Below, in pieces: positions 1 through 64,000 of a stretch of DNA of 64,000 nt; position 1 is the stretch's first letter; the number at the start of each line of letters is the position of its first letter. This DNA comes from Escherichia phage KK4: the sequence record OR327750.1, one strand, 5' to 3'. The notes beneath the pieces were generated by a model. It was given only the letters and a program-made list of their open reading frames with translations. It did not search any database and had not been told where the DNA came from. The position numbers and the translations under genes were made by a program.

Positions 1-13
1 AACAGGAGGGCCC

Positions 14-604
14 ATGCTCTTTACATTTTTTGATCCGATTGAATATGCGGCCAAAACGGTGAATAAAAACGCGCCGACTATTCCTATGACAGATATTTTT
101 AGAAACTATAAAGACTATTTTAAACGCGCTCTTGCGGGATACCGCTTACGTACTTATTATATCAAAGGTTCACCACGCCCGGAAGAATTAGCAAATACTA
201 TATATGGAAATCCACAGTTGTATTGGGTTTTATTGATGTGTAATGATAATTATGACCCGTATTATGGATGGATTACTTCACAAGAAGCTGCTTATCAAGC
301 ATCTATACAAAAATACAAAAATGTGGGTGGAGACCAAATAGTATATCATGTGAATGAGAACGGTGAAAAATTTTATAATTTAATATCATATGATGATAAT
401 CCATATGTTTGGTATGATAAAGGCGATAAAGCTAGAAAATATCCTCAATATGAAGGAGCACTTGCTGCGGTAGATACGTATGAAGCGGCTGTTCTTGAAA
501 ATGAAAAACTTCGTCAAATAAAAATAATAGCAAAATCAGACATCAATTCATTTATGAACGACCTTATACGTATAATGGAGAAATCTTATGGAAATGATAA
601 GTAA
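14..604 (+). CDS. 53: baseplate wedge subunit gp53
   Basis: 196 aa ORF, ATG at 14 preceded by AGGAGGG; length and sequence match my memory of T4 gp53; position immediately upstream of gene 5. Confidence 0.85.
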   Translation: MLFTFFDPIEYAAKTVNKNAPTIPMTDIFRNYKDYFKRALAGYRLRTYYIKGSPRPEELANTIYGNPQLYWVLLMCNDNYDPYYGWITSQEAAYQASIQKYKNVGGDQIVYHVNENGEKFYNLISYDDNPYVWYDKGDKARKYPQYEGALAAVDTYEAAVLENEKLRQIKIIAKSDINSFMNDLIRIMEKSYGNDK

Positions 605-2318
605 TAACCTTAATTGGTTTGTCGGTGTTGTTGAAGATAGAATGGACCCATTAAAATTAGGTCGTGTTCGCGTTCGTGTGGTTGGTCTGCATCCACCTCA
701 AAGAGCACAAGGTGATGTAATGGGTATTCCAACTGAAAAATTACCATGGATGTCAGTTATTCAACCTATAACTTCTGCAGCAATGTCAGGAATTGGAGGT
801 TCTGTTACTGGACCGGTAGAAGGAACTAGAGTTTATGGTCATTTTTTAGACAAATGGAAAACTAACGGAATTGTCCTTGGCACGTATGGCGGAATAGTTC
901 GCGAAAAACCGAATAGACTTGAAGGATTTTCTGACCCAACTGGGCAATATCCTAGACGTCTAGGAAATGATACTAACGTATTAAACCAAGGCGGAGAAGT
1001 AGGATATGATTCCTCTTCTAACGTTATTCAAGATAGTAACTTAGACACCGCAATAAATCCCGATGATAGACCACTATCAGAGATTCCAACCGATGATAAT
1101 CCAAATATGTCAATGGCTGAAATGCTTCGCCGTGATGAAGGATTAAGATTAAAAGTTTATTGGGATACTGAAGGATATCCGACAATTGGCATTGGCCATC
1201 TTATCATGAAGCAGCCAGTTCGTGATATGACTCAAATTAATAAAGTTTTATCAAAACAAGTTGGTCGTGAAATTACCGGAAATCCAGGTTCTATTACAAT
1301 GGAAGAAGCGGTAACTTTATTTGAACGTGATTTAGCTGATATGCAACGCGACATTAAATCGCATTCTAAAGTTGGCCCAGTTTGGCAGGCAGTTAATCGT
1401 TCTCGTCAAATGGCATTAGAAAATATGGCATTTCAGATGGGTGTTGGCGGTGTAGCTAAATTTAACACAATGTTAACTGCTATGTTAGCCGGAGATTGGG
1501 AAAAAGCATATAAAGCTGGTCGTGATTCATTGTGGTATCAACAAACAAAAGGCCGTGCATCCCGTGTTACCATGATTATTCTTACAGGGAATTTGGAATC
1601 ATACGGTATTGAAGTGAAAACACCGGCTAGGTCTTTGTCAGCAATGGCTGCTACTGTGGCAAAGTCTTCTGATCCAGCTGACCCTCCTATTCCGAATGAT
1701 TCGAGAATTTTATTTAAAGAACCTGTTTCTTCATATAAAGGTGAATATCCGTATGTTCACACAATGGAAACTGAAAGCGGTCATATTCAGGAATTTGACG
1801 ATACCCCGGGACAAGAACGATACAGATTAGTTCATCCGACTGGAACATATGAGGAAGTATCACCGTCAGGAAGAAGAACAAGAAAAACTGTTGATAATTT
1901 GTATGATATAACAAATGCTGATGGTAATTTTTTGGTAGCTGGCGATAAAAAGACTAACGTCGGTGGGTCAGAAATTTATTACAACATGGATAATCGTCTC
2001 CACCAAATAGATGGAAGCAATACAATATTTGTACGTGGCGATGAAACTAAGACAGTTGAAGGTAATGGAACTATCCTAGTCAAAGGTAATGTTACTATTG
2101 TAGTTGAAGGTAATGCTGACATTACAGTTAAAGGAGATGCTACCACTTTAGTTGAAGGAAATCAAACTAACACAGTAAATGGAAATCTTTCTTGGAAAGT
2201 TGCTGGGACAGTTGATTGGGACGTTGGTGGTGATTGGACAGAAAAAATGGCATCTATGAGTTCTATTTCATCTGGTCAATACACAATTGATGGTAGCCGT
2301 ATAGACGTAGGTTTATAA
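588..2318 (+). CDS. 5: baseplate central spike / tail lysozyme gp5
   Basis: 576 aa; central lysozyme domain (EGLRLKVYWDTEGYPTIGIGHL, cf. T4 lysozyme); C-terminal VxGxxxxx beta-helix repeats; T4 gp5 is 575 aa. Confidence 0.95.
   Translation: MEMISNNLNWFVGVVEDRMDPLKLGRVRVRVVGLHPPQRAQGDVMGIPTEKLPWMSVIQPITSAAMSGIGGSVTGPVEGTRVYGHFLDKWKTNGIVLGTYGGIVREKPNRLEGFSDPTGQYPRRLGNDTNVLNQGGEVGYDSSSNVIQDSNLDTAINPDDRPLSEIPTDDNPNMSMAEMLRRDEGLRLKVYWDTEGYPTIGIGHLIMKQPVRDMTQINKVLSKQVGREITGNPGSITMEEAVTLFERDLADMQRDIKSHSKVGPVWQAVNRSRQMALENMAFQMGVGGVAKFNTMLTAMLAGDWEKAYKAGRDSLWYQQTKGRASRVTMIILTGNLESYGIEVKTPARSLSAMAATVAKSSDPADPPIPNDSRILFKEPVSSYKGEYPYVHTMETESGHIQEFDDTPGQERYRLVHPTGTYEEVSPSGRRTRKTVDNLYDITNADGNFLVAGDKKTNVGGSEIYYNMDNRLHQIDGSNTIFVRGDETKTVEGNGTILVKGNVTIVVEGNADITVKGDATTLVEGNQTNTVNGNLSWKVAGTVDWDVGGDWTEKMASMSSISSGQYTIDGSRIDVGL
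2040..2250 (+). repeat. octapeptide (VxGxxxxx) beta-helix repeat region inside gene 5
   Basis: translated repeats VEGNGTILVKGNVTIVVEGNADITVKGDATTLVEGNQTNTVNGN; approximate boundaries. Confidence 0.55.
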
Positions 2319-2321
2319 ATA
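2314..2321 (+). promoter_or_regulatory. T4-type late promoter motif TATAAATA
   Basis: exact TATAAATA overlapping the gene 5 stop codon, 15 bp upstream of the homing endonuclease ATG, followed by GAGGTGA Shine-Dalgarno. Confidence 0.55.
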
Positions 2322-2336
2322 ATTCAGAGGTGAATT

Positions 2337-3203
2337 ATGAAAAAATCTAACACAGTTCAATTTAGATACATATATAAAACAACCGTTACTAATCCGAAAG
2401 GATTAGTACGTGTTTATATTGGTAAACATGAATCTAGATATTTTGATTTAGAAAATGACAAGTATATAGGTTCCGGTGATTATATTAAAAAGATACGCAA
2501 TAAACCTGGTTATAAAATAGATTTTGAAATAATTGAATTTGTTTCTACTTATGAAATTCTTAATTTAAGAGAAAGGTATTGGATTTCGAAATATAAATCA
2601 TCTGACATTCTATGTACCAATATAAAATCCGGCGGTGATGGTTTTTCATCCGAAGATTTGAAGAGAATGTGGTCTAATCCTGAATATAGGAAAGCTCAAT
2701 TGAAGGCATTAGCTAAATCAACGTCAACTAAAGAATTTTCAGAGAAAATATCTAAAATAAACAAAGAAAGATGCGCATCACCAGAATATCGAAAGAAAAT
2801 GAGTAATGCGATGAAAACTGCTTTTGAAAATGATCCAACATTAAAAATTCGTATTTCTAATACTGTTAAATCTTTATGGAAATCCGATGAATACAGAAAC
2901 AAATTAATCAATCATCCAGGAAAAATAGAAGGAACTAAACAATCATGGAATGATCCTTTGATAAGAAAATCGAGATTAGATGCTAGAAATAAAAAACTAA
3001 GATCAGTTGAACCTTGGATTAGTATAGAAAAAGTCAAAAAACTTTGGGAGGATTTGGGAAAACCACATCCGCAGAAATACAAATGGTTTAGAGAAAAAGC
3101 AATTGAACGTGATCTCCCGGATGTAAGTTATAACGCAATTTTAAAAGCGTTGAAAAAATGTGATTATAAATTTACATCATTAGAGAATTCAACAATTGGC
3201 TAA
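2337..3203 (+). CDS. free-standing GIY-YIG homing endonuclease (seg-like), with NUMOD3-like C-terminal repeats
   Basis: N-terminus YIYK...(13 aa)...YIGK, then R, then RERYWISKY (cf. I-TevI ERENFWIKEL) and N in TNIKSGGDG; C-terminal repeats SNPEYRKAQLKALAK / ASPEYRKKMSNAMK / KSDEYRNKLINH resemble NUMOD3 DNA-binding motifs. Confidence 0.8.
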   Translation: MKKSNTVQFRYIYKTTVTNPKGLVRVYIGKHESRYFDLENDKYIGSGDYIKKIRNKPGYKIDFEIIEFVSTYEILNLRERYWISKYKSSDILCTNIKSGGDGFSSEDLKRMWSNPEYRKAQLKALAKSTSTKEFSEKISKINKERCASPEYRKKMSNAMKTAFENDPTLKIRISNTVKSLWKSDEYRNKLINHPGKIEGTKQSWNDPLIRKSRLDARNKKLRSVEPWISIEKVKKLWEDLGKPHPQKYKWFREKAIERDLPDVSYNAILKALKKCDYKFTSLENSTIG

Positions 3204-3237
3204 TATACTTCCAATGAGCGCTGATTTAGGAGAATCC

Positions 3238-3732
3238 ATGGAAGGTTCTTCTATCGACGTCACCTTTACCGCTCAATTAGAAACAGGTGAAACGTTAGTA
3301 TCTATAAATATAACTAGTTACGAAGAAACTCCTGGGGTTTTAGTAGAAGAAAATCGCTTATATGGAACATATGAATCTGTGTTTGGATTTGGAAATGACG
3401 CGTTGAAATATCGTTTAGGCGATGAATTTAAAACTGCTGCTTCATGGGAAGAACTTCCTACTGATTCTGATACTCAGTTGTATTTGTGGAAAGCTCCTCA
3501 AAATCTCCAGAAGACATTCACTTACGAAGTAACATTAATATATGACTACCAAGAACAAAGTGAATCTGGAGGTTCTGGCAGTAATTCTAGATCATCTTCT
3601 GATACTACTGAACCGACAGATCCTCCTGCTCCAGTAAGAAAAACTCTAGTTAAAAATTACACAAAAACTATAGTTGGAAATTGGAGTCGTTGGGCTAATA
3701 AATTAAGAAGCTATGTGTATGAGAGGCAATAA
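3238..3732 (+). CDS. hypothetical protein (5.1-like position between gene 5 and 5.4)
   Basis: ORF-track start at 3196 is TTG; ATG at 3238 has AGGAGA 5 nt upstream (alternative ATG at 3214); Ser/Thr/Pro-rich segment [25 protein letters not shown]. Confidence 0.5.
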
Positions 3733-4026
3733 ATGTCAGGATTGAGTTATGATAAGTGTGTTACTGCTGGCCATGAAGCGTGGCCTCCAACAGTTGTGAA
3801 TGCTACGCAAAGTAAAGTATTCACTGGAGGAATTGCTGTTCTAGTAGCAGGCGATCCAATTACAGAACATACAGAAATTAAAAAGCCATATGAAACACAT
3901 GGCGGAGTGACACAACCTAGAACTTCTAAGGTATATGTCACTGGAAAGAAAGCTGTTCAAATGGCTGATCCAATATCATGTGGTGATACTGTGGCTCAGG
4001 CATCATCTAAAGTATTCATTAAATAG
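3733..4026 (+). CDS. 5.4: PAAR-repeat spike tip protein gp5.4
   Basis: 97 aa, same length as T4 gp5.4; sits between gene 5 and gene 6. Confidence 0.8.
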
Positions 4027-4034
4027 GATTTAAA

Positions 4035-6017
4035 ATGGCAAATACCCCTGTAAATTATCAATTAACAAGAACAGCAAATGCTATTCCCGAGATATTCGTC
4101 GGGGGTACGTTTGCTGAAATAAAACAAAACCTCATTGAATGGCTTAATGGCCAAAATGAATTTTTGGATTATGATTTTGAAGGCTCAAGATTAAACGTTC
4201 TGTGTGACCTTTTGGCTTATAATACGCTGTACATTCAGCAGTTTGGTAATGCTGCTGTATATGAAAGCTTTATGCGTACTGCTAACTTACGAAGCTCAGT
4301 TGTTCAAGCTGCACAAGATAACGGATATTTACCTACTTCAAAATCCGCTGCGCAAACCGAAATTATGTTAACATGCACCGACGCATTGAATAGGAATTAC
4401 ATTACAATTCCTCGCGGAACTCGCTTTTTAGCATATGCAAAAGATACTTCTGTTAATCCATATAACTTCGTTTCTACCGAAGACGTTATTGCTATTCGTG
4501 ATAAAAATAACCAATATTTTCCACGTTTAAAATTGGCCCAGGGACGTATAGTAAGAACTGAAATCATTTATGATAAATTAACACCTATTATCATTTATGA
4601 TAAAAATATTGATAGAAACCAGGTTAAATTATATGTTGATGGAGCGGAATGGATTAACTGGACGAGAAAGTCAATGGTTCATGCTGGTTCAACATCAACG
4701 ATTTACTATATGCGTGAAACTATTGATGGAAACACTGAATTCTATTTTGGTGAAGGTGAAATTTCTGTTAATGCTTCTGAAGGAGCTTTGACTGCCAATT
4801 ATATCGGAGGTCTTAAACCTACTCAGAACTCTACGATTGTTATTGAGTACATCAGTACTAATGGTGCTGACGCGAACGGAGCAGTAGGATTTTCATACGC
4901 AGATACATTAACAAATATAACTGTCATCAATATTAATGAAAATCCAAACGGTGACCCAGATTTTGTTGGGGCAGATGGAGGCGGTGATCCAGAAGATATT
5001 GAGCGTATTCGCGAATTGGGTACTATTAAACGCGAAACACAGCAACGATGCGTAACTGCGACTGATTATGATACATTCGTTTCAGAGAGATTCGGTTCTA
5101 TTATTCAGGCAGTTCAGACTTTCACTGATTCTACTAAACCTGGGTATGCATTTATTGCTGCTAAACCTAAATCAGGTCTGTATTTAACTACCGTACAGCG
5201 TGAAGATATTAAAAATTATCTCAAAGACTATAATTTAGCTCCTATTACGCCATCAATTATTTCTCCTAATTATCTTTTTATTAAGACTAATTTAAAAGTC
5301 ACATATGCTTTAAATAAACTGCAAGAATCCGAACAGTGGCTTGAAGGTCAAATAATTGATAAAATTGATCGCTATTATACCGAAGATGTAGAAATTTTTA
5401 ACTCATCTTTCGCTAAATCTAAGATGTTAACTTATGTAGATGATGCAGATCATTCTGTCATCGGTTCATCAGCGACTATTCAAATGGTTCGTGAAGTACA
5501 AAACTTCTATAAAACACCTGAAGCAGGTATTAAATACAATAATCAAATAAAAGATCGTTCTATGGAATCTAATACGTTTTCATTTAATTCTGGACGAAAG
5601 GTTGTAAATCCTGATACTGGTTTAGAAGAAGATGTATTATATGACGTTCGTATAGTATCAACAGACCGAGATTCTAAAGGAATTGGTAAAGTTATTATTG
5701 GTCCATTTGCTTCTGGCGATGTTACAGAAAATGAAAACATTCAGCCGTATACAGGCAACGATTTTAACAAATTAGCAAATTCTGATGGACGCGACAAATA
5801 CTATGTTATCGGTGAAATAAATTATCCGGCTGACATGATTTATTGGAATATCGCTAAAATTAATTTAACATCTGAAAAATTTGAGGTTCAGACTATTGAA
5901 TTATATTCTGACCCAACCGATGATGTTATCTTTACCCGTGATGGTTCACTGATTGTATTTGAAAATGATTTACGTCCGCAATACTTAACTATCGATTTGG
6001 AGCCTATATCACAATGA
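4035..6017 (+). CDS. 6: baseplate wedge subunit gp6
   Basis: 660 aa, same as T4 gp6; conserved gene order. Confidence 0.9.
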   Translation: MANTPVNYQLTRTANAIPEIFVGGTFAEIKQNLIEWLNGQNEFLDYDFEGSRLNVLCDLLAYNTLYIQQFGNAAVYESFMRTANLRSSVVQAAQDNGYLPTSKSAAQTEIMLTCTDALNRNYITIPRGTRFLAYAKDTSVNPYNFVSTEDVIAIRDKNNQYFPRLKLAQGRIVRTEIIYDKLTPIIIYDKNIDRNQVKLYVDGAEWINWTRKSMVHAGSTSTIYYMRETIDGNTEFYFGEGEISVNASEGALTANYIGGLKPTQNSTIVIEYISTNGADANGAVGFSYADTLTNITVININENPNGDPDFVGADGGGDPEDIERIRELGTIKRETQQRCVTATDYDTFVSERFGSIIQAVQTFTDSTKPGYAFIAAKPKSGLYLTTVQREDIKNYLKDYNLAPITPSIISPNYLFIKTNLKVTYALNKLQESEQWLEGQIIDKIDRYYTEDVEIFNSSFAKSKMLTYVDDADHSVIGSSATIQMVREVQNFYKTPEAGIKYNNQIKDRSMESNTFSFNSGRKVVNPDTGLEEDVLYDVRIVSTDRDSKGIGKVIIGPFASGDVTENENIQPYTGNDFNKLANSDGRDKYYVIGEINYPADMIYWNIAKINLTSEKFEVQTIELYSDPTDDVIFTRDGSLIVFENDLRPQYLTIDLEPISQ

Positions 6018-9000
6018 CAGTAAAAGCACCTTCAGTCACTAGTCTCAGAATTTCCAAGTTATCCGCAAATCAGGTGCAAGTACGCTGGGATGACGTTGGT
6101 GCTAATTTCTACTATTTTGTAGAAATCGCTGAGACAAAAACGGACTCGGGGGAAAATCTCCCGAGCGATCAATATCGTTGGATTAATTTAGGATATACTG
6201 CAAATAACAGCTTCTTTTTTGATGATGCTGATCCATTAACAACGTACATTATTAGAGTAGCCACAGCTGCGCAAGATTTTGAGCAGTCTGATTGGATTTA
6301 TACTGAAGAGTTTGAAACTTTTGCTACGAATGCTTACACATTTCAAAACATGATTGAAATGCAATTAGCCAATAAATTCATTCAGGAAAAATTTACTCTT
6401 AACAATTCTAATTATGTCAATTTTAATAATGACACTATAATGGCTGCATTGATGAATGAATCGTTTCAATTCAGCCCATCATATGCTGATGTTTCTTCAA
6501 TTAGTAATTTTATTATTGGTGAAAATGAATACCATGAAATACAGGGTTCTATTCAACAAGTATGTAAGGATATTAATCGAGTTTATTTGATGGAATCAGA
6601 AGGGATTCTGCATCTTTTTGAGCGCTATCAACCCGTAGTTAAAGTATCTAATGATAAAGGACAAACCTGGAAAGCTGTAAAGCTCTTCAATGACCGTGTA
6701 GGATATCCTTTATCTAAGACAGTATATTACCAATCTGCAAACACAACATACGTTCTAGGATACGACAAGATTTTCTACGGCCGTAAATCTACTGATGTTA
6801 GATGGTCAGCTGATGATGTCAGATTTAGTTCGCAGGATATAACATTCGCTAAACTTGGCGACCAATTACATCTAGGATTTGATGTAGAAATTTTTGCCAC
6901 TTACGCGACTTTACCAGCGAATGTATACCGCATTGCAGAAGCTATTACTTGCACCGATGATTACATTTACGTTGTCGCAAGAGACAAAGTTAGATACATA
7001 AAAACGAGTAATGCACCTATAGATTCTGATCCATTATCTCCGACATATTCGGAAAGACTTTTTGAACCTGATACAATGACTATAACTGGAAATCCTAAAG
7101 CAGTATGCTATAAAATGGATTCTATCGGTGATAAAGTTTTTGCTCTTATTATTGGCGAAGTTGAAACATTAAATGCCAATCCAAGAACATCAAAAATAAT
7201 TGATTCTGTTGATAAAGGAATATATGTTTTAAATCATGACGAAAAAACATGGAAAAGAGTTTTCGGTAATACCGAAGAAGAAAGAAGACGTATTCAACCC
7301 GGATATGCGAATATGTCAACTGACGGTAAATTAGTTTCTCTATCTTCGAGTAATTTTAAATTTTTAAGTGATAACATTGTTAATGACCCTGAAACTGTGG
7401 TGAAATATCAGTTAATCGGTGCTGTTAAATATGAATTTCCCCGTGAATGGTTAGCTGATAAGCATTATCATATGATGGCATTTATAGCGGATGAAAAATC
7501 TGATTGGGAGACTTTTACTCCTCAACCAATGAAATACTACGCAGAACCGTTCTTTAACTGGTCTAAAAAATCTAACACACGCTGTTGGATAAACAACTCT
7601 AATAGAGCTGTAGTAGTTTATGCTGATTTAAAATACACTAAAGTTATAGAAAATATTCCGGAAACATCACCAGATAGATTAGTTCATGAATACTGGGATG
7701 ATGGTGATTGCACTATAGTAATGCCAAATGTTAAATTCACCGGATTTAAAAAATATGCATCTGGGATGCTTTTCTATAAAGCCTCCGGTGAAATAATTTC
7801 TTACTATGATTTTAACTATCGTGTGAGAGATACAGTAGAAATTATTTGGAAGCCGACTGGAGTATTTTTAAAAGCATTTTTACAAAACCAAGAGCATGAT
7901 ACTCCTTGGTCACCAGAAGAAGAGCATGGATTAGCTGATCCTGATTTAAGACCATTAATTGGCACAATGATGCCTGATTCTTATTTGTTACAGGATTCGA
8001 ATTTTGAGGCATTTTGCGAAGCATATATTCAGTATCTTTCTGATGGATATGGAACTCAGTATAACAATTTACGAAATTTAATTCGTAATCAGTATCCACG
8101 AGAAGAGCATGCATGGGAATATTTGTGGTCAGAGATATATAAAAGAAACATTTATTTGAACGCGGATAAGCGAGATGCTGTAGCAAGATTTTTTGAATCA
8201 CGTAGTTATGATTTTTATTCTACTAAAGGAATTGAAGCATCATACAAATTTCTTTTTAAAGTTCTTTATAATGAAGAAGTTGAAATTGAAATTGAATCTG
8301 GAGCTGGTACTGAATATGATATAATCGTTCAATCTGATTCTTTGACTGAAGATTTAGTAGGACAAACGATTTATACGGCAACAGGAAGATGTAATGTTAC
8401 TTATATAGAAAGAAGCTATTCTAATGGTAAATTGCAATGGACCGTAACTATTCATAATCTTTTGGGACGATTAATTGCTGGTCAAGAAGTTAAAGCAGAA
8501 AGACTCCCTAGTTTTGAAGGCGAAATTATTCGTGGAGTTAAAGGAAAGGATTTGCTTCAAAACAATATAGACTATATTAATAGAAGTAGATCATACTATG
8601 TAATGAAAATTAAATCCAATTTACCTTCTTCCCGCTGGAAATCTGACGTTATTCGTTTTGTTCATCCAGTAGGATTTGGATTTATAGCAATTACTCTTTT
8701 AGCAATGTTTATTAATGTCGGTTTAACTCTTAAACACACAGAGACTATAATTAATAAATACAAAAACTATAAATGGGATTCTGGATTGCCTACTGAATAT
8801 GCTGATAGAGTAGCTAAATTGACTCCAACTGGTGAAATTGAGCATGATTCAGTAACAGGCGAAGCAATTTATGAGCCTGGCCCAATGGCTGGTGTAGAAT
8901 ATCCTCTTCCTGATGACTATAATGCTGAAAATAATAATTCAATATTTCAAGGTCAATTGCCGTCTGAACGACGTAAATTAATGAGTCCTTTATTTGATGC

Positions 9001-9112
9001 ATCTGGAACAACATTTGCGCAATTTAGAGATTTAGTTAATAAACGTCTAAAAGACAATATAGGAAATCCAAGAGACCCTGAAAATCCAACACAGGTTAAA
9101 ATAGATGAATGA
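6014..9112 (+). CDS. 7: baseplate wedge initiator gp7
   Basis: 1032 aa, same as T4 gp7; ATGA-type overlap with gene 6. Confidence 0.9.
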   Translation: MTVKAPSVTSLRISKLSANQVQVRWDDVGANFYYFVEIAETKTDSGENLPSDQYRWINLGYTANNSFFFDDADPLTTYIIRVATAAQDFEQSDWIYTEEFETFATNAYTFQNMIEMQLANKFIQEKFTLNNSNYVNFNNDTIMAALMNESFQFSPSYADVSSISNFIIGENEYHEIQGSIQQVCKDINRVYLMESEGILHLFERYQPVVKVSNDKGQTWKAVKLFNDRVGYPLSKTVYYQSANTTYVLGYDKIFYGRKSTDVRWSADDVRFSSQDITFAKLGDQLHLGFDVEIFATYATLPANVYRIAEAITCTDDYIYVVARDKVRYIKTSNAPIDSDPLSPTYSERLFEPDTMTITGNPKAVCYKMDSIGDKVFALIIGEVETLNANPRTSKIIDSVDKGIYVLNHDEKTWKRVFGNTEEERRRIQPGYANMSTDGKLVSLSSSNFKFLSDNIVNDPETVVKYQLIGAVKYEFPREWLADKHYHMMAFIADEKSDWETFTPQPMKYYAEPFFNWSKKSNTRCWINNSNRAVVVYADLKYTKVIENIPETSPDRLVHEYWDDGDCTIVMPNVKFTGFKKYASGMLFYKASGEIISYYDFNYRVRDTVEIIWKPTGVFLKAFLQNQEHDTPWSPEEEHGLADPDLRPLIGTMMPDSYLLQDSNFEAFCEAYIQYLSDGYGTQYNNLRNLIRNQYPREEHAWEYLWSEIYKRNIYLNADKRDAVARFFESRSYDFYSTKGIEASYKFLFKVLYNEEVEIEIESGAGTEYDIIVQSDSLTEDLVGQTIYTATGRCNVTYIERSYSNGKLQWTVTIHNLLGRLIAGQEVKAERLPSFEGEIIRGVKGKDLLQNNIDYINRSRSYYVMKIKSNLPSSRWKSDVIRFVHPVGFGFIAITLLAMFINVGLTLKHTETIINKYKNYKWDSGLPTEYADRVAKLTPTGEIEHDSVTGEAIYEPGPMAGVEYPLPDDYNAENNNSIFQGQLPSERRKLMSPLFDASGTTFAQFRDLVNKRLKDNIGNPRDPENPTQVKIDE

Positions 9113-10109
9113 TTCAAGTGTTATCTATCGTGCGATAGTTACTTCAAAATTTAGAACAGAAAAAATGTTGAATTTTTATAATTCAATTGGAAGTGGTCCG
9201 GATAAAAACACTATCTTTATCACATTTGGAAGATCAGAACCGTGGTCATCAAATGAAAATGAGGTGGGCTTTGCCCCACCTTATCCAACCGATTCTGTAT
9301 TAGGAGTAACTGACATGTGGACGCATATGATGGGAACAGTAAAAGTTCTTCCATCAATGCTTGATGCAGTTATTCCTCGTCGAGATTGGGGAGATACTAG
9401 ATATCCGGATCCGTATACATTTAGAATTAACGATATTGTAGTGTGTAACTCAGCTCCTTACAACGCTACTGAATCAGGCGCAGGCTGGTTAGTATATCGT
9501 TGTTTAGATGTTCCTGATACCGGAATGTGTTCAATCGCATCTTTAACTGATAAGGATGAATGCCTTAAATTAGGCGGAAAATGGACACCTTCTGTTAGGT
9601 CAATGACTCCTCCTGAAGGTCGAGGAGATGCTGAAGGAACAATTGAACCTGGGGACGGGTATGTATGGGAATATCTATTTGAGATTCCACCCGATGTATC
9701 TATAAATAGATGCACGAATGAATATATCGTGGTTCCTTGGCCTGAGGAATTAAAAGAAGACCCGACTAGATGGGGATATGAAGATAATCTCACTTGGCAG
9801 CAAGATGATTTTGGATTAATTTACCGGGTTAAGGCAAATACTATCCGTTTTAAAGCATATTTAGATTCAGTTTACTTTCCTGATGCTGCATTGCCAGGAA
9901 ATAAAGGATTTAGACAAATATCAATAATCACGAATCCTCTTGAAGCTAAAGCTCATCCAAATGACCCAAACGTTAAAGCTGAAAAGGATTATTATGATCC
10001 AGAAGATTTAATGAGGCATTCGGGCGAAATGATTTATATGGAAAATAGGCCACCTATTATCATGGCAATGGATCAAACAGAAGAAATCAATATTCTGTTT
10101 ACATTTTAA
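9105..10109 (+). CDS. 8: baseplate wedge subunit gp8
   Basis: 334 aa, same as T4 gp8. Confidence 0.9.
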   Translation: MNDSSVIYRAIVTSKFRTEKMLNFYNSIGSGPDKNTIFITFGRSEPWSSNENEVGFAPPYPTDSVLGVTDMWTHMMGTVKVLPSMLDAVIPRRDWGDTRYPDPYTFRINDIVVCNSAPYNATESGAGWLVYRCLDVPDTGMCSIASLTDKDECLKLGGKWTPSVRSMTPPEGRGDAEGTIEPGDGYVWEYLFEIPPDVSINRCTNEYIVVPWPEELKEDPTRWGYEDNLTWQQDDFGLIYRVKANTIRFKAYLDSVYFPDAALPGNKGFRQISIITNPLEAKAHPNDPNVKAEKDYYDPEDLMRHSGEMIYMENRPPIIMAMDQTEEINILFTF

Positions 10110-10114
10110 ATTAA

Positions 10115-10137
10115 GGGAGCCCATGGGCTCCCTTTTT
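10115..10137 (+). terminator. rho-independent terminator-like hairpin after gene 8
   Basis: perfect 18-nt palindrome GGGAGCCCATGGGCTCCC followed by TTTTT. Confidence 0.55.
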
Positions 10138-10140
10138 CTT

Positions 10141-10148
10141 TATAAATA
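10141..10148 (+). promoter_or_regulatory. late promoter motif TATAAATA upstream of gene 9
   Basis: exact TATAAATA 25 bp upstream of the gene 9 ATG. Confidence 0.55.
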
Positions 10149-10172
10149 CTATAAACTCATAAGGAAACCGCT

Positions 10173-11039
10173 ATGTTCATTCAAGAACCAAAGAAATTGA
10201 TTGATACCGGCGAAATTGGTAACGCTTCTACTGGTGATATCTTATTCGACGGTGGTAATAAAATTAATAGTGATTTTAACGCAATTTATAATGCGTTTGG
10301 CGATCAGCGTAAAATGGCAGTAGCAAATGGCACTGGAGCAGATGGTCAAATTATCCATGCTACTGGGTATTATCAAAAACACTCTATTACAGAGTACGCA
10401 ACTCCAGTGAAAGTTGGCACTAGACATGATATTGATACCTCTACTGTAGGTGTTAAAGTTATTATTGAAAGAGGCGAACTCGGCGATTGTGTTGAATTCA
10501 TTAACTCTAATGGATCAATATCAGTTACTAATCCTTTAACAATTCAAGCTATTGATTCAATTAAAGGTGTTTCAGGTAATTTAGTAGTAACTAGCCCATA
10601 TAGTAAAGTTACTTTACGCTGTATTTCATCTGATAATTCTACGTCGGTTTGGAATTATTCTATTGAAAGTATGTTTGGACAAAAGGAATCACCAGCTGAA
10701 GGCACATGGAATATTTCTACATCCGGATCAGTTGATATTCCACTATTTCATCGCACTGAATACAATATGGCTAAATTGTTAGTTACGTGCCAATCGGTAG
10801 ATGGAAGAAAAATTAAAACGGCAGAAATAAATATTCTTGTGGATATTGTTAATTCAGAGGTCATTTCTTCTGAATATGCTGTCATGCGAGTTGGGAATGA
10901 AACCGAAGAAGACGAAATCGCTAATATTGCATTCAGTATTAAAGAAAATTATGTAACGGCGACTATAAGTTCTTCAACTGTCGGTATGAGAGCAGCAGTT
11001 AAAGTTATCGCTACGCAGAAAATCGAGGTGGCTCAATAA
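10173..11039 (+). CDS. 9: baseplate wedge / long tail fiber socket gp9
   Basis: 288 aa, same as T4 gp9. Confidence 0.9.
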   Translation: MFIQEPKKLIDTGEIGNASTGDILFDGGNKINSDFNAIYNAFGDQRKMAVANGTGADGQIIHATGYYQKHSITEYATPVKVGTRHDIDTSTVGVKVIIERGELGDCVEFINSNGSISVTNPLTIQAIDSIKGVSGNLVVTSPYSKVTLRCISSDNSTSVWNYSIESMFGQKESPAEGTWNISTSGSVDIPLFHRTEYNMAKLLVTCQSVDGRKIKTAEINILVDIVNSEVISSEYAVMRVGNETEEDEIANIAFSIKENYVTATISSSTVGMRAAVKVIATQKIEVAQ

Positions 11040-12844
11040 TGAAACAAAATATTAATATCGGTAATGTTGTAGATGATGGTACCGGTGACTACCTGCGTAA
11101 AGGTGGTATAAAAATAAATGAAAACTTTGATGAGCTTTATTACGAGCTTGGTGACGGTGATGTTCCATATTCAGCTGGTGCCTGGAAAACTTATAATGCT
11201 TCATCAGGACAAACACTAACAGCAGAATGGGGAAAATCATATGCCATTAACACTTCATCTGGAAGAGTAACTCTACAACTTCCTAAAGGAACCGTTAATG
11301 ATTATAATAAAGTAATTAAAGCTAGGGATGTATTTGCAACATGGAATGTTAATCCAGTTACTCTAGTAGCCGCTTCTGGTGATACTATTAAAGGATCATC
11401 GTCATCAGTTGAAATTAATGTTCAATTTAGCGATTTAGAATTAGTTTATTGTGCTCCAGGACGTTGGGAATATGTCAAAAACAAACAAATTGACAAAATT
11501 GTTAGTTCAGATATTAGTAATGTAGCTCGCAAAGAATTTTTAGTTGAAGTTCAAGGACAAACTGACTTTTTAGATGTTTTCAATGGAACTAGTTATAATG
11601 TTAATAACATAAGAGTGAAGCATCGTGGTAACGAATTATATTACGGTGATGTATTTAGTGAAAATAGCGACTTTGGCTCTCCAGGGGAAAATGAAGGAGA
11701 ACTAATTCCTCTCGATGGATTTAATATTCGATTAAGACAGCCTTGTAATATTGGTGACACTGTTCAAATTGAAACATTCATGGATGGTGTATCACAATGG
11801 AGAAGTTCATATACAAGACGCCAAATAAAAGTATTAGATTCAAAATTAACGTCAAAAACTTCTTTAGAAGGAAGTATTTACGTTACTGATTTATCAACAA
11901 TGAAATCAATTCCATTCTCTGCATTTGGATTAATTCCCGGAGAACCTATTAATCCTAATTCTCTTGAAGTTCGTTTTAATGGAATTTTACAACAACAAGC
12001 TGGAACAGCCGGATATCCTCTGTTTTTGTGTGAAGGTGCTAATTCAGATACGCAAGCAGGATGTATATCTCTTGGTGGTGAATGGAAAGAATCGAACACA
12101 GATTATTCTATAGAATATGAAGATGGAAAACCTGTCAGTCTTTTATTTGATAGAAAATTTGAATCAGGAGATATAATCGTTATAACATGGTTCAATAATG
12201 ATTTAGGAACTCTTTTAGAAAAAGATGACATTATTGAATTAACTGATGACCGTTATGTTAGTAAAGGATCATCTACTGAAGTTACTGGTGATGTAGCCTT
12301 AACAGATTTTGATAAAATCGGTTGGCCAAATGTTGAAAAAGTTGATTCTTATACTAGAACGTATAATTCAATATCATCTATTTTCGACAGCATTTATCCT
12401 GTTGGTTCAATTTATGAAAATGCTATAAACCCAAATAATCCGGTGACTTATATGGGATTTGGTTCATGGAAATTATTTGGTAAAGGGCAGGTTTTAGTAG
12501 GATGGAATGATGATGTTACGGATCCAAACTTTGCTTTAAACAATAATGATTTAGATTCTAGCGGAAATCCTTCACATACTGCCGGTGGAACAGTTGGTAC
12601 AACATCAGTAACGCTTGAAAACGCAAATCTTCCTGCGACTAAAACTGATGAAAGAGTTTTAATTGAAGACGAAAATGGATCGGTTATTATTGGAGGTTGC
12701 CAATATGACCCAGACGAAACTGGTCCTATATATACAAAATATCGTGAAGACTACGCAACAACAAACTCTTCACATACTCCTCCTGCTAATATTAGTAATA
12801 TTCAACCGTCTATTACTGTATACCGTTGGATAAGGATTGCATAA
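11039..12844 (+). CDS. 10: baseplate wedge subunit and tail pin gp10
   Basis: 601 aa (T4 gp10 602 aa); TAATG overlap with gene 9. Confidence 0.9.
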
Positions 12845-13503
12845 TGAGTTTACTTAATAATAAAGCGGGAGTTATTTCCCGCTTAGCAGATTTTCTTGGT
12901 TTTAGAACTAAGAAAAATGATATTTCGGTTATGAATAATCAGCCGGTAGGCGCTGTAACAATTTCACAAATAGCAAAAGGTTTTTATGACTCAAATGTAG
13001 AATCTGCTATCAATGATGTTAGAAATATGGCAGAGCAACAGGTTGGAGCTGTATTAATTAATATAAGCGGCGTATCTCCTACTGGCGTGCAGCAAACAGA
13101 CTATTGGTCATTTGAAGGAACTGTTACTGATACTTCAGCCAAACCAGGTGACCCAGTTATTGTTAACATGTTTGGTATTCCAGTTAAAGCTACTAATGGA
13201 ATGACTTCAATTGAATTTACTAGTGCTGTTAGAACAGCTCTACAGGAAATGGTTGTAAAATTTATTGCAATTGATTCATTTGAAGACCATCCTACAATAG
13301 GAAATAAAATACAAGTTAAGTATTTAGATAACCAAGAACATATCTTAGAACAATACTCTGATAAAGGAATTACTTTCAAACAGGAAATAATTTCTCCTTC
13401 TAAACCTGGATACGGAACTTGGCAATTATTAGGTGCGCAAACTGTCACGCTAGATAGTCACACACAACCTACAGTATTTTATTATTTTGAGAGAATAGCA
13501 TGA
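12844..13503 (+). CDS. 11: baseplate wedge subunit and tail pin gp11
   Basis: ORF-track start 12826 is TTG; ATG at 12844 gives 219 aa starting MSLLNNKAG as in T4 gp11. Confidence 0.9.
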
Positions 13504-15050
13504 GTAACAATACATATCAGCACGTATCAAATGAATCAAAATATGTTAAATTCGATCCAGTAGGATCGAATTTTCCTGACACTGTCACGACAGTGCAGTC
13601 TGCATTATCAAAAATAAGTAATATCGGCGTAAATGGTATTCCTGATGCAACTATGGAAGTTAAAGGAATAGCAATGATCGCGTCAGAGCAAGAGGTTTTA
13701 GATGGAACAAATAATTCTAAAATCGTTACACCAGCTACATTAGCAACAAGATTATTGTATCCAAACGCTACTGAAACTAAATATGGTTTAACGCGTTATT
13801 CAACAAATGAAGAAACATTACAAGGCTCAGATAATAATTCATCAATAACGCCGCAAAAACTGAAATACCACACTGACGATGTGTTCCAAAATAGATATTC
13901 GTCTGAGTCATCAAACGGGGTTATTAAAATATCATCTACACCTGCAGCTTTAGCTGGAGTTGATGATACTACGGCAATGACTCCATTAAAAACACAAAAA
14001 CTTGCAATAAAATTAATTTCACAAATAGCTCCTTCCGAAGATACTGCATCAGAATCTGTGAGAGGTGTAGTTCAATTATCTACTGTTGCGCAAACTCGTC
14101 AAGGAACTCTCCGCGAAGGATATGCAATTTCTCCGTATACCTTTATGAATTCTGTTGCAACACAAGAATATAAGGGTGTTATACGTTTAGGAACACAATC
14201 GGAAATTAACAGTAATTTAGGAGATGTTGCAGTAACAGGTGAAACACTAAATGGTCGAGGAGCTACTGGTTCTATGCGCGGAGTAGTTAAATTAACGACG
14301 CAAGCCGGTATTGCCCCTGAAGGTGATAGTTCTGGAGCATTAGCATGGAACGCAGATGTAATTAATACTCGTGGTGGACAAACTATTAATGGTTCTTTAA
14401 ATTTAGACCATCTTACAGCAAACGGAATTTGGTCGCGCGGCGGAATGTGGAAAAATGGCGATCAACCTGTTGCCACTGAAAGATACGCGTCCGAAAGAAT
14501 TCCAGTTGGGACTATTATGATGTTTGCAGGTGATTCAGCACCTCCTGGTTGGCTTATGTGCCATGGTGGAACCGTGTCAGGTGACCAATTTCCTGATTAT
14601 AGAAACGTAGTTGGAGGAAGATTTGGTGGGGATTGGAATAATCCAGGGATTCCTGATATGCGAGGTCTTTTCGTCAGAGGAGCCGGCACAGGCGGTCATA
14701 TTTTAAATCAACGTGGACAAGATGGCTATGGAAAGGATAGACTGGGCGTAGGATGTGACGGAATGCATGTTGGTGGTGTTCAGACACAACAAATGTCATA
14801 CCATAAACACGCTGGTGGTTGGGGAGAATACCAAAGACATGAAGCTCCATTTGGCGCGTCCGTTTATCAAGGATATCTTGGAACTAGAAAATATTCCGAC
14901 TGGGATAATGCTTCATACTTCACTAATGATGGATTTGAATTAGGTGGACCGAGAGATGCTCTCGGTACACTTAATCGTGAAGGATTAATTGGTTATGAAA
15001 CTAGACCATGGAATATATCATTAAACTATATTATTAAAGTTCATTACTAA
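13500..15050 (+). CDS. 12: short tail fiber gp12
   Basis: 516 aa; N-terminus [20 protein letters not shown] recognised as gp12. Confidence 0.9.
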
Positions 15051-16517
<1,467 letters not shown>

Positions 16518-16520
16518 CAT

Positions 16521-16536
16521 GGGGCCGCAAGGCCCC
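16521..16536 (+). other. GC-rich GNRA-loop hairpin between wac and gene 13
   Basis: GGGGCC-GCAA-GGCCCC perfect 6-bp stem; no T-tract follows, so more likely an RNA stability or processing element than a terminator. Confidence 0.4.
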
Positions 16537-16548
16537 AAAGGATTTTAA

Positions 16549-18250
<1,702 letters not shown>

Positions 18251-18291
18251 TAAATATTATAAACTAATTAAAGCCCAGATTAGGAGAAATC

Positions 18292-21432
<3,141 letters not shown>

Positions 21433-21460
21433 TATTAAAGCATATTAAAGAGGATTAAAA

Positions 21461-23440
21461 ATGACTTTATTATCTCCGGGCATTGAGCTCAAAGAAACTA
21501 CGGTTCAAAGCACCGTGGTTAATAACTCTACTGGTACAGCAGCTTTGGCCGGTAAATTCCAGTGGGGTCCTGCTTTTCAGATTAAACAGGTTACAAATGA
21601 AGTAGATTTAGTTAATACTTTTGGTCAACCAACCGCTGAAACTGCTGACTATTTTATGTCTGCGATGAATTTCTTGCAGTACGGAAATGACTTACGAGTA
21701 GTTCGTGCTGTTGATAGAGATACCGCTAAAAACTCATCGCCAATTGCTGGTAATATTGAATACACAATTTCTACCCCAGGTAGTAACTACGCGGTTGGAG
21801 ATAAAATCACTGTCAAATATGTTTCAGATGATATTGAAACTGAAGGTAAAATTACTGAAGTAGACGCAGATGGAAAAATTAAGAAAATTAATATTCCTAC
21901 TGCAAAAATTATCGCTAAAGCTAAAGAAGTCGGTGAATACCCGGAATTAGGTTCTAACTGGACTGCGGAAATTTCTTCGTCTTCCTCTGGTTTAGCTGCA
22001 GTAATAACTCTTGGAAAAATTATTACTGATTCTGGTATTTTATTAGCTGAAATTGAAAATGCTGAAGCTGCTATGACAGCGGTTGACTTTCAAGCAAATC
22101 TTAAAAAATACGGAATTCCGGGAGTAGTAGCGCTTTATCCAGGCGAATTAGGCGATAAAATTGAAATTGAAATCGTATCTAAAGCTGACTATGCAAAAGG
22201 AGCTTCTGCATTACTCCCAATTTATCCGGGCGGTGGTACTCGTGCATCTACTGCTAAAGCAGTGTTTGGGTATGGACCACAAACTGATTCACAGTACGCT
22301 ATTATAGTTCGTCGCAATGATGCTATTGTTCAAAGCGTTGTTCTTTCAACTAAGCGTGGTGAAAAAGATATTTACGATAGTAACATCTATATCGATGACT
22401 TTTTCGCAAAAGGTGGTTCAGAATATATTTTTGCAACTGCACAAAACTGGCCAGAAGGCTTCTCTGGAATTTTAACTCTGTCTGGTGGATTATCATCAAA
22501 TGCTGAAGTAACAGCAGGAGATTTGATGGAAGCTTGGGACTTCTTTGCTGACCGCGAATCTGTTGATGTTCAGTTGTTTATTGCGGGTTCTTGTGCCGGT
22601 GAATCTTTAGAAACAGCATCTACTGTCCAAAAACACGTCGTTTCAATTGGGGATGCTCGCCAAGATTGCTTAGTATTGTGCTCTCCTCCGCGTGAAACTG
22701 TAGTTGGAATTCCTGTAACTCGTGCTGTTGATAACTTAGTCAATTGGAGAACTGCAGCAGGTTCATACACTGATAATAACTTTAATATCAGTTCAACCTA
22801 CGCAGCAATTGATGGTAACTACAAGTATCAGTATGACAAATATAATGATGTGAATCGTTGGGTTCCATTAGCAGCTGATATTGCTGGTTTATGCGCAAGA
22901 ACTGATAACGTATCTCAGACTTGGATGTCTCCAGCTGGTTATAATCGTGGCCAAATTTTGAACGTTATTAAACTGGCTATTGAAACTCGCCAGGCTCAGC
23001 GCGACCGTTTATACCAAGAAGCTATCAACCCAGTAACTGGTACAGGTGGTGATGGTTACGTATTGTATGGTGATAAAACAGCTACTTCTGTTCCTTCTCC
23101 ATTTGATCGTATTAACGTTCGTCGTCTGTTTAACATGTTGAAAACGAACATCGGACGTAGTTCAAAATATCGTTTGTTCGAATTAAACAACGCGTTTACT
23201 CGTTCATCATTCCGCACAGAAACTGCCCAGTACTTACAGGGAATTAAAGCTCTCGGTGGAATTTATGAATATCGTGTAGTTTGCGATACAACAAATAACA
23301 CTCCGTCAGTAATTGATAGAAATGAGTTTGTTGCAACATTCTACATCCAACCGGCTAGAAGCATTAACTACATTACCTTAAACTTCGTAGCAACTGCTAC
23401 TGGTGCAGATTTCGATGAGTTAACTGGTCTTGCAGGTTAA
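21461..23440 (+). CDS. 18: tail sheath protein gp18
   Basis: 659 aa, same as T4 gp18. Confidence 0.95.
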   Translation: MTLLSPGIELKETTVQSTVVNNSTGTAALAGKFQWGPAFQIKQVTNEVDLVNTFGQPTAETADYFMSAMNFLQYGNDLRVVRAVDRDTAKNSSPIAGNIEYTISTPGSNYAVGDKITVKYVSDDIETEGKITEVDADGKIKKINIPTAKIIAKAKEVGEYPELGSNWTAEISSSSSGLAAVITLGKIITDSGILLAEIENAEAAMTAVDFQANLKKYGIPGVVALYPGELGDKIEIEIVSKADYAKGASALLPIYPGGGTRASTAKAVFGYGPQTDSQYAIIVRRNDAIVQSVVLSTKRGEKDIYDSNIYIDDFFAKGGSEYIFATAQNWPEGFSGILTLSGGLSSNAEVTAGDLMEAWDFFADRESVDVQLFIAGSCAGESLETASTVQKHVVSIGDARQDCLVLCSPPRETVVGIPVTRAVDNLVNWRTAAGSYTDNNFNISSTYAAIDGNYKYQYDKYNDVNRWVPLAADIAGLCARTDNVSQTWMSPAGYNRGQILNVIKLAIETRQAQRDRLYQEAINPVTGTGGDGYVLYGDKTATSVPSPFDRINVRRLFNMLKTNIGRSSKYRLFELNNAFTRSSFRTETAQYLQGIKALGGIYEYRVVCDTTNNTPSVIDRNEFVATFYIQPARSINYITLNFVATATGADFDELTGLAG

Positions 23441-23456
23441 TACGGTGCATTCTAAA

Positions 23457-23474
23457 GGCCTGTTTCGGCAGGCC
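23457..23474 (+). other. hairpin after gene 18
   Basis: GGCCTG-TTTCGG-CAGGCC inverted repeat directly before a late promoter motif. Confidence 0.4.
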
Positions 23475-23475
23475 A

Positions 23476-23483
23476 TATAAATA
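23476..23483 (+). promoter_or_regulatory. late promoter motif TATAAATA (first of two upstream of gene 19)
   Basis: exact TATAAATA. Confidence 0.5.
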
Positions 23484-23534
23484 CACTATATCCTTAATTC
23501 TTTAATTCTATATGCCCTAGGTTAAACATAGGGA

Positions 23535-23542
23535 TATAAATA
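23535..23542 (+). promoter_or_regulatory. late promoter motif TATAAATA (gene 19 proximal)
   Basis: exact TATAAATA 15 bp upstream of the gene 19 ATG. Confidence 0.55.
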
Positions 23543-23556
23543 CTACAGAGGCTAAT

Positions 23557-24048
23557 ATGTTTGTAGATGATGTAACACGAGCGTTTGAATCTGGTGATTT
23601 TGCTCGACCTAACTTATTCCAAGTAGAAATTTCTTATCTTGGACAAAATTTTACGTTTCAATGTAAAGCCACTGCTTTACCAGCTGGTATTGTAGAAAAA
23701 ATTCCAGTCGGATTTATGAACCGTAAAATTAACGTAGCAGGCGATCGTACATTCGATGACTGGACTGTTACAGTAATGAACGATGAAGCTCATGATGCTC
23801 GCCAGAAGTTTGTTGATTGGCAAAGCATTGCTGCTGGTCAAGGAAACGAAATTACTGGTGGAAAACCTGCAGAGTATAAAAAGAGCGCTATCGTTCGTCA
23901 ATATGCTCGTGACGCTAAAACAGTAACAAAAGAAATTGAAATTAAAGGTCTGTGGCCTACTAACGTAGGTGAACTTCAGTTAGATTGGGATTCAAACAAT
24001 GAAATCCAAACCTTTGAAGTAACTCTTGCTCTCGATTATTGGGAATAA
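23557..24048 (+). CDS. 19: tail tube protein gp19
   Basis: 163 aa, same as T4 gp19. Confidence 0.95.
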   Translation: MFVDDVTRAFESGDFARPNLFQVEISYLGQNFTFQCKATALPAGIVEKIPVGFMNRKINVAGDRTFDDWTVTVMNDEAHDARQKFVDWQSIAAGQGNEITGGKPAEYKKSAIVRQYARDAKTVTKEIEIKGLWPTNVGELQLDWDSNNEIQTFEVTLALDYWE

Positions 24049-24054
24049 AATGAA

Positions 24055-24070
24055 TGGGGAGAAATCCCCA
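24055..24070 (+). other. GNRA-loop hairpin after gene 19
   Basis: TGGGGA-GAAA-TCCCCA perfect 6-bp stem. Confidence 0.4.
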
Positions 24071-24080
24071 TCCTGCTTAA

Positions 24081-25705
<1,625 letters not shown>

Positions 25706-25706
<1 letters not shown>

Positions 25707-25945
25707 TGGAAGGTTTAATTGAAGCTATTAAATCAAACGACCTCGTAGCCGCTCGTAAATTATTTGCTGAAGCCATGGCTGCAAGAACGATTGATTTAAT
25801 TAAAGAAGAAAAAATCGCTATCGCTCGTAATTTCTTAATCGAAGGTGAAGAACCTGAAGACGAGGATGAAGATGATGACAAAGATAGCGATGATAAAGAC
25901 GACAAAAAAGACAAAGACTCTGACGAAGACGAGGATGATGAATAA
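25706..25945 (+). CDS. 67: prohead core protein gp67
   Basis: 79 aa with extremely acidic C-terminus ([16 protein letters not shown]...); position between 20 and 68. Confidence 0.85.
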
Positions 25946-26370
25946 TGCTTCTGATCCCTGAAACTCATGAATTAGTTCTCGAGAATGTCGAAGCACTTAT
26001 TCCTGAAGCACAGGGTCGCTTTGACGAATTGTCTTCTGCTTTAAATAAAGACGATATAAATACAATTGTCGAGAATATGCTTGATGATGAAACTGATTTA
26101 GCGGTTGCATTAGCTTCTATTAATGAAAATATGCCGTTAAATGAATTCATCGTTAAACATGTTTCCGCTCGTGGTGAAATTACTCGCACTAAAGACCGCA
26201 AAACGCGTGAACGTAATGCATTTCAAACCACTGGGCTGTCTAAAGCAAAACGTAGACAAATTGCTCGTAAAGCTACCAAAACGAAGATTGCCAATCCAGC
26301 AGGTCAATCTCGTGCTCAGCGTAAGCGTAAAAAAGCTCTTAAACGCCGTAAAGCATTAGGATTAAGCTAA
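25945..26370 (+). CDS. 68: prohead core protein gp68
   Basis: 141 aa, same as T4 gp68; basic C-terminus. Confidence 0.85.
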
Positions 26371-27008
26371 TGAATGAACCCCAATTACTAATTGAAACTT
26401 GGGGTCAACCTGGCGAAATTATTGATGGCGTGCCAATGCTTGAATCTCATGATGGAAAAGACTTAGGTTTAAAACCGGGTTTATACATCGAAGGAATATT
26501 CATGCAAGCGGAAGTCGTCAATAGAAATAAACGTCTTTATCCAAAACGCATATTAGAAAAAGCGGTAAAAGACTATATTAATGAGCAAGTTTTAACTAAA
26601 CAAGCTCTCGGAGAATTAAATCATCCTCCACGCGCTAATGTTGACCCGATGCAAGCCGCTATCATTATAGAAGATATGTGGTGGAAAGGAAATGACGTAT
26701 ACGGACGAGCTCGTGTTATTGAAGGTGACCATGGTCCTGGAGATAAATTAGCAGCTAATATTCGTGCCGGATGGATTCCAGGAGTTTCTTCTCGTGGATT
26801 AGGTTCATTGACTGACACAAATAAAGGTTATCGTATCGTAAACGAAGGATTCAAATTAACTGTAGGTGTTGATGCAGTATGGGGTCCAAGTGCTCCAGAT
26901 GCATGGGTAACTCCTAAGGAAATTACAGAATCACAGACGGCGGAAGCCGATACAAGTGCCGATGACGCCTATATGGCTCTCGCAGAGGCCATGAAAAAAG
27001 CGTTATAA
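26370..27008 (+). CDS. 21: prohead core scaffold protein and maturation protease gp21
   Basis: 212 aa, same as T4 gp21. Confidence 0.9.
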   Translation: MNEPQLLIETWGQPGEIIDGVPMLESHDGKDLGLKPGLYIEGIFMQAEVVNRNKRLYPKRILEKAVKDYINEQVLTKQALGELNHPPRANVDPMQAAIIIEDMWWKGNDVYGRARVIEGDHGPGDKLAANIRAGWIPGVSSRGLGSLTDTNKGYRIVNEGFKLTVGVDAVWGPSAPDAWVTPKEITESQTAEADTSADDAYMALAEAMKKAL

Positions 27009-27011
27009 ATA
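27004..27011 (+). promoter_or_regulatory. late promoter motif TATAAATA upstream of gene 22
   Basis: exact TATAAATA overlapping the gene 21 stop codon. Confidence 0.5.
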
Positions 27012-27038
27012 TTATTATCTAAACAACAGGACTACAAA

Positions 27039-27848
27039 ATGCTTAAAGAACAACTGATTGCCGAAGCGCAGAAAATTGATGCTTCCGTTGCTCTTGATAG
27101 TATTTTCGAATCAGTTAATATTTCTCCGGAAGCAAAAGAAACTTTCGGCACTGTATTCGAAGCTACCGTCAAGCAGCACGCCGTTAAATTAGCTGAATCT
27201 CATATCGCTAAAATTGCTGAAAAAGCAGAAGAAGAAGTAGAAAAAAATAAAGAAGAAGCCGAAGAAAAAGCTGAGAAGAAAATCGCTGAGCAAGCTTCTA
27301 AATTCATTGACCATCTTGCAAAAGAATGGCTCGCTGAAAATAAATTAGCAGTTGATAAAGGCATCAAAGCCGAACTGTTTGAATCCATGCTTGGTGGATT
27401 GAAAGAGCTCTTCGTTGAACACAACGTTGTTGTTCCAGAAGAATCAGTTGATGTTGTAGCTGAAATGGAAGAAGAACTGCAAGAACATAAAGAAGAATCA
27501 GCTCGTCTGTTCGAAGAACTCAATAAGCGTGACGCATATATCAATTATGTGCAGCGTGAAGTGGCATTGAGCGAAAGTACTAAAGATCTGACTGAGTCTC
27601 AAAAAGAAAAAGTCTCTGCTCTGGTCGAAGGTATGGATTATTCAGATGCATTCTCAAGTAAATTGAGTGCAATCGTAGAAATGGTGAAGAAATCTAATAA
27701 AGATGAAAGCACTATTACTGAGAGTATAAATACTCCTGATACTGAAGCAGCCGGACTGAATTTCGTCACTGAAGCTGTAGAAGATAAATCTGCACAAGGT
27801 GCAGAAGATATTGTAAGTGTATATGCGAAAGTCGCATCTCGTTTCTAA
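27039..27848 (+). CDS. 22: prohead core scaffold protein gp22
   Basis: 269 aa, E/K/A-rich helical scaffold; same length as T4 gp22. Confidence 0.9.
   Translation: MLKEQLIAEAQKIDASVALDSIFESVNISPEAKETFGTVFEATVKQHAVKLAESHIAKIAEKAEEEVEKNKEEAEEKAEKKIAEQASKFIDHLAKEWLAENKLAVDKGIKAELFESMLGGLKELFVEHNVVVPEESVDVVAEMEEELQEHKEESARLFEELNKRDAYINYVQREVALSESTKDLTESQKEKVSALVEGMDYSDAFSSKLSAIVEMVKKSNKDESTITESINTPDTEAAGLNFVTEAVEDKSAQGAEDIVSVYAKVASRF
27725..27732 (+). promoter_or_regulatory. late promoter motif TATAAATA inside the 3' end of gene 22 (P23 position)
   Basis: exact TATAAATA about 135 bp upstream of the gene 23 ATG. Confidence 0.5.
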
Positions 27849-27866
27849 TTTTAAAGGTTAACACAA

Positions 27867-29432
27867 ATGACTATCAAAACTAAAGCTGAACTTTTGAACA
27901 AATGGAAGCCATTACTGGAAGGTGAAGGTTTACCGGAAATTGCTAATAGCAAACAAGCGATTATCGCTAAAATCTTTGAAAACCAGGAAAAAGATTTCCA
28001 GACAGCTCCGGAATATAAAGACGAAAAAATTGCTCAGGCATTCGGTTCTTTCTTAACAGAAGCTGAAATCGGTGGTGACCACGGTTACAATGCTACCAAC
28101 ATCGCTGCTGGTCAGACTTCTGGCGCAGTAACTCAGATTGGCCCAGCTGTTATGGGTATGGTACGTCGTGCTATTCCTAACCTGATTGCTTTCGATATTT
28201 GTGGTGTTCAGCCAATGAACAGCCCGACTGGCCAGGTATTCGCGCTGCGCGCAGTATATGGTAAAGATCCAATCGCTTCCGGCGCTAAAGAAGCATTCCA
28301 CCCAATGTATGGTCCAGATGCAATGTTCTCTGGTCAGGGTGCTGCTAAGAAATTCGCTGCTTTGAAAGCAAGTGATACTCTTGAAGTCGGAACTATTTAC
28401 ACTCACTTCTTCCAGGAAACTGGTACAGTATATCTGCAAGCTACAGCAGCTAAACAAATTGATTCAGGCGCATCTGACGCAGACAAATTAGATGCTGAAA
28501 TTAAGAAACAAATGGAAGCTGGTGTACTGGTAGAAATCGCTGAAGGTATGGCTACTTCTATCGCTGAACTTCAGGAAGGTTTCAACGGTTCTACCGATAA
28601 CCCATGGAATGAAATGGGCTTCCGTATCGATAAACAAGTTATCGAAGCTAAATCTCGTCAGCTGAAAGCTGCTTACTCTATTGAATTAGCACAAGACCTC
28701 CGCGCTGTTCATGGTATGGATGCTGATGCTGAACTGTCTGGTATTCTGGCTACAGAAATTATGCTGGAAATCAACCGCGAAGTTGTTGATTGGATTAACT
28801 ACTCCGCTCAGGTTGGTAAATCTGGTATGACCCTGACTCCGGGTTCTAAAGCTGGTGTATTTGACTTCCAGGACCCAATCGATATTCGTGGTGCTCGCTG
28901 GGCAGGTGAATCCTTTAAAGCTCTGTTGTTCCAGATTGACAAAGAAGCAGTTGAAATTGCTCGTCAGACTGGTCGCGGCGAAGGTAACTTCATTATCGCT
29001 TCCCGTAACGTAGTTAACGTTCTGGCTTCAGTTGATACCGGCATTTCTTATGCTGCACAGGGTCTGGCTACCGGCTTTAACACTGATACTACCAAGTCAG
29101 TATTTGCTGGTGTTCTGGGTGGTAAATACCGTGTATATATCGACCAGTATGCTAAACAGGATTATTTCACTGTAGGTTATAAAGGTCCGAACGAAATGGA
29201 TGCTGGTATTTACTACGCTCCATATGTAGCTCTGACTCCGCTGCGTGGTTCCGATCCGAAGAACTTCCAACCGGTAATGGGATTCAAAACTCGTTACGGT
29301 ATCGGTATCAACCCATTTGCAGAATCCGCTGCTCAGGCTCCGGCTTCTCGCATCCAGAGCGGTATGCCTTCTATTCTGAATAGCCTTGGTAAAAATGCTT
29401 ACTTCCGCCGTGTATATGTTAAAGGTATCTAA
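27867..29432 (+). CDS. 23: major capsid protein gp23
   Basis: 521 aa; N-terminus MTIKTKAELLNKWKPLLEGEGLPEIANSKQAIIAKIFENQEKDFQ recognised as T4 gp23. Confidence 0.97.
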   Translation: MTIKTKAELLNKWKPLLEGEGLPEIANSKQAIIAKIFENQEKDFQTAPEYKDEKIAQAFGSFLTEAEIGGDHGYNATNIAAGQTSGAVTQIGPAVMGMVRRAIPNLIAFDICGVQPMNSPTGQVFALRAVYGKDPIASGAKEAFHPMYGPDAMFSGQGAAKKFAALKASDTLEVGTIYTHFFQETGTVYLQATAAKQIDSGASDADKLDAEIKKQMEAGVLVEIAEGMATSIAELQEGFNGSTDNPWNEMGFRIDKQVIEAKSRQLKAAYSIELAQDLRAVHGMDADAELSGILATEIMLEINREVVDWINYSAQVGKSGMTLTPGSKAGVFDFQDPIDIRGARWAGESFKALLFQIDKEAVEIARQTGRGEGNFIIASRNVVNVLASVDTGISYAAQGLATGFNTDTTKSVFAGVLGGKYRVYIDQYAKQDYFTVGYKGPNEMDAGIYYAPYVALTPLRGSDPKNFQPVMGFKTRYGIGINPFAESAAQAPASRIQSGMPSILNSLGKNAYFRRVYVKGI

Positions 29433-29447
29433 TCTTTGACGATTTAA

Positions 29448-29463
29448 GGGACCTTCGGGTCCC
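29448..29463 (+). terminator. tetraloop hairpin after gene 23
   Basis: GGGACC-TTCG-GGTCCC perfect stem, followed by T-rich TTTAGTTGTTTTTA. Confidence 0.5.
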
Positions 29464-29480
29464 TTTAGTTGTTTTTATGG

Positions 29481-29488
29481 TATAAATA
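29481..29488 (+). promoter_or_regulatory. late promoter motif TATAAATA upstream of gene 24
   Basis: exact TATAAATA 28 bp upstream of the gene 24 ATG. Confidence 0.55.
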
Positions 29489-29515
29489 AATCATATAAAC
29501 CAAAAGGAAAGCGCA

Positions 29516-30799
29516 ATGGCTAAAATCAACGAACTTCTGCGCGAATCAACCACAACGAATAGCAACTCAATCGGTCGCCCAAATCTCGTTGCTTTGACTC
29601 GCGCTACCACTAAATTAATATATTCTGACATTGTAGCAACGCAAAGAACTAATCAACCTGTTGCTGCTTTTTATGGTATCAAATACCTTAACCCAGACAA
29701 TGAATTTACATTTAAAACTGGTGCTACTTATGCTGGCGAAGCTGGATATGTAGACCGAGAACAAATCACAGAATTAACAGAAGAGTCTAAATTAACTCTC
29801 AATAAAGGCGATTTATTCAAATATAATAATATCGTTTATAAAGTATTAGAAGATACTCCATTTGCTGATATTGAAGAAAGCGACTTAGAGTTAGCTCTTC
29901 AGATTGCAATTGTTCTTTTAAAGGTTCGTCTATTTTCTGACGCAGCGTCAACAAGCAAATTTGAAAGCTCTGATAGTGAAATTGCGGATGCTAGATTCCA
30001 GATTAATAAATGGCAAACCGCAGTTAAATCTCGTAAACTTAAAACTGGTATCACAGTTGAATTAGCACAAGATTTAGAAGCAAATGGATTCGATGCTCCT
30101 AATTTCTTGGAAGATTTGCTTGCAACTGAAATGGCAGATGAAATCAATAAAGATATTCTGCAGTCTTTGATTACAGTGTCAAAACGCTATAAAGTTACAG
30201 GAATTACTGATACTGGATTCATCGATTTGAGTTATGCATCTGCACCTGAAGCTGGTCGTTCATTATACCGAATGGTATGTGAAATGGTTTCGCATATCCA
30301 AAAAGAATCAACTTATACAGCAACGTTCTGTGTTGCTTCAGCTCGTGCTGCTGCGATTCTTGCTGCATCAGGTTGGTTAAAACATAAACCAGAAGATGAT
30401 AAATATCTTTCACAAAATGCCTATGGGTTCTTAGCTAATGGTTTACCGCTTTATTGCGATACTAACAGCCCATTAGATTATGTAATCGTTGGTGTAGTAG
30501 AAAATATTGGTGAAAAAGAAATTGTTGGATCAATTTTCTATGCTCCGTATACAGAAGGTCTTGACTTAGATGATCCTGAACATGTAGGTGCATTTAAAGT
30601 TGTGGTTGATCCAGAAAGCTTACAACCATCTATCGGTTTATTAGTTAGATATGCTTTATCAGCAAATCCTTATACTGTAGCAAAAGATGAAAAAGAAGCA
30701 AGAGTAATTGACGGTGGAGACATGGATAAAATGGCGGGTCGTTCAGATTTGTCTGTTTTATTAGGTGTTAAACTACCAAAAATTATCATTGATGAATAA
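29516..30799 (+). CDS. 24: capsid vertex protein gp24
   Basis: 427 aa, same as T4 gp24; paralogous to gp23. Confidence 0.95.
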   Translation: MAKINELLRESTTTNSNSIGRPNLVALTRATTKLIYSDIVATQRTNQPVAAFYGIKYLNPDNEFTFKTGATYAGEAGYVDREQITELTEESKLTLNKGDLFKYNNIVYKVLEDTPFADIEESDLELALQIAIVLLKVRLFSDAASTSKFESSDSEIADARFQINKWQTAVKSRKLKTGITVELAQDLEANGFDAPNFLEDLLATEMADEINKDILQSLITVSKRYKVTGITDTGFIDLSYASAPEAGRSLYRMVCEMVSHIQKESTYTATFCVASARAAAILAASGWLKHKPEDDKYLSQNAYGFLANGLPLYCDTNSPLDYVIVGVVENIGEKEIVGSIFYAPYTEGLDLDDPEHVGAFKVVVDPESLQPSIGLLVRYALSANPYTVAKDEKEARVIDGGDMDKMAGRSDLSVLLGVKLPKIIIDE

Positions 30800-30805
30800 A
30801 ACAAA

Positions 30806-30826
30806 GGGACCTTTCGGTCCCTTTTT
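30806..30826. terminator. bidirectional rho-independent terminator between convergent gene 24 and rnlB
   Basis: GGGACC-TTTC-GGTCCC followed by TTTTTATTT on plus strand and preceded by A-rich run (T-rich on minus). Confidence 0.65.
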
Positions 30827-30828
30827 AT

Positions 30829-31833
30829 TTAACTTACCAATTCAATCCAAGCCGGACGAAGTACATCTTGTACCATTTTAACTAATTCCTTTTTAATCAA
30901 AGAAGGATTATCTGCTTGAGTTAGAGTAATACCTTCACGAGAAGTTTCTTCCAAAATATCTTGAACAGTTAGCCCCATCACCTTTCCAAAATCCTTTGGA
31001 CCAATTTCGCCAATTTTAGAAATAACGTTATTTACTCGGTTCAGTGTAACGTAACAAGCTAAAATTCCCACCAATTTGTTATCAGCTTCTGATAGTTCAA
31101 CTTTAGCTTTAATAGGCTTATCAGACTTTTTCTTTTCACTAAATTTGGAATTCTTGCATTTAATTGCTACACGATTTCCATTACGAAGCCAAGAAGGATA
31201 ACAAGGTTTCAATACATATCCTTCAGCGGTAAATACTTCGCCTTTTGCTTCGGCATTCCAAATGCATTTATTTGCATCAACTAATCCGGCATGGTCTACT
31301 GTAAAATTATAATCTTGGACGACAGAATCTAAATCATTTGGCAATTTAATAAGCTCTTCAAATTTACCACGACCTAAAAGTGGAGCCATTTTAAATTTAA
31401 ATGTATTACAGAATGATTCCATCATATAATCGTCGACATAAGTCACATCACCACTTTCTGTAGTGACAATAATGTCAAATACATAAAAATCTTTATCGCC
31501 ATAATCAACATTCTTCTGAATGCCAGGTCCAGCGAATTCGCCAAAGACTTGATAAGATACAACCGCTGAGGTTTCCATAATATCTTGTACTGCTTTAATG
31601 GAATCAGCGTAATTCTTTAGAATAATTTCATACCCAAAGAAATCTTCAGCAGGAAGAATAGGACCAGTGCGTTTAGCGCAAGTTACTTTATCACGCTCAA
31701 TAATCAATGAGAAATTTGTACCATGAATCTTTTCACGAGCTACCCACTCCCCACCAGTCAATCCCAAGCTATAAAGTTTTTCAATAAATTTAGAGTTGTA
31801 ATGATTTTCAAGACTGCTATACTTTTTAAACAT
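30829..31833 (-). CDS. rnlB: RNA ligase 2 (RnlB)
   Basis: 334 aa; nucleotidyltransferase motif I KIHGTN; same length as T4 Rnl2. Confidence 0.9.
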
Positions 31834-31842
31834 AATTAATCC

Positions 31843-32121
31843 TCAAAATGTAATTTCCAACCAATCACCATCACGCTGATCACTATTGACTTTAAAGCTA
31901 AATCCTTCTTTTCTCAGCCAATCACCAATTTCTTCAGTAATCAATTTATCGCGAGCAGTACAATAATAACTAAAATATGTTTTACCTTGTTCAGCTGCTT
32001 TATTAGCAAGTTCTGAAAAATCTTTAATAAAACACTCTAGCTTAAACTGTTTACTTTTTAATGCTTTTTCACGTAATTGATTAGCAAAAGATTCATTTTC
32101 ATAAAGATCATACTGTTCCAT
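31843..32121 (-). CDS. hypothetical protein (24.2-like position)
   Basis: 92 aa ORF with ATG start, co-oriented and tightly packed with rnlB. Confidence 0.55.
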   Translation of the reverse strand: MEQYDLYENESFANQLREKALKSKQFKLECFIKDFSELANKAAEQGKTYFSYYCTARDKLITEEIGDWLRKEGFSFKVNSDQRDGDWLEITF

Positions 32122-32323
32122 TTTTCACCTTTTTATTGATATGTCTTTTTCTATAGACAACTTTTTCTCGAGTTTCAAATTTATTCTTAGCAGTCATAGC
32201 TCGAGCCCATAATACAGCCACTTCTTTTGCCTGTAAGTTTAATTCACGAGCAATTTCAATGAATGACTTTCCAGACTCATGAAGAGTAAACACCACAACC
32301 TCAGTTCTCATAATCAATCTCAT
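32108..32323 (-). CDS. hypothetical protein (24.3-like position)
   Basis: 71 aa ORF with ATG start, overlapping the next gene. Confidence 0.5.
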   Translation of the reverse strand: MRLIMRTEVVVFTLHESGKSFIEIARELNLQAKEVAVLWARAMTAKNKFETREKVVYRKRHINKKVKNGTV

Positions 32324-32391
32324 GTTATCGAGTTGGTGCCATTATATACATCATTTTCTGATTGTGTTTTGCGTGCTTTCAAAATGAAGAA

Positions 32392-32407
32392 AGGGGCCGA
32401 AGCCCCT
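32392..32407 (-). terminator. hairpin terminator downstream of hoc
   Basis: AGGGGC-CGAA-GCCCCT perfect 6-bp stem; on the minus strand it is followed by TTCTTCATTTT. Confidence 0.5.
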
Positions 32408-32418
32408 TATGATTATGA

Positions 32419-33837
32419 TTATGGATAGGTATAGATGATACCAGTTTCTAAAGCAGTTTTATGAATGATGTATCCATTACGTGATTCTTGGACATCAACT
32501 TCTGGATAGTCTTTCATCATCTTCTGAAGAGTGTAACGATGCAGGTAGTATTTACTATCTGGATCTTCAGTTTTCCAATCTTTACCTTCTTCAGTCATTT
32601 TTTGGATTTCATCCATAACCCACCAACCGCACCAGATGTAAGCTGAGCTACGGTGTGGAAGAGGATGAACATAAGGTAATTCACCTTCTGGTTCTGGAGC
32701 AACTTTATCGGTTACCTGAACTTGACCTTCTGCCGTAATAGTTTTGCTATCATAATCAGCAGCAGTAACAGTTGCAGTAACTTCAATAGTTTGACTTCCA
32801 ATAGATGAGGTATCAACGGTGTATACATTAGTTGACCCTTCTACAGGAGAAGAATCTTTCTTCCATGAATACGCAATTTGCGCTTCTTCTGGAGCATCAG
32901 TGACATTAGCGGTAAATGTAGCCGAAGCATCTTGCTGGACGTTAATAGAAGGAGGAGTCAATGTAACCTGTGGATTCATTGTCTTCTTATTAACAGTTAA
33001 TGATACTTCATTCGAAGTAACTGTTTTTGCGTCATAATCCGCTGCTGTTACTTGGGCTACGCATTTAATTCTTTTTACTCCACTTGTAGTTGGAGTATAG
33101 TTAAATGTAGAGTTAGTTTCTCCACCAACTTGTGAATCATCTACATACCACTGATACGTAGCAGACGCTCCAACGGGTTGAGAAGCTAAGGCAGCAGTAA
33201 ATTGAACTGGGGTTCCAATTACTCCAGCTGAAGGACTATCGGGAGTTACTGCCAAAGTAGTTGTCTGTGTCTTTTTATTAACAGTCAGTGACACTTCATT
33301 AGAAGTAACGCTTAGTGCATCATAATCTGTCGCAGTTACTTGAGCCACACACTTAATTCTTTTTACCCCGCTTTCGACAGGAGTGTAATTGAATGTAGCA
33401 GAAGTTGCTTCGCCCACAGGAGAATCATCTACATACCATTGATAAGTAGCGTTTGCGCCTGATGGCTGCGAAGCTAAAGCGGCAGTAAATTCAATAGCTG
33501 TTCCGATTACTCCAGCGCCAGGGCTATTAGGAGTTACAGCTAAGGTGGTCGTTTGTGTCTTATTTTGAACTGTGATAGTTGTAGTAGCTTCTGCTGTTTC
33601 AGCATCAGTATCTGGGACTGGGTTTGTTGCAACTACTTTAATAGTCTTTTGACCGGCAGGTCCTTTTAGTACATAACTAAAAGTTGCTTCAGCTCCATCT
33701 TGTGGAACATCATCTACAGTCCAAGCATATGTAATAGGTCCATCTCCAGTTTGACCACTGGGTGTAGCAGTAAACTGCTGAGTCTGATCTATAACTCCAG
33801 TAGGTGTTTTAGGAGTTATATCAACTGTAAAAGCCAT
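32419..33837 (-). CDS. hoc: highly immunogenic outer capsid protein Hoc, four Ig-like domains
   Basis: 472 aa; N-terminal domain and C-terminal capsid-binding region match my memory of T4 Hoc (376 aa); an extra tandem copy of the second Ig-like domain explains the additional ~95 aa. Confidence 0.9.
   Translation of the reverse strand: MAFTVDITPKTPTGVIDQTQQFTATPSGQTGDGPITYAWTVDDVPQDGAEATFSYVLKGPAGQKTIKVVATNPVPDTDAETAEATTTITVQNKTQTTTLAVTPNSPGAGVIGTAIEFTAALASQPSGANATYQWYVDDSPVGEATSATFNYTPVESGVKRIKCVAQVTATDYDALSVTSNEVSLTVNKKTQTTTLAVTPDSPSAGVIGTPVQFTAALASQPVGASATYQWYVDDSQVGGETNSTFNYTPTTSGVKRIKCVAQVTAADYDAKTVTSNEVSLTVNKKTMNPQVTLTPPSINVQQDASATFTANVTDAPEEAQIAYSWKKDSSPVEGSTNVYTVDTSSIGSQTIEVTATVTAADYDSKTITAEGQVQVTDKVAPEPEGELPYVHPLPHRSSAYIWCGWWVMDEIQKMTEEGKDWKTEDPDSKYYLHRYTLQKMMKDYPEVDVQESRNGYIIHKTALETGIIYTYP
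32983..33552 (-). repeat. tandem direct duplication (2 x ~285 bp) encoding two diverged copies of an Ig-like domain within hoc
   Basis: translated units QTTTLAVTPNSPGAG...SLTVNKKT and QTTTLAVTPDSPSAG...SLTVNKKT; about 17 substitutions over ~95 residues by manual alignment. Confidence 0.8.
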
Positions 33838-33846
33838 AAGTTATCC

Positions 33847-34527
33847 TTATTTTAATGTTACGAAAGAAGAATTGCGTGTTTCACGAATTAAAACTGATCC
33901 ATCACGATTAATGTAATAAATTAAGCTAAATAAAGTTTGGTGTGCTGACGCGTGCTCAAAACTTGTTGGGTGAGATTTCCAATCCGGAGTTTCAGCAATC
34001 CATTGATAAATCCACCAAGGAACAGTGCAGAATCCTGGATTTTTTCCAATCAACTGAAGATTCGGACTAAAATTTTCCGGAAGAGTAAATACAGACGGCC
34101 TTTCAGATTCAATAATTTCAGCTACAGCCTGTTCGAATTTTTCTTCAACAAAAGGAGTATCTTCAATCAAAACATCGGTATTTTCAGGAATTTTATCCGT
34201 TTCTACTACTTCAATTTTAATGTCAGATTTAACCGGAGAATCAATCAGAAGTGCTGCTTCTGGATTGACTTCTTCATCGTCATATTTTAATCCCTCTGCG
34301 GCATCAGCAGCATCAATTAGGTCTTTAATAGATAACCCATCAGTCTCTGGCATAGGTTCACTAGCGAGCTTCTGGAGGGCTTCTTCAATATCAACAACGA
34401 TATTATCAAAAGATTTATTCTTTTTGATCTTTATACCAAACTGTTCAGCATATTCAGCTAATTTAGCTTTAGCTTCTTTATTATCATCAAGAGCCTTCAG
34501 CTCTGCAATATAATCTTTATCTATCAT
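33847..34527 (-). CDS. inh: inhibitor of prohead protease (Inh)
   Basis: 226 aa, same as T4 Inh; position between hoc and uvsW. Confidence 0.8.
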   Translation of the reverse strand: MIDKDYIAELKALDDNKEAKAKLAEYAEQFGIKIKKNKSFDNIVVDIEEALQKLASEPMPETDGLSIKDLIDAADAAEGLKYDDEEVNPEAALLIDSPVKSDIKIEVVETDKIPENTDVLIEDTPFVEEKFEQAVAEIIESERPSVFTLPENFSPNLQLIGKNPGFCTVPWWIYQWIAETPDWKSHPTSFEHASAHQTLFSLIYYINRDGSVLIRETRNSSFVTLK

Positions 34528-34540
34528 AATATTTCCTCAG

Positions 34541-34548
34541 TATAAATA
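34541..34548 (+). promoter_or_regulatory. late promoter motif TATAAATA upstream of uvsW
   Basis: exact TATAAATA 30 bp upstream of the uvsW ATG; uvsW is a late gene in T4. Confidence 0.55.
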
Positions 34549-34577
34549 TAGATATATTTATTACATGGTATTTAGAC

Positions 34578-36089
34578 ATGACTGACATTAAAGTACATTT
34601 TTATGATTTTAGTCACGTGAGAATTGATTGTGAAGAAAGTACATTTCATGAACTCCGTGATTTCTTTAGCTTTGAAGCTGATGGGTATCGTTTTAATCCG
34701 AAATACAAATATGGTCACTGGGATGGACGAATCCGTCTTTTAGATTATAATCGTCTTCTTCCATTTGGCTTAGTCGGGCAAATTAAAAAGTTCTGTGATA
34801 ACTTTGGCTATAAAGCCTGGATTGACCCGCAAATTAACGAAAAAGAAGAATTATCAAGAAAAGATTTTGATGAATGGCTTTCTAAATTAGAAATCTATTC
34901 AGGAAATAAAAGAATTGAACCGCACTGGTATCAAAAAGATGCAGTGTTCGAAGGATTAGTTAATCGTCGTAGAATTCTTAATCTTCCAACATCTGCAGGT
35001 AAATCTTTAATTCAAGCTTTGCTTGCGCGATATTATTTGGAAAATTATGAAGGTAAAATTCTTATCATTGTTCCAACAACTGCTCTGACAACTCAGATGG
35101 CTGATGACTTCGTTGACTATCGTTTATTCAGTCATGCAATGATAAAGAAAATTGGCGGCGGAGCATCAAAAGATGATAAATATAAAAATGACGCACCAGT
35201 CGTTGTTGGTACATGGCAAACTGTAGTTAAACAACCGAAAGAATGGTTCTCACAGTTTGGAATGATGATGAATGATGAATGTCATCTTGCTACAGGAAAA
35301 AGTATTTCATCTATCATATCAGGTTTAAATAACTGCATGTTTAAATTTGGTTTGTCTGGTTCATTACGTGATGGCAAAGCTAATATCATGCAGTATGTTG
35401 GAATGTTTGGTGAAATATTTAAGCCAGTAACGACTTCTAAATTAATGGAAGATGGACAAGTAACTGAGCTAAAAATTAATAGTATTTTTCTTCGCTATCC
35501 AGATGAGTTCACTACTAAATTAAAGGGAAAAACTTATCAAGAAGAAATAAAAATTATTACTGGGCTCAGTAAAAGAAATAAATGGATCGCTAAATTAGCT
35601 ATTAAGCTTGCGCAAAAAGATGAAAACGCTTTTGTCATGTTTAAACATGTATCACATGGTAAAGCTATTTTCGATTTAATTAAAAACGAATACGATAAAG
35701 TTTATTACGTATCAGGGGAAGTTGATACCGAAACCCGCAATATAATGAAAACCTTAGCTGAAAATGGTAAAGGAATAATTATAGTAGCTAGTTATGGTGT
35801 ATTTTCTACTGGTATTTCAGTTAAAAATCTGCATCACGTTGTTTTAGCGCACGGTGTTAAATCAAAAATCATTGTATTACAAACAATCGGTCGTGTATTA
35901 CGTAAGCATGGTTCTAAGACAATAGCAACCGTCTGGGACCTCATAGATGATTGTGGTGTTAAGCCAAAATCTGCTAATACGAAAAAGAAATATGTTCATT
36001 TGAACTATCTTTTAAAACACGGCATTGATCGTATTCAGCGCTACGCAGATGAAAAATTTAATTACGTAATGAAAACAGTTAATTTATAA
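34578..36089 (+). CDS. uvsW: UvsW SF2 DNA/RNA helicase
   Basis: 503 aa; Walker A LPTSAGKS, motif II DECH, motif VI QTIGRVLR. Confidence 0.92.
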   Translation: MTDIKVHFYDFSHVRIDCEESTFHELRDFFSFEADGYRFNPKYKYGHWDGRIRLLDYNRLLPFGLVGQIKKFCDNFGYKAWIDPQINEKEELSRKDFDEWLSKLEIYSGNKRIEPHWYQKDAVFEGLVNRRRILNLPTSAGKSLIQALLARYYLENYEGKILIIVPTTALTTQMADDFVDYRLFSHAMIKKIGGGASKDDKYKNDAPVVVGTWQTVVKQPKEWFSQFGMMMNDECHLATGKSISSIISGLNNCMFKFGLSGSLRDGKANIMQYVGMFGEIFKPVTTSKLMEDGQVTELKINSIFLRYPDEFTTKLKGKTYQEEIKIITGLSKRNKWIAKLAIKLAQKDENAFVMFKHVSHGKAIFDLIKNEYDKVYYVSGEVDTETRNIMKTLAENGKGIIIVASYGVFSTGISVKNLHHVVLAHGVKSKIIVLQTIGRVLRKHGSKTIATVWDLIDDCGVKPKSANTKKKYVHLNYLLKHGIDRIQRYADEKFNYVMKTVNL

Positions 36090-36102
36090 GGGCTTCGGCC
36101 CT
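36089..36102 (+). other. UUCG-type tetraloop hairpin between uvsW and uvsW.1
   Basis: AGGGC-TTCG-GCCCT; directly followed by GGAG Shine-Dalgarno of uvsW.1. Confidence 0.4.
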
Positions 36103-36114
36103 TTGGAGAAAAAG

Positions 36115-36345
36115 ATGTTACTAGAATTTAAACAATTTCTTTATGAAGCTTCTATTGATGAATTTATGGGTAAAATTGCCTCTTGTCAAACATTAGAAGG
36201 TTTAGAAGAACTTGAAGCTTATTATAAGAAAAGAGTTAAAGAAACTGAATTAAAAGATACTGATGACATCTCTGTGAGAGATGCTTTGGCAGGAAAAAGA
36301 GCTGAATTAGAAGATTCAGACGATGAAGTAGAAGAAAGCTTTTAA
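36115..36345 (+). CDS. uvsW.1: UvsW.1 small protein
   Basis: ORF-track start 36103 is TTG; ATG at 36115 gives 76 aa, the length I recall for T4 UvsW.1; acidic C-terminus. Confidence 0.7.
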   Translation: MLLEFKQFLYEASIDEFMGKIASCQTLEGLEELEAYYKKRVKETELKDTDDISVRDALAGKRAELEDSDDEVEESF

Positions 36346-36400
36346 ATTAAAAAAGGCCCAACCAAAAAGGAAGGGCCAAAACTATAGACTAAAGGTCACA

Positions 36401-36568
36401 CTATAGCAAAAGTTGTGTTTCATTTAATTGTTCTTCCGAACTTTCTGAAACTGGTAGTTCTTTAATGTAATTATAGCAAGGCCCAGGATGTACAGGACCT
36501 TTGTCTGTTTCAACAACCAATGCAGAATCGATTGGAGTTTTACAGACAACACAAATCTTATCTGACAT
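36401..36568 (-). CDS. small hypothetical protein, 55 aa (uvsY.-2-like position)
   Basis: ATG at 36568 with AGGAGA 6 nt upstream; my manual translation is MSDKICVVCKTPIDSALVVETDKGPVHPGPCYNYIKELPVSESSEEQLNETQLLL; below the ORF-track length cutoff. Confidence 0.45.
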   Translation of the reverse strand: MSDKICVVCKTPIDSALVVETDKGPVHPGPCYNYIKELPVSESSEEQLNETQLLL

Positions 36569-36745
36569 GATTGTCTCCTCTGAATTATATATCTATTTAT
36601 AACCCCATCTTAAAACGCATTTCTTGTACACGCTTTAAACATGCTTCCATTTCTGCTAAAAGTCTAAATACTTCTTTATAATTTGTCATATTTACCCCAT
36701 ATCTCTCATATGCATATCAATGCCCATATCTTTAGAATAAAAATA

Positions 36746-36919
36746 TTAATCAAGATATCCGGCAAATTTTCCTTTAATATAAAGGACATCTTCACCACAC
36801 GGGTGGTCGGCCAGGATACGAATATCCTGACGCTTAAGATTATACTTTTTCATTAAGAATTGAATTTCCGTTTCAAATTCTTCTTCATAATTAAAAGCGT
36901 CATCAATGCTATATCTCAT
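36746..36919 (-). CDS. small hypothetical protein, 57 aa (uvsY.-1-like position)
   Basis: ATG overlaps the uvsY stop codon (TAATG), suggesting translational coupling; my manual translation is MRYSIDDAFNYEEEFETEIQFLMKKYNLKRQDIRILADHPCGEDVLYIKGKFAGYLD. Confidence 0.45.
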   Translation of the reverse strand: MRYSIDDAFNYEEEFETEIQFLMKKYNLKRQDIRILADHPCGEDVLYIKGKFAGYLD

Positions 36920-37332
36920 TATTTTCCAGCCTCAAATGCCCGCATGTCTTGAATATGCTTAATAGCAAATCCACGTGATTTAATAGCATCAAGAGCTCCG
37001 CTACAGAAATCTAATAAAATCCCCCAATATTGTAACGAGGTATCAACCTTTAAAACATCCTTATCAGCTGATAGAACTGTCTTCATTTCTGATTTCTCGT
37101 AACGATCCATACTAAATTCATCACCATCTCCTCGTCCCGAGTAGTAGTCTAATTTAGCTTTAAGAGCAACTTTTTTCTGTGCGTCAATTCTAAGCATTTC
37201 CTTTTTAATACTTGAATGCTTATTAAGCCATTTACTATATAACATCACATTATTAGCTGCTTCATACTGTAATTTAGTCGAATCTATAAACACATCTTTC
37301 TTCAATTCTTCCTGAAGATCTTCTAATCTCAT
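36919..37332 (-). CDS. uvsY: UvsY recombination mediator protein
   Basis: 137 aa, same length as T4 UvsY; sequence recognised. Confidence 0.9.
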   Translation of the reverse strand: MRLEDLQEELKKDVFIDSTKLQYEAANNVMLYSKWLNKHSSIKKEMLRIDAQKKVALKAKLDYYSGRGDGDEFSMDRYEKSEMKTVLSADKDVLKVDTSLQYWGILLDFCSGALDAIKSRGFAIKHIQDMRAFEAGK

Positions 37333-37372
37333 ATTGTTCTCTATTCAATTGTTATTGGATGGACTTAGATTC

Positions 37373-37398
37373 ATTATACCACGTTTTAACGTGAAGCA
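37373..37398 (-). promoter_or_regulatory. candidate MotA-dependent middle promoter for uvsY
   Basis: minus-strand TGCTTCA (MotA-box-like) at 37392-37398, 13-nt spacer, then TATAAT at 37373-37378, about 40 bp upstream of the uvsY ATG. Confidence 0.4.
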
Positions 37399-37797
37399 TT
37401 ATACCCTATTACTGGAAGCCAGTTGCAGTTTTATCTGTTCAATGTCATCGGGGTTATCAATGACCGAAAAGCGTATTTCTACTATCAGAGTATAATCGTC
37501 ATAAACGGGTATCACATTAACTGATAATTTATCAATACGTGGCTCATAGTTTCTTACTGCGCTTTCGATATTGCGCTCAACTGTGTCAGCAGTAAGAGGA
37601 GTCATATTTTCAAAAAGCTGGTCTGATAAATCACATCCAAATTCAGGGTCAAACGGTCTTGAACCTTTTCTGGTTGTAATAATTCCTAAAAGGCTATTTT
37701 TAATTGACCTTAATCCAAGCGATCTGGAAACGTCTTTGTTCCAATCCATTTTCATTTCCGGGTCAATGTCAGAATAAAGCTTATTAATATTTGCCAT
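37399..37797 (-). CDS. 25: baseplate wedge subunit gp25
   Basis: 132 aa, same as T4 gp25; start overlaps gene 26 stop. Confidence 0.9.
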   Translation of the reverse strand: MANINKLYSDIDPEMKMDWNKDVSRSLGLRSIKNSLLGIITTRKGSRPFDPEFGCDLSDQLFENMTPLTADTVERNIESAVRNYEPRIDKLSVNVIPVYDDYTLIVEIRFSVIDNPDDIEQIKLQLASSNRV

Positions 37798-38423
37798 TAT
37801 AGTAACTCAAAGAACTCTTTGAGGCCTCTTATTACGTGAGCATGGGTTTTTCCACACTCTGGACACTTAATTGGAACAGCCAAATAAACGGTAGGTTTTA
37901 AAAGCATATCTTTTATAGCTACAATATCTGACTCTGTGATGATAGAATATAAATCTTCCAGTTCTTTTTCATTTAAGTCTTCAACTGGAATGCTTTCCCC
38001 GTTAGCGTGAATCGTTTCTATACATGATACTATCATGTGGGCTATATTTTTATCATCAAAAATTTTAGGGTATCGGAATTTAATTTTAATGTCACCCAGT
38101 GTATACCAGAGGTCTTCTGGTGCATCTATTTGTGTATGTAATAGATTTATATGGGTTGGTATTTCAGTTCCACAGGTGCACTTCCAGGAGTTTTCGTGAT
38201 TAACTTCGCCGAGAGAATGTGCCCATAAATGAATCAACAATAGTTCTGATTCTTGGCGGTTTAAATCTTTTGCATTTGTGCAGTCTTTGATTAGCTTTTT
38301 AACAATTACTTCTACGGAACCATTATTTTTGGCAGTAATAAGTTCTAGATATTCTTTAAGCGTGAATGCGCGACAATTGATTATTTTAGAACCAACTCTC
38401 ACATCAAATTTGTATTCATACAT
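37797..38423 (-). CDS. 26: baseplate hub subunit gp26
   Basis: 208 aa, same as T4 gp26. Confidence 0.85.
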
Positions 38424-38444
38424 ATTTAGCTCCTTTATTTATCA

Positions 38445-38452
38445 TATTTATA
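38445..38452 (-). promoter_or_regulatory. late promoter motif TATAAATA (minus strand) upstream of gene 26
   Basis: plus-strand TATTTATA is the reverse complement of TATAAATA; 22 bp upstream of the gene 26 ATG. Confidence 0.45.
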
Positions 38453-38456
38453 AATA
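38449..38456 (+). promoter_or_regulatory. late promoter motif TATAAATA (plus strand) upstream of gene 51
   Basis: exact TATAAATA 18 bp upstream of the gene 51 ATG; overlaps the minus-strand motif. Confidence 0.5.
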
Positions 38457-38473
38457 GAATAAAAGGAGCATCT

Positions 38474-39223
38474 ATGGCAAACATTATTCGTTGTAAATTA
38501 CCAGATGGTGTTCATCGTTTTAAACCATTTACGGTAGAAGATTATCGAGATTTTTTGTTAGTTCGAAACGATATAGAACATCGGTCACCACAAGAACAAA
38601 AAGAAATAATTACTGATTTAATTGATGATTATTTTGGAGACTATCCGAAGACTTGGCAACCATTTATATTTTTGCAGGTATTTGTAGGGTCAATAGGTAA
38701 AACTAAAGTACCAGTCACATTCGTATGTCCAAAATGTAAAAAAGAAAAGACAGTTCCATTTGAAATATATCAAAAAGAATTAAAGGAACCTGTTTTTGAT
38801 GTAGCTAATGTTAAAATTAAATTAAAGTTTCCTTCTGAGTTTTATGAAAATAAAGCAAAGATGATTACTGAAAATATTCATTCCGTCCAAGTAGATGAAA
38901 TTTGGTATGATTGGAAGGAAATTAGCGAGTCCAGTCAAATAGAACTTGTTGATGCCATTGAGATAGAAACATTAGAAAAAATTCTCGATGCAATGAATCC
39001 TATTAATTTAACTCTACATATGTCATGCTGTAATAAGTACATTAAAAAATACACTGATATAGTAGACGTGTTTAAGCTATTAGTTAACCCAGATGAGATA
39101 TTTACTTTTTATCAAATTAATCACACACTCGTAAAAAGTAATTATAGCTTAAATTCAATAATGAAAATGATTCCTGCCGAGCGCGGATTCGTATTAAAAC
39201 TGATTGAGAAGGATAAACAATAA
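38474..39223 (+). CDS. 51: baseplate hub assembly catalyst gp51
   Basis: 249 aa, same as T4 gp51; AAGGAG Shine-Dalgarno. Confidence 0.85.
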
Positions 39224-40398
39224 TGAGTATGTTGCAACGCCCCGGATATCCAAATCTCAGCGTTAAATTATTTGATAGCTACGACGCTTGGAGTAATAAT
39301 AGATTTGTTGAATTAGCTGCTACTATTACCACATTAACTATGCGGGATTCTCTTTATGGCCGAAATGAAGGAATGCTGCAGTTTTATGATTCTAAAAACA
39401 TCCATACAAAAATGGATGGAAATGAAATAATTCAGATTTCTGTAGCTAATGCAAATGATATTAATAATGTTAAAACACGAATTTATGGATGTAAGCATTT
39501 TTCTGTGTCAGTAGATTCAAAAGGTGATAACATCATTGCTATTGAATTGGGAACTATTCATTCTATAGAAAATCTTAAATTTGGTCGACCATTTTTCCCT
39601 GATGCAGGTGAATCTATAAAAGAAATGCTTGGCGTCATTTATCAAGACCGCACATTATTAACTCCAGCAATAAATGCTATAAATGCTTATGTTCCTGATA
39701 TTCCATGGACTAGTACATTTGAAAATTATTTGTCATATGTAAGAGAAGTTGCTCTAGCTGTAGGAAGTGACAAATTTGTATTTGTATGGCAAGACATCAT
39801 GGGAGTTAACATGATGGACTATGATATGATGATAAATCAAGAACCATATCCTATGATTGTCGGTGAGCCATCTTTAATAGGTCAATTTGTCCAAGAATTA
39901 AAATATCCATTAGCATATGATTTTGTTTGGTTGACTAAATCGAATCCTCACAAACGTGACCCAATGAAAAATGCTACTATCTATGCTCATTCATTTTTAG
40001 ATTCTTCATTGCCAATGATTACTACAGGAAAGGGTGAAAACTCTATTGTGGTGTCAAGGTCAGGTGCTTATTCTGAAATGACTTATAGGAATGGATATGA
40101 AGAAGCTATTCGTCTTCAAACTATGGCACAATATGACGGCTATGCTAAATGTTCTACTGTCGGTAATTTTAACTTGACTCCTGGTGTTAAAATTATTTTT
40201 AATGATAGTAAAAACCAATTTAAAACAGAATTTTACGTTGATGAAGTTATCCATGAATTATCAAATAATAATTCAGTAACTCATCTTTATATGTTCACTA
40301 ATGCAACGAAACTGGAAACAATAGACCCAGTTAAGGTTAAAAATGAATTTAAATCTGATACTACCACTGAAGAAAGTAGTTCTTCCAATAAGCAATAA
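39223..40398 (+). CDS. 27: baseplate hub subunit gp27
   Basis: 391 aa, same as T4 gp27. Confidence 0.9.
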
Positions 40399-40876
40399 AG
40401 AAGTTTCTATTCCTAAAATGGGTCTTAAACATTATAACATTTTAAAGGATGTTAAAGGTCCTGATGAAAATTTAAAACTTCTTATTGATTCTATTTGTCC
40501 GAATTTATCACCGGCAGAAGTTGATTTCGTTTCTATTCATTTATTGGAATTTAATGGAAAGATTAAATCTCGTAAAGAAATAGATGGTTATACTTATGAC
40601 ATTAATGATGTTTATGTGTGCCAAAGATTAGAATTTCAATACCAAGGAAATACATTTTATTTTAGACCTCCTGGAAAATTTGAACAATTTTTAACGGTGA
40701 GCGATATGTTGTCTAAATGCTTGCTTAGGGTCAACGATGAAGTTAAAGAAATTAATTTTCTTGAGATGCCAGCATTCGTTTTAAAATGGGCAAATGATAT
40801 TTTTACAACTTTAGCAATTCCTGGCCCTAATGGTCCAATAACTGGAATTGGCAATATTATTGGATTATTTGAATGA
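40343..40876 (+). CDS. 28: baseplate hub distal subunit gp28
   Basis: 177 aa, same as T4 gp28; overlaps the 3' end of gene 27. Confidence 0.8.
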
Positions 40877-42645
40877 AAAAGCCACAAGAAATGCAAACGA
40901 TGCGTAGAAAAGTTATTTCAGATAATAAACCAACACAGGAAGCGGCTAAATCCGCTTCTAACACTTTATCTGGACTTAATGATATATCTACGAAATTGGA
41001 TGATGCTCAAGCTGCTTCTGAATTAATAGCTCAAACTGTCGAAGAAAAATCGAATGAAATAGTTGGAGCAATTGGTAACGTAGAAAGCGCAGTGAGTGAT
41101 ACTACTGCCGGTTCTGAGTTAATTGCTGAAACTGTCGAAATTGGCAACAATATTAATAAAGAAATCGGTGAATCACTAGGAAGCAAATTAGATAAATTAA
41201 CAAGTTTACTAGAGCAAAAAATTCAGACAGCTGGAATTCAACAGACTGGGACTAGTTTAGCCACAGTTGAAAGCGCTATTCCTGTTAAAGTCGTTGAGGA
41301 TGATACTGCTGAATCTGTGGGTCCTTTATTACCGGCTCCCGAAGCAGTTAATAATGATCCTGACGCTGATTTTTTCCCTACCCCTCAACCAGTTGAGCCA
41401 AAGCAAGAATCGCCAGAAGAAAAACAGAAAAAAGAAGCATTTAACTTAAAATTATCTCAAGCTTTAGATAAATTAACAAAGACTGTTGATTTTGGATTTA
41501 AAAAATCCATTTCAATTAGTGATAAAATATCAAGCATGTTATTTAAGTACACCATCAGTGCTGCTATTGAAGCCGCTAAAATGACTGCAATGATATTGGC
41601 TGTTGTTGTTGGAATAGATTTGCTGATGGTTCACTTTAAATATTGGTCAGATAAATTTTCAAAAGCCTGGGATTTATTTAATACTGACTTTACTAAATTC
41701 TCTAGCGAAACCGGAACTTGGGGTCCTTTATTACAGAGCATCTTTGATTCTATTGATAAAATTAAACAACTTTGGGAAGCGGGAGATTGGGGTGGATTGA
41801 CAGCAGCTATCGTAGAAGGACTCGGAAGTGTTCTTTTTAATTTAGGAGAGCTTATTCAATTAGGTATGGCTAAATTATCTGCTGCAATTCTTCGAGTCAT
41901 TCCTGGTATGAAGGATACCGCTGATGAAGTAGAAGGAAGAGCATTGGAAAATTTCCAAAATTCTACTGGAGCATCTCTCAATAAAGAAGACCAAGAAAAA
42001 GTTGCAAATTATCAAGATAAACGAATGAATGGAGACCTTGGTCCGATAGCAAAAGGATTAGATAAAATTGCTAATTGGAAAACTCGTGCATCTAATTGGA
42101 TTCGTGGGGTTGATAATAAAGAAGCACTAACTACCGACGAAGAACGTGCAGCAGAAGAAGAAAAATTAAAGCAGCTTTCACCTGAAGAAAGAAAAAATGC
42201 TTTAATGAAGGCTAATGAAGCACGTGCCGCGATGATTCGTTTTGAAAAATATGCTGATTCAGCTGATATGAGTAAAGACTCAACGGTTAAATCAGTTGAA
42301 GCTGCCTATGAAGACCTTAAAAAACGGATGGATGACCCGGATTTAAATAATTCACCGGCAGTTAAAAAAGAACTTACTGCTAGATTTTCTAAAATTGATG
42401 CTACTTATCAAGAGCTCAAGAAAAATCAGCCTAATGCCAAACCTGAAACTTCTGCTAAATCGCCAGAAGCAAAACAAGTCCAGGTAATAGAAAAGAACAA
42501 AGCACAGCAAGCTCCTGTTCAACAAGCATCTCCTTCAATCAATAATACTAATAATGTTATTAAGAAAAATACTGTCGTTCATAATATGACACCCGTAACG
42601 AGCACGACTGCTCCTGGTGTATTTGGCGCGACTGGAGTTAATTAA
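40873..42645 (+). CDS. 29: tail length tape-measure / baseplate hub protein gp29
   Basis: 590 aa, same as T4 gp29. Confidence 0.9.
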   Translation: MKKPQEMQTMRRKVISDNKPTQEAAKSASNTLSGLNDISTKLDDAQAASELIAQTVEEKSNEIVGAIGNVESAVSDTTAGSELIAETVEIGNNINKEIGESLGSKLDKLTSLLEQKIQTAGIQQTGTSLATVESAIPVKVVEDDTAESVGPLLPAPEAVNNDPDADFFPTPQPVEPKQESPEEKQKKEAFNLKLSQALDKLTKTVDFGFKKSISISDKISSMLFKYTISAAIEAAKMTAMILAVVVGIDLLMVHFKYWSDKFSKAWDLFNTDFTKFSSETGTWGPLLQSIFDSIDKIKQLWEAGDWGGLTAAIVEGLGSVLFNLGELIQLGMAKLSAAILRVIPGMKDTADEVEGRALENFQNSTGASLNKEDQEKVANYQDKRMNGDLGPIAKGLDKIANWKTRASNWIRGVDNKEALTTDEERAAEEEKLKQLSPEERKNALMKANEARAAMIRFEKYADSADMSKDSTVKSVEAAYEDLKKRMDDPDLNNSPAVKKELTARFSKIDATYQELKKNQPNAKPETSAKSPEAKQVQVIEKNKAQQAPVQQASPSINNTNNVIKKNTVVHNMTPVTSTTAPGVFGATGVN

Positions 42646-42653
42646 GGAATAAT

Positions 42654-43748
42654 ATGGCAATTGTTAAAGAAATAACTGCTGATTTAATTAAAAAGTCTGG
42701 TGAGAAAATTTCAGCCGGGCAGAGTACTAAATCAGAAGTAGGAACTAAAACATACACAGCCCAGTTTCCAACTGGGCGTGCTAGTGGTAATGACACTACA
42801 GGGGACTTCCAGGTAACAGATCTATATAAGAATGGATTATTATTTACTGCATACAATATGTCATCTAGGGATTCTGGAAGTCTTAGATCGATGAGATCTA
42901 ACTACTCTTCTTCATCTTCGAGTATTTTACGTACAGCCAGAAACACTATTAGTAGTACAGTATCAAAACTATCAAATGGATTAATATCAAATAATAATTC
43001 AGGAACAATAAGTAAAGCTCCTATCGCAAACATTCTTTTACCGAGATCTAAATCTGATGTTGATACATCATCACATAGATTTAATGATGTTCAAGAAAGC
43101 CTTATCAGTAGAGGCGGAGGTACTGCTACTGGAGTGCTAAGTAATATTGCTTCAACCGCAGTATTTGGGGCGCTGGAAAGTATAACACAAGGTATAATGG
43201 CTGATAATAATGAACAGATTTATACGACAGCCAGAAGTATGTATGGTGGTGCTGAAAATAGAACTAAAGTGTTTACATGGGATTTGACTCCACGTTCAAC
43301 AGAAGATTTAATGGCTATTATTAATATCTATCAATATTTTAACTATTTTTCTTATGGTGAAACGGGTAAATCTCAATATGCTGCTGAAATAAAGGGGTAT
43401 TTAGATGATTGGTATCGTTCTACGTTAATTGAACCTTTATCTCCAGAAGACGCAGCTAAAAATAAAACACTATTTGAGAAAATGACATCGAGCTTAACTA
43501 ACGTTCTAGTGGTTTCAAACCCGACAATTTGGATGGTGAAAAACTTTGGTGCAACATCTAAGTTTGATGGAAAAACGGAAATATTTGGCCCATGTCAAAT
43601 CCAGAGTATCAGATTTGACAAAACACCTAATGGTAACTTTAACGGATTAGCTATTGCTCCAAACCTCCCTAGTACATTTACTCTCGAGATTACTATGAGA
43701 GAAATTATCACGTTAAACCGTGCTTCTTTATATGCGGGGACTTTTTAA
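42654..43748 (+). CDS. 48: baseplate tail tube cap gp48
   Basis: 364 aa, same as T4 gp48. Confidence 0.9.
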   Translation: MAIVKEITADLIKKSGEKISAGQSTKSEVGTKTYTAQFPTGRASGNDTTGDFQVTDLYKNGLLFTAYNMSSRDSGSLRSMRSNYSSSSSSILRTARNTISSTVSKLSNGLISNNNSGTISKAPIANILLPRSKSDVDTSSHRFNDVQESLISRGGGTATGVLSNIASTAVFGALESITQGIMADNNEQIYTTARSMYGGAENRTKVFTWDLTPRSTEDLMAIINIYQYFNYFSYGETGKSQYAAEIKGYLDDWYRSTLIEPLSPEDAAKNKTLFEKMTSSLTNVLVVSNPTIWMVKNFGATSKFDGKTEIFGPCQIQSIRFDKTPNGNFNGLAIAPNLPSTFTLEITMREIITLNRASLYAGTF

Positions 43749-44713
43749 TGTATTCTTTAGAGGAATTTAATAATCAAGCAATAAACGCAGATTTCCAACG
43801 TAATAATATGTTTAGCTGCGTTTTTGCAACAACTCCATCAACTAAAAGCTCTTCGTTGATAAGTTCAATTAGCAACTTTTCTTATAATAACTTGGGCCTA
43901 AATTCAGATTGGCTAGGATTAACTCAAGGTGATATTAATCAGGGAATTACCACGCTAATTACAGCTGGCACACAAAAACTGATAAGAAAATCAGGGGTTA
44001 GTAAATATCTTATTGGTGCCATGAGTCAACGTACAGTTCAAAGTTTATTAGGCTCATTTACAGTTGGTACATATTTAATTGACTTCTTTAACATGGCATA
44101 TAACTCATCTGGATTGATGATATATTCTGTAAAAATGCCAGAGAATAGATTATCCTATGAAACTGACTGGAACTATAATTCTCCTAATATTCGTATAACT
44201 GGAAGAGAATTAGACCCTTTGGTTATTTCATTTAGAATGGATTCAGAAGCTTGTAACTATCGTGCAATGCAAGACTGGGTTAACTCTGTTCAAGACCCAG
44301 TAACTGGATTACGTGCTTTGCCACAAGATGTCGAGGCAGATATTCAGGTTAATCTTCATTCTCGTAATGGATTGCCTCATACTGCGGTGATGTTCACCGG
44401 ATGCATTCCAGTGTCAGTGAGCGCTCCTGAGTTATCATATGATGGAGATAACCAAATAACTACATTTGATGTTACTTTTGCGTATAGAGTCATGCAGGCT
44501 GGAGCAGTTGATAGACAAGCTGCGCTTGAATGGCTTGAATCTGCTGCTATAAATGGTATTCAAAGCGTTCTCGGAAATAGTGGAGGTGTTACTGGACTAT
44601 CTAATTCGCTTTCACGACTTAGTAGATTAGGAGGGACTGCAGGAAGCATTTCAAACATTAATACTATGACAGGGATTGTCAATTCACAGAGTAAAATATT
44701 AGGAGCAATATAA
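43748..44713 (+). CDS. 54: baseplate tail tube initiator gp54
   Basis: 321 aa (T4 gp54 about 320 aa). Confidence 0.9.
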   Translation: MYSLEEFNNQAINADFQRNNMFSCVFATTPSTKSSSLISSISNFSYNNLGLNSDWLGLTQGDINQGITTLITAGTQKLIRKSGVSKYLIGAMSQRTVQSLLGSFTVGTYLIDFFNMAYNSSGLMIYSVKMPENRLSYETDWNYNSPNIRITGRELDPLVISFRMDSEACNYRAMQDWVNSVQDPVTGLRALPQDVEADIQVNLHSRNGLPHTAVMFTGCIPVSVSAPELSYDGDNQITTFDVTFAYRVMQAGAVDRQAALEWLESAAINGIQSVLGNSGGVTGLSNSLSRLSRLGGTAGSISNINTMTGIVNSQSKILGAI

Positions 44714-44717
44714 CAAT

Positions 44718-44747
44718 GGGGACCTTTCGGTCCCCATATTTTTATTT
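44718..44747. terminator. bidirectional terminator between convergent gene 54 and the alt cluster
   Basis: GGGGACC-TTTC-GGTCCCC perfect 7-bp stem followed by ATATTTTTATTT. Confidence 0.65.
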
Positions 44748-45032
44748 ACGGAATGAAATGAAAGCAGCAACTGAAGCAACTAAACTGTCTTCAATATAAA
44801 CTTCAATTTTTACCGGAGCTTCTGACTCAAATTTACCTGTTACTACACCTTGGAAAATACTTTCAGTTTGTTCTGGCTTTGAAAAATTTTCAGAAGGAAA
44901 AATTCCGAACTTTTTATCTGTTCCAAAAATTTTAATAAATTCATCGTAAACTGCTTCATTAAAAGCATTATCAGCAGGAATAACGCCTTCAACTACAAGT
45001 TCTTGACCTAAAAAGCGCAAAGAAGATTTCAT
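44742..45032 (-). CDS. hypothetical protein (alt.-3-like position)
   Basis: 96 aa ORF with ATG start, last gene of the minus-strand alt transcription unit. Confidence 0.55.
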   Translation of the reverse strand: MKSSLRFLGQELVVEGVIPADNAFNEAVYDEFIKIFGTDKKFGIFPSENFSKPEQTESIFQGVVTGKFESEAPVKIEVYIEDSLVASVAAFISFRK

Positions 45033-45092
45033 TTTGTGTTCCTCATGTTATGTCAGTAAGACTACTATAACACAACATAAGGAACTTGTAAA

Positions 45093-47150
45093 CTACATTT
45101 TGAACTTTTTAGACATTCCGTTGATGTTAACCAAAGAAGCCAAGATTTGAGAAACTTCGTTTTCCTCTTCTTTTGATTCTTCTACAAGGAATTGATTAAA
45201 TCCAGCCATTGGACGAACTTCACCAGTTTCCATTAAATGGTCTCCATCATATACTGATTCTTCTAATTGTTCAGAAGGAGGAACGATTGTACCTTCGATT
45301 AGATACTTGTTATAAGCAGTTTCTTTCATAAAGTACGTACTTACTTTATTAATCTTTAGTAAAATTCCACGCGGTAGAATAACTTCAGCTTCTGATGGAA
45401 ATCCTGATAAATGACCTGGAACGATAACTTTGATTCGCTCAGCTCCTTCAATTACCATACCCACGCTAGTTTCAGCATCTTCATTAGCATATGTAGAATG
45501 ACTACCCATATGCATCAAATCTTCTGCATCAACGGAACCTTCTCCTTCGCCAGAAAATACTGCGCCGGAATCATCTAGAGCCATATAGTTTTTACCGTGC
45601 TCACCGAAGATATTTGGTTTAAGCGATGTAGATACGAAGTTCTTGAAATAGAACATTTTGTTTTCAATGTTATGACGCAAAGTTTTAAAGGTAACTTCTT
45701 GTCCGCGATAAAGCGTAGTTCCTGGAGGAAGAACTGAACCTTTAGCGAATGCAGAATCCAACGTCTCGATGTGCTTAATAGCACGTTCCATATATTCTTC
45801 ACGGGTAGAATCTGGTTTACCCAAAAGGAACGAGTTCATTTCAACATATGAATCTGCGCAATAATCTTCAATTACGTCAGATTCAGCTTGAGTTAATCCT
45901 TTTGGAGTTACTTCAGTACTTGCGTATTCATATGCCTGGGCAGCAGATTCATTAATTAATTTATAAATGCCATTCATTACAAATTGAATAATAGCTGTCT
46001 TTTCATCTGGCGTGGCTTTAGAACCTTTAACTAAATCATTAATAATTTTCTTAATAACATCAAAGCTATTAGAAATATTAATATCAGCAAGATCGCTTAA
46101 AATTTTATCAGTTTTATAATCAAAGAATTCTTTATTCTTTAAATATTCTTGAGAACCTTGATATGTTATATCGCTCTGCAACTTGATAGATGGATCACGT
46201 AAACGTGCATGGGCCAATGCAATATGATTTCGGAAGCTTTCTAGTTCATAATCGTTAGATTTAAAACGAGAAGCACTTCTCATACCACCGATAGCTCCTT
46301 TGCTGAAGTTTGAACCAATCTGGATAACGCCAGAGTTCATCGGACCTTCTGCTTTATATACCGGAACTTTAGATTCAAACTCTTGATATTTCTTGGCAGC
46401 GAAGCTATCACCCTGAAGTGAAGCATCAACAGTAGAATATTGAGCTTGTGCTGCTAATCGACGACTGATTTTAGTTTTCTGAATAACAGCTTGGTCCGTG
46501 CGCTTATCATTTTCTAAAGCAATAGAAGCAGCAACAGCAACAGCTTTAGGAACAGCATTACCTGTTTTAACGTCTACATAAACATCACCGACCTTTGATT
46601 CAACTTTTGTGAATAACTCAGTTGAAATAGGAGGTACACCTGGAATGTCTTCTAAATTGGCATTTTTACGGTAAACCATAATATATGCATATTTCTTATC
46701 ATAGTCCCAGATTTCCTTTAAAAGAACATATCGACCTGCTCCTTTAGTACGTACTAAACGGTCAGCAATAACTTGCATTTGACGAGCTGCACCATTTGTT
46801 TTACTCTTTAGTACACGGAATAAGCACGCGTCAATTTTATACTGCTTCATTGTTTGAAGAGCAGTATCAAAAACAGCATTAATGACGCCAATTGGATTTC
46901 CACCCAAGTTTCTAAGCTTAACCAGCGATAATTTCTCGTTGACACCTATCATTACGATATGCATCATTTTATCGCCTGGCTTAACGTTTTTATTTGTATC
47001 ACCGCCAGAGGTGTATGTACAAAATCTAAATCCAGAAAGCACACTTTCTTCGCCGGCTTGAATAGCAAAAATTTGTGGTATTTTATGCTTAGGATTTAAG
47101 TTAACAACCGGCGCCGAAGCGCCGTCAAATAATTCTGTAATGAGTTCCAT
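45093..47150 (-). CDS. Alt-family mono-ADP-ribosyltransferase paralog (alt.-2-like position)
   Basis: 685 aa; N-terminus MELITELFD...CTYTSGGDTN parallels the adjacent Alt; C-terminal R-S-E transferase signature (TLYRGQ, FVSTSL, EAEVILPRG). Confidence 0.85.
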   Translation of the reverse strand: MELITELFDGASAPVVNLNPKHKIPQIFAIQAGEESVLSGFRFCTYTSGGDTNKNVKPGDKMMHIVMIGVNEKLSLVKLRNLGGNPIGVINAVFDTALQTMKQYKIDACLFRVLKSKTNGAARQMQVIADRLVRTKGAGRYVLLKEIWDYDKKYAYIMVYRKNANLEDIPGVPPISTELFTKVESKVGDVYVDVKTGNAVPKAVAVAASIALENDKRTDQAVIQKTKISRRLAAQAQYSTVDASLQGDSFAAKKYQEFESKVPVYKAEGPMNSGVIQIGSNFSKGAIGGMRSASRFKSNDYELESFRNHIALAHARLRDPSIKLQSDITYQGSQEYLKNKEFFDYKTDKILSDLADINISNSFDVIKKIINDLVKGSKATPDEKTAIIQFVMNGIYKLINESAAQAYEYASTEVTPKGLTQAESDVIEDYCADSYVEMNSFLLGKPDSTREEYMERAIKHIETLDSAFAKGSVLPPGTTLYRGQEVTFKTLRHNIENKMFYFKNFVSTSLKPNIFGEHGKNYMALDDSGAVFSGEGEGSVDAEDLMHMGSHSTYANEDAETSVGMVIEGAERIKVIVPGHLSGFPSEAEVILPRGILLKINKVSTYFMKETAYNKYLIEGTIVPPSEQLEESVYDGDHLMETGEVRPMAGFNQFLVEESKEEENEVSQILASLVNINGMSKKFKM

Positions 47151-47153
47151 GAT

Positions 47154-49205
47154 TTATCCTTGAACGAACTTGTAAGGCATGTTTGCAATATCTATACAAG
47201 ACGCAATAATTCCAAGAGATGATTCTACTTTCTGTTTAACATTTGATGAAACAAATGATGCAAAGTCAACTCTATCTTCTATATCACCTGTCATTGTAAC
47301 TACTTCGCCGGTTTCCATTAAACGGTCACCGTCATAAATTACTGATTCGGTGAGTTCTTCGGTGGTCATAACTTCAGCTTGAATAAGCTTGTTGTTAGTT
47401 TTGACTGTTCCATCATTGTAAGATGCATCAGTTATTTTATTAACTTTGACCATTAATCCACGTGGCAAAATGACTTCCATTTCATTTGAAGGCGCTAAAC
47501 TTCCACCGGGTAAAACAACATTGACTTTATCAGCCCCAGTAATAACCCATCCAATTCCGACTAAATTATCGCTAGAATTAACAAGCCCTTCATCATTTTT
47601 ATCGATAGAAATGTTTAGACGCTTTTCATCTGGTAAAACACCAACAGCTGAATCAGTCATCCAAGTACCAAAAATGTTTGGATATAATGATGTTGATACA
47701 AAATTTCTAAAATAAAAAACTCGATTTTTTACCATTGCTTCGTATATTGAAGGTAACATTCGTTGTGAACGATACAAAGTAATACCTTTTGGTAATCGTT
47801 CACCATTTTTAAAGGCTGAATCTAAATTATCAATAGCTTTTTCTATGTCAGATGCTGTCAAAATACTTGTACGCTCATCTGGATTATATAATCCCAAAAG
47901 AGCATTATTTATGTCTACATATCCTGAACCTACGTATTCACGAATTCCGCGTTTTTGTGCTGGTGTGTATTTAGATGAATCTTTATTTTCGACTATAGGA
48001 TGTAATGACCATCCAGCTGTAAGAGCATATCCACGTAATTCTCTTCGAATAATCTTTGTTTTTATTGCATTCCAAGAATTTTGTACTAACTCATTTGCAG
48101 CATCTTGGTTTAAATGCGAATGTTTGTTAATATTTCTTTCAAACCAAGCACCTTTATATTTTTCTAAAGTATCATCGACGATAGAAGCAATAGTTTCTAA
48201 AGTTTTTATTGAAGTAATAGATTCTTTTCGTAATTTTTCTAAAGCTTTATTTTTTATTTCTGCATTAATAATGGATTCTTTATCTTCAGGAATTATAGAA
48301 GCTTCTCTGAATGCCATCCCAGCTGTAACACTGCTAAGAGCATTCTCTAGTGCAAATCCTGAAGTAGAAATTACCGTTAATTCATTAGAATCAGAAATTA
48401 AAGGCGCATCAGCGGGTTTATTTAATTCTGCTGCTGAAGCCTCAAATTTTTGAAACATCGGTGTTTCAAATCTAGAAGATTCCAATGACTGACTTTGTGC
48501 AATTGCTCTACGGGAAATTTTAACTTTAACGATTACAGCTTGGTCAGAACGTTTATCATTTTCTTGTGCAATAGATGCTGCAATTGCCTCATTTTTGGTT
48601 ACTTGAGCTCCGGTATCTTTATTGATATAAACATCACCGACCTTCGATTCAACTTTAGTAAAGAGCTCGGTACTAATTTCCGGAACTCCTGGAATGTCTT
48701 CTAGTGATACATTTTTGCGATGTATAAGAATATATGCATACTTTTTATCATAATCCCAGAGTTCCTTAAGAAGGACGTATCTGCCACCTGAACGACTACG
48801 GATAAGTCTATCAGCAATAACTTGAATTTGTCGAGCTTGACCAGCGGTTTTAGACTTAAGAATACGAAGCATACAAGCATCAATTTTATACTGACGCATT
48901 GTTTGCATTGCAACAGTAAAAACTGAATTGATATAATTAATTGGGCTTGGACCAAGACCTTTTAATTTAGCAATTGAACCTTTAGCGGTTAATGTAAAAG
49001 GAACAATATGCATCATTTTATCGCCCATTTTTAAATCGCGATTAGTATCACCTCCAGATGTATAAGTACATAAACGAAAGCCTGGTTGTTCAATTGCATC
49101 ATCAACATGAACTGAAAAAATTTGCGGTATTTTCTTCTTTGGATTTAAGTTTGTAATCGGAAGAGTAGTATCTTCGTCAAATAATTCTGTAATAAGTTCC
49201 ATCAT
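47154..49205 (-). CDS. alt: Alt mono-ADP-ribosyltransferase (virion-packaged, modifies host RNA polymerase)
   Basis: 683 aa by ORF track (682 aa if translation starts at the second Met, 49202); C-terminal R-S-E signature (TLYRSQ, FVSTSL, EMEVILPRG); T4 Alt is 682 aa. Confidence 0.85.
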   Translation of the reverse strand: MMELITELFDEDTTLPITNLNPKKKIPQIFSVHVDDAIEQPGFRLCTYTSGGDTNRDLKMGDKMMHIVPFTLTAKGSIAKLKGLGPSPINYINSVFTVAMQTMRQYKIDACMLRILKSKTAGQARQIQVIADRLIRSRSGGRYVLLKELWDYDKKYAYILIHRKNVSLEDIPGVPEISTELFTKVESKVGDVYINKDTGAQVTKNEAIAASIAQENDKRSDQAVIVKVKISRRAIAQSQSLESSRFETPMFQKFEASAAELNKPADAPLISDSNELTVISTSGFALENALSSVTAGMAFREASIIPEDKESIINAEIKNKALEKLRKESITSIKTLETIASIVDDTLEKYKGAWFERNINKHSHLNQDAANELVQNSWNAIKTKIIRRELRGYALTAGWSLHPIVENKDSSKYTPAQKRGIREYVGSGYVDINNALLGLYNPDERTSILTASDIEKAIDNLDSAFKNGERLPKGITLYRSQRMLPSIYEAMVKNRVFYFRNFVSTSLYPNIFGTWMTDSAVGVLPDEKRLNISIDKNDEGLVNSSDNLVGIGWVITGADKVNVVLPGGSLAPSNEMEVILPRGLMVKVNKITDASYNDGTVKTNNKLIQAEVMTTEELTESVIYDGDRLMETGEVVTMTGDIEDRVDFASFVSSNVKQKVESSLGIIASCIDIANMPYKFVQG

Positions 49206-49225
49206 AGCCTCTCTAGTGTTTATTC

Positions 49226-49233
49226 TATTTATA
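49226..49233 (-). promoter_or_regulatory. late promoter motif TATAAATA (minus strand) upstream of alt
   Basis: plus-strand TATTTATA about 20 bp upstream of the alt ATG; Alt is a late, packaged protein in T4. Confidence 0.5.
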
Positions 49234-49238
49234 AAATT

Positions 49239-49256
49239 AAAGGCCCGAAGGCCTTT
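49239..49256 (-). terminator. hairpin terminator between the ligase operon and alt
   Basis: AAAGGCC-CGAA-GGCCTTT perfect 7-bp stem overlapping the stop codon of the 62-aa ORF; on the minus strand followed by AATTTTAT. Confidence 0.5.
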
Positions 49257-49443
49257 AGTAATCTAGTGGTAAGAGAGTACGATATATTTCAAACTTTGGT
49301 CCTTTTTCATAGGCATCAAATGTTTCTGTAAATTTATTATAAGCGTATGCATCTACAAATTCGAGAATGACTTGTGATACAGAAGTAGAAACATCTCCAC
49401 CTTCTTTTTGAGCAATGACAATTGTTTCTAAGTAAGCTTTCAT
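49255..49443 (-). CDS. hypothetical protein, 62 aa
   Basis: ATG start overlaps the DNA ligase stop codon (ATGA), suggesting translational coupling. Confidence 0.45.
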   Translation of the reverse strand: MKAYLETIVIAQKEGGDVSTSVSQVILEFVDAYAYNKFTETFDAYEKGPKFEIYRTLLPLDY

Positions 49444-50903
49444 AAACCAGTTACCTCATGAAAATCACCAAATACATCCTCGAATGTATTAGCTTTAGTT
49501 TTATCTTCACGTAAACGAATCGCAATCGGAAGAAATAATTTAACGTAATCAGTGCGGCCATCAGATTTTAACCAACCGTTGCATTCGCACTCTAGAATTT
49601 TTCCAATATAATAATTTTGGTTTTCCATAATGCGAGTACGGTCAAGTTCATGCGATTTTACACCGGCTTTATCTTTTAAGCCTGAACCAGCATTTACCTT
49701 AATTTTTCCACACTCTGATTCAAGAATAAATCCACCCGCTTTAGTAGGGTCTTTACGGTGAGGATAAATTCCTACAATTTTTAAATCAACATCAATTACT
49801 TCTTTAAATTTATAGAGATTTTTTGAACGAGCATTTTCCCACAATCCATCGGTATTTTTGAGAATAATACCTTCAAGACCTTGGTCAATATACTTTTTAT
49901 AAATTACCTTAGCTTCATCTAGGTTATTTACTACCTGGTTTTCAATTAAAATTACTTTATCATAACCTGATGTCATTTGTTCTAGTTTAGAAAAACGTAC
50001 ATCATATTTCAAACGAAATGCAGGAAGACCGTATATTTCTACCAACGGGACATAATCCCAGACCTGAAACTTCATGCATTGAGCTTCTTTTTCAGAAATG
50101 GTTCCCTTTAAAGATTTATTGGCGATGCCATTAGATGCAGTACGTGATTCAGCTACTTCGGCGAATTCTTTAGCTTTACTAATTTCAGGATAAGCATCAA
50201 AAAGAAAATCTAGGCCTTCTGGCTCCTTTTCAACTTGCTCATGGTATACCAATTCGCCATCAATTAACACACCTTCTGGATGAATCTGGCGAGCTTCTGC
50301 AGTCATTTTGATTAACTCTTCCTTAAGAAGATCTAATCCTAGATATTCATTACCAGCTCGTGATAAAAGACGAACATCATCTAATTCATCACCTCTGACT
50401 TCAGCAAAACACCGAGCTCCATCAGCTTTTAACTGGGCAAAGGCTGGAAATTTGATATTCTTATTAATGCCTTTTTCATCATAAGAACTTGCAAGCATTT
50501 GAGGTTGTTCAGGAATTAAACCTGGCCAAACTTTGTTTGCAATAGATACTGAAGCACCGCATTCAAGGTCTCGCATCATCACCCGACGCAAAACTTCAAC
50601 ATCATCTTTTTTACCGTCAGTAATATATCCAGTTAATTCCTCAATTGCCGCATTTCCAGTCAATTTCCGAGTAGCTAACGTGAATTCAATGAAGTCAAGC
50701 ATATCGGTAAGAGTCAACATTCCAAAACTCTGGGTAGCAATACCCGGTTTAGGCCATTTCTTGATATAATACTGTAACCCACGAGAATAAGTCAGACGAT
50801 ATACTCGTTTAAGCAATTCATTATCTTTATTCTTTTCAAGAATTGCTTGCTTCTGCTTAGTTGAACCAATAGATGCTATTTCGTTCAGAATTTTAATAAT
50901 CAT
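49440..50903 (-). CDS. 30: ATP-dependent DNA ligase gp30
   Basis: 487 aa, same as T4 DNA ligase; adenylation motif KADGAR. Confidence 0.95.
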   Translation of the reverse strand: MIIKILNEIASIGSTKQKQAILEKNKDNELLKRVYRLTYSRGLQYYIKKWPKPGIATQSFGMLTLTDMLDFIEFTLATRKLTGNAAIEELTGYITDGKKDDVEVLRRVMMRDLECGASVSIANKVWPGLIPEQPQMLASSYDEKGINKNIKFPAFAQLKADGARCFAEVRGDELDDVRLLSRAGNEYLGLDLLKEELIKMTAEARQIHPEGVLIDGELVYHEQVEKEPEGLDFLFDAYPEISKAKEFAEVAESRTASNGIANKSLKGTISEKEAQCMKFQVWDYVPLVEIYGLPAFRLKYDVRFSKLEQMTSGYDKVILIENQVVNNLDEAKVIYKKYIDQGLEGIILKNTDGLWENARSKNLYKFKEVIDVDLKIVGIYPHRKDPTKAGGFILESECGKIKVNAGSGLKDKAGVKSHELDRTRIMENQNYYIGKILECECNGWLKSDGRTDYVKLFLPIAIRLREDKTKANTFEDVFGDFHEVTGL

Positions 50904-51169
50904 TGTTCATCCTTTAGAGTTTGGTTTACAGCTCTATTATAAATCAATTCATCATTAAGCTCAGTCAAAGACCTGCGGTACGTGGTTCTAACTTTATTTC
51001 CTTGCATCCAGTGCTTGACGTAAATGAAACCTTGCTCTACACATTTTTTAAAAATTCGTTCGTCTTTTTGAGCTCGGAATTCTGGATTGCATCTAAAAAA
51101 TTGATTTACGTGACCGTAATCACGTGTAGTATTACCTTCATTTTCATAAATAGTATGAACAACAAACAT
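50900..51169 (-). CDS. hypothetical protein (30.1-like position)
   Basis: 89 aa ORF with ATG start, overlapping neighbours by 1-4 nt. Confidence 0.55.
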   Translation of the reverse strand: MFVVHTIYENEGNTTRDYGHVNQFFRCNPEFRAQKDERIFKKCVEQGFIYVKHWMQGNKVRTTYRRSLTELNDELIYNRAVNQTLKDEQ

Positions 51170-52008
51170 TAGAATGCTCCTTGGAAAATATTATCACCAC
51201 TAGTAGGTCTATTATACAAATACTCTATGCCACCAGGTTTAATATAGTTCCATGTCTGAAACGGATGTGTCTGATATGGATGATATAGATGATTATAAGG
51301 ATTAAATCCAGGAGTTCTCCAGGTAGTGTTCCAAGGAAAAGAATCGTTTTTGATCATCTTCTCAATTACATCTTTTATAGCTTTTTCACTATCAAAACTT
51401 TCTTTATTTTCCTTTGGTGAAAAAAGCTTATTTTCTACATCATTCCATGTATAAACTCGCTGTGCAGTTTTTGGAATATTGTCACGCTCTCCTCGAGCCA
51501 TCCAATAAACAGGAACATTTAATATTTCACTCGCGTGATCGCAGTGGTGAGCGAGATCGTCAATATAACAAATTACGTTATATTTCTCTTTTGCCTTTTT
51601 GAACAACTCTTCTTTTGAAGAATCATGACCACACATCAATACTTCTGAGAAGGCACCAGGAAAAAGAGCATTCAAATTAAATTGACGATTCAGCAGAGCG
51701 TCAATAGAATCACCCAATGCTGTAACAGCTACAAAATTATAATCTTCTTTTAATTTGTTAATTACACACAGGGCATCTTTATATGGAGACAAGTAACGAA
51801 TAAAATCTGAACGATTGTATTTTTCAATTAACTTGACGCCAAGTTCTTCATCACAATTAAAGAGTTTACCAGGAGAAATAAATTTCTCATCTTGGATCAT
51901 TTTTAAAATATGTTCTAACGGAAGATTATATTTCTGAGCAAAATAAGGAAGGCCTGATTGCCAGCTTAAACATACTCCATCAATATCAGTTAAAATAGTA
52001 GGCTTCAT
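51169..52008 (-). CDS. HAD-superfamily hydrolase-like protein (30.2-like position)
   Basis: 279 aa; N-terminal motif ILTDIDGV (HAD motif I DxDG) and downstream YIDDLAHH. Confidence 0.6.
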   Translation of the reverse strand: MKPTILTDIDGVCLSWQSGLPYFAQKYNLPLEHILKMIQDEKFISPGKLFNCDEELGVKLIEKYNRSDFIRYLSPYKDALCVINKLKEDYNFVAVTALGDSIDALLNRQFNLNALFPGAFSEVLMCGHDSSKEELFKKAKEKYNVICYIDDLAHHCDHASEILNVPVYWMARGERDNIPKTAQRVYTWNDVENKLFSPKENKESFDSEKAIKDVIEKMIKNDSFPWNTTWRTPGFNPYNHLYHPYQTHPFQTWNYIKPGGIEYLYNRPTSGDNIFQGAF

Positions 52009-52463
52009 AGAGAGTCTCTTAATAGGTTTAACACATCAATAAATTCAGCTTCGGTTAATATTGTATCATCTTTTGTTAGACCACTAGCCATGCTGTGCTT
52101 CAAAACTTTTCCTTTCGAGGCGTGTAATGCATCACGAAAGCCCTTGTTTTGGATCGCTGCTTCAAAATATGCATTTGTGTATAATTCTTTCCATGCTGGG
52201 GAGTATCTTGAAAACGGAACTCCAAGCCAGAAGAGGGTCCCACGGTCCTGAGCTCTAGCATAAGACCTTCCAGCTTGTTGGGCGGCAAGCCCGGATAACC
52301 CAAATATACGACGTTGTTGTTCAGCATTTTTCACCTTGCATCCTTGGAGGAATCCTTCAAGACCTCCGAATTGAATACCATCCATGACGAAAGGCCATTG
52401 GGCGAAATTACTTAATGCACACGATGGCCATCTAAAATTGCTTCTAATCTCTAACTCAGACAT
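52005..52463 (-). CDS. NADAR / YbiA-like (DUF1768) domain protein (30.3-like position)
   Basis: ORF-track start 52469 is TTG; ATG at 52463; motif LSNFAQWPFVMDG resembles E. coli YbiA FSNFAAWPIKVDG. Confidence 0.65.
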   Translation of the reverse strand: MSELEIRSNFRWPSCALSNFAQWPFVMDGIQFGGLEGFLQGCKVKNAEQQRRIFGLSGLAAQQAGRSYARAQDRGTLFWLGVPFSRYSPAWKELYTNAYFEAAIQNKGFRDALHASKGKVLKHSMASGLTKDDTILTEAEFIDVLNLLRDSL

Positions 52464-52662
52464 TTTCAATACTTATAATTTCAACATCAGCCCAATGACC
52501 ATAGCAAGGAAGACGAAATTCAACTGGCCAGTTAGGGTCCTTTTCTAATATAATAGACTTAACTTGTGGTTCTTCATGTTCATCAGTATATGGATTTTTA
52601 TCTGTTACTTTATATGTGACCTTAATGTACTGAATTCCAAAAATCTTATTAATTATATTCAT
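52456..52662 (-). CDS. hypothetical protein, 68 aa
   Basis: ATG start; part of tightly overlapping early-gene array. Confidence 0.45.
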   Translation of the reverse strand: MNIINKIFGIQYIKVTYKVTDKNPYTDEHEEPQVKSIILEKDPNWPVEFRLPCYGHWADVEIISIENV

Positions 52663-52856
52663 ACTAATTCCTTTAATCCGTAGATAGGAGATAATTCATC
52701 GCCCATACGAAGGTCTTCATTTCCATCTACCCAAGAAACAATATAAGCCTCTTTTATTTGAATACCACTCCATTTAAACGGAGGTAGAACCTTAGAAATT
52801 AATCCAGGTATACCAACTCCCTTTAATTCAACAGTTTGACCTAAAAAGAATTTCAT
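52659..52856 (-). CDS. hypothetical protein, 65 aa
   Basis: ATG start; part of tightly overlapping early-gene array. Confidence 0.45.
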   Translation of the reverse strand: MKFFLGQTVELKGVGIPGLISKVLPPFKWSGIQIKEAYIVSWVDGNEDLRMGDELSPIYGLKELV

Positions 52857-53143
52857 TAAAACCTCATCTGAAAACCGTGCGATTTAACATTACCGCCATT
52901 AATATCAGAACTATTAATTTCACGTGCAATTGAGGGATCAATGTCAATTTCGCGATTGAGTTTAGTGATAGCTAAAGTATCGCGCCCATTTACAGTACGG
53001 AACTCTAAAGGGCAGACTACATTAACGTAGTTTTTAATCGATTCGCTAGTAGGCTGCAAATGTGCAGGAAGGTCTTTAGGCGCCTTTGAGAAAACTACTT
53101 CGCAGAAGTTTTTACGAGTATCAAAATAAGTGGTCATAAACAT
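52856..53143 (-). CDS. hypothetical protein, 95 aa
   Basis: ATG start preceded by GAGGA; downstream of a long intercistronic hairpin. Confidence 0.5.
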   Translation of the reverse strand: MFMTTYFDTRKNFCEVVFSKAPKDLPAHLQPTSESIKNYVNVVCPLEFRTVNGRDTLAITKLNREIDIDPSIAREINSSDINGGNVKSHGFQMRF

Positions 53144-53155
53144 AATAATTTCCTC

Positions 53156-53179
53156 AATGAGGGGCTGAAGCCCCTCATT
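53156..53179. other. long intercistronic hairpin
   Basis: AATGAGGGGC-TGAA-GCCCCTCATT perfect 10-bp stem between two minus-strand ORFs, adjacent to the downstream Shine-Dalgarno. Confidence 0.5.
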
Positions 53180-53184
53180 TTATT

Positions 53185-53550
53185 TTAAATATCAAATTCG
53201 TTAAGAACTACATCAAAGATTGCTTCAAGATGCTCAGGTTTAGCTCTGTTACTCAGAATATGACGAATCCAAGTTTTAACTAAGAGTTTACGATTAGCAC
53301 CATTCCAGCAAGGATGAGTCCCTAAATCGCGTTGACGGAAATCATCATCCAGAGCGATTTTAAAGTTGGAACCTTCCATTGTGATTGAAACCGTGATGCC
53401 ATTTTCAAATCGCATATAAACGTAGTTAGGAGTCATATACTGTTCAATTTCGCATACTGATCCATTTTGATGTTTCCAAAGGCAGATGGTATCAATAGAA
53501 CCTGCAATACCACTAGAAACATATTTACGTTCAAAGTTAATGTAGTTCAT
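53185..53550 (-). CDS. hypothetical protein, 121 aa
   Basis: ORF-track start 53562 is TTG; ATG at 53550 preceded by GGAG. Confidence 0.5.
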   Translation of the reverse strand: MNYINFERKYVSSGIAGSIDTICLWKHQNGSVCEIEQYMTPNYVYMRFENGITVSITMEGSNFKIALDDDFRQRDLGTHPCWNGANRKLLVKTWIRHILSNRAKPEHLEAIFDVVLNEFDI

Positions 53551-53617
53551 TTTATTCTCCAAGATGTTTAATTGCGGTACAGGTATATAATATCATGTCC
53601 TGTACCAAAGTAAACAA

Positions 53618-53950
53618 TTATTTTACTACTTTCCAATGCTGCATGTCAAGTTTACCAACTTTTTTCATCTTCTCAATTAAGCGTTCAGCACGTTGGCGAG
53701 CTGTAACATAATGCCATTCGCCTAATTCATTTTGTTCAATTTTTCCAACGATTACTGTATTCAATTCATAAATCCAACCAGTAAAGAAATTATGAACTTG
53801 AATTGTAAAGGTGAAATCTGTTCCCATACCTTCTGTTGTTTCTACTTCAATAATATCACCTTCAACTGCCATTAAGAACCACATAGTTTCATTATATTTA
53901 CCATTGAAGCATTTAGTTTTAACTGTAGCGTTCAGATTAATCGTTTTCAT
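53618..53950 (-). CDS. hypothetical protein, 110 aa
   Basis: ATG start. Confidence 0.5.
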   Translation of the reverse strand: MKTINLNATVKTKCFNGKYNETMWFLMAVEGDIIEVETTEGMGTDFTFTIQVHNFFTGWIYELNTVIVGKIEQNELGEWHYVTARQRAERLIEKMKKVGKLDMQHWKVVK

Positions 53951-54024
53951 TTTATTCTCCTTTGTTTGTGTAAGATAATACTATCACAAAGGAACCGTAC
54001 TGTAAACAACTTTGTGCAATCTTT

Positions 54025-54056
54025 GGAAAATAAAAAAGGACTCCCGAAGGAGTCCT
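54025..54056 (-). terminator. rho-independent terminator on the minus strand
   Basis: AGGACTCC-CGAA-GGAGTCCT perfect 8-bp stem; on the minus strand followed by TTTTTTATTTTCC. Confidence 0.65.
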
Positions 54057-54060
54057 CAAC

Positions 54061-54279
54061 TTATGCTTTCTGCTTACCAAAACGAGAAGCATCATCTCGA
54101 AGAACCGCACGTGCTCGACGCATGATCTTCTCAACAGTTTGATTGATACGAGAGTTCGACCCACGCTTGTAGCCAGCGCGTTTAGAATCACCAACTTTCT
54201 TTTCAACTGCTTTCTTTGCTTTAGCTTGTTTTGCCATTATAAATTCTCTTTTAAATGAAAATGCAGGACTTATTGGCAT
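54061..54279 (-). CDS. small basic Lys/Arg-rich protein (30.8/30.9-like position)
   Basis: 72 aa by ORF track; an internal ATG at 54237 would give 58 aa starting MAKQAKAKKAVEKK; true start uncertain. Confidence 0.45.
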   Translation of the reverse strand: MPISPAFSFKREFIMAKQAKAKKAVEKKVGDSKRAGYKRGSNSRINQTVEKIMRRARAVLRDDASRFGKQKA

Positions 54280-54506
54280 TGCCTGCGCAAGCCCTCAAGG
54301 GGAACATAGGTTTTGAATATTTACCGACAGGATAACCATAAACCCGTCATCATACCACCAAGACTTACACAGATAACACTTTTCTGACGCATGATAGTAA
54401 CATTCAAGAGGTACACCGTAAAACTATAATGATTCGCAAATCATTAATCAGACAGTTCGACGGCTCCTCGATTTAGCTCACACTAAGGCAGTGAATCTCC
54501 AATAAA

Positions 54507-54755
54507 TTACTTCAATGTTACCACAAAGTGACGAACTGCTTTTCGTGCAGCAGAAGCCAGAGGCTTAGCATATTTAAGTTCATCTTTTTCCTGAAGCTCA
54601 GCAGCTAATGCAGTTTGAGCAGGATTCAGATGTTTGAAATAACGCAGGATTTCAAGAGCTTCGGCTTCAACATCAATAGATGCGCCATAGTTTTCGTGAC
54701 CATTATTCCATGCGTTTCGTTGCAGTTCAAGAGCGTGTTGTAATTGTTTAATCAT
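54507..54755 (-). CDS. rIII: lysis-inhibition accessory protein RIII
   Basis: 82 aa, same as T4 RIII; position just downstream of gene 31 on the minus strand. Confidence 0.8.
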   Translation of the reverse strand: MIKQLQHALELQRNAWNNGHENYGASIDVEAEALEILRYFKHLNPAQTALAAELQEKDELKYAKPLASAARKAVRHFVVTLK

Positions 54756-54902
54756 TTAAAAATTCTCGTTAGAGATTAAAACTCGGTAGTCACGTTCTTC
54801 TGAATTTCATCTTCTTTCGACAGATCTCTCAGTTGTAGACTACCACGTAGAATTGTTCGGTTAACTTATTATTCCGACACCCAATTCATATTATTATTTA
54901 TA

Positions 54903-55238
54903 TCACTTATAAAGACACGGAATAGCTTTATAGTGACAAGTAACGAATTTTTGTTTAATTTCTTTTGGCTGCTTAAGACCCAAAGCTACAAAAGGATGCG
55001 GAACATTTCGAATTTGACCAACTGGAAGAGAAGTCAAATCACCAACTTCGCAGAAACCTTCAGGAACATCAGGACCGACAGAGTGAACTACACACAGTTC
55101 AGGAACTTCACCTTGGACACGTTTACCAATAATAAGTCCTGATTCTGTAACTTCTTCATCACCAGCTTGTGCAGGTTCAGAAACTAAAATAACATATTCA
55201 CCGACAGCACGAATTGGTAGCTGTTGTACTTCAGACAT
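54903..55238 (-). CDS. 31: head assembly co-chaperonin gp31 (GroES analogue)
   Basis: 111 aa, same as T4 gp31. Confidence 0.9.
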
Positions 55239-55294
55239 CGTTTTTCCTTTTTGTTAACAGATGAATTAATAATAACAAATAATTCTTAAAGCAT

Positions 55295-55603
55295 TTATTT
55301 ACCAATAAATTGGAGTAAATGCTCAACTTTCATACCATTAACAGAAATCAATTTGTCAATAGAAAAACCTCGCCATGCACCAAGTTCAACATCAAATACT
55401 GGAATCATGCCAGTAGATTCTTTCCGAGTAGATTCAGTCAATTTACCGGTTTGCATGGTTGGCATAAAGTCTGCATCACGAGTACCTTTCATAACACGAA
55501 TAGTACCATCAGACTTTTCAAAAACTACGTTTGAAACACCCATGGACAATTTAGTTTTCAAAATTTCGCGAATTGCTACTTTTTGTTCAGTCGTCAGTTT
55601 CAT
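55295..55603 (-). CDS. hypothetical protein (31.1-like position)
   Basis: 102 aa ORF with ATG start. Confidence 0.55.
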   Translation of the reverse strand: MKLTTEQKVAIREILKTKLSMGVSNVVFEKSDGTIRVMKGTRDADFMPTMQTGKLTESTRKESTGMIPVFDVELGAWRGFSIDKLISVNGMKVEHLLQFIGK

Positions 55604-55840
55604 TTATTTACCTATTACAGTTTTAATATGAGTTGTTCCACGTTCTTTAAGAGTGGAAAGTAATTTTTGGCATTTTTCTAAATCAGATTTCCAACTATAT
55701 GGTCTATCATTACAAACCCAATTTGTCTTATAATACTGTTTCCATTTAGAGAAAAAATATTTCTTATACTCTACAGCAAATGAGATGTTCTCGTTAGAAT
55801 AAGAACTAATTGCTGTGAGCTTTACCAAACGAAATTTCAT
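55604..55840 (-). CDS. hypothetical protein (31.2-like position)
   Basis: 78 aa ORF; start overlaps cd stop. Confidence 0.5.
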   Translation of the reverse strand: MKFRLVKLTAISSYSNENISFAVEYKKYFFSKWKQYYKTNWVCNDRPYSWKSDLEKCQKLLSTLKERGTTHIKTVIGK

Positions 55841-56421
55841 TATTCACCACAGAATTCGTTGATATTTTCCCAGTTTAACTTATTCAAGTTTTTCTTAGGA
55901 ACATTAAACACTTCAATACCTGCATTTCGCAGAATATCATCCCAGCCAGGTTTATTTTTATCATATGTTTCGCAATAAACCAGCTTTTTAATTCCAGATT
56001 GAGCTATCGCTTTTGCGCAATCTGGACATGGAGAAAGTGTTACATACATAGTAGCACCTTCAATAGAAGAACCATTTCGCGCAGCAAACAAAATTGCATT
56101 TAGTTCAGCATGAATTTCATTTTTAGATGACCATTCCGAGTGAGCACTACGATGTTCTTTCGCCAAGACAAAACGATCAATTGAACCAAATGATACGCAT
56201 TCAGGCTTATGACCTTGAATGATAGTATGTTTAGGCTTATTCAACAACCAACCTTGCTCAGCAGCATAATCACAACAGTTCACACCCCCTGCCGGAGAAC
56301 CATTATATCCAGTAGAAATAATACGTCCATTCTTTTCAATTACTGCTCCTACCTTCCAGGAGCAACATTTTGATTCCTGCGATACTAAATATGCAATTTG
56401 AAGTACTGTACTCGCTTTCAT
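55840..56421 (-). CDS. cd: dCMP deaminase (Cd)
   Basis: 193 aa; zinc-binding HAE ... PCPDC motifs of cytidine/dCMP deaminases; same length as T4 Cd. Confidence 0.9.
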   Translation of the reverse strand: MKASTVLQIAYLVSQESKCCSWKVGAVIEKNGRIISTGYNGSPAGGVNCCDYAAEQGWLLNKPKHTIIQGHKPECVSFGSIDRFVLAKEHRSAHSEWSSKNEIHAELNAILFAARNGSSIEGATMYVTLSPCPDCAKAIAQSGIKKLVYCETYDKNKPGWDDILRNAGIEVFNVPKKNLNKLNWENINEFCGE

Positions 56422-56756
56422 TTCATAATCACCAGATAAGCAGATTTAGCGGTTTCAACGCGATAAATTTCGTGACGAAGTTTAGTTATACTTTTAACAA
56501 CAGAAGTAATTATATTCAGCCCATCTTTAAAGCGGTTTTTCTTATCAATAAAAACTGCGCCAGTCATCTTTTTGTGAAGCTCAACTGGATACTTCGTCAC
56601 AATAATAGCATCATACACAGAAGGATGAATACTATTCACCAGAGTATCATTCATTAAAGTTATTCTAATGAACTTTGCTGTTTCAGAGTCAAGCGCTCTA
56701 TGATCGCCAGTATCATTTTCAAGACAATTATCAATTATATCAGTTAAATTCATCAT
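56418..56756 (-). CDS. hypothetical protein, 112 aa (cd.x array)
   Basis: ATG start, 4-nt overlap with cd. Confidence 0.5.
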   Translation of the reverse strand: MMNLTDIIDNCLENDTGDHRALDSETAKFIRITLMNDTLVNSIHPSVYDAIIVTKYPVELHKKMTGAVFIDKKNRFKDGLNIITSVVKSITKLRHEIYRVETAKSAYLVIMK

Positions 56757-56992
56757 AGTACGCCATACACCCTTTGTGCTTCAACTAATCCATCAAAATC
56801 CAGTTTAAGATGCGATATTTGATCGCCATCACCTGGATTCACAATTACTAATACTGAACGAGGAGTTTCGGTAATAACACGAACCGATGTTTCAGGAAAT
56901 CGTTCAGAAACCCTATTTACTAATTCCTGCGCAAATAGTTTAACTTTTTCTTGGAATTCTTTAACAGTAATTGGTTTTTCACTTAGTAGCAT
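56753..56992 (-). CDS. hypothetical protein, 79 aa (cd.x array)
   Basis: ATG start. Confidence 0.45.
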   Translation of the reverse strand: MLLSEKPITVKEFQEKVKLFAQELVNRVSERFPETSVRVITETPRSVLVIVNPGDGDQISHLKLDFDGLVEAQRVYGVL

Positions 56993-57513
56993 GTTGATCC
57001 CAGCTCCTTACTTTCAACGTTTTTAACTAATTTGACAGAAACTAATTCAGCATCTTGAGTAATCATTACCGGACCTTCTTCATACTCTTCAAGATATTCT
57101 AGAGCTTTCTTTTTAGCTTCTTCCTTCGTATCAGTTTGAGCATAGATATAAAACATACAACCAGTAATACCTACTACTTTCCACTTAATTTCTTTATCAG
57201 TTTTAATTTCAAATTTACTGACGGAATCATCTTTTTGAACTTCTTCGAAAAAAGAATATTCTAACATATAAGCAATTGAAAATAGCGGGCTAACTTTATA
57301 GGATTCTCCCATTACATCAACAGCTTTATACCAACAGTCATCAATTTCGCGTTTAATGCTAATAACATTTTTCGCAGGATCTATTTTTACTTTAAATGAA
57401 TTTTCCCCAATAAACTGGGCAATTCGTTTATTAGCCCCGCAAGTTTCATTAAAAATATCTTTATATCCAGTTTTAAAGCGATAAACCTTATCTTCTTCAA
57501 ACCATTCGCTCAT
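56983..57513 (-). CDS. hypothetical protein, 176 aa (cd.x array)
   Basis: ATG start. Confidence 0.5.
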   Translation of the reverse strand: MSEWFEEDKVYRFKTGYKDIFNETCGANKRIAQFIGENSFKVKIDPAKNVISIKREIDDCWYKAVDVMGESYKVSPLFSIAYMLEYSFFEEVQKDDSVSKFEIKTDKEIKWKVVGITGCMFYIYAQTDTKEEAKKKALEYLEEYEEGPVMITQDAELVSVKLVKNVESKELGSTCY

Positions 57514-57575
57514 TTCAATTTCCTCATTTGTTTTGGTAGAGCTATAATATCACAACTCTACTGTAAAGTAAACCA

Positions 57576-57851
57576 TTAAATCGCTTTGAATTCCGCAGTT
57601 TGAGATTCAAAGCGAATGTCGCCTTTGATAACTAGCTCAGCATCAAGACCGAATACAACAATGATATGCGCGGAACCTGGATACAGTGTAATGGCAATAG
57701 AATCCACCTGGTCTGGAAGCAGAGTGTTCAATACATGAGTCACCTGAGCGTGGATTCGAAGCTCAGCTGCGTTATCAAGTTTTTCAAACATATTATTAGC
57801 GATAATTTGGCTAAACACTACTTCTACGATTTTAGAGTAAGTCGGAAACAT
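57576..57851 (-). CDS. hypothetical protein, 91 aa (cd.x array)
   Basis: ORF-track start 57881 is TTG; ATG at 57851 has GAGGT 4 nt upstream. Confidence 0.45.
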   Translation of the reverse strand: MFPTYSKIVEVVFSQIIANNMFEKLDNAAELRIHAQVTHVLNTLLPDQVDSIAITLYPGSAHIIVVFGLDAELVIKGDIRFESQTAEFKAI

Positions 57852-57853
57852 AT

Positions 57854-58046
57854 TTACCTCACATAATTTTCTTCGAGCCAATCAATAACATCCAAAGCGT
57901 TATCAAAAGTTTCGCCATCTACTTTGTCTTCTGTTTCATAATCAAGAACATCTAGGCCTACTCTTCCGTCAACAATAGGCCATAGACAAAATAGATATTT
58001 CTTTTCTTTTTCAATTTTATCACAAAGACGATAAATCTTTTCTAGG

Positions 58047-58054
<8 letters not shown>
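57854..58054 (-). CDS. hypothetical protein, 66 aa
   Basis: ATG start. Confidence 0.4.
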
Positions 58055-59465
<1,411 letters not shown>

Positions 59466-59469
<4 letters not shown>

Positions 59470-59696
59470 TTATTTTTCTCAACCAATGATTGAATATAAT
59501 CATGCAGGTCTTTAGATGCTTTGCCCCACTTATTTTGGTATTCATTTTTAAGATTAGCACGTGATTGAGCTAATAAAACATCATTAGTTGGAGGTAAAGA
59601 TTCTAATCGCTGAATCTGGCGTCCATAAATCATTGCAGCCATCTCGGATTCATAAATCAATCCTTTGAGATGTTCAAATTGATGCCATGAAATCAT
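59466..59696 (-). CDS. hypothetical protein, 76 aa
   Basis: ATG start. Confidence 0.45.
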
Positions 59697-59992
59697 TTAC
59701 ATTTATCCTCTTTTAACTCTTGACGATAATAACATATCATAGTTTTCTGGTCGTGTACATATCGTTTTACATCATTAAGCCAAATACGAAATTCCTGAGA
59801 ATCTTCAAATGGCATACCGACCCAAGCTTTACCATCGATAACTTTAACTTGCCAAGATAGTTTAGCTTCATCATATGACTTTATTTGTACAGGCCAATTA
59901 GGATGAACTGTTTCTTTCTTTACTTCTAGAGGCTTTGTAGAACAACCAACTAGAAGACCAATAGATAATATTATTGCTGATAGTTTAATCAT
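59693..59992 (-). CDS. outer-membrane spanin (o-spanin) lipoprotein, Rz1 equivalent
   Basis: 99 aa; lipoprotein signal peptide with lipobox MIKLSAIILSIGLLVGC followed by a Ser; immediately downstream of the i-spanin. Confidence 0.65.
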   Translation of the reverse strand: MIKLSAIILSIGLLVGCSTKPLEVKKETVHPNWPVQIKSYDEAKLSWQVKVIDGKAWVGMPFEDSQEFRIWLNDVKRYVHDQKTMICYYRQELKEDKCK

Positions 59993-60342
59993 TTAGAAAG
60001 GTCCTGGATGTCTTCTGCGAACTTGTTGAAGGAGTTGTTGATTTTTTTTTCAACCAATCCTGGCTTATGAGCCACCACATCCGCCTTCTTTGCATCTTTG
60101 CGCAGTTTTTCATTTTCACGCTCAATAGCAGCAATTGCCTCACGATTTTTATTATTCATCGCATCAATATAATTATACTGAATTCGCAAATTATTTAATG
60201 CTAAGGCGTTTTCATTGGCCGTTTTTGTAATTTCTACAACAGACGTTTCTAATCTTTCAATTTTATTTTTTAAAATTAAAGAAGTTCCGCCTAATGCAAT
60301 TACAATTAATAGCAAACCTGCTGTCGTATTACTTAATTGCAT
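59989..60342 (-). CDS. inner-membrane spanin (i-spanin), Rz equivalent
   Basis: 117 aa; N-terminal transmembrane helix LLLIVIALGGTSLIL followed by charged coiled-coil periplasmic domain. Confidence 0.65.
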   Translation of the reverse strand: MQLSNTTAGLLLIVIALGGTSLILKNKIERLETSVVEITKTANENALALNNLRIQYNYIDAMNNKNREAIAAIERENEKLRKDAKKADVVAHKPGLVEKKINNSFNKFAEDIQDLSK

Positions 60343-60839
60343 AAAGTTTTAATAACCTCTATAATATCGTCTTGAGAAAGACCGTTAATTAAAATATGAT
60401 GTTCAGCTGGAGATTTAGAAATTTTAAAGCATGCCTCAACATCTTCTGCCATATCCGATGCACTACGATTTGGATTACTAATACCAAGGCGGTGTTTTCC
60501 TGTCAAAGGATTAACGATGATATAGCATTTGCAGCTATTGATATGAACATTAGGTTGAGTCTGATTAATGAACACTTCACAATCATACTTAGCGAGTTGA
60601 TTTTCTAAAAAGACTTTCATCTCTTCAACCGCATCAGGAAGCATATCACGGGCTTGCTCAAGACGACGATTTCGATATTCTTTAACGGTCGTTTTCCGCT
60701 TGACTTGCTTAGCTAAATCTTTCTTAAGATCAGTGATATATCCAACTCGACGATTTCCTTTGAATACCGAAATCCCATCTGTAGTATCACCGTATGCTTC
60801 AACGACCATTTCAGTAGTAATAAGCTGCAAATCCATCAT
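60333..60839 (-). CDS. alc: Alc transcription terminator / host-DNA transcription inhibitor
   Basis: 168 aa by ORF track (T4 Alc 167 aa; start may be the second Met at 60836); position between the spanins and rnlA. Confidence 0.7.
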   Translation of the reverse strand: MMDLQLITTEMVVEAYGDTTDGISVFKGNRRVGYITDLKKDLAKQVKRKTTVKEYRNRRLEQARDMLPDAVEEMKVFLENQLAKYDCEVFINQTQPNVHINSCKCYIIVNPLTGKHRLGISNPNRSASDMAEDVEACFKISKSPAEHHILINGLSQDDIIEVIKTLCN

Positions 60840-60900
60840 AAAGTCCTCATGTTATGTCAGTAAGACTACTGTAACACAACACGAGGGACTTGTAAACAGC

Positions 60901-62488
<1,588 letters not shown>

Positions 62489-62496
62489 AATAAAAT

Positions 62497-62510
62497 GGGC
62501 CTTGCGGCCC
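62497..62510 (-). terminator. hairpin between nrdB and denA
   Basis: GGGCC-TTGC-GGCCC; on the minus strand followed by ATTTTATTATG leading into denA. Confidence 0.45.
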
Positions 62511-62515
62511 ACTCC

Positions 62516-63694
62516 TTAAAAGTATTTTTTAAAACTCATCATAACTTTATCATCAACATCATTATCAATCTGTGCAACAAGATAAGATGACAGTTCTACT
62601 TCTTGTGGCGCTGATTGAACATTATCAGAATTAAGATATTCACGAATCCAAGGATATGGATGTTTAACCGGAGCATCGGTAATTGGGCATGGAAGACCGC
62701 ACTGTTTCATACGAGATACAGTTAAGTAATCAATAAAGCTCCACATGCTATTTGTATTTAATCCAGGAACATCGCCATCTTTAAATAAATGAACTGCCCA
62801 ATCTTTTTCTTGGCGGTTAACTTCCATGAAAATATCAACTGCTTCTTGTTCACACTCTTGAGCAATTTTAACCCATTGATCGCCATCAGTACCAGATTGA
62901 AGTTGACGAATAATATATTGTGTACCTTTAAGATGAAGCTGCTCATCACGTGCAATGAACTTCATAATCTTGGCATTACCTTCCATGATTTCCATGTTTT
63001 TATGGAAGTTAAAGGTACACGCAAAGGATACATAAAAACGAATAGCTTCTAATGCATTAATAACGTGCAAACAGAGGTAAAGAGATTTCATTAGCTCACG
63101 CTTCCAATATGTCTCATGCTCAATAGCATCTTCAATAACGTCTTCGTCTGCATTAATTTCTTTTTGGTATTCGATATCAGCTTTAGCGTTTTCCCAATAA
63201 CGAGTTTTAATCAGAACATCATCATAATAACGTCCAATGGATTCAGCACGTTTCATAATAGCTTCATCTAATACAATTTCATCAAATACCTTCGATGGAT
63301 CAGTATAAAGATTTCGCATGATATGAGTATATGAACGACTGTGAATAGTTTCACTAAAAGTCCATGTAGCAACCCATGTATCAAGGCTTGGGTCTGAAAT
63401 TAATGACATAAGTACAGCAGATGGCGCGCGACCCTGAATGCTATCTAAAAGTGATTGATACTTCAAGTTGTTAGTAAAAATATTTTGCTGATACTGAGGA
63501 AGCTTATTAAACTGTGCAGCATCCATCATCAAGTTTACTTCTTCAGGACGCCAGAAAAATGATAATTGCTTTTCGGTTAAATCTTCAAAAACTTTATGAC
63601 GTTGAATATCATAACGCGCAATACCAAGACCTGAACCAAAAAACATAGGTTCTTTTAAAACATCAACTGGATTTGTATTAAAAACTGTGCTCAT
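62516..63694 (-). CDS. nrdB: ribonucleotide reductase small subunit NrdB, uninterrupted
   Basis: 392 aa continuous ORF with class Ia R2 features; no intron interrupts the reading frame. Confidence 0.95.
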   Translation of the reverse strand: MSTVFNTNPVDVLKEPMFFGSGLGIARYDIQRHKVFEDLTEKQLSFFWRPEEVNLMMDAAQFNKLPQYQQNIFTNNLKYQSLLDSIQGRAPSAVLMSLISDPSLDTWVATWTFSETIHSRSYTHIMRNLYTDPSKVFDEIVLDEAIMKRAESIGRYYDDVLIKTRYWENAKADIEYQKEINADEDVIEDAIEHETYWKRELMKSLYLCLHVINALEAIRFYVSFACTFNFHKNMEIMEGNAKIMKFIARDEQLHLKGTQYIIRQLQSGTDGDQWVKIAQECEQEAVDIFMEVNRQEKDWAVHLFKDGDVPGLNTNSMWSFIDYLTVSRMKQCGLPCPITDAPVKHPYPWIREYLNSDNVQSAPQEVELSSYLVAQIDNDVDDKVMMSFKKYF

Positions 63695-63745
63695 AAATTT
63701 TCCGCTTAGTTAATAGTTGGTGACTCGTCCGTGAGTCAAATTATA

Positions 63746-64000
63746 TCATAATTTACAGGATGAACAATCTTCAGCTTTTGGAGTTTCTATTTCATAATCA
63801 TCAGTACCAGAACCATCGCGGGTATTATGATAATAGAAATTTTTTCCGCCAAAATACCAAAAATACAAAAGGTCATCAATCATTATTGACATTGGAACCT
63901 TGCCTTTAGGGAAGATTTGGGGGTCATAGTATGTATTCGCCGAAGCTGATTGACAAACCCATTTCAGCATAATAGCTACTTGCGTAAGATAAGGTTTATT
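63746..64000 (-). CDS. nrdA: ribonucleotide reductase large subunit NrdA, 3' end only (gene continues beyond window edge)
   Basis: minus-strand frame open to the window edge; C-terminal peptide with Cys pair ...DCSSCKL typical of the class Ia R1 tail; position upstream of nrdB. Confidence 0.75.
   Translation of the reverse strand, partial: NKPYLTQVAIMLKWVCQSASANTYYDPQIFPKGKVPMSIMIDDLLYFWYFGGKNFYYHNTRDGSGTDDYEIETPKAEDCSSCKL

What the first reader, a model, noticed from the sequence alone, without database searches (positions are those of the whole stretch)
2314..3203. Free-standing GIY-YIG homing endonuclease gene with its own late promoter, wedged between gene 5 and the PAAR tip gene
The 288-aa ORF has the GIY-YIG catalytic signature (YIY...YIG, conserved Arg, RERYWISKY, Asn) and three NUMOD3-like repeats (xPEYRKxxSxAxK), the architecture of T4 Seg and I-Tev enzymes. 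It is preceded by an exact TATAAATA late-promoter motif overlapping the gene 5 stop, plus a GAGGTGA ribosome-binding site, and its 3' end overlaps the next ORF, as expected for an inserted selfish gene. It is the only homing endonuclease gene I can find in 64 kb, while other classical T4 insertion sites in this window look empty. At 288 aa it is longer than the T4 Seg proteins as I remember them. I recall a seg gene (segC) in the T4 gene 5-6 interval but cannot verify orthology from memory.
Basis: partly seen in the sequence, partly recalled or inferred. Interest (0 to 1): 0.5.

Follow-up and report, generated by a model that had tools for sequence, protein, structure and literature searches.

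The report
SegF-like homing endonuclease gene cassette
This is a free-standing GIY-YIG (Seg-type) homing endonuclease gene, a selfish mobile gene, inserted into the last codons of tail-spike gene 5 of a T6-like phage; it is an expected kind of element, already labelled 'seg-like' in the T6 genome record, but apparently never characterised.

Summary
The 288-aa ORF (2337..3203) is real. The window is a T6-like Tequatrovirus, 100% identical to phage GADU22 over the 2.3-kb stretch compared. The protein itself gets no Pfam GIY-YIG or NUMOD3 hit. A profile of its homologues does hit the I-TevI catalytic domain (E 1.7e-6) and all the T4 Seg proteins. Its relatives pass the Pfam GIY-YIG, SegE_GIY-YIG and NUMOD3 thresholds.

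It is not segC. It sits between genes 5 and 5.1, whereas segC sits between 5.1 and 5.3. Its closest T4 paralogue is SegF, at 31% identity.

Among public phage genomes, 481 carry the empty T4-type site, 29 carry the gene, and 4 carry an 851-bp deletion scar.

The mobile unit is 2294..3194. It is an in-frame 888-nt insertion plus 7 synonymous changes in the preceding gene 5 codons, and the ORF ends on the old gene 5 stop codon. A copy in a Mosigvirus backbone is flanked by short Tequatrovirus-type tracts, which indicates transfer by recombination. dN/dS is about 0.05-0.10.

The cassette also carries a conserved TATAAATA motif and an internal hairpin that covaries. The hairpin lies at the same position as a hairpin plus U-run in the 5' end of T4 segF, where an internal terminator has been reported.

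Verdict: an ordinary, uncharacterised new member of the Seg family. Cleavage has not been tested.

The parts
588..2318 (+). Gene 5 (baseplate hub and tail lysozyme, 576 aa). Its last codons are rewritten by the cassette, so gp5 ends ...SRIDVGL* instead of the T4-type ...SRIDIG*.
   Evidence: Pfam Gp5_OB, Phage_lysozyme and Gp5_C; C-terminal comparison.
2294..3194 (+). The whole cassette. This 901-nt stretch replaces the 13 nt ATCGAGGATTGAC of HEG-less (T4-type) genomes and is the only part of this region with no match in T4.
   Evidence: Alignments; blastn of the window against the complete T4 genome.
2294..2303 (+). Recoded gene 5 codons, GG[T AGC CGT ATA] against the T4-type GG[A TCG AGG ATT]. 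There are 7 substitutions, all synonymous, including a switch of Ser codon family. This is the candidate immunity recoding of the target site.
   Evidence: Found only in the 29 HEG+ and 4 scar records, never in the 481 empty sites. GGTAGCCGT is shared by all three HEG lineages.
2307..3194 (+). An 888-nt (296-codon) in-frame insertion relative to the empty site, lying between GAC and ATTGGCTAA.
2314..2321 (+). TATAAATA, the T4 late-promoter consensus, overlapping the new gene 5 stop codon.
   Evidence: Exact match. Conserved in the F2 and Logan lineages although dS is 0.9 or more. Function not tested.
2319..2338 (+). A weak hairpin, ATAATTCA-GAGG-TGAATTAT, with the Shine-Dalgarno sequence in the loop and the AU of the AUG in the stem. 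A transcript starting about 6 nt after TATAAATA would lack the 5' arm.
   Evidence: Energy is -5.9 kcal/mol here, -3.6 in T6 and -0.6 in F2; the stem differs in the Logan copy, whose whole start region folds at -3.1. Tentative.
2337..3203 (+). The homing endonuclease ORF, 288 aa.
   Evidence: dN/dS 0.05-0.10.
2337..2645 (+). GIY-YIG catalytic domain (aa 1-103): Y11-I-Y13, Y27-I-G29, Y43-x-G-S-G47, E79 and N95, with a 4-residue insertion (TNPKG) in the first beta-hairpin, as in SegF.
2387..2408 (+). Hairpin inside the ORF, TACTAATCC-GAAA-GGATTAGTA (codons V-T-N-P-K-G-L-V), followed by a T-rich stretch. It lies at the same position as the hairpin plus UUUU found at the 5' end of T4 segF.
   Evidence: Terminator-like hit; -14 to -17.5 kcal/mol in all lineages; 5 of 9 pairs change on both sides, 95.6% of cells paired, 0 of 500 shuffles reach the score. 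An internal terminator in the 5' coding region of segF is stated in PMC2988022; its position is inferred here from the segF fold.
2646..2996 (+). About six degenerate NUMOD3-like helical repeats of roughly 17 aa (aa 104-220), for example SPEYRKKMSNAMK.
   Evidence: Aligned in register with the NUMOD3 units of P0008. Also matches the T4 MobD linker at E 5e-6. No Pfam NUMOD3 hit in this protein, and a small custom HMM was not significant.
2997..3200 (+). C-terminal domain (aa 221-288), probably a helix-turn-helix DNA-binding module.
   Evidence: Aligns with the C-termini of P0006 and P0012, which give weak Pfam I-TevI_DNA-bd hits, and with SegA aa 141-215 at 33% identity. The structure model has low confidence here.
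2313..2320 (+). Left copy of the 8-bp direct repeat TTATAAAT.
3164..3171 (+). Right copy of the 8-bp direct repeat TTATAAAT. Recombination between the two copies gives the 851-bp deletion scar allele. TATAAATT at 3165-3172 is a 7-of-8 late-promoter-like motif that could serve gene 5.1.
   Evidence: The scar alleles read ...GTAGGTTTATAAATTTACATC...; coordinates.
3195..3203 (+). ATTGGCTAA, the ancestral last two codons and stop codon of gene 5, now used in frame as the last codons (I-G-stop) of the endonuclease ORF.
   Evidence: Identical in the HEG+, scar and empty Tequatrovirus alleles compared and in F2.
3238..3732 (+). Gene 5.1 (164 aa), the real downstream neighbour.
   Evidence: T4 and T6 annotation; PHROG 1168; GGAG before the ATG.
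3733..4026 (+). Gene 5.4 (PAAR spike tip). It directly abuts 5.1, so the T4 segC/5.3 site is empty here.
   Evidence: Pfam PAAR_motif.

Best explanation
The ORF encodes a modular Seg-type GIY-YIG homing endonuclease. It has an N-terminal catalytic domain, about six NUMOD3-like helical repeats, and a C-terminal DNA-binding domain.

Proposed mechanism (inferred by analogy with SegF, SegG and I-TevI):
1. When a phage carrying the gene co-infects a cell with a relative that has the empty T4-type site, the enzyme cuts the relative's DNA in or near the highly conserved end of gene 5 (...GGATCGAGGATTGAC|ATTGGCTAATATAC...).
2. The phage recombination machinery repairs the break using the HEG+ genome as template.
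3. The 901-nt cassette is copied in.

The donor is presumably protected because its site is split by the insertion and the adjacent four codons are synonymously recoded.

The cassette rewrites the gp5 C-terminus (IDIG to IDVGL) with a new stop codon. It carries a late-promoter motif over that stop codon. Its ORF finishes on the old gene 5 stop codon. A conserved hairpin early in the ORF probably attenuates expression, as reported for segF and mobE.

What is shown: family membership, the insertion boundaries, presence/absence polymorphism, transfer between backbones, purifying selection, and covariation in the hairpin.

What is inferred: cleavage activity, where the enzyme cuts, immunity by recoding, promoter use, and terminator use.
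For: Family:
- PHROG 314 'homing endonuclease', E 6.9e-26.
- The profile of the 13 homologues hits the I-TevI catalytic domain (1LN0) at E 1.7e-6 over nearly the whole domain.
- Of 67 family members, 33 hit Pfam SegE_GIY-YIG, 19 hit NUMOD3 and 17 hit GIY-YIG.
- BLASTP to P0008, which carries GIY-YIG plus four NUMOD3 units, gives 35% identity at E 1e-18.
- The family N-terminal HMM hits T4 SegB, E, C, D, A and F at 1e-27 to 1e-14 and I-TevI at 1e-11. The closest T4 paralogue is SegF (31% identity over 167 aa).

Mobility:
- 481 empty sites, 29 occupied sites and 4 scars among 50,697 phage records.
- No SNP within 1.4 kb on either side is fixed between 7 HEG+ and 7 empty genomes. The gene therefore sits on many flanking haplotypes.
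- F2 and ZQ3 carry an 85%-identical copy at the same site in a Mosigvirus backbone. It is flanked by 44 nt (left) and 18 nt (right) of Tequatrovirus-type sequence (13 diagnostic sites on the left, none of Mosigvirus type). Their close relatives ATK47 and AV114 have an empty site.
- A third lineage (78% aa identity) sits at the same site in another backbone.

Function retained: dN/dS is 0.05-0.10 between lineages and in each of the three domains. Y11, Y13, Y27-I-G29, E79 and N95 are invariant.

Regulation:
- TATAAATA is conserved in all three lineages.
- The internal hairpin has 5 of 9 covarying pairs, and a hairpin plus U-run lies at the same position in segF. An internal terminator in the 5' coding region of segF is reported in PMC2988022.
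Against: - The protein alone gives no Pfam GIY-YIG or NUMOD3 hit at E<=10. Its NCBIfam hit to the group I intron endonuclease family is only E 0.004, far below the cut-off.
- Foldseek is not significant, although I-TevI is its top hit for the domain model (E 0.22, TM 0.43-0.48).
- No equivalent of I-TevI Arg27 can be identified. The same is true of the active T4 Seg proteins.
- No cleavage or homing data were found.
- Only about 6% of typed genomes carry the gene, which is low for an efficient drive.
- Within Tequatrovirus no co-conversion tract can be seen, because the region from 54 nt upstream of the cassette (2294) to 90 nt downstream of 3195 is invariant.
- The recoded codons could simply have come from a distant donor rather than being selected for immunity.
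- The RBS hairpin is weak and poorly conserved.
Confidence: 0.8

Rival explanations
1. The protein is intact but no longer homes. It would be a domesticated or neutral passenger that spreads only by general recombination among T-even phages. It might serve another role, for example as a DNA-binding regulator, or as a driver of recombination and amplification as recently reported for T6 SegB.
For: Only 29 of 514 typed genomes carry it. No experimental data were found. T6 SegB has a non-selfish role in amplifying anti-defence genes (PMC13096335). The T-even flanks are highly mosaic in any case.
Against: The catalytic residues are invariant, and dN/dS is 0.065 in the nuclease domain. The gene occupies the same site in three different backbones, with short donor-type flanks in F2. 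The junction recoding is strictly linked to the gene or its scar.
Confidence: 0.12
2. It is the segC orthologue of this phage, the known homing endonuclease gene of the gene 5-6 interval.
For: segC does lie in the same interval in T4, between 5.1 and 5.3 (PMC2988022).
Against: The insertion site is different: 5/5.1 here, 5.1/5.3 for segC. T4_ev151, SP21535 and others carry both genes. BLASTP aligns only about 50 residues of the GIY-YIG core, at E 1e-4 to 0.002. SegF, SegB and SegA are all closer.
Confidence: 0.01
3. It is not a GIY-YIG nuclease at all. The motifs would be chance matches in an AT-rich, lysine-rich ORF, given that Pfam finds nothing.
For: No Pfam hit. The single-sequence PDB search found nothing relevant. 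Foldseek was not significant.
Confidence: 0.02
4. The gene is ancestral to T-even phages at this site, and the 'empty' alleles are precise deletions. On this reading the polymorphism reflects loss rather than gain.
For: Loss does occur: four genomes carry an 851-bp deletion between 8-bp repeats. The HEG lineages are old, with dS of 0.9-2.3.
Against: The known loss product keeps the recoded gene 5 end and 32 nt of the ORF. The 481 empty sites instead have a different, unrecoded gene 5 end, which is shared in only slightly diverged form by the empty sites of a Gaprivervirus and two Mosigviruses. F2 shows donor-type flanks inside a Mosigvirus gene 5, which is the signature of gain.
Confidence: 0.05

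Closest known systems
T4 SegF (free-standing GIY-YIG homing endonuclease between genes 56 and soc; 'intronless homing')
   Same: It is the closest T4 paralogue: 31% identity over 167 aa, E 3e-9. Both have the same extra residues in the first beta-hairpin (RTPKGV in SegF, TNPKGL here) and the motif GKHES...NDKY-x-GSG. Both have a stable hairpin with a GAAA loop at that exact position in the 5' coding region, where an internal terminator of segF has been reported (PMC2988022). Both are free-standing genes placed next to the conserved gene they are expected to target.
   Different: Identity is only 31%. The length is 288 aa against 224 aa, with more linker repeats here. The insertion site and presumed target differ (gene 5 end against gene 56). 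This gene has a TATAAATA of its own, whereas segF is described as a promoter-less cassette. The U-tract after the hairpin is weaker here.
T4 SegC (between genes 5.1 and 5.3)
   Same: It is a GIY-YIG Seg protein located in the same gene 5-6 interval, and it shares the Y-x-GSG core.
   Different: The insertion site is different, and the two genes co-occur in some phages. Only about 50 residues align. SegC has canonical NUMOD3 and I-TevI-type DNA-binding domains that Pfam detects. It is absent from this window.
I-TevI (intron-encoded GIY-YIG endonuclease of the T4 td gene)
   Same: It has the same modular plan of a GIY-YIG domain, a linker and a C-terminal DNA-binding domain. The family profile aligns to its solved catalytic domain, with E79 matching E75 and N95 matching N90. 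Both have a late promoter immediately upstream, with an RBS hairpin that late transcripts would escape (PMC2988022).
   Different: This gene is free-standing, not inside an intron. There is no identifiable Arg27 equivalent and no zinc finger. The linker is made of repeated NUMOD3-like helices. The RBS hairpin here is weak.
Uncharacterised 'seg-like' ORF of phage T6 (T6ncORF142, AXN58183.1) and YP_006986703.1 of ACG-C40
   Same: This is the same gene, about 99% identical and at the same position. T6 is listed with 6 seg-like homing endonuclease genes in PMC2993671.
   Different: Nothing beyond a database label was found: no name, target site or activity.

Membership tests
GIY-YIG nuclease superfamily | A 'GIY' motif and a 'YIG' motif about 10-15 residues apart on a beta-hairpin. 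| tested here: met
   Y11-I-Y13 and Y27-I-G29 are invariant in the 13-sequence alignment, and Y13, Y27 and G29 remain invariant across 67 sequences. They are predicted on strands 9-18 and 24-33.
GIY-YIG nuclease superfamily | A catalytic Glu (I-TevI E75) and a conserved Asn (I-TevI N90). | tested here: met
   E79 and N95 are invariant. They align to the E75 and N90 positions of 1LN0 and 1MK0.
GIY-YIG nuclease superfamily | A conserved Arg after the YIG motif (I-TevI R27). | tested here: inconclusive
   R27 falls in an insertion relative to the family profile, and no Arg is invariant. The T4 Seg proteins, several of which are reported active (Table 1 of PMC2988022), show the same Y-x-GSG motif in place of it in their N-terminal sequences.
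GIY-YIG nuclease superfamily | A significant match to a curated family model. | tested here: not met
   The protein itself gets no hit to PF01541 or PF19835 at E<=10. Its TIGR01453 score is 17 bits against a cut-off of 56. The feature is met only transitively: homologues P0006 and P0008 pass the PF01541 gathering score, 33 of 67 members hit PF19835, and the family profile hits I-TevI at E 1.7e-6.
GIY-YIG nuclease superfamily | The GIY-YIG alpha/beta fold. | tested here: inconclusive
Seg-type free-standing homing endonucleases of T4-like phages | The gene is free-standing (not in an intron or intein), lies between conserved phage genes, and is present or absent among close relatives. | tested here: met
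   It lies between genes 5 and 5.1. Counts are 29 occupied, 481 empty and 4 scars.
Seg-type free-standing homing endonucleases of T4-like phages | Sequence homology to the T4 Seg proteins, including the Y-x-GSG motif. | tested here: met
   phmmer gives SegA 1.9e-10, SegF 2.5e-10 and SegB 9.7e-9, and the family HMM hits SegA-F.
Seg-type free-standing homing endonucleases of T4-like phages | Site-specific cleavage of the HEG-less allele and preferential inheritance of the gene (marker exclusion or co-conversion). | not testable with these tools
   Only indirect evidence is available: donor-type flanks of 44 and 18 nt around the copy in F2, and junction recoding strictly linked to the gene.
segC orthologue | The same insertion site (5.1/5.3) and close sequence identity to T4 SegC. 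| tested here: not met
   The site is 5/5.1. Both genes co-occur in T4_ev151. Only about 50 aa align, at E 1e-4 to 0.002.
NUMOD3 DNA-binding repeats | A match to Pfam PF07460. | tested here: not met
   There is no hit at E<=10, and a custom 5-unit HMM scored no better than shuffled sequences. However, aa 114-200 align unit by unit with the NUMOD3 repeats of P0008 (NUMOD3 100 bits; BLASTP E 1e-18). They are best called degenerate NUMOD3-like repeats.
T4 late promoter | A TATAAATA element placed suitably upstream of the gene. | tested here: met
   An exact match at 2314-2321, 15 nt before the ATG, is conserved in three lineages. The motif is only about 2-fold enriched over chance in the window.
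T4 late promoter | gp55-dependent transcription initiation about 6 nt downstream, late in infection. | not testable with these tools
   This needs 5'-end mapping.

The most novel reading that the evidence does not exclude
The mobile unit may be more than an endonuclease ORF. It could be a compact, self-sufficient cassette with four properties:
1. It rewrites the last codons of the essential spike gene 5, at the gp5 tip that the PAAR protein gp5.4 caps. It supplies a new stop codon and borrows the old one for its own ORF.
2. It carries its own target immunity, as a block of synonymous recoding.
3. It switches expression with a late promoter embedded in an RBS hairpin.
4. It limits itself with a covariation-maintained attenuator hairpin, encoded by the extra loop of the GIY-YIG beta-hairpin. 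That hairpin is shared with SegF and so may be a subfamily-wide RNA element.

The 851-bp deletion between the two promoter-like 8-bp repeats would then create HEG-less but cleavage-resistant alleles. That would be a directly observable 'loss with immunity' step of the homing cycle in natural T-even populations.
Probability: 0.35. Interest if true: 0.45.

Novelty: new member of a known kind. Interest (0 to 1): 0.3.

Why it matters
It adds an uncharacterised Seg-family enzyme with a clearly defined site: the end of gene 5, which is invariant in hundreds of T-even genomes. All three allele states are available in sequenced, culturable phages: empty, occupied, and deleted but still recoded. That makes it a convenient natural system for three questions. 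How do free-standing homing endonucleases protect their own genome? How are they lost? How do they cross between phage genera (Tequatrovirus to Mosigvirus)? The covarying hairpin shared with segF suggests that a reported regulatory device, an internal terminator in the 5' coding region, is conserved across a Seg subfamily. None of this changes what is known about the kind of element. It is a tidy example, not a surprise.

Tried and rejected
- Single-sequence searches gave nothing or sub-threshold noise: Pfam on the full protein, the N-terminal part and the C-terminal part, NCBIfam, and PDB phmmer. They were replaced by family-profile searches.
- Foldseek with the full-length model found nothing. 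The model is poor (pTM 0.33) because of the floppy helical repeats. A domain-only model put I-TevI first, but not significantly.
- A custom NUMOD3 HMM built from five canonical units of P0008 did not score the window protein above 300 shuffled sequences. The NUMOD3 claim therefore rests on pairwise homology only.
- No HEG-linked SNPs or co-conversion tracts were found within 1.4 kb on either side in Tequatrovirus. The immediate flanks are invariant.
- A segC orthologue was considered and rejected.
- A second homing endonuclease in the window was looked for and rejected. The window segments with no T4 match are a divergent part of alt, a short stretch inside gene 12, and two small ORFs of PHROGs with unknown function; one further 100-nt gap at 36602-36702 was not examined.
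- Literature searches for a name or study of this gene (T6ncORF142, seg-like, T6) found only counts and database labels.
- A search for the origin of T4_ev151 found nothing useful.


Full report
WHAT IS THERE. The window is a Tequatrovirus. The 2.3-kb stretch compared (1800-4100) is 100% identical to Escherichia phage GADU22 and about 98% identical to T6. The ORF at 2337..3203 (288 aa, ATG start) is real. It follows gene 5 (588..2318; Gp5_OB, lysozyme and Gp5_C domains). After it come gene 5.1 and only then the PAAR gene 5.4 (3733..4026). The claimed 3' overlap exists only with a mechanically called TTG start at 3196. T4 and T6 annotate 5.1 from the ATG at 3238, preceded by GGAG, which leaves the same 34-nt spacer as in T4. 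The TATAAATA at 2314-2321 does overlap the gene 5 stop codon, and GAGGTGA lies at 2327-2333. The motif occurs 20 times in the window against 9.4 expected by chance.

FAMILY. Taken alone, the protein gives no Pfam GIY-YIG or NUMOD3 hit, even at E<=10. It gives only a sub-threshold NCBIfam hit to the group I intron endonuclease family (E 0.004) and nothing relevant in the PDB. PHROG 314 'homing endonuclease' matches at 6.9e-26. A search of 5.8 billion proteins found only 13 homologues. Their alignment has invariant Y11-I-Y13, Y27-I-G29, Y43-x-G-S-G47, K56, E79 and N95. A profile of that alignment hits the solved catalytic domain of I-TevI (1LN0, E 1.7e-6), with E79 and N95 on the catalytic Glu and Asn. 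The same profile recovers 94,787 proteins at E<=0.001 in the representative library. Of 67 top members, 33 match Pfam SegE_GIY-YIG, 19 match NUMOD3 and 17 match GIY-YIG.

RELATION TO THE T4 ENZYMES. I extracted all T4 Seg, Mob and I-Tev proteins from the annotated T4 genome. The closest is SegF (31% identity over 167 aa), followed by SegB and SegA. SegC aligns over only about 50 residues. segC sits at a different site, between 5.1 and 5.3 (PMC2988022). Several phages carry both genes. This gene is therefore not the segC orthologue. At 288 aa it is longer than any T4 Seg protein (140-224 aa). The central repeats also match the linker of the HNH enzyme MobD (E 5e-6). No other T4-type homing endonuclease homologue is present in the window. 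The segC/5.3, segD and segE sites are empty.

INSERTION ANATOMY. Alignment with HEG-less relatives shows the following. The empty T4-type allele reads ...ATTGATGG ATCGAGGATTGAC ATTGGCTAA TATAC..., so gp5 ends IDIG*. In the window, the 13 nt ATCGAGGATTGAC are replaced by 901 nt (2294..3194). These 901 nt consist of TAGCCGTATAGAC, which encodes the same Gly-Ser-Arg-Ile-Asp with 7 synonymous changes, followed by an 888-nt in-frame insertion. The insertion begins GTA GGT TTA TAA, which gives gp5 the new ending IDVGL*. The endonuclease ORF is in the same frame as gene 5 and ends on the ancestral ATT GGC TAA (3195..3203). This stretch is exactly the part of the region that has no match in T4.

POPULATION. 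Among 50,697 phage records, the empty junction occurs in 481, the occupied left junction in 29, and a third allele in 4. The third allele (ESh36, 215Ecol030PP, LF73P3, LF73P1) keeps the recoded gene 5 end and the last 32 nt of the ORF upstream of the retained ATTGGCTAA. It is an 851-bp deletion between two 8-bp direct repeats, TTATAAAT, at 2313-2320 and 3164-3171. The recoded end was never seen without the gene or its scar. In 1.4 kb on each side, no SNP is fixed between 7 occupied and 7 empty genomes. The region from 54 nt upstream of the cassette (2294) to 90 nt downstream of 3195 shows no variation among them (apart from two differences in scar allele LF73P1), although about 13% of the left-flank columns vary. 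The empty site is nearly identical even in a Gaprivervirus.

TRANSFER BETWEEN BACKBONES. F2 and ZQ3 carry an 85%-identical copy at the same site. Their gene 5 and 5.1 are otherwise of Mosigvirus type, and their close relatives ATK47 and AV114 have the empty site. In F2, gene 5 follows the Mosigvirus sequence up to 44 nt before the cassette. It then switches to the Tequatrovirus sequence (13 of 13 diagnostic sites). To the right it returns to Mosigvirus type 18 nt after the cassette. That is the footprint expected of recombinational import from a Tequatrovirus-like donor. A third lineage (78% aa identity, from a Logan assembly) sits at the same site in yet another backbone. It has the same GGTAGCCGT recoding and the same TATAAATA.

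SELECTION. dN/dS between lineages is 0.05-0.10, and it is similarly low in the nuclease, repeat and C-terminal parts. The protein is therefore maintained by selection, not decaying.

REGULATORY FEATURES. TATAAATA is conserved in all three lineages. Its 3' end overlaps the 5' arm of a small hairpin, ATAATTCA-GAGG-TGAATTAT (2319-2338), which holds the Shine-Dalgarno sequence in its loop. A late transcript starting about 6 nt after the motif would lack that arm. This is the arrangement described for I-TevI, segB and mobE (PMC2988022). The hairpin is weak, however (-5.9 kcal/mol here, -0.6 in F2), so this point is tentative.

A much stronger hairpin lies inside the ORF at 2387-2408 (codons VTNPKGLV). 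It was flagged as terminator-like. It is stable in all lineages, at -14 to -17.5 kcal/mol. Synonymous third-position changes on one arm are matched on the other. When T4 segF is included, 5 of 9 pairs change on both sides, 95.6% of cells pair (against 20-47% when the partners are slid), and 0 of 500 shuffles reach the covariation score. In T4 segF the same position (RTPKGV) carries GGACGCC-GAAA-GGCGUCU followed by UUUU. [quoted passage not shown] By inference this is an attenuator of the same type. With only five sequences the statistics are thin.

HOW IT MOST LIKELY WORKS. It is a Seg-type homing endonuclease expressed late in infection. In mixed infections it cuts the conserved empty gene 5/5.1 junction of relatives, and it is copied in by break repair. 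Its own genome is protected by the split and recoded site. The gene is occasionally lost by the 8-bp-repeat deletion, which leaves a recoded allele that is presumably resistant. Cleavage, the cut position, immunity, promoter use and terminator use are all inferences.

NOVELTY. The gene is already labelled 'seg-like' in the T6 record and in the vB_SsoM_113 annotation. T6 is listed with six seg-like genes (PMC2993671). I found no study of it. It is a new, uncharacterised member of a well-known kind, of low to moderate interest.

Noticed in passing
window 2387-2408 (also L005 F2, L025 Logan contig, and T4 segF in L021 at about 16,200-16,230 on the minus strand): There is a stable hairpin inside the endonuclease ORF, at the codons for the extra loop of the GIY-YIG beta-hairpin. 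It is maintained by matched synonymous changes (5 of 9 pairs covary). It lies at the same position as a hairpin plus U-run in the 5' end of T4 segF, where an internal terminator has been reported.
   Followed up: yes
L003 (ESh36) 2019-2087; L017; L018; OZ035756: Four phages carry a deletion scar: 851 bp lost between two 8-bp TTATAAAT repeats. The recoded gene 5 end and the last 32 nt of the ORF upstream of the retained ATTGGCTAA remain. LF73P1 combines an F2-type left junction with a T6-type right remnant, so it is either a mosaic or an independent loss.
   Followed up: yes
L005 (F2) about 1905-1992 and 2866-2885, compared with L019 (ATK47) and L020 (AV114): The copy in the Mosigvirus-backbone phage F2 is flanked by 44 nt (left) and 18 nt (right) of Tequatrovirus-type sequence. 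This looks like a co-conversion tract from transfer between genera.
   Followed up: yes
window about 2240-2293 and 3195-3284: There is an island of complete invariance among the Tequatrovirus genomes compared (apart from two differences in scar allele LF73P1). It runs from 54 nt before the cassette to 90 nt after it, although about 13% of the columns in the rest of gene 5 vary. Possible causes are constraint on the gp5 tip and the 5.1 start, or homogenisation by repeated conversion.
   Followed up: partly
L006 (T4 NC_000866) 4197-4792, compared with L002 (T4_ev151) 3421-4011: In the T4 reference, segC (140 aa) and 'gene 5.3' (56 aa) differ from a single 196-aa ORF in T4_ev151 by a 1-nt deletion inside the repeat GGGCCTAGAGGGCCTAGAGG. 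The 5.3 part corresponds to the I-TevI-type DNA-binding domain (Pfam PF20987, aa 150-189). T4 gene 5.3 therefore looks like the frameshifted C-terminus of SegC.
   Followed up: partly
window 3732/3733; 29443-29504; 34564-34584: The T4 insertion sites of segC/5.3, segD and segE are empty in this window. No T4-type Seg, Mob or I-Tev homologue other than the studied ORF is present.
   Followed up: yes
window 2580-2954 (aa 82-206 of the ORF): The central helical repeats match the linker region of the HNH endonuclease MobD of T4 (29% identity over 136 aa, E 5e-6). This is consistent with DNA-binding modules being shared between GIY-YIG and HNH homing endonucleases.
   Followed up: no
window 45113-46482; 14363-14737; 56983-57513; 59149-59469: Other segments also have no T4 match. 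These are a divergent part of the alt ADP-ribosyltransferase gene, a stretch inside gene 12, and two small replacement ORFs (PHROG 3710 and PHROG 2364, both of unknown function). None resembles a homing endonuclease.
   Followed up: partly
window 2307-2318: The cassette changes the extreme C-terminus of the spike protein gp5 from IDIG to IDVGL (or VDVGL in F2). This is the tip that the PAAR protein gp5.4 caps. No consequence was assessed.
   Followed up: no

Follow-up and report, generated by a model that had tools for sequence, protein, structure and literature searches.

A long, four-Ig hoc allele with two domain-2 modules in Escherichia phage KK4

The hoc gene and its surroundings

We analysed a stretch of 64,000 nucleotides from Escherichia phage KK4 (OR327750.1; hereafter the window), in which the minus-strand open reading frame at 32419-33837 is hoc, encoding a protein of 472 aa as opposed to the 376 aa of T4 Hoc. 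Both lengths had been given in a first-pass annotation made from the letters alone, and both are borne out. The gene is 100% identical to the CDS WIL00192.1 of GADU22 (OQ944321, Tequatrovirus). Its product matches PHROG 1149 (‘Hoc-like head decoration’, E=1.9e-137) and, by phmmer, the T4 Hoc chains in the PDB (5vf3_Z/8t1x/8t9r, E=3.6e-222), and a Pfam search returned PKD above the gathering score along with weaker matches to Ig_2, Ig_3 and I-set. As in T4, inh lies upstream, 24.3, 24.2 and rnlB lie downstream, and uvsW is on the other strand; the order inh-hoc-24.3 (near genes 24 and uvsW) is common to the window, GADU22, T4, RB18, RB68, teqskov, ime09 and others. The PHROG family, the T4 chains and this synteny agree with the assignment of the gene as hoc that had been made beforehand.

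32419..33837, minus strand: hoc CDS, long four-Ig allele, highly immunogenic outer capsid protein (472 aa plus stop codon)
32381..32408, minus strand: strong terminator-like GC-rich hairpin AAGGGGCTTCGGCCCCTT with a T-rich tail, 10 nt past the hoc stop codon

The records of G9062 and G29 annotate a ‘putative transcriptional terminator’ at the position of this hairpin. On the hoc strand, the T4 late-promoter core, TATAAATA, is absent from the region immediately upstream of hoc and of inh; the window as a whole contains it 20 times, mostly on the plus strand, the expectation from shuffled sequences being 9.4. No tRNA genes were found within the window. An antisense open reading frame of 72 aa runs inside hoc at 32819-33037 on the plus strand and is in all likelihood a by-product of the coding strand.

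The tandem module and the predicted fibre

Tandem Repeats Finder reported a period of 288 nt in 2.0 copies at 32980-33561 (score 663), and a repeat search resolved two in-register 288-nt copies, 32980-33267 and 33268-33555. The two units are in codon register (aa 95-190 and aa 191-286), and both start with QTTTLAVTP and end with SLTVNKKT; the borders originally proposed for the repeat, 32983-33552, lie at most 3 nt from the exact ones. Of the 96 residues in each unit, 79 (82%) are identical between the two, the 17 that differ being exactly the number that had been estimated by manual alignment; at the nucleotide level, 215 of 288 positions (75%) are identical. By codon position the differences number 14, 11 and 48, and the codon changes comprise 39 synonymous versus 17 non-synonymous ones. 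Compared with the other pairs of Ig domains within the same protein, which are 28-40% identical, the 82% identity of the two units stands out, and their likeness is far above chance.

Alignment with T4 Hoc by phmmer pairs residues 1-113 of the window's Hoc with residues 1-113 of T4 Hoc, and residues 189-472 with residues 93-376, the latter at near identity (E=6.8e-172). Since the two blocks are colinear, the window's protein holds exactly one 96-aa module more than T4 Hoc, and the alignment places that module where the first-pass annotation had seen an additional copy of the second Ig-like domain. The layout of the gene is as follows, from the N-terminal to the C-terminal end of the protein:

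33556..33837, minus strand: Ig-like domain 1, aa 1-94 (all-beta 4-91, pLDDT 80-92; borders as in the misc_feature of RB30 AY101183)
33268..33555, minus strand: repeat unit 1, aa 95-190, domain-2-type Ig module of type ‘A’ (pLDDT >90, all-beta; PKD/Ig in Pfam)
33283..33300, minus strand: first NEVSLT motif, aa 180-185 (from the translation)
32980..33267, minus strand: repeat unit 2, aa 191-286, domain-2-type Ig module of type ‘b’, corresponding to domain 2 of T4
32995..33012, minus strand: second NEVSLT motif, aa 276-281, created by the extra unit (from the translation)
32695..32979, minus strand: Ig-like domain 3, aa 287-381 (Ig_3/I-set at aa 289-373; all-beta 290-376)
32419..32694, minus strand: C-terminal capsid-binding domain, aa 382-472 plus stop codon, near-identical to T4 Hoc 286-376 (homologous region ~281-376)

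The best PKD stretch in the protein is at aa 195-254, in unit 2, and phrog_21694 matches aa 408-472 (E=1.4e-41). Outside the repeat, domain 3 is 86-98% identical at the nucleotide level to domain 3 of other T-even hoc genes, and the region of the capsid-binding domain is 95-99.6% identical across phages. Structure prediction, which had been proposed as a check on the repeat, was run with AlphaFold2 on an alignment of 39 sequences and yielded four Ig-like all-beta domains (approximately 4-91, 99-187, 194-283 and 290-376), with pLDDT mostly >90 across both repeat units. Confidence for the C-terminal domain modelled in isolation was low, as expected where a domain folds against the capsid. In a Foldseek search against the PDB the best matches were four-Ig and multi-Ig adhesion proteins; TM-scores were low because the angles between domains differ, and RB49 Hoc was absent from the top 50 matches. 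The alignments and the model show that the window's Hoc keeps an intact T4-type capsid anchor together with four Ig-like domains that are predicted well. Judging from the near-identical capsid-binding domain, one such Hoc would sit at the centre of each gp23 hexamer and would be dispensable for infectivity.

The T4 Hoc fibre is ~18 nm long (PMC10385173), and the extra module should lengthen a fibre of this kind by one Ig domain, or ~4 nm. It would also provide a second domain-2 surface, including the NEVSLT motif. In the Hoc of PNJ-9, a two-Ig variant, residues S183/L184/T185 of the NEVSLT motif in domain 2 are needed to bind fucosylated MUC2 (PMC11853027). A functional gain from the extra module, in fibre reach or in mucus binding, is plausible, and the first-pass annotation had likewise offered this link as an inference. 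However, in the 376-aa Hoc of PNJ-6 it is domain 1, and not domain 2, that binds MUC2 (PMC11150434), which makes the gain to be had from a second domain 2 uncertain.

Occurrence of the four-Ig form and its relatives

In the phage collection, the 47 highest-ranking matches to hoc are without exception of the 1419-nt form, each in one piece. Among ~600 full-length T-even matches, frequencies of the long and short forms were taken from two evenly spaced 60-row samples with 56 full-length records each, in which the long form accounted for ~18-19/56 and ~22-25/56 records; its share of the sampled T-even records is thus ~35-40%, and most of the others have the T4-like form of 1131 nt. At the protein level, the best 120 of 895 clusters include 81 of 376 aa, 29 of 472 aa and 8 of 568-570 aa, and some of the 472-aa clusters among these hold 58-167 member sequences.

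The same architecture was deposited in GenBank in 2002 for the hoc gene of RB30 (AY101183), as a CDS of 1419 nt with Ig-like domains at codons 1-94, 95-190, 191-286 and 287-381 and with a repeat_region note stating that an intragenic repeat gives rise to an additional immunoglobulin-like domain. The moskry genome record likewise annotates a repeat_region inside hoc. The literature searched contained nothing on the RB30 hoc repeat or on GADU22, and earlier knowledge of the exact feature comes from GenBank annotations, together with general statements on varying Ig number. The novelty implied in the first-pass annotation thus does not hold: among the closest relatives a four-domain Hoc is the usual form, and RB30 had already been annotated with one; these records show the four-Ig hoc to be an already known, common allele class (RB30 type). 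The literature describes Hoc homologues with 1 to 10 Ig-like domains (Fokine et al. 2023, PMC10385173). The Hocs of phages S143_2 and W143 are both of 376 aa and have no bearing on domain number (PMC13390416), and the passages on ‘duplication’ in PMC10580926 are unrelated to the hoc repeat.

Like the window's Hoc, RB30 Hoc (AAM52483.1) has 1419 nt and 472 aa with the same domain borders, and the two genes are 91.6% identical in nucleotides (92% in unit 2, 85% in unit 1), the differences being allelic only; unit 1 is more mosaic in RB30 than in the window, being b-like at its 5' end. T4 Hoc is colinear with and near-identical to the window's Hoc in domain 1, domain 3 and the capsid-binding domain, at the same inh/24.3 locus, whereas T4 has one domain-2 module, mostly of type b with small type-A patches, in place of two. 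At the other end of the series, the five-Ig Hocs of UGKSEcP1/UGKSEcP2 and TOPO13 (568-570 aa) share with the window the gene, its flanks, the 96-aa module and the order A then b, but have three tandem modules, the third being of a further type (97% identical to unit 2 of ime09). The two-Ig Hoc of PNJ-9, the four-Ig Hoc of PMBT63, the ten-Ig Hoc of Serratia phage Muldoon, the four-Ig Hocs of the IMG/VR loci L006 and L007 and the two-Ig Hoc of locus L012 all resemble the window's in carrying a string of Ig domains on a conserved C-terminal anchor; they differ from it in being built of other modules, at 35-50% protein identity. In the four-Ig Hoc-like protein of Klebsiella phage PMBT63 the extra domain is inserted at Lys109-Glu209 (PMC13435897).

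The IMG/VR scan covered 21 loci, too few for a census, and included a sister clade of Hocs (starting MAYTV...) that are ~48-50% identical to the window's. Two members of this clade, L006 (472 aa) and L007 (471 aa), have an independent tandem duplication of domain 3, with copies that are 56% and 75% identical in amino acids, respectively; L008 has three Ig domains, and L012 (282 aa) is a two-Ig form without domain 2. The duplication of domain 3 and the absence of domain 2 within a single sister clade indicate that gain and loss of whole modules is recurrent in Hoc.

Module types, origin of the repeat and direction of change

Genes were found with one, two or three domain-2 modules in tandem, always as exact 96-codon units, giving proteins of 376, 472 and 568-570 aa. 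Two modules are also present in teqskov, moskry, ime09, G9062 and the IMG locus L002, and three copies were confirmed at the DNA level in UGKSEcP2, three metagenome contigs and TOPO13. The two modules of the window have different nearest counterparts: unit 2 is 92% identical in nucleotides to the single domain 2 of T4, PhiZZ6 and RB68, while unit 1 is 95-96% identical to unit 1 of teqskov and moskry and 90% to the single domain 2 of RB18, as opposed to only 78% to that of T4. At 71 diagnostic sites, unit 1 of the window scores as A at 69/71 and unit 2 as b at 65/71, and the order of a type A module (PV.EAT...) followed by a type b module (QVGGETN...) is conserved in the two- and three-copy genes. 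Between the two units, dS is 1.58, dN 0.127 and dN/dS 0.08 (Nei-Gojobori), whereas the flanking domain 3 and C-terminal domain have a dS of 0.07-0.38 among the same phages. As the dS between the units lies far above that of the flanks and each unit has closer counterparts in other phages, A and b are two old paralogous sequence types. Both modules are under purifying selection, and the divergence between them was not built up in the lineage of the window.

These features bear directly on whether the repeat is real and how old it is. Short reads can mis-assemble tandem repeats, and some deposited hoc genes (SHFML-11, G29) are frameshifted, so that one might ask whether the second copy is a spurious expansion made during assembly. 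The copies differ, however, at 73/288 nt, and no identical run between the types exceeds 17 nt, so that reads can be placed without ambiguity; the frame is unbroken, most differences between the units are synonymous, and the 1419-nt gene recurs in metagenome contigs and in many isolates of independent origin. With 25% nucleotide divergence, an intact frame and many independent genomes of the same form, an artefact is ruled out, its probability being negligible, and the earlier view that the repeat is genuine, which had been argued from the divergence of the copies, is upheld. That domain 2 was recently duplicated in this lineage and diverged in place, as the novelty implied in that view would require, could be read from the tandem, in-frame arrangement and from the 82% amino acid identity of the units against 28-40% for other domain pairs. 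Yet, across all the phages sampled, the flanking hoc domains show a dS that is smaller than the 1.58 of the units by a factor of 4 to 20; each unit is closer to modules in other genomes than to its neighbour (95-96% for unit 1 of teqskov/moskry, 90% for RB18, 92% for T4); and the architecture is common to hundreds of independent genomes, including RB30, sequenced by 2002. The dS and the closer cross-phage matches refute a recent duplication, which we consider highly improbable. What stands of the original description as a diverged, evolved duplication is that the copies are diverged and under purifying selection; in view of the cross-phage matches, the divergence did not arise in this lineage.

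Taken together, the comparisons show that the window holds the long hoc allele with a real and functional repeat, one member of a series of 1-3 modules found across Tequatrovirus-like phages. The explanation as a whole, in which copies of old sequence types are gained and lost by unequal recombination, is very probable. According to the mechanism that we consider most likely, a gene composed of Ig domain 1, two tandem 96-aa domain-2-type modules, Ig domain 3 and the conserved capsid-binding domain would change its copy number by unequal homologous recombination between modules, and the setting for such module exchange may be the heavy recombination of T-even replication together with co-infection. 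Exchange of modules between genes is seen in UGKSEcP2, whose first and third units are 98% and 97% identical to the first and second units of ime09 and flank a b-type unit; in this pair the difference in copy number thus amounts to the gain or loss of the module in the middle. On the other hand, with 17 nt as the longest perfectly identical run between types A and b, homologous unequal exchange between these copies would be inefficient.

As to the direction of change, the single-copy genes are informative. In four of the eight examined at the DNA level, the single domain 2 is a chimera that switches from A to b, at about nt 50 in IMG_L003, ~60 in IMG_L004, ~180 in O157kw and ~221 in RB18; of the other four, IMG_L005 is nearly pure A, PhiZZ6 and RB68 are nearly pure b, and T4 is b with short A patches. 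No b-to-A chimera was present among these eight genes. A classification of 82 single-copy protein clusters gave 44 Ab, 19 AA, 16 bb and 1 bA. The A-to-b polarity is what one would expect where the two units of a tandem gene undergo unequal crossover, and thus points to an origin of the short hoc from a two-copy gene; in reading these counts, the clusters are not independent events (Fisher p=0.057) and the DNA test comprises 8 genes. In the two-copy genes, too, unit 1 often has a b-like 3' end (13/31). The polarity is suggestive, and only suggestive, of many single-copy hoc genes, possibly including that of T4, being deletion derivatives of a two-copy gene.

A broader scenario, in which a two-module hoc is ancestral in Tequatrovirus, T4 Hoc is a deletion derivative, and the locus is a cassette array of 1-3 copies drawn from at least three old types and reshuffled within and between genera, is one that we put forward tentatively, judging it somewhat less than evenly probable. 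The converse order of events, with single-copy genes ancestral and T4 in the original state, would have A and b diverge, or be imported, as single-copy alleles that unequal exchange during co-infection later joined. Both types do occur as the sole domain 2 (mostly A in IMG_L005 and RB18, mostly b in T4, PhiZZ6 and RB68), modules move between genes, as seen in UGKSEcP2 versus ime09, and hoc alleles cross genus labels, as in the Mosigvirus moskry, whose gene is 95.6% identical to that of the window. Such joining of alleles nonetheless leaves unexplained why the deep divergence is confined to the 288-nt module between similar flanks, why A always precedes b, and why single-copy chimeras run from A to b and almost never from b to A; in addition, the first tandem junction would require illegitimate recombination. 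We therefore regard it as unlikely.

As a discovery, the extra domain carries little weight, being a common allele annotated since 2002 in a family whose variation in Ig number is described in the literature; what is mildly novel is the possibility of an ancestral four-Ig form, with T4 Hoc as a product of deletion. If the array of 1 to 3 copies is what it appears to be, it would constitute a mechanism for population-level variation of a surface adhesin and antigen. For users of these phages in therapy, mucus adherence or Hoc display, the 376-aa architecture of T4 is not a safe default, as at least one third of the relatives would carry a longer fibre. The series of one, two and three domain-2 copies also provides natural, near-isogenic material for relating fibre length and module number to mucin binding and immunogenicity.

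Some further hoc alleles were met in the course of these comparisons. The hoc gene of moskry (MN850651, Mosigvirus; 151-1569 of the locus) is 95.6% identical in nucleotides to that of the window, and that of OZ035759, also labelled Mosigvirus, is ~95% identical, which suggests that hoc alleles may be exchanged across genus boundaries. The genes of SHFML-11 (KX130861) and G29 (MK327940), of 1420 nt and 1474 nt, have broken frames, the CDS being called from an internal start in one record and split in two in the other; these breaks represent either sequencing errors or real inactivation of hoc. In phage T2 (MH751506), the hoc homologue (1117 nt, 151-1267 of the locus) is unannotated and frameshifted, with the first stop at codon 62, and is an apparent pseudogene.
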